IMG/VR virus record: IMGVR_UViG_3300026457_000001
Strand: one strand, 5' to 3'
DNA from: an uncultured virus (IMG/VR IMGVR_UViG_3300026457_000001)
Taxonomy: Duplodnaviria; Heunggongvirae; Uroviricota; Caudoviricetes
DNA: 20,000 bases
This document shows, one piece after another, positions 1-20,000 of the stretch; position 1 is the first letter of the stretch; the number at the start of each line of letters is the position of its first letter. A model generated the notes under the pieces. The model was not told the DNA's origin. It did no database searches and saw nothing but the letters and a program-made list of their open reading frames with translations. The position numbers and the translations under genes are program-made.

Positions 1-668
1 GCAATGGTATCGCCACTTAGGGTTAAGCCGTTTCCACTAACAATTACGGCGCCCTTAGTGGAAGTTGTTGCAGTAGGAAGATCCGTTGAAGCAATCGTGC
101 GGTAACTTACTGCGCCAGCGCCTCCAGTTGGACCGGCTAAAAATTGAGCTGCAGCACCGGTGTTATCAAGTGTTGTGCTTATGGTGACTTCATCCCCAGA
201 TGTACTAACACTGATATTGACTACTCCACTGCTGCTACCAAGAACGCTGTTAATCGATCCAGCTGCTTTAAGGCTGATCCAACTTGTACCATCCCAGCAA
301 TAAATTTTGCTGTCATCGGTATCCAAGGCAATTTGACCGACAAAAGCGCCACTAGCGGGAAGAGTGGTAACGAGATCAACGCTGGATTCGTCGGCCAGCT
401 TTGCGGCTGTTACTGCGTCATTCGCTAACTGAGTTTCTGTAACGCTGCTGTTCTGAAGGGCCGCACCAGCAACAGTATTGTTATTGAAGAGAATTTTGGC
501 GCCGGGAATTGTGGCGTCAGCAATCAGTGTGGTGGCATTGCCCACCAGATCGGTAACAGTGATTCGCTTGGTTTCACTAGCGCTTACGTCTGCGATCGGC
601 AGAAGATCACCTGCGGCAAGGTCATTACCAGCAAGTGCCGCTAGTTCGCTGATACGAAGGTCGGCCAT
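1..668 (-). CDS. Tail fibre protein, 5' part (runs off the left window edge)
   Basis: Absent from the ORF track. ATG at 668 reads MADLRISELAALAGNDLAAGDLLPIADVSASETKRITV...VTETQLANDAVTAAKLAD...GQIALDTDDSKIYCWDGTSW..., open to the edge. It is Ala/Thr/Gly-rich, has fibre-type 'VTAAKLA' repeats and lies after the tail-tip genes. Confidence 0.8.
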   Translation of the reverse strand, partial: MADLRISELAALAGNDLAAGDLLPIADVSASETKRITVTDLVGNATTLIADATIPGAKILFNNNTVAGAALQNSSVTETQLANDAVTAAKLADESSVDLVTTLPASGAFVGQIALDTDDSKIYCWDGTSWISLKAAGSINSVLGSSSGVVNISVSTSGDEVTISTTLDNTGAAAQFLAGPTGGAGAVSYRTIASTDLPTATTSTKGAVIVSGNGLTLSGDTI

Positions 669-713
669 GCCTCAGTGCCTGTGTGACGATTACAGTTACA
701 CCGAGTCTAAGTC

Positions 714-1610
714 TTACTCCCGTTCTTCCAACAGCATAAAGGAATCTGGATCCTGCTCCAGCTCGATCTTGCCTGTGTCTTCCTGCAACAGATAGCGGTT
801 GGGCAATGTCTGAGCCTTAAGTCGAATCGGTCCAGTGGCAACAAAATCAATTGTGCCGACCACAAGTGCATCAGTGGTAAAGCTGACCGCACTAGCAGTC
901 ACAAGAGCATCAAATTCCCACCATAGGGCGTCATTGATCTGAGTTGCCGCAAACGACCCAGCATGTGCAGTCGTATTGGGGTATTTAATATAAAATTTAC
1001 CGTGAAATGCGGATCCAATTTCAGTCCTAAGCACTAACTGCATTAAATAATTGACAGGCTCTACTTCGCCATTATTAACGTAATCCCATTGGGCGGTCAG
1101 TCGTCCACTTCCAGTGATCAAACTGCTGTATTGCTGGCGATGCTCGTCACTAAGAGTTGTAATATCAACAACTTCACGATTAGTGTTCAGTTCGTACTCT
1201 GTTACCGATGCCAATAGTCGCGAATCACGATCACGAATTACGGCGCGAATTGGAATGTCGCGTGCGATAGCAGTAAGTGGGATCAAGCCAGTTGAACCGC
1301 CTTCTAGGCTCGCATCAAAACTGCTGTACAACTTAATTCCGCCCAAATCATCAACGTAGGCGTACCAGTTCCCGCTTGTTTGAACTGTATTATTGGCCCA
1401 TCCGCTTGCTGCAACAAAATCTAAATTTGTGCCGTCAGTTGTCGAAAGCTCCAGTAGATCGCCACTGATTAAAAAACCAGAATCAAAATCGAAGCTAAAA
1501 CGATCCCTATTCGCATTTACATCGGATGGATTAACGATAGAAGTTTTATTGCCTTCCAATGATTTGCGCGTCAGCTCAATATTGCCGACATTGCCTAAAT
1601 AAAGTCCCAT
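714..1610 (-). CDS. Minor tail protein with tail-tube-like fold plus inserted domain (298 aa)
   Basis: Motifs LYLGNVGNI, VTEYELNTNREVVDITTL...GSGRLT and GTIDFVATG align by eye with the major tail tube protein at 9982..10740. The C-terminus is YLLQEDTGKIELEQ. Confidence 0.65.
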   Translation of the reverse strand: MGLYLGNVGNIELTRKSLEGNKTSIVNPSDVNANRDRFSFDFDSGFLISGDLLELSTTDGTNLDFVAASGWANNTVQTSGNWYAYVDDLGGIKLYSSFDASLEGGSTGLIPLTAIARDIPIRAVIRDRDSRLLASVTEYELNTNREVVDITTLSDEHRQQYSSLITGSGRLTAQWDYVNNGEVEPVNYLMQLVLRTEIGSAFHGKFYIKYPNTTAHAGSFAATQINDALWWEFDALVTASAVSFTTDALVVGTIDFVATGPIRLKAQTLPNRYLLQEDTGKIELEQDPDSFMLLEERE

Positions 1611-2035
1611 TAGATTGTCACCGCAGTGAGGGCCCCTGTGCCTTGGAAAGAAATCTCTGCACGAGTAACTTCCCCAACACTGGCACCAAAACTTACGCTT
1701 GTAATGTATGCAGTTAGTTCAACATCATTGACAATTGTTCCGTCTCTAAGGCGAAGACGTAACGTAACAGTGTCTGTACTGGCTACACCATCAACACGTA
1801 GAATTTTTTTCAATGCCGTAGCGGCATCGTTACGATCTTCGTCGTCTTTGTAATACAGAAGTGTGGCACTGCCGTTAAATTCCTGAACGCCAGGTACATA
1901 ACTACGCTGTGCTTGTCCCAGTGTGGTTGTCTCAAGAACTTCGAGGGAGCCAGTCAAAGTCCAGTTGCTGACCTTGAGCTGGGAAACGCCGTCGATTAGC
2001 AGGCGTCCATCGCGACCGGTATAGACCTTAGCCAT
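1610..2035 (-). CDS. Tail-tube-like protein (141 aa), minimal tube fold
   Basis: VYTGRDGRL...VSNWTLTGSLEVLETTTLGQAQRSYVPGVQEFNGSATL...AEISFQGTG is a tail tube pattern. It has 1-nt stop/start overlaps with both neighbours. Confidence 0.7.
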   Translation of the reverse strand: MAKVYTGRDGRLLIDGVSQLKVSNWTLTGSLEVLETTTLGQAQRSYVPGVQEFNGSATLLYYKDDEDRNDAATALKKILRVDGVASTDTVTLRLRLRDGTIVNDVELTAYITSVSFGASVGEVTRAEISFQGTGALTAVTI

Positions 2036-2409
2036 TAGATGACTCCCACCAGTTCAACTCTAACGCTGGAAATCCCAGGGCGAATATTGGTCACCTGCGG
2101 TGGCGACGAATAACGCCAAGCAGCATTGGTGCCGCTACCTGCATTTAACGCAGCACCCCTCCAGCCAGTAAGCGCCTCTGTTGGCAAGGTAAAAGTCAAA
2201 AAGGTGCCTTGTGTTTCATTGTAATGAACAAGGAAAGCGTCGGCATTGGCATCCGTAATGTTGTCGTAACTCAGCGCCAAAGTTGGGTTTGTTCGCTGGT
2301 TGCCGTACCGGATGCGTACTTCTGCTCCAGATTGCGCAGGAAAAACCTTGACCGGCCAATCACCTGGAGCGTAATCGCGGGTTGAAGGAGCAAGCGTTGG
2401 ATAGGGCAT
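2035..2409 (-). CDS. Distal tail (Dit / lambda gpM-like) minor tail protein
   Basis: 124 aa with the pattern 'SGAEVRIRYG..R...LALSYDNIT...AFL.HY...QG...FT', typical of Dit/gpM-like proteins. Translationally coupled to the hub gene. Confidence 0.6.
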   Translation of the reverse strand: MPYPTLAPSTRDYAPGDWPVKVFPAQSGAEVRIRYGNQRTNPTLALSYDNITDANADAFLVHYNETQGTFLTFTLPTEALTGWRGAALNAGSGTNAAWRYSSPPQVTNIRPGISSVRVELVGVI

Positions 2410-5400
2410 TAGTCAAGGTATTCAAACAATGACGAATCCATTACGTCCACAGCCACTTTACTGCGACCATCAGCGTCTGTCGGTACAGCCACAGCGGCGA
2501 CTTCAACCAAACCATCTTCGTCAAGCGTCAACTGCTCCACCTGATAAACGCCTTTTCTGTAATTTGTGTTTTGGATGCTGATCAAAGTTGTTCCTGTATC
2601 CAAAGCAGGCGTTACAACTCCGTTTGAAATTGTGATGGTTTGGGTAGTTACTTCTGTGCTTCCAGGAGCATAGACATATGCCTGATACGTTCCATTTGGA
2701 ATCAGACTCACGCTAGTTATTGTTCCATTTGGTGAAACGAGCGCATTGTTACCAGCACTGTATGTAGTGTCTTCCGTTAATACGCGAATGTATGATCCTG
2801 GACCAATCGAAAGCCCATCCGGAACAGTTTTGAAGTTGATAGTGTGATCAACGTGTTTTCTGACAGCAAGTAAAAACCGTGCGGTAAGCAATGCCTGTGT
2901 TTTGCTGCAACAAAATGCCGTAAGATCATAATTTTCCGTTATCGTTGTTCCATATTTATTGGTGTTGTAACTTACGATTGAAGATAGTTCTGAGGGCAGT
3001 TCGTAAGGAATTGCATCGCGATACCGAACAGAAATGCTCAAAGGTTCACGTTGTGCCGCCTCTAAATATGAGAGGCTGAAACTGCCTTCAATGATGTTGC
3101 CTGCGCTAAAGATTTGCTCTACAACAACAGCATTCGTATTAATCGTGCCATCTGTATTTGTTGGCAGCGCTGGCATCATGCCAAATTTGCCGTTTTTAAT
3201 AATAAAATTGCACAGTAGCAATGGCGCTTGGCTCGCCATGAACTCACGGAAGTTCTGCGGTGTCTCTAGCACAGTATTGTATTGAATTTTATTTGCACGT
3301 AAAAATGTGCCTGTTGTCCGAAGGGATTCAACATCAATAAGCGAAGAATTGACCAGGCCGCCAACACCTTGTTTTTTATTGGTGAGGAGATAGTAAACAA
3401 GATCCGTAAACTGATTGCTTGGGCCAACGGCATCATCGTCATTCAAACGAACAACATCAATGCCTGTTTCTATCCATGCCCGCAGTTGATCAACAGTTTT
3501 AAGGCTGGTACTGGATTTGATGCTTAAACCGATCATGCTCATATCTTCGTACTGGGCCACTGTGTCATCGGCGATCGCCTCGTTCACATAAACGATTTGA
3601 TGTTCAGGGCCTTGCTCGCAAGATTTTTCAAGTTCAACGTAATGGCTGCAATCACTGACTTGACTATTCTCTTCAAAAATGCGGCCCTCTTCGTCAACGC
3701 TTACCGAAGTGACGGTTGTCCCAGCTGTTACTGAGTCAATCTTCAGTTTTACGGCAACTTCCTTGTATCCATAATGTTGGCTGTATTTTGTTCGTGTTAA
3801 AACTTGCGTATTCCACGCTGCATCATTAGCGGCCCATGAACCGGTAGACGACACAATAGTGAACGAATAACTCCCAACCCAACTCCACTTATTGCCAAAA
3901 AGCTCAATGTGCTTTGGCCCAGAAGAAGCTTCGGTTGATGTAGCTGTCAACTTAACGGTAATTGTCCTGCCAGTCCCACCATTGAAAGTAAGGTTTACGC
4001 TCTTTGTTTCGCCAGCTTGTGTGGCCGCGTCTCCTAGCGCCTGATCCATGTAGGCAACAAGAACAAAATTTGCATTGAGATTATCTGCAACAAAAGCTTC
4101 AACGGATATAGATTTAGGCTTGGATTCAGTTGTCGTTGTTTCAGAAATTGTTTTATTGGGATCAGCTACAAGCTCGGGATTGATGGCAATGGCAGATTGG
4201 GCTACCTTGTCCCCAACAATTGTCATCCTGAATTTTCCGTATGTTGTTTCAAAGTCCTCTCCAATGGTTGTGCCAACCTGTTTATTTAGCCGCCAAAAAA
4301 TAGTGTCTTTTCCTTGAAAAATGGCAATATCGCTGCCGCTGTGGGGAATAAATCGAAACTCGTAGCGGCCGCGATTGCGTGGTCTGATACGAACATAGTT
4401 ATACATGTCAACAGGAGAATTACCTGTTACGCAAAAAATAATCGGAATTCTTGACCACGCCTGCAAAGGCTGATCGGTTTCTTTCCACTCTGGAATTGGA
4501 CGCACCCATATTGAAAAACATGAAGTGCGCTCGAAATATTTATCCATTCTTGGCGTATTAAGCTGTATCTCTTTATCGTCTTTTCTTTTTAGTGTTTCTG
4601 GGCTAGGAATAGCATTGAAATTGCACAATCCGCTAGCGCGATTCCATACCTGTGATTTAATCCCTACTTCAATGGTGTCCGCAATGCGCACCATGCGCAC
4701 AGTGGCAACATCATATTGAACAAGGTTATAGAAAGCTGCCCCACAATGTTTTGTGGGATTTTTTGCGGTGCCCTCATCTCCTCCTAGAGGCTCGGTTGAT
4801 GCACGCATACCAGCAATGCCAATTTTGGCCGTGCCAGTAGTGCTTACACACTTAAGAGTTACATTGACGTTGTAACCACGTTCCCAGATTTTCTTTGGTG
4901 ATGAGGCATCCCTAGAAATGACAACCCATTGACTTGCGCCGATCATCCAACGACTGCCAACGGTTAGCAAATTGTCTGCTCTAACGCGCCATGTATCTGC
5001 GGCACTGGTTAAATCTTTTAGATTGTGGCCATACTGTTTCAACGATTTTCCGATATTCTTGTCGTTACTTACATAATCGCTAGCCGCAAAATCATTCCAG
5101 TCAAGACTATTGATACGAAATACAATTGTGTCATTTGCTTTTACATTGATTTCTGTCCGATCTTGATACTCGGTCATTTCCCCTCCAACGGGGGTATGAC
5201 GAATTAAGCCCATGCGACGGCCGTAGGCGCGTCCAGTGCCGGGTTGTCCACCCAGGGGTTGATCGCCATCATCGCCTGAAATTTTTCTTCGTAACGAACG
5301 CGCTTCACGCATTCCTTCGTCATCAGAACGAAGTGACTTAGGCAGACTTACGACTTCCCAGTTAAATCGAAATGCGCTGCCGTTATGAATTGGGTTGTAT

Positions 5401-6293
5401 TGCCCAAATGTCGATTTGGCATTCGGGTTATACGCCATACAAAAACCAGCATCCAAAAAAGCATTGGCAACTGGCGCAACAAATGGGTCTGTAATACCAT
5501 CAAGCTCTAACGGATCGCCTGAATCAACGTCAATATTTGTACCAGCAATTCGATCGCTTGTTGTAATTCTATTTGACCCAGCTCTTGACTTCCAATAAAC
5601 ACAGTATTCTCGTGTTCCAAGGGCACTGATTGGCGTAGTGCCAAGCCAAAGGCCTTTTAGCGTTGGGGCAGCAATTCCATATTCTCCCGTGCAATAAAGA
5701 CCCTTGAAGCGTTGTTGTGTGCCCTCAGAAAAACACCTACTCCAAACAAGTGCAGGAGCAAGTACAAGACCGCCAGTTAATGTGCCATCACTATCCGTCC
5801 CCATTTTTCCAAACGGGATGGGGATAATATCGCCATACTCTGCCAAAGCAGAAACGCTATCAAAGGCAGATGTCTGATTAAATCGTGACGGTCCAACTTG
5901 ATTTGGCAGGCGAGCACTGCGAACACGTTTGCGCTCTTCAAAAGCTCCAATATCAGGTTTTGGCGCTAATAAGGCTGAGACTGCTGTTAAGGCTACACCA
6001 ACAGCCAAATTGATAAAAATTGCGGCAACAGGTGTAATAGGACCCGCAACAATATCTGGGATATGCTCGTAGTCCGAGGGCCTAATACACGCGTTTTCTT
6101 TTACAAAACGAACAAACTTTTTGTATTCTTCCTCTGTGCAGCCAAGCGTATAAATTAAATCGATTTCATACGGAAGCAATGGTGGATCGTAAAGGCGTCC
6201 ACCGGCTTCCAGTCCACGCGCTTGGTTTGCTGATTGACGAATAGAATCCCGGTTTCCCATGTTACGCCAAACGCAGGCCGCTGATCGTGCCAA
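2409..6293 (-). CDS. Tail tip / baseplate hub, gpJ-like host-specificity protein (true start uncertain, possibly TTG at 6179)
   Basis: 1294-aa ORF with a hydrophobic segment followed by 'LLAPKP', 'YGDIIPIPFG', 'PSNQFTDLVYYLL' and 'FSAGNIIEGSF', as in phage tail hub proteins. It follows the NlpC/P60-like gene. Confidence 0.8.
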   Translation of the reverse strand: MARSAACVWRNMGNRDSIRQSANQARGLEAGGRLYDPPLLPYEIDLIYTLGCTEEEYKKFVRFVKENACIRPSDYEHIPDIVAGPITPVAAIFINLAVGVALTAVSALLAPKPDIGAFEERKRVRSARLPNQVGPSRFNQTSAFDSVSALAEYGDIIPIPFGKMGTDSDGTLTGGLVLAPALVWSRCFSEGTQQRFKGLYCTGEYGIAAPTLKGLWLGTTPISALGTREYCVYWKSRAGSNRITTSDRIAGTNIDVDSGDPLELDGITDPFVAPVANAFLDAGFCMAYNPNAKSTFGQYNPIHNGSAFRFNWEVVSLPKSLRSDDEGMREARSLRRKISGDDGDQPLGGQPGTGRAYGRRMGLIRHTPVGGEMTEYQDRTEINVKANDTIVFRINSLDWNDFAASDYVSNDKNIGKSLKQYGHNLKDLTSAADTWRVRADNLLTVGSRWMIGASQWVVISRDASSPKKIWERGYNVNVTLKCVSTTGTAKIGIAGMRASTEPLGGDEGTAKNPTKHCGAAFYNLVQYDVATVRMVRIADTIEVGIKSQVWNRASGLCNFNAIPSPETLKRKDDKEIQLNTPRMDKYFERTSCFSIWVRPIPEWKETDQPLQAWSRIPIIFCVTGNSPVDMYNYVRIRPRNRGRYEFRFIPHSGSDIAIFQGKDTIFWRLNKQVGTTIGEDFETTYGKFRMTIVGDKVAQSAIAINPELVADPNKTISETTTTESKPKSISVEAFVADNLNANFVLVAYMDQALGDAATQAGETKSVNLTFNGGTGRTITVKLTATSTEASSGPKHIELFGNKWSWVGSYSFTIVSSTGSWAANDAAWNTQVLTRTKYSQHYGYKEVAVKLKIDSVTAGTTVTSVSVDEEGRIFEENSQVSDCSHYVELEKSCEQGPEHQIVYVNEAIADDTVAQYEDMSMIGLSIKSSTSLKTVDQLRAWIETGIDVVRLNDDDAVGPSNQFTDLVYYLLTNKKQGVGGLVNSSLIDVESLRTTGTFLRANKIQYNTVLETPQNFREFMASQAPLLLCNFIIKNGKFGMMPALPTNTDGTINTNAVVVEQIFSAGNIIEGSFSLSYLEAAQREPLSISVRYRDAIPYELPSELSSIVSYNTNKYGTTITENYDLTAFCCSKTQALLTARFLLAVRKHVDHTINFKTVPDGLSIGPGSYIRVLTEDTTYSAGNNALVSPNGTITSVSLIPNGTYQAYVYAPGSTEVTTQTITISNGVVTPALDTGTTLISIQNTNYRKGVYQVEQLTLDEDGLVEVAAVAVPTDADGRSKVAVDVMDSSLFEYLD

Positions 6294-6517
6294 GCGGCAA
6301 TGTCGCCATTGTAGACGGGGTGCGCAACCTGATCTGTGTAACGCTGAAGTTCTTCCAAAATAGCGCTTTTTGACATTCGATACCAGCGACGATCACAGTC
6401 GGGCGCATCAAACCCCATGTTGCGCAACGCTTGTAGTACAAGATGGATGCAGTCAATCTCGCCATTGCTGCCATCTGCGCCAAGGCGATATTTCAGACCT
6501 ATTAGGTTTTCACACAC
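6155..6517 (-). CDS. NlpC/P60-like tail assembly protein (gpK C-terminal domain-like)
   Basis: LIGLKYRLG...IDCIHLV motif and a later GD motif. The probable start is GTG at 6517, overlapping the upstream stop; the ORF track extends it to 6547. Confidence 0.7.
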   Translation of the reverse strand: MCENLIGLKYRLGADGSNGEIDCIHLVLQALRNMGFDAPDCDRRWYRMSKSAILEELQRYTDQVAHPVYNGDIAAWHDQRPAFGVTWETGILFVNQQTKRVDWKPVDAFTIHHCFRMKSI

Positions 6518-6971
6518 GAACCTGGCCCGTGATAGGAAGATTACCAACCAAATTACGCAACAACCTGCGGTTTGGGATCGAAGCCTTAACAGAATCCATA
6601 ACAGTGTTGAGTCTTAACTCAATCCGCTCTGGCGACCACCCACCATTGGCAACAGTGCCGACATATTCGTATAGAACTCGGGAAACGGTTCTTGTTTCTG
6701 GATTCACAAGACAAACACTGATTTCGCCTAACCAACGTTCAGCGATAGCTTGTTCCGCCCATGCTCGCGCCAAATTTGATTGGGTAAGGATGATTGAGGC
6801 ATCCAAGTTATCTCCTGTGAGGCTGGCAGTTGCCCCGGAAAAACCAAACGGTATAAATGCGAAAGTCTGTTCAAGATATGTAACATCTGTGCTAACAGCA
6901 AAATTTTGAAAACGGTAAATAGTGCCGTTTTGGGCGGTTGCTTCTAGTAAATGCCCCAGGTTGAATTCCAT
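6510..6971 (-). CDS. Minor tail protein, gpL-like N-terminal domain
   Basis: 153 aa containing 'YRFQNF...VTY....FAFIPFGFSG' and 'IPNRRL'. It lies between the tape measure and NlpC/P60-like genes. Confidence 0.6.
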   Translation of the reverse strand: MEFNLGHLLEATAQNGTIYRFQNFAVSTDVTYLEQTFAFIPFGFSGATASLTGDNLDASIILTQSNLARAWAEQAIAERWLGEISVCLVNPETRTVSRVLYEYVGTVANGGWSPERIELRLNTVMDSVKASIPNRRLLRNLVGNLPITGQVRV

Positions 6972-9340
6972 TAGATTCCAATCCTGCTACGAGTATTTGG
7001 TGATTGTTGCAGACGAAGTAGTGTACGGCGTTCACCTTCGAGAGCGCCCTTAGTTGCAGCCTGCTGCATTCCGCGCTGGAATTGGTCTGCAGTGACGTAA
7101 TCCACGCTGTTGATGCGTTCGATGCTGTAGCGCACGTCGATTGGCTCCATTGTGGCGGCACCAGCGCCGGTTTCGCCAGCCTGTGTCCCGCCTTTGCCTG
7201 GGATGACAGCAGCACCACGAGCACCAGCCGCATAACGACCCATTGCGGTACGCATCTTGCTGGCGGGAATAACGTATTCGGGCTCACCACCTTCGCCAAT
7301 AAGTGCACGAGTTGGTCCTGTGACAAAACCGCCTTCCGCAAAAAAGCTAGGCGCACCGGCACCAAACATTGATGCTCCGCCACCAACGCCAGCGGCAGGC
7401 ATCGTTACGGGCCCTTGCCCACTAAACATCCCAGCGCCACCGCCGCCACCACCAAACAAGCCCAGCAATTGCTTAAAGGCAAACATGACAACCATCTGAG
7501 CAATGATCTCCGTTGCCATTTGAACGAAAGCATCGCCAATACCTTTGAAGAAATCAGCCAATACTTGTTTTGTTGACTGAGCACCGGTGATGATTGATTG
7601 AAACGCGCTGCTGAATGCGCTGCCAATACCTTGGGCACCAGTTATCGCCATATTGACGGGATCAATCAACTCTTCAAAACGCTTTTTCAGTTCTTCTGTT
7701 TTCTTGGTGGCATCATCTACCGGACCAAGATTGATATCAGTTCTAAATGCACCGGCACCACCGCGCAACGGCTCCCCAAAGGTCAAACCAGCACGCTTAC
7801 CAAATTCTTCAATTTGCTTTTTCAGCTCTTCGGTTTGAAGCTTGAGCGTGTCAAGTCGTTTAATTTCTTTGTTCAGAGTGGTCAGATTGACCCGTTGCTC
7901 CGCATTTTTTAGTTCGCCAATTTGCTTGGCACGATCTTCAAAGTCAAATTGAATTTGTAGTCTTTTTCGCTCAATCTCTGAACTTGTATCGAGCAAAATC
8001 ACTTGGCGCTTGAATTCAGTGCCCAAGCGATCGCCTAACTCAAGAGATTGCTCAATTTCTTTTTTCAGTCTTTCCGCTGCTCGTTCTGCATCAGTTTTTC
8101 CTTTTGCCTTTTTTCCGTCTGTGGCGCCAGAGGAAATGAAAGTGGCCGGTAGATCTGGTGTTGATACTTCGGCAGGTGTCTCCATGCGCTGAAGACGATT
8201 TTGCATTAACTGCAACAAAACATCAGTGACAGGCTGGCGCCGTTGCCTGGCAAGAAAAGCTGCTTCAGCCTTGAGCCCAGTCAGCCCCGTACCAAACGCT
8301 CCACTTGTGCCTTTGAACAACTCACCGGCACCAGACATGCCACCAAGTCCCGCCAAAGGCAAGCGGCCGCCTTTAATTGCTACAGCAGCAGCGGTTGCCC
8401 CGGGCCTTGTTGCCGCATTAATAACATCTGTAATTGTTCCAATTGTCTGGGCAGCAATTCCGCCAATTCCCCTAATGATTGGACCTAGCGATATAAGTAG
8501 TTCACGCAATCCCTTCATCGCGTCAACAATTGTCGGTATCAGATCTTGGGTCGCTGCTACCTGAAAATTCTCAAACTCATTCTGTAGATTTTTAACCGCC
8601 TGAGCGGGTCCGTTCATTGCAGCCGCAAGTTCATCAGCACCTTCTGTGCCCGCACGTTTCAATGCACGGATAACAACGTCAGACGTAATTTCGCCTTGTT
8701 CGGCAAGTTTCCTGATTTCGCTAACCGGCTTGCCAAGCTCCTTGGTTAATGCAATAACCAATCCGGGCGCTTGTTCAAGAACAGAATTAAGTTCCTGTCC
8801 TCTTAAAACACCAGAACCAAGAGCTTGTGTTAATTGCAGCAAAGCTCCGGCACTTTCTGCGGTTGTAGCACCGCTTACTTTTGCGGCAGTATTAAAGCCA
8901 ACAAAAGCAGCGTTAATATCTTCAAGGCTGACATTGAGTGGACGCAGCCGCCCGTACAGCTGAGCAAATTGTTGGTTACTTTCGCTGGCGCTTAAGCCAA
9001 ATGTTCTTCCAGATTGCGCCGCTAATTCCTGCGCTCTCGCAACTTCGCCATAACCTTTTGCTAAAAACGTGAGCCGACGTACTGATTCTTCGCGTTGGAT
9101 GCCAGCCTGAACAGCCTGTTGTGCCGTTCTTAAGCCAAGATATGCTGCTGATAATCGACCTAATACGCCGATCAGCTCAGACGCAGAGCTACTCGCGGCT
9201 CGAAAAGGCTTGGCACCTGAAGCGCCGCCAATATCCTCTAATGCTCTTTGCGCTTGTTGAGCTGCTTGCTGAACCTCACGCAGCTTCTGAGTTGCGCCAC
9301 GGCTATCAACATTGATGGCAACGTTGGCGACGACAGACAC
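6971..9340 (-). CDS. Tail tape measure protein (789 aa)
   Basis: Tape-measure N-terminal motif ALLQLTQALGSGVLRGQELNSVLEQAP, Ala/Gly-rich helical sequence, and C-terminal FAEGGFVTGPT...GEGGEPEYVIP motif. It follows the chaperone genes. Confidence 0.95.
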   Translation of the reverse strand: MSVVANVAINVDSRGATQKLREVQQAAQQAQRALEDIGGASGAKPFRAASSSASELIGVLGRLSAAYLGLRTAQQAVQAGIQREESVRRLTFLAKGYGEVARAQELAAQSGRTFGLSASESNQQFAQLYGRLRPLNVSLEDINAAFVGFNTAAKVSGATTAESAGALLQLTQALGSGVLRGQELNSVLEQAPGLVIALTKELGKPVSEIRKLAEQGEITSDVVIRALKRAGTEGADELAAAMNGPAQAVKNLQNEFENFQVAATQDLIPTIVDAMKGLRELLISLGPIIRGIGGIAAQTIGTITDVINAATRPGATAAAVAIKGGRLPLAGLGGMSGAGELFKGTSGAFGTGLTGLKAEAAFLARQRRQPVTDVLLQLMQNRLQRMETPAEVSTPDLPATFISSGATDGKKAKGKTDAERAAERLKKEIEQSLELGDRLGTEFKRQVILLDTSSEIERKRLQIQFDFEDRAKQIGELKNAEQRVNLTTLNKEIKRLDTLKLQTEELKKQIEEFGKRAGLTFGEPLRGGAGAFRTDINLGPVDDATKKTEELKKRFEELIDPVNMAITGAQGIGSAFSSAFQSIITGAQSTKQVLADFFKGIGDAFVQMATEIIAQMVVMFAFKQLLGLFGGGGGGAGMFSGQGPVTMPAAGVGGGASMFGAGAPSFFAEGGFVTGPTRALIGEGGEPEYVIPASKMRTAMGRYAAGARGAAVIPGKGGTQAGETGAGAATMEPIDVRYSIERINSVDYVTADQFQRGMQQAATKGALEGERRTLLRLQQSPNTRSRIGI

Positions 9341-9366
9341 GGCACAACCCTTTTGCTATCAGCAGT

Positions 9367-9552
9367 CTACCGGCGTCGCTTCATCTGACGTTCTTGCTCT
9401 TCGTTTTGCAGCTCAAAATAACTAGACCAAATCAACAGTTCTTCTAGCGTCACCTCCTGATTCAGGCGAGCCAATGTATATCCCAACTCCTTGGCGACCC
9501 CAAGCTGCAGCAACAGCAGGTTGTCTTTTTTTAGCTCAGCCTTTACGGCTTT
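9367..9552 (-). CDS. Tail assembly chaperone C-terminal extension (gpT-like), probably expressed by frameshift
   Basis: Absent from the ORF track. The open frame reads (K)AVKAELKKDNLLLLQLGVAKELGYTLARLNQEVTLEELLIWSSYFELQNEEQERQMKRRR*. It overlaps the chaperone 3' end, has no ATG near its 5' end, and fills the gap before the tape measure gene. Confidence 0.75.
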   Translation of the reverse strand, partial: KAVKAELKKDNLLLLQLGVAKELGYTLARLNQEVTLEELLIWSSYFELQNEEQERQMKRRR

Positions 9553-9895
9553 TCATGTCTAGGTCTTTTTCTTCCTCAGGATTCGTGATGATCGCCAGCA
9601 TCAAAGCCTGCAGGTCGGCATCCATCACTTCGTTCTTCAGCTCGGCAATCTCACCGGCCTGAAACAGGCGCTGCCCGGCATCGTCAACAGCCTTTGTCAC
9701 CAGTAGGTTCAGCGCAAAACCATTTGGATCATCACCGCCAGGCATCTTCTGCGCACGCTCGCGCTCGGCCATCGTCAACGGGGCGCTGTAAAACTCAAAC
9801 ACGTCGCCGTTTGCCAAGGTCACCACACGCTTCACGGGCGTCAGATTGGCGGCCTTTTTCAGGCGGGCAAGAGCTGACGATGCGGGTGCGGGCAT
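9536..9895 (-). CDS. Tail assembly chaperone (gpG-like)
   Basis: 119 aa between the tail tube and tape measure genes, with 'PLTMAER' and 'AVDDAGQRLF' motifs. Confidence 0.85.
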   Translation of the reverse strand: MPAPASSALARLKKAANLTPVKRVVTLANGDVFEFYSAPLTMAERERAQKMPGGDDPNGFALNLLVTKAVDDAGQRLFQAGEIAELKNEVMDADLQALMLAIITNPEEEKDLDMKSRKG

Positions 9896-9927
9896 AAAAA
9901 TCAGGTGCTTGTTATCACTTTAGACAC

Positions 9928-9955
9928 AAAAAAGCCCCCGGTGCAACCCAGGGGC
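9928..9955 (-). terminator. Rho-independent terminator after the tail tube gene
   Basis: Minus strand GCCCCTGG-GTTGCA-CCGGGGGC-TTTTTT: 8-bp stem (one G-U pair) followed by a U tract. Confidence 0.85.
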
Positions 9956-9981
9956 CGATCTGAACATTCCTCGCAAGCCTA

Positions 9982-10740
9982 TCAGGCGGAGGTGCTGAAA
10001 TCGAAGGTCGGCACGCCAGCAGGGCGGAAGGTGATTTCAACCTGTTGAGCGTCGTCGGGGTTGACGTTCAGGCTTGCGGTCAGCAGCACAGCATCCATGG
10101 CAATGGAGCGACTGAGGGCCTCAGAGCTTTGCTTGTCGGTGTACAGCTTGAAGGCACAACCAACTTGCTGACGCTGCAGCACGTCTTCCACCATGCGGTT
10201 AGACAGGGCGCTGTCTTCGTTGGTGACGTACACAGTGGCAGTGCCAGTGCCATCAGCGAAACCGGGGATATAAGCACGGAAAGGTGCGTACTGCCCAGCG
10301 GTTTGACCGATGGTTGTAACATCAATTTCCGAACGTGAAATTTCAAAGCCCCAGGACTGAACTTGGCCCACGGCGGCATAATCGGCGTAATACACCTCAA
10401 ACTCGTTAGGTGCAGCAGCAGTGCCATCATCAGTGATGTTGACAGCAGCACCGCCAGCAGAAGCGGAAACCTGCAGAGCACCAGAGCTGGCGGTGTAGGC
10501 AATTACGTAATAGGTAGTACCAGCAGAAAGGCCAGCGGGCAGGGTGCCAGTGCCAGCTTCGCCAGTCTGGCTATTAACAACACGGAACTTGACGGGATCG
10601 CCAACCTTGAAATTCAGGTAAGGCTCAACCGTGATGGTTTCAGTAGAAGTATTCACACCAGACTCACCGAAAGTTCCGGTGGTTCCAGCGGGCTTGTAGT
10701 AAAGGGCGCCGGACGTACCGGACAGAACAGTGACAGCCAT
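9982..10740 (-). CDS. Major tail tube protein with inserted beta-rich domain
   Basis: VGQVQSWGFEISRSEIDVTTIGQ...RAYIPGFADGTGTATV tube motif. It follows the tail terminator gene and is followed by a terminator hairpin. Confidence 0.9.
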   Translation of the reverse strand: MAVTVLSGTSGALYYKPAGTTGTFGESGVNTSTETITVEPYLNFKVGDPVKFRVVNSQTGEAGTGTLPAGLSAGTTYYVIAYTASSGALQVSASAGGAAVNITDDGTAAAPNEFEVYYADYAAVGQVQSWGFEISRSEIDVTTIGQTAGQYAPFRAYIPGFADGTGTATVYVTNEDSALSNRMVEDVLQRQQVGCAFKLYTDKQSSEALSRSIAMDAVLLTASLNVNPDDAQQVEITFRPAGVPTFDFSTSA

Positions 10741-10769
10741 TGTTGTGAACGGTATTGGCTGATCAGATT

Positions 10770-11201
10770 CTAGCTTTGCTCATAAGCTTCAAAAGTTATG
10801 ACGACCTGCGTTTGCGAAAACCCTTCCGGTGACGATGGTTCAATGGTGCGCGGACCATTTGCGGCGTCAAACTTTATATTTTCAAGCTGCAAACGTGAAA
10901 ATAGGGTGATGCAACGCTGAGCAATCGTCAGGCCAGCACCAGGACCACCACCACGCGGAGCAAAGATGTTGAACACAAGAGTGCCGTTACGACGATCAAA
11001 GCCTGCACCAGTGCCACGCGATGACGTTGTAAGGATCGTCATGTAGGCAGAGTCACCCCAGATAATGCTGGTTTGAATCCAGCTTGCGTTGTTCGGCGGC
11101 GTAAAAGGGACGTTCTGATAGGCAACCTGAATAGCAGGCGAAGCGGCAAACTCCGTTGCGATCCGATTTTCGATGTAGGCGCGGACGGTGTTAAGGCTCA
11201 T
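10770..11201 (-). CDS. Tail terminator-like protein
   Basis: 'VAYQNVPFTPP...WI' and 'GTLVFNIFAPRGGG' motifs; located directly before the tube gene. Confidence 0.8.
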   Translation of the reverse strand: MSLNTVRAYIENRIATEFAASPAIQVAYQNVPFTPPNNASWIQTSIIWGDSAYMTILTTSSRGTGAGFDRRNGTLVFNIFAPRGGGPGAGLTIAQRCITLFSRLQLENIKFDAANGPRTIEPSSPEGFSQTQVVITFEAYEQS

Positions 11202-11602
11202 GATGATCGACCAATCCGGTCCGCTTCGGCGTTGACGTAAGTCTGAACGTCTTTGGCAATCGAATCAACCCAGCCGTCTTCCGCCTGTTTGCTGTGCCCC
11301 CGTGCAAGGGGTTCGGCGTAAATCAGGTTGTTGTGAATGCTGTAAACATTCCCGATACGCTCGTTGCCAAGGCTGTAATTGACTGCAGTTGGCGCCGGGT
11401 TACTTGGATACTCGCCCTCTGGCTGCCCTTTTGAAGGTGCTGCGTTTTCGCCAATCGCCCAACTAGCACGAAAGCGACCTGTATCTACAGGGCTGGCAAG
11501 CTTCAATCGTTGATCAGCGGTCAACACAGCGGCTTTAACCAACAGATTTAACTGACGTTCCGCGTAATCACCGATCTCACCAACCCTGATGGTGCGTGCC
11601 AT
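11198..11602 (-). CDS. HK97 gp10-like neck / tail completion protein
   Basis: SPVDTGRFRASW and NNLIYAEPLARGHSKQA motifs. Confidence 0.9.
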   Translation of the reverse strand: MARTIRVGEIGDYAERQLNLLVKAAVLTADQRLKLASPVDTGRFRASWAIGENAAPSKGQPEGEYPSNPAPTAVNYSLGNERIGNVYSIHNNLIYAEPLARGHSKQAEDGWVDSIAKDVQTYVNAEADRIGRSS

Positions 11603-11603
11603 G

Positions 11604-11960
11604 TCACTCTCTCAGGAATACTTCAAACACAATAGGCGTATTGTCCTGCTCGATTTTGCGCACCTCAACCACCTGCATAATGCGGCTAGATACAGTCACC
11701 TGATCAGACACTGCAGGCTCGTAGGCAAGATCAGCGGCGGCGATTGTGAGCTTCTTATCGGTGCTCTTTACCAGATCGTTGATCTCGCGCTCAATCACAT
11801 CTTCAAGCACGCCACGCACAACGGTTTCCGATGCTGTTGGTGTTGCCACGCCTGTGGTTGGGTTGTAAGCGCCGGTGGTAATACGTCGGATGGTGACTTG
11901 GCCACCAAATTTCAGCATCAGCTTGCTGGCGGTCTTCCGCAATGAGGTTGCAAGTGCCAT
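11604..11960 (-). CDS. Head closure / head-tail joining protein
   Basis: 118 aa, 'KFGGQVTIRR...GAYNPTTG'; syntenic position before the gp10-like gene. Confidence 0.75.
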   Translation of the reverse strand: MALATSLRKTASKLMLKFGGQVTIRRITTGAYNPTTGVATPTASETVVRGVLEDVIEREINDLVKSTDKKLTIAAADLAYEPAVSDQVTVSSRIMQVVEVRKIEQDNTPIVFEVFLRE

Positions 11961-12214
11961 CAGATTTTGTAGGCGATGCAGGCGCCGTTTGTAAGTTTGA
12001 TACTGGTGAAATAACCAGTCAGGTGAGCACCGGAATCAATGGCAGCACCGGCAAAATTATTGTCGATCACGTTGGTCGAAATGATCGCGTCAACCGTGCT
12101 GTTTTCGTAGAAGTCGATATGACTAAACCTGCCGGTATGGGCAACAGTGTCGGTAATCACCTCGGCGCCAACCGCGTAGTCAACAACAGATGCGCCGCCC
12201 CGTGCTTTTGCCAT
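11960..12214 (-). CDS. Small beta-rich putative virion protein, paralogue 3 of 3
   Basis: 84 aa; shares Y.VG...I.DT.AHTGR...G.FT...L..G..IAYKI with the two upstream ORFs. Confidence 0.75.
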   Translation of the reverse strand: MAKARGGASVVDYAVGAEVITDTVAHTGRFSHIDFYENSTVDAIISTNVIDNNFAGAAIDSGAHLTGYFTSIKLTNGACIAYKI

Positions 12215-12216
12215 GA

Positions 12217-12471
12217 TCAGATCTTGTAGGCAATGACAGCGCCAGCCGAAGCCAGCGTAAACGCGGTAAAGACGCCTTGCAGTTCAAACCCAGCCGGGAA
12301 CGATTCACCAACCAAAGTATTGCCCGTGTAGTTCTGCGCTGTGATGGCAGTGAACGACGTATTGTTTTTGGCGATCACGATGCGATCCCACCGGCCAGTC
12401 TTTGCCGCAGTGGTATTCACAAAGTCGGCACCGATGCTGTAGCTCGGATCAATGCTGTTGGTGTTGGCCAT
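12217..12471 (-). CDS. Small beta-rich putative virion protein, paralogue 2 of 3
   Basis: 84 aa; same motif set, ends in AYKI. Confidence 0.75.
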   Translation of the reverse strand: MANTNSIDPSYSIGADFVNTTAAKTGRWDRIVIAKNNTSFTAITAQNYTGNTLVGESFPAGFELQGVFTAFTLASAGAVIAYKI

Positions 12472-12473
12472 GA

Positions 12474-12710
12474 TCAGATCTTGTAGGCGACAATCTTGCC
12501 GGATGCCAGTGTCACACTGGTGAATACGCCTTCAATGCTGTCGCCTGCGGTAAGAGGCACAGAGGTGAAGGTATTGCCGCTGGCGTTCTGCACAGTGGCT
12601 GTACTGATCACGGCATCGGCCAAGGCATACAGCTTGTAAAACCGGCCGGTGTGAGCAGCAGTATCACTGATGTACTCAAAACCAATGTTGTAGGAGTCGC
12701 TATCGGCCAT
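12474..12710 (-). CDS. Small beta-rich putative virion protein, paralogue 1 of 3
   Basis: ATG at 12710, 2 nt after the adaptor stop (the ORF track starts it at TTG 12716). Same motif set, ends in AYKI. Confidence 0.75.
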   Translation of the reverse strand: MADSDSYNIGFEYISDTAAHTGRFYKLYALADAVISTATVQNASGNTFTSVPLTAGDSIEGVFTSVTLASGKIVAYKI

Positions 12711-12712
12711 GT

Positions 12713-13279
12713 TCAACTCCGTTTGATAGAAAAGTTGCCCGGTCCACTGATTCTAAGCCCGGTCAGATAGCGTTCAAACAACGGCGGCACACGATCAGCT
12801 CCGGTGGCCATGCTGCTGGCGCCCGCAGACTCCACACGCAATGTGCCGATCTGAACCGACTTGTAATCTTCAATGCCGCTCAGGCCCATGCCGTCTTTGT
12901 TGTTGTTCAGGTAAACGGCGAGAACGACCTGAGCCTTTTTGATCTGATCAGGAATTTCGGTGTCGGTGTAATAGTCCGTAGTGATGCGGAACGGGAACCC
13001 AACAGCGTACGTATTGATGTACGTGTCAGGCTTGCGCACGCCAGTACGCGGCCATTGCAAAGCTTGAGTATCGGTAGCCCGTGCGCCAAGAAAGCGTTCA
13101 CGATCAAGGCGCTGCGTTGCGGTGTACAGCGCCCGATTCTTCTGATCGTTCGTGGCTGACGCCCAAGCGGCTACGTCATCGTCTTGAACGAAACCCTCAA
13201 CTATCAGTTCAGCTGCCGCCAGTGTCAGGTAGGAATTTGCCGAGGCCCCACCAACAGTGGCGTCAATCGAGATGGCCAT
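12713..13279 (-). CDS. Head-tail adaptor (family often annotated as DnaT-like ssDNA-binding protein)
   Basis: ANSYLTLAAA, QALQWPR and IPDQIKKAQ motifs; first large gene of the neck module. Confidence 0.8.
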   Translation of the reverse strand: MAISIDATVGGASANSYLTLAAAELIVEGFVQDDDVAAWASATNDQKNRALYTATQRLDRERFLGARATDTQALQWPRTGVRKPDTYINTYAVGFPFRITTDYYTDTEIPDQIKKAQVVLAVYLNNNKDGMGLSGIEDYKSVQIGTLRVESAGASSMATGADRVPPLFERYLTGLRISGPGNFSIKRS

Positions 13280-13421
13280 CGGTGGGCTCCACTTTGGACT
13301 TCACAGTGCGACGCTTTTTAGGCGCCGGCTCTTCTGTATCAAGTTTAGGTGCAGTTTCTTGATCTTGGATCTTGTTGGCCGCTTTGTTCTCTTGGCGCCT
13401 GCGGAAAGCAAAAAGTCCGAT
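13263..13421 (-). CDS. Small charged hypothetical protein, apparent ATC start (alternative: ATG at 13511)
   Basis: Reads (I)GLFAFRRRQENKAA...PAPKKRRTVKSK. GGGAG lies 7 nt upstream of the ATC at 13421, and the stop overlaps the adaptor 5' end. Confidence 0.5.
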   Translation of the reverse strand: MGLFAFRRRQENKAANKIQDQETAPKLDTEEPAPKKRRTVKSKVEPTDGHLD

Positions 13422-13498
13422 GATCTTGCTCCCTTGCTGTAAAATTGTTGGGCTGGCGAGTTGGCGCTCCCAGCCTTGCGCACCCTGCTCGGAACAGG

Positions 13499-13996
13499 AT
13501 GAGAACTCCATTATGGCTTGCGGGCCAAACCTTTGGCAATTGGACTGTCATTGGTGACGCACCAATAAAGCGAACAATGCCTAACGGGGCCAAGCGTTGT
13601 TATTGGCTGTGCCGCTGTGTGTGCGGTAGACAAAGGGAAATTCAAGGAACTTCCTTGAAACGTGGACGTTCAAAGTCTTGCGGATGCGTTGCCGGTGTTC
13701 CGCGATATGAATTTCACGGATTAAGCGCAATACCTGAGTATCGGATTTGGCAAGGCATGAGAGAGCGTTGCAACAACCCAAACCACGCCGCATTTCGTTA
13801 CTACGGAGGCTCGGGCGTAAAGGTTTGTCAGAGATGGGAAAGTTTTACCGCATTCATTGAAGATATGGGCCCTAGACCGGGGCAAACAACACTGGACAGA
13901 ATTGACCCATATGGAAATTATGAGCCTCAAAATTGCCGTTGGGCGACTTGGACAATTCAAGCCTCAAATAAACGCAAACATAAAAAAGAGGGGTAA
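13499..13996 (+). mobile_element. Free-standing HNH-family homing endonuclease gene, antisense to the structural operon
   Basis: From ATG 13499 (165 aa): LAGQTFGNWTV, WLCRCVCG, SKSCGC, WQGMRERC, YYGGSGVKVCQRW and LDRIDPYGNYEPQNCRWAT...QASN, the typical phage HNH-like signature. Confidence 0.88.
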
Positions 13997-14005
13997 AAAC
14001 CCCTC
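13982..14005 (-). terminator. Rho-independent terminator after the capsid/decoration genes, overlapping the HNH stop
   Basis: Perfect 7-bp stem GAGGGGT/ACCCCTC (13988-14005) with a 4-nt loop, followed on the minus strand by T6. Confidence 0.85.
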
Positions 14006-14028
14006 CGTTGTTTCGCCTGAAAAATCAA

Positions 14029-14397
14029 TCAGGCAGCAGCTGCCTTGATCACAGCAAAGTTGAGCACCACAGCTTCGCCAGCGGTAGAACCAACGTTGGA
14101 AACAGTGATCTCAAAGCTGCCGGCGGCAGTGGCGGTCACGAAAGGCAGGTACTTACCAGTGGTAGCACCAGACTTGACCGAAACCAGCACAACATCAGTC
14201 GCGGCCACTTCGCTGTTGGTCACCGTGAAGGAAACCTCAGCGTCGCCGGCAAGCGAAGCGTTGTGCATGGTGATGGCGCCACAGGGCTTATTCAGCGTGA
14301 CGCCAGTGGACTTGCTGGTGGCCTGGGTAACAGCACCGCCAGTACCGCTGACATAGCCAATCGACTTGCCTGCGGTTACTTCAAAAAGGGAAGCCAT
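14029..14397 (-). CDS. Putative capsid decoration / accessory virion protein
   Basis: 122 aa, Ala/Thr/Val/Gly-rich with beta-strand character. It has an AGGAG Shine-Dalgarno, directly follows the major capsid gene and precedes a terminator. Confidence 0.55.
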   Translation of the reverse strand: MASLFEVTAGKSIGYVSGTGGAVTQATSKSTGVTLNKPCGAITMHNASLAGDAEVSFTVTNSEVAATDVVLVSVKSGATTGKYLPFVTATAAGSFEITVSNVGSTAGEAVVLNFAVIKAAAA

Positions 14398-14412
14398 GGT
14401 TAGTTGCTCCTA

Positions 14413-15429
14413 TCAGTCGTAATTGGAGCTGACCGAAGCACGCACGATGCCAATGTTCTTGGTTTCGTACACCTTGCTCCAGTTACCTACCGTGGCCAGT
14501 TGAGCGCGGGTGGGGTTCGTGGTGGTCACGGCCCACTTTGCACCAACCGGGTGGTAGATGTAGTGCATGTCCAGAGACATTGCATCACTCTTGGCGAGGA
14601 TGTCTCTATCTGTCTCTGTCCTCATGCTCGCTTGCTCTCCCGTGGCGATTGCGCCATTGGTGAAGAAATAAGCGGCATAAACACCACCGGAATTGGTGAT
14701 GTCATCGGACACAATCACGCGCATACCCATGTAGGTGGGAACGCGATAGTCGGCGCTGTAGGCAGAAGCCACAGAACCACCGAATGCGTCAGGCATGGAG
14801 GTATCGGGAGTGATACCCAGATCCGAAGCCAGGACATAATCAATGGCCTTGCGCTCAACAAGGTCGTAATAGCAAGCACTGTGCAGAGCCACAGCAGCGA
14901 GCTTTTCGCCTTGATCACCAAGCAGTGCACGGGCCTTAGCCACGTGGCGGGGGCTCAGAGCGGTTTGGGTGCTGGTATCGAAGCGCAGGGCATCGAAGGC
15001 AGGGGAATCGCCACCGGTCAGGGCGCCGAACACACCTTCCAGACACTTGTACAGGTCAGCCTGCTGCTGGTTAGCAACGTACTCACCAACTTTGGCGCCG
15101 ATGGCAGCCATGGGGTCGGAACCTGCAGCCAGAGCAGCAAGGTCGCGGGCCTCAAAGGCACGGCCACGGTGCAGGATCACGCCAATTTGCTTATCAGCAG
15201 TGATCTTGCCAGGGGTGAGGCTGGTGGAATCAGTGAGAACTTCCAGATCGCCAGACAGGTTGGCTTTCCAGAAAGGAACATTCACGAAATCGCCGCCTTC
15301 GGTTGCATTGAGTTCAGCCATGGGCTGAGCAACACCACTCGCCAGAAAGGCGTTTTTCTGGGTGCTTTGCTCAATGACGTAGGGCGTAAAAATTTCGGGA
15401 ATGATCACATCGGAGCGAAGAGTCGCCAC
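14413..15429 (-). CDS. Major capsid protein (SPP1 gp13-like family)
   Basis: 338 aa; 'SDVIIPEIFTPYV', 'GGDFVNVPFW', 'DPMAAIG', 'PTYMGMRVIVSD' and 'ETDRDIL'. GTG start with GGAG upstream. Confidence 0.93.
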   Translation of the reverse strand: MATLRSDVIIPEIFTPYVIEQSTQKNAFLASGVAQPMAELNATEGGDFVNVPFWKANLSGDLEVLTDSTSLTPGKITADKQIGVILHRGRAFEARDLAALAAGSDPMAAIGAKVGEYVANQQQADLYKCLEGVFGALTGGDSPAFDALRFDTSTQTALSPRHVAKARALLGDQGEKLAAVALHSACYYDLVERKAIDYVLASDLGITPDTSMPDAFGGSVASAYSADYRVPTYMGMRVIVSDDITNSGGVYAAYFFTNGAIATGEQASMRTETDRDILAKSDAMSLDMHYIYHPVGAKWAVTTTNPTRAQLATVGNWSKVYETKNIGIVRASVSSNYD

Positions 15430-15459
15430 GGTGAAAACTCCAAAATTGATTTACGGTGC

Positions 15460-15491
15460 GGGCGTAACCCAATGACGGACGGCGTAGCCAT
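15460..15491 (-). promoter_or_regulatory. Tandem TAC-loop hairpins in the major capsid leader
   Basis: Minus strand ATGGC-TAC-GCCGT and GGGT-TAC-GCCC, with cores spaced exactly 20 nt apart. Confidence 0.45.
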
Positions 15492-15511
15492 TCACGTCTA
15501 ACGGTTACATA

Positions 15512-16207
15512 TTAAGCATTGTTTGCGGCAGCCTTCAACCGTTCGTATAAATCACGGTCAGTGCGATACAGCCTGGATTGTTCCGTGAGGTTGAAGTATT
15601 CACGGGTGAACGGGTTTTTGGTGCCGGCCGGCACTTCGCCAGAGCTTGCACGAGCGCCGACAGGTGCGCCGGAACCTTTGACCGTCGGTGCCTTGAACAG
15701 GTAACCGCGTTCAGCCTTCAGGCGTTCTACCCACTGATCCATGGGCACCTCGTTGTAGCCATCAACAGCTACGGGGTTGCCGTGTTCGTCAAGCTTGAGT
15801 TGATCGCGTACCAAGCGCAGTGCATCGTGTGGATTGTGGGCACCCTGCTCGGCAAGGATTGCCACCACGCGATTGTCCAGTTGATTAACGGTCAGCTTCG
15901 ATTCAAGTTCAGCAATGCGCTTTTTGTAGCCATCCTCGCGCTCTTGAAATTGCTGAGCGTATTGCTTCAGGGCCTCTTCGTACTTGCCCTTTGACTCAAG
16001 CTCTTCCTGTTCTTTCTTTCGCTTGAATTCCAACAGCTCCTGAACATCAATGCCGTCAGGAATTGCTGGCGCCTTTTCTTTCTGTTCCTTAAGTTTGCCG
16101 ATCAGCTCAAAGTTCTTGCGTTCTAAGCCTTCAATGCTTCGCTTGAGCTTTTCCAGTTCGTCGTTGCTTGCAGTCTGCGTAGCTTCCTGCAGTTGTTCGT
16201 CAGACAT
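15512..16207 (-). CDS. Capsid scaffolding protein
   Basis: 231 aa coiled-coil (Glu/Lys/Gln-rich), with 'YLFK...GSGA' and C-terminal 'KNPF...NLTEQ' motifs. Directly upstream of the major capsid gene. Confidence 0.88.
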   Translation of the reverse strand: MSDEQLQEATQTASNDELEKLKRSIEGLERKNFELIGKLKEQKEKAPAIPDGIDVQELLEFKRKKEQEELESKGKYEEALKQYAQQFQEREDGYKKRIAELESKLTVNQLDNRVVAILAEQGAHNPHDALRLVRDQLKLDEHGNPVAVDGYNEVPMDQWVERLKAERGYLFKAPTVKGSGAPVGARASSGEVPAGTKNPFTREYFNLTEQSRLYRTDRDLYERLKAAANNA

Positions 16208-16264
16208 TGTGACCCGTAGGGTTTACCACCAAACTGTATAAGTAAAAGATGCTTTTTGCACGTC

Positions 16265-16459
16265 ATGTCCCGGCGTGAGTGGGATACACCGATCCGTGAG
16301 CCGTGGAACCCCGTGATCTACCAGATGCTGAAGGCGATTGACCTGCACACACAGGCTTATCTGAAGACCGGCGACAGATGGCACGCGGAGAATGCCAACG
16401 CGTTGCGTAAGTACGTGGCAGAACTAAAAGACCGAATCCACAAGGCTGAGCGAGGCTAA
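16265..16459 (+). CDS. Hypothetical protein on the opposite strand (64 aa from ATG 16265)
   Basis: MSRREWDTPIREPWNPVIYQMLKAIDLH...; it fills a gap between minus-strand genes, and its stop overlaps the convergent gene's stop. Confidence 0.6.
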   Translation: MSRREWDTPIREPWNPVIYQMLKAIDLHTQAYLKTGDRWHAENANALRKYVAELKDRIHKAERG

Positions 16460-16650
16460 TCTTCGTCGTCTTCGTCGTCTTCGTCGTCACCCTCAGTGCA
16501 GGTAATCACCTCAACGCCTTCGGCAAGGCGACCCATCAATGCACCAAGACCCTCAGGTGAATTGGGCACTGGGAACAGGAATCGGCCCTCAATCAGGCCA
16601 TCGGCACACTTGAGGTAGGTGCAGCTCCCTTCCCAGATCTTGCCTTTCAC
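16456..16650 (-). CDS. Hypothetical protein with acidic C-terminal tail
   Basis: 64 aa; the GTG start overlaps the upstream stop (GTGA). Ends EGDDEDDEDDED. Confidence 0.6.
   Translation of the reverse strand: MKGKIWEGSCTYLKCADGLIEGRFLFPVPNSPEGLGALMGRLAEGVEVITCTEGDDEDDEDDED
16460..16486. repeat. 9-nt tandem repeat x3 encoding the DDE repeats
   Basis: (tcttcgtcg)3 read directly from the sequence. Confidence 0.8.
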
Positions 16651-16814
16651 TTTTTGGGCTTCCGTTTTTTGGCGGTTTTGGCGGCAGCCTTGAAGGCACC
16701 GGGATCAGGGTAGTCAGCTTCGCCACGGCGGGCTTTGCGTTCTTTAGATCCTGCCTCCATCCGTTTGCGCTTGGCGTTGATGTTGGCGTACAGGCCAGGT
16801 TTCTTTGCCGCCAT
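16647..16814 (-). CDS. Small Lys/Arg-rich basic protein (55 aa)
   Basis: Absent from the ORF track: MAAKKPGLYANINAKRKRMEAGSKERKARRGEADYPDPGAFKAAAKTAKKRKPKK. Coupled by TGATG upstream and GTGA downstream. Confidence 0.8.
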   Translation of the reverse strand: MAAKKPGLYANINAKRKRMEAGSKERKARRGEADYPDPGAFKAAAKTAKKRKPKK

Positions 16815-16999
16815 CACTTTTTACCTTTGGGTTTGCGAGCCTTGCCAGCTTCGGATAGAGCAATGGCGATGGCCTGTTTACGGCTTTTGACGGTTGGGCC
16901 TTTGCCGGGGCCTTGCTTGCCGCTTTTCAGCGTTCCGGCCTTGTACTCGCTCATCACCTTGCTGATTTTCTTCTCGGCTTTGGTCGGCTTCTTTGCCAT
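16814..16999 (-). CDS. Small basic protein, DUF6496-like
   Basis: KISKVMSEYKAGTLKSG...VKSRKQAIAIALSEA motif. ATG at 16999, with GTG 17002 as an alternative start. Confidence 0.8.
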   Translation of the reverse strand: MAKKPTKAEKKISKVMSEYKAGTLKSGKQGPGKGPTVKSRKQAIAIALSEAGKARKPKGKK

Positions 17000-17159
17000 C
17001 ACGCCAGTCGGTAACTGCCATCAATTTAATGCCGAGATCAGGCGTGAACCATCCTTCGTTCGTGTAGATGGCATTGATCCATGTTTCGCCAACCAAGGCG
17101 TATAACGGATCGCTGTAAACGTAGCCGTCGCGGAAATGCTTAAGGCTCGGGTTTTCCAT
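16878..17159 (-). CDS. Hypothetical protein overlapping the DUF6496-like gene
   Basis: 93-aa ORF whose start overlaps the minor head gene end. The N-terminal ~53 aa fill the intergenic gap and are aromatic-rich. Confidence 0.5.
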   Translation of the reverse strand: MENPSLKHFRDGYVYSDPLYALVGETWINAIYTNEGWFTPDLGIKLMAVTDWRDGKEADQSREENQQGDERVQGRNAEKRQARPRQRPNRQKP

Positions 17160-18450
17160 ATCTCTGCTGTAGCTGTTTCAGGCTAACTTCGCTGCCGTCT
17201 TCGCGCACAAAGCGAGCAAGTGCCTGCTGTGGGCCTAGTTCTTTGCTGAGCTTTTCAAAGTACGGGAGGCGTGATTTACCCAGGACTTCGGCTTGATATT
17301 CCTTGGACTGGCGTTGCAGCCATTGCCCGTAGTTTGTGTCAGCTGAAACCTGACCGCCTTCTGCAGCGCGACGCGCAGGGCCGATCACTTCCTCAGGCGG
17401 ACGCAGGCCAAGGGCGCGGTAGTCAACGATTGGGATTGTGGTGCTACGGCAGTTGAAGTGCACCGGTGGCATTGGGCCTTCGCCGTACTTGAATTCCTTC
17501 CCGTCAAGGCTGCGGCAGATCGCTGAGGTGCGGCTGTCCAGCGTGGCAAGGTAACGGTACTTTTTGGTTACGTCTTGATTGGCGCGGTAGACCTGTTGGC
17601 TGGCTTCGTTGGCAACCTGCTGCACGCTCGTGCGAACAACGGTCAATACCTGATGATCAGCCATTTTGGTTAGCTCACCACCGGCTTGGGCCTGTTGCCG
17701 TGCGGTCTTGGCAAGTTGGCCAAACTCAAGGTTGCCGACCATGCGCCGAGCGATCTGCGGTGTCGGTTCACCTGACAAGATGCCGGTGCGCACGATGGTG
17801 TTAAACCGCTGGGACTGTGACTCGGCTAATCCGCGAAACGCCTTTTGAACCACCTCGCCGTTAGGTAGTGTGATGGCTGCGCCTTGTGCTGCGGTCAGGT
17901 TGAACTGGCCCGTACCTGGCAACGTGAAGTTCAGATCTGTCGGATCAACGCCGGCGACACTGGCCGCAAAGTTTGGCGCAACCTCAACGGTGTTGACTGC
18001 CTGCTGAGCCACGACGCTGGGCTCAATGCCACGGCCACCAACTTCGCCACCGGCAACAGCAAGACGAAGCTGTTCAGTGACGAATTCCGTTTGCAGCTCA
18101 GCCAAGCCTTGAAGTTCACGGGAGGTATAGGCAGTGCTGCGATCTGCCCAGCCGTCTAGCGATTCCTTGAGCTGAGCAAGAATGACGCGCAAACGCTGCG
18201 CCTGTACAGATGACGGGCTGACAATGCCTGCGCCTGCGGTTGCCTCACCGAAATCAATGCGCTTCAGATCGTCAACGGCGCTGATGATGATGGCGTTGTA
18301 ATCCCGCACGATTTGCCGCGCAACAGCATTACTGAAACGGTTCAGATCAATGGCGTTGCGGTAGATATTGGCAACAGGATTGCTGCGGTCAATCTTCCGC
18401 TTGAATTGCTCAACGTTGAGCAGGCGAGGTGTAACGCCCGATTGCGTCAT
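17140..18450 (-). CDS. Minor head / head morphogenesis protein (Mu gpF / SPP1 gp7-like)
   Basis: YRYLATLDSRTSAICRSLDG...PPVHFNCRST motif; follows the portal gene with an ATGA overlap. Confidence 0.92.
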   Translation of the reverse strand: MTQSGVTPRLLNVEQFKRKIDRSNPVANIYRNAIDLNRFSNAVARQIVRDYNAIIISAVDDLKRIDFGEATAGAGIVSPSSVQAQRLRVILAQLKESLDGWADRSTAYTSRELQGLAELQTEFVTEQLRLAVAGGEVGGRGIEPSVVAQQAVNTVEVAPNFAASVAGVDPTDLNFTLPGTGQFNLTAAQGAAITLPNGEVVQKAFRGLAESQSQRFNTIVRTGILSGEPTPQIARRMVGNLEFGQLAKTARQQAQAGGELTKMADHQVLTVVRTSVQQVANEASQQVYRANQDVTKKYRYLATLDSRTSAICRSLDGKEFKYGEGPMPPVHFNCRSTTIPIVDYRALGLRPPEEVIGPARRAAEGGQVSADTNYGQWLQRQSKEYQAEVLGKSRLPYFEKLSKELGPQQALARFVREDGSEVSLKQLQQRYGKPEP

Positions 18451-19931
18451 TGCATTTCATCGTCAAGGCTTTCCCCGCTTGGGGTTTCCTCGCCCATCAC
18501 GTCTTCAGAGCCAAGGTTTTCAGGGCCGCCAAGCTCAATCAATCCACCAGATTGCGTGGCTTCCAGTTCTTCCTCAACATCAAAGTCATCGCCCAATACT
18601 TCACCTTGTGCAAGCTGATCAAGAAGTGTTTTCTGACTGATCACGCCAGCGGTGTAGGTCTGCAGCAACGCAGTGATTTCGGCAGGCTCAAGGCGTGCAC
18701 CAATGAAGTCACGATTGACGTAGCTGCTGCCGGATTGCGCTTGGCCGAGGTAGTCAGCGTGATAACGCAGGCAGTTATCAATCAGATCCTGCACCTGCTG
18801 TGCGATCACCATCATGGTGGAATCGCCTTGGCTCCGATCAATGCGCTTTGCCTCGGCGGTTTCAGCACTCAGTTTTTGGCCAAGGATGGCGGACAGGCCA
18901 AGTTCGTTGATCTGCGCTGCCAGTTGAGCAAGACGATCAAACTGCGACTTGAAACTGTTACCACTGGGTTCGATGTATTCAGCGCGGCCTTCAGACGGAA
19001 AGGCGATGGCCTCACCAGGACCGGCGCTTACTTCCTCGGCGCTAGACGGGAAGCCGAAGAATGCCAGCATCGGCACTGCCGAGATGTGCAGCATGTTGTC
19101 CAGATCGCTCTGGATTTGGTAGGTCTTGAGGTTTAGCTCGGCAATGTCTTCCAGCGGCGGGCGCGACTCAAGTAGGCCAACACGGTTGGAGTAGGCAGTG
19201 GCGAACGGGATGTAATCAAGGCTGGTGGTTCCTTCGGCCACCTGTTCAAAGCTTCCCTTAGTGTCGTCTTGACGGAATAAGGCGTAAGAACCTGGCTTCA
19301 GTACACGCACCTGCTGTACAACCTTTTCGCCGTATTCACCATCGGGCACTGTTACCTGTTCCATCAGGCGAAGCTGCGTCAGTTGCTGTGCGCCGTTGAT
19401 CAACTCAGAACGCCAGCCAAGAATGTCACGCGGCGTATAGGTAACCCAGTAAGGACGCAATGCAGAGGCGTCAGTGATGTTTTGCAGTTCGCTGTCGTCT
19501 TGACTGGGGAAATCAACGAGAACACCAGCGTGGCCGTAACGGATTACTTTCCTCGCTAATTCGTAAACATAAATGTTTAGATCATTGCCCTGAAGATCTA
19601 CATCAAATAACTGCTCACGAATAACATCAGGCACGTCGTCAAGACGCACAGGCTTACGGGTCAACATGCCCGCCAACATGCGTTCAAGCCGTTGGTAGTA
19701 AGGCGGACAAACAGAACGCGCTAGGCGGTTGTCGTAGCTGTCGTCTTGCTCGCGTGGTTCCTGTGGCAGGTAACGCCGATGCTTACGGCGCATTCCATAA
19801 GTGCCCTGCAACAGGTCTTCGATCAGAATCCAATGCGGCTCTTGTGCCTGCCAAACTGCGTTGGGATCCTGAACCTGCGTAGCCGTGCGCGTCAGATTCC
19901 GGTCGTAGTGCCTGAAACCGGTGTACGTCAT
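18447..19931 (-). CDS. Portal protein (DUF4055-type)
   Basis: 494 aa; 'YLPQEPRE...Y.NRL', 'DVDLQGNDL', 'YGHAGVLVD' and 'PPLEDIAELNL..YQ..SD' motifs. Upstream of the gpF-like gene. Confidence 0.92.
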   Translation of the reverse strand: MTYTGFRHYDRNLTRTATQVQDPNAVWQAQEPHWILIEDLLQGTYGMRRKHRRYLPQEPREQDDSYDNRLARSVCPPYYQRLERMLAGMLTRKPVRLDDVPDVIREQLFDVDLQGNDLNIYVYELARKVIRYGHAGVLVDFPSQDDSELQNITDASALRPYWVTYTPRDILGWRSELINGAQQLTQLRLMEQVTVPDGEYGEKVVQQVRVLKPGSYALFRQDDTKGSFEQVAEGTTSLDYIPFATAYSNRVGLLESRPPLEDIAELNLKTYQIQSDLDNMLHISAVPMLAFFGFPSSAEEVSAGPGEAIAFPSEGRAEYIEPSGNSFKSQFDRLAQLAAQINELGLSAILGQKLSAETAEAKRIDRSQGDSTMMVIAQQVQDLIDNCLRYHADYLGQAQSGSSYVNRDFIGARLEPAEITALLQTYTAGVISQKTLLDQLAQGEVLGDDFDVEEELEATQSGGLIELGGPENLGSEDVMGEETPSGESLDDEMQ

Positions 19932-20000
19932 CTTTTGCGCCTAGCCATGCACAAAGTCTATGGGTATAGGTTAATCGTGAATGATGGCTGGGCCTCCGAT

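Follow-up and report, generated by a model that had tools for sequence, protein, structure and literature searches.

The tail chaperone locus

The minus strand of the window (the whole 20,000-nucleotide stretch analysed here, from the uncultured virus record IMGVR_UViG_3300026457_000001) carries a siphovirus morphogenesis operon in the order portal, head, connector, tail terminator, tube, G, T and tape measure. The major tail (tube) protein gene occupies 9982–10740 (minus strand) and matches phrog_158, major tail protein, with E = 1.6e-6. An intrinsic-terminator-like hairpin, a 9-bp stem followed by a T run, sits at 9933–9956 (minus strand) in the gap between the tube gene and G and was identified solely by match to the consensus. 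G, the 119-aa short form of the tail assembly chaperone, lies at 9536–9895 (minus strand). It overlaps the T segment (9367–9552, minus strand), 61 codons in the +1 frame that were assigned from family matches and from the positions of wobble variation; in the predicted 175-aa GT protein, T would form the C-terminal portion. The tape measure protein gene (6971–9340, minus strand; Pfam TMP_3, E = 1.8e-37) is the downstream neighbour. G and T are therefore located between the major tail and tape measure genes, as in loci of the lambda G/GT type.

On its own, the window G matches only phrog_20784, a family of unknown function. In an alignment of 81 G-family members, phrog_344 (tail assembly chaperone) is matched by 53 and Pfam Phage_TAC_13 by 13. 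A PDB sequence search gave no match for G. The best PDB match to its AlphaFold model (mean pLDDT 82.4) is the HK97 tail assembly chaperone 2OB9, with TM 0.45–0.55 and an E of 1.8e-3 that falls just outside the tool's 0.001 mark; the model also matches a named chaperone in BFVD (E = 5.3e-4). The T family matches the tail protein families phrog_337 (56/69) and phrog_14766 (54/69), and across the family loci the segment is conserved, out of frame and without a conserved start of its own. G is a tail assembly chaperone gene of the lambda G/GT type.

The nearest cultured phage is Synechococcus phage KBS-S-2A (HQ634187), to which G is 71%, T 80% and the tube protein 82% identical, the T match being to an unannotated segment in the −1 frame; from this relationship we infer a picocyanobacterial host. 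The window DNA is present in river metagenomes. No prophage relative was found when GTDB genomes were scanned with the G alignment, and no tRNA genes were found on the contig. One contig, recovered by its tube protein from a MAG titled Gammaproteobacteria, ends before T and was not counted as evidence of the host.

Several other features of the region were noted. An HNH endonuclease gene (phrog_374) is inserted at 13445–13996 on the plus strand, against the direction of the head operon, and self-alignment of the record indicates that this stretch is absent from the sister genome described below. Three tandem genes of 80–84 aa with similar sequences lie at 11960–12716 (minus strand) between the head-tail adaptor and head closure genes. 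In 19 of 41 lineage rows, by raw count, the T stop codon is also the beginning of a −10-like hexamer (TA[AG]A[ACG]T; 9369–9364 in the window, minus strand), and a similar hexamer is often found 20–30 nt before the G start, downstream of the terminator (about 9918–9913 in the window, minus strand). G/GT may form its own transcription unit.

The junction and its homologues

The 3′ end of G reads GAC ATG AAA AGC CGT AAA GGC TGA on the minus strand. In the +1 frame a TGA at 9555–9553 (minus strand) sets the 5′ bound for a shift, after which the frame is open from 9552 to 9367. The −1 frame is closed by TAA at 9545–9543 (minus strand), and the canonical −1 arrangement, in which an X_XXY_YYZ heptamer leads into a T that is open in that frame, is absent. 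Re-reading the sequence, we find the end of G, the closure of the −1 frame and the open +1 frame before the tape measure exactly as the original prediction gave them. Its estimate of a GT fusion of about 175 aa also holds, as a +1 shift at Lys-115 gives 115 + 60 residues. The predicted shift site, AAA_AGC (9553–9548, minus strand), was placed by conservation across the +1 junctions. It comprises the P-site codon of Lys-115 (9553–9551), the overlapping re-pairing codon (9552–9550), the zero-frame A-site codon AGC and the +1 A-site codon GCC.

A sequencing or assembly indel, or a decayed gene, might be suspected in a contig that resembles two joined phage genomes. All 90 distinct close junctions (81–100% G identity; in two of 161 records only one of the two genes was hit) nevertheless agree in phase, in a 14-nt overlap and in the motif GA[CT] ATG AAA AGC, which is more than chance would give. 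Two public-run contigs, X2 record 17 (spanning 9000–10186) and X8 record 25 (9364–9704), show neither a difference nor a gap, and a second strain in run X8 carries 33 substitutions without a gap at the site. These river runs may share a campaign with the window, and the homologues are the stronger control. The sequencing indel that the original prediction listed as a refutation is ruled out by these comparisons and by the lack of any in-frame junction in the wider survey, and the probability we attach to an indel or gene decay is negligible.

The wider survey covered 503 records, including the window and a second copy on its contig, 18 of which lacked a G or a T hit. Eight viral, one metagenome and two genome scans supplied the records, together with three named phage records; as the sampling leans toward the queries, phase proportions are not population figures. 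It yielded 326 distinct homologous junctions, 200 in the +1 phase, 126 in the −1 phase and none in frame. One +1 and two −1 junctions were dropped because they lacked the anchor motif. AAA_AG is present in each of the 199 +1 junctions that could be scored, the codon after AAA being AGC in 188, AGT in 10 and AGG in one; where another AAA-A candidate followed within a few codons, as in 16 of them, the earlier one was scored. A canonical X_XXY_YYZ heptamer is present in 123 of the 124 scorable −1 junctions (C_CCA_AAA 52, A_AAA_AAC 42, C_CCA_AAG 18, G_GGA_AAG 5, others 6). Across the family the −1 and +1 signals alternate at the same Lys codon. Variable phase among homologues had been named in advance as evidence against a shift. 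The phase is indeed variable, with 126 of the 326 junctions in −1, but the signal varies with it, heptamer with −1 and AAA_AG with +1, which supports programmed recoding rather than refuting it.

All the cultured members identified (KBS-S-2A, S-2L, P-HS2, MED4-117, S-H1 and CRP-811) are −1; no cultured +1 member was found. In the records of KBS-S-2A, S-2L, P-HS2 and CRP-811 the T segment is uncalled, an annotation corrected here. In the Prochlorococcus phages P-HS2 and MED4-117 (L502 and L505, about 1490–1504) T is in the −1 frame and G ends GCA AAG GAA TCC TAA, without a perfect heptamer, where a single slip on A_AAG is possible. Two further loci (L295 and L321) have their −1 site, A_AAA_AAG, three codons nearer the T motif than other −1 loci; the −1 site thus moves too. 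Four apparent natural in-frame fusions of G with part of T (P0142, P0187, P0262 and P0272) were set aside, each being garbled elsewhere and resembling error-ridden reads.

Conservation of ATG-AAA-A, the check first proposed, is borne out for AAA-A, which is kept together with the AG beyond it, but the ATG is dispensable. The Lys codon of +1 sites is always AAA (19/19 lineage rows), a codon that makes up only 51% of Lys codons in the loci with the window's type of site (site I). ATG precedes it in 130 of 143 site-I loci, a strong preference that the proposed slip does not account for; TTG, TTA, CTG, ACC, CCC, CTC and AAC take its place in other +1 loci. A TGA or TAA occupies the position of the window's +1-frame stop in 192 of the 199 junctions. 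Every +1 codon has G in first position, and 188 of the 199 are GCN. A second +1 clade (site II; 56 junctions of the Marine virus AG-345-A17 type, marine and AT-rich) has the AAA_AG signal seven codons further on, and its +1 product also aligns with the family without gaps. Many protein representatives at 30–50% identity end in D-M-K-S-like tails, which at the protein level suggests that the signal is spread more widely.

The 78.8-kb record containing the window consists of two related phage genomes of about 39 kb end to end (5818–15925 aligns with 44331–54423, and 28456–38878 with 68906–78766) and is probably a chimeric assembly. The replication/lysis block is 93% identical over 10 kb and the head block 80–94%, and the tail modules are divergent. 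The sister chaperone (27851–28234, minus strand, same record) has A_AAA_AAC and T in the −1 frame, and thereby provides a natural control. To follow direction across the family, a tree was built from 41 G-plus-T rows, obtained by thinning 309 eligible rows by similarity within each class and with the junction columns excluded. Direction changes six times on the best tree and in 200/200 bootstrap trees, and the well-supported branches force at least two changes; the root of this tree is unknown and some branches are long. The window's +1 clade (support 99/98) is nested within a clade (96/93) that is otherwise −1. Holding all +1 rows together as a single clade was rejected (p-AU 1e-50), as was doing so for site I alone (5e-12); an earlier 58-row tree gave four changes and a p-AU of 0.0004. 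Within this one gene family the direction of the slip therefore seems to have reversed several times. Re-invention and transfer of the junction by short recombination could each account for this.

Placement and mechanism of the proposed slip

In a set of 64 non-redundant site-I loci, variation falls on third positions of the zero frame before the site and, once the Ala codon is reached, on third positions of the T frame. Between the two wobble phases lies AAAAG, with zero entropy at all five bases. Measured from the Ala conserved in an AKELG-like motif, D falls at −21 and K at −19 of the +1 product in 143/143 site-I loci, and products of the −1 relatives have K at −19 in 116/123. Following a +1 slip the tRNA-Lys would meet AAA again in 199/199 junctions.

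The −2 shift that the original prediction allowed as an alternative, Mu-like and giving a product one residue longer, reaches the same frame. The tRNA-Lys would then meet TGA, TAA, CCA, TCA or ACA. The first two, found at the −2 position in 192/199, could pair weakly; one of the other three is present in 7 loci. The −2 products lose the D-x-K register in all 102 tested, and in the site-II clade such a shift would insert a residue between two conserved motifs. With the wobble switch at the site and only the +1 product keeping the register, a −2 shift is unlikely and we give it very little weight, a Mu-type event being judged here from register and pairing potential rather than from peptide.

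Alternatively, T could be made alone, without a GT fusion, from an internal TTG or CTG (TTG at 9513–9511 in the window) or from the ATG at the junction. The frequency of that ATG in site-I loci is in keeping with such a start, and, since G itself has no obvious Shine–Dalgarno (SD) sequence in many rows, absence of one before T excludes nothing. On sequence comparison, however, 87 of 196 +1 loci have none of the three counted starts (ATG, GTG and TTG) in the T frame before the AKELG-like motif and in the remainder the candidate starts sit at eight different places. The T-frame coding selection extends back to the site, ACC, CCC, CTC, AAC and TTA stand in for the ATG elsewhere, and a start at the junction ATG would still require a +1 shift. 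We consider independent initiation, which the original prediction had listed as a refutation, very improbable. Transcriptional slippage, with one A dropped from some transcripts, would yield the same protein from the A run at the site. The run is only four A in most loci, set against the A n>7 of cited slippage runs (PMC3711429), and the fixed G and C/U are left unaccounted for; the chance of this explanation appears slight.

The residue after K has nine identities in −1 products, Glu among them, but +1 products are limited to Ala, Val and a single Gly; being free in the one and restricted in the other, it indicates that AG is a constraint of recoding and not of the protein. Although Glu is among those identities, AGA is never seen at +1 sites, and in the site-II clade AGC is found in 52/56 junctions yet constitutes 9% of Ser codons. 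From these observations the AG(C/U) codon would appear to be under selection for recoding.

AGC is the commonest Ser codon of the window's contig (22.8 per 1000) and is rare in site-II loci; a rare-codon pause is accordingly unsupported by usage for the window's contig. Other genes show no depletion of in-frame AAA-AGY (8 observed, 13.3 expected), and the locus flanks no avoidance of it (11 v 13.4, 36 v 34.0 and 24 v 27.2, observed v expected), so that by itself the hexamer can be no more than a weak shifter. No 3′ structure was found in the +1 sets (mean z −0.38; window z +0.48), a weak signal being confined to −1 loci (z below −2 in 12/43). A 5′ SD-like stimulator looked promising, with 0/100 nulls as strong in 32 site-I and 16 site-II loci, but 35/300 nulls were as strong with one row per lineage, a retest that covered site I, site II being a single clade. 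The enrichment was therefore judged to be an effect of near-copies, and the window's own SD-like score equals its null. Spacing of the RF2 type was not seen, at most 2 of 32 loci pairing with the anti-SD within 5 nt, and the A site holds a sense codon and not the stop codon of RF2. As AGC is not rare and no stimulator was found, neither accounts for a pause at the site.

In the site-II clade (L164–L243) a GAGG lies 14 nt, and a strong SD-like run 23–25 nt, before the Lys codon; both occur in 16/16 non-redundant loci despite amino-acid changes, within one clade, and are too distant for an RF2-like stimulator.

The junction in the window is real and conserved and very probably represents a programmed +1 shift, and GT is likely produced at the conserved AAA_AG(C/U) by a P-site slip of tRNA-Lys from AAA to AAA with AGC waiting. 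We hold this with good confidence; re-pairing of tRNA-Lys at AAA-A, as first put forward, is the best reading and is supported by register, re-pairing and the conserved signal. Most ribosomes would terminate at the G stop codon to give the 119-aa protein. In a minority, peptidyl-tRNA-Lys would be on AAA with the Ser codon AGC awaiting tRNA-Ser(GCU), and would slip one base forward onto the overlapping AAA, in line with the P-site slip model (Jäger 2013, PMC3617221). Acceptance of tRNA-Ala on GCC would then allow the T segment to be completed as the 175-aa GT. The lambda system suggests roles for both products: G would form a coat on the tape measure protein, which GT would connect to the protein of the tail tube. 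We infer a low efficiency. Lambda requires about 4% shifting (PMC3296357), and a few per cent may be reached without a stimulator.

The same +1 product could arise with no P-site slip, either by out-of-frame binding of tRNA-Ala at GCN (a Ty3-like occlusion of one base, as discussed for Ty3 in PMC5009743) or by a slip in translocation. That the +1 codon always starts with G and is so often GCN, and that AGC is not rare, would fit such a route, but the perfect AAA re-pairing kept in every junction would be unneeded. We regard this route as improbable, and the P-site slip remains our preferred mechanism.

Significance and relation to known systems

Two elements are new: the AAA_AG(C/U) signal, whose A-site codon is common, and the finding that direction changes repeatedly at a single Lys codon. 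The former is a precise and strictly conserved candidate +1 signal for bacterial ribosomes at a non-rare sense codon; the majority of +1 sites described so far have a stop codon or a scarce one, unlike AAA_AGC. The latter supplies natural matched pairs, the two phages on one contig and the window with KBS-S-2A, which have the same fusion register and opposite slips. These allow testing of whether only the G:GT ratio is selected and of how a recoding signal reverses direction. More tentatively, and in our view less likely than not, AAA_AG(C/U) might be an undescribed bacterial +1 signal that acts through a property of tRNA-Ser(GCU) and tRNA-Lys and not through rarity or an mRNA stimulator. Within one of the large families of aquatic siphoviruses, it would several times have arisen anew, or have replaced the −1 heptamer, at the same Lys codon, and in one case have moved by seven codons. 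Were this so, the G:GT ratio would respond to host serine charging or tRNA-Lys modification in a different manner from that of −1 sisters on the same host.

Full-text literature searches, in which '+1' is unsearchable as a term, yielded no description of AAA_AG acting as a +1 site, of a frameshift in this family of cyanophages or of direction switching within one family; absence is not proven. The available portions of six further sources (PMC3711429, PMC11749239, PMC12846349, PMC9030533, PMC3483164 and PMC12859696) contain no +1 chaperone site.

The conserved tail assembly chaperone frameshift is exemplified by lambda gpG/gpGT (Levin 1993; Xu 2004; excerpted in PMC5009743, PMC3296357 and PMC3483164). 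Lambda G/GT and the window share a site between the tube and tape measure genes, a short G followed by an out-of-frame T, and a Lys codon; lambda's own G_GGA_AAG is carried by five relatives of the window, and the HK97 chaperone resembles the predicted model of G in fold. Unlike lambda, the window is +1, has no X_XXY_YYZ heptamer leading to T and belongs to a family that alternates direction. In phage Mu a −2 shift reaches the same frame and adds one residue (PMC5009743), an outcome disfavoured in the window by register and re-pairing.

According to Atkins 2016 (PMC5009743), −1, −2 or +1 shifts are used for the G/GT pair in different tailed phages, and the event in the window is accordingly less atypical than the original prediction held. 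The HSTV-2 chaperone shift is described as very likely +1 (PMC5009743, PMC8211752), a +1 shift at TTT-CGC is predicted in the HF1 group of haloviruses (PMC7230728), and PRFect lists 350 forward sites, as predictions, in SEA-PHAGES annotations (PMC10885494). These resemble the window in having a predicted +1 phase between G and T but rely on a rare A-site codon, whereas AGC in the window is common. The motif comparison covers the HF1 group alone of the three and sets UUU_CGN against AAA_AG.

A +1 P-site slip in a siphovirus tail operon is also found in SPP1, where gp17.1* arises at CCC_UAA (PMC6316719). That site differs from the window in lying in the tube gene and in having a stop codon in the A site, and SPP1's own chaperone shift is a putative −1 (same source). 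The yeast +1 sites (CUU_AGG_C in Ty1 and ABP140, CUU_AGU_U in EST3 and GCG_AGU_U in Ty3; PMC5009743) are like the window in that the A-site codon starts with AG and the +1 codon with G. They are eukaryotic, however, and combine a Leu or Ala P-site with weak zero-frame pairing and a scarce A-site tRNA, whereas the AAA of the window pairs perfectly in both frames. KBS-S-2A, the nearest cultured relative, has the gene order and product register of the window, but reaches T through A_AAA_AAC in the −1 frame.
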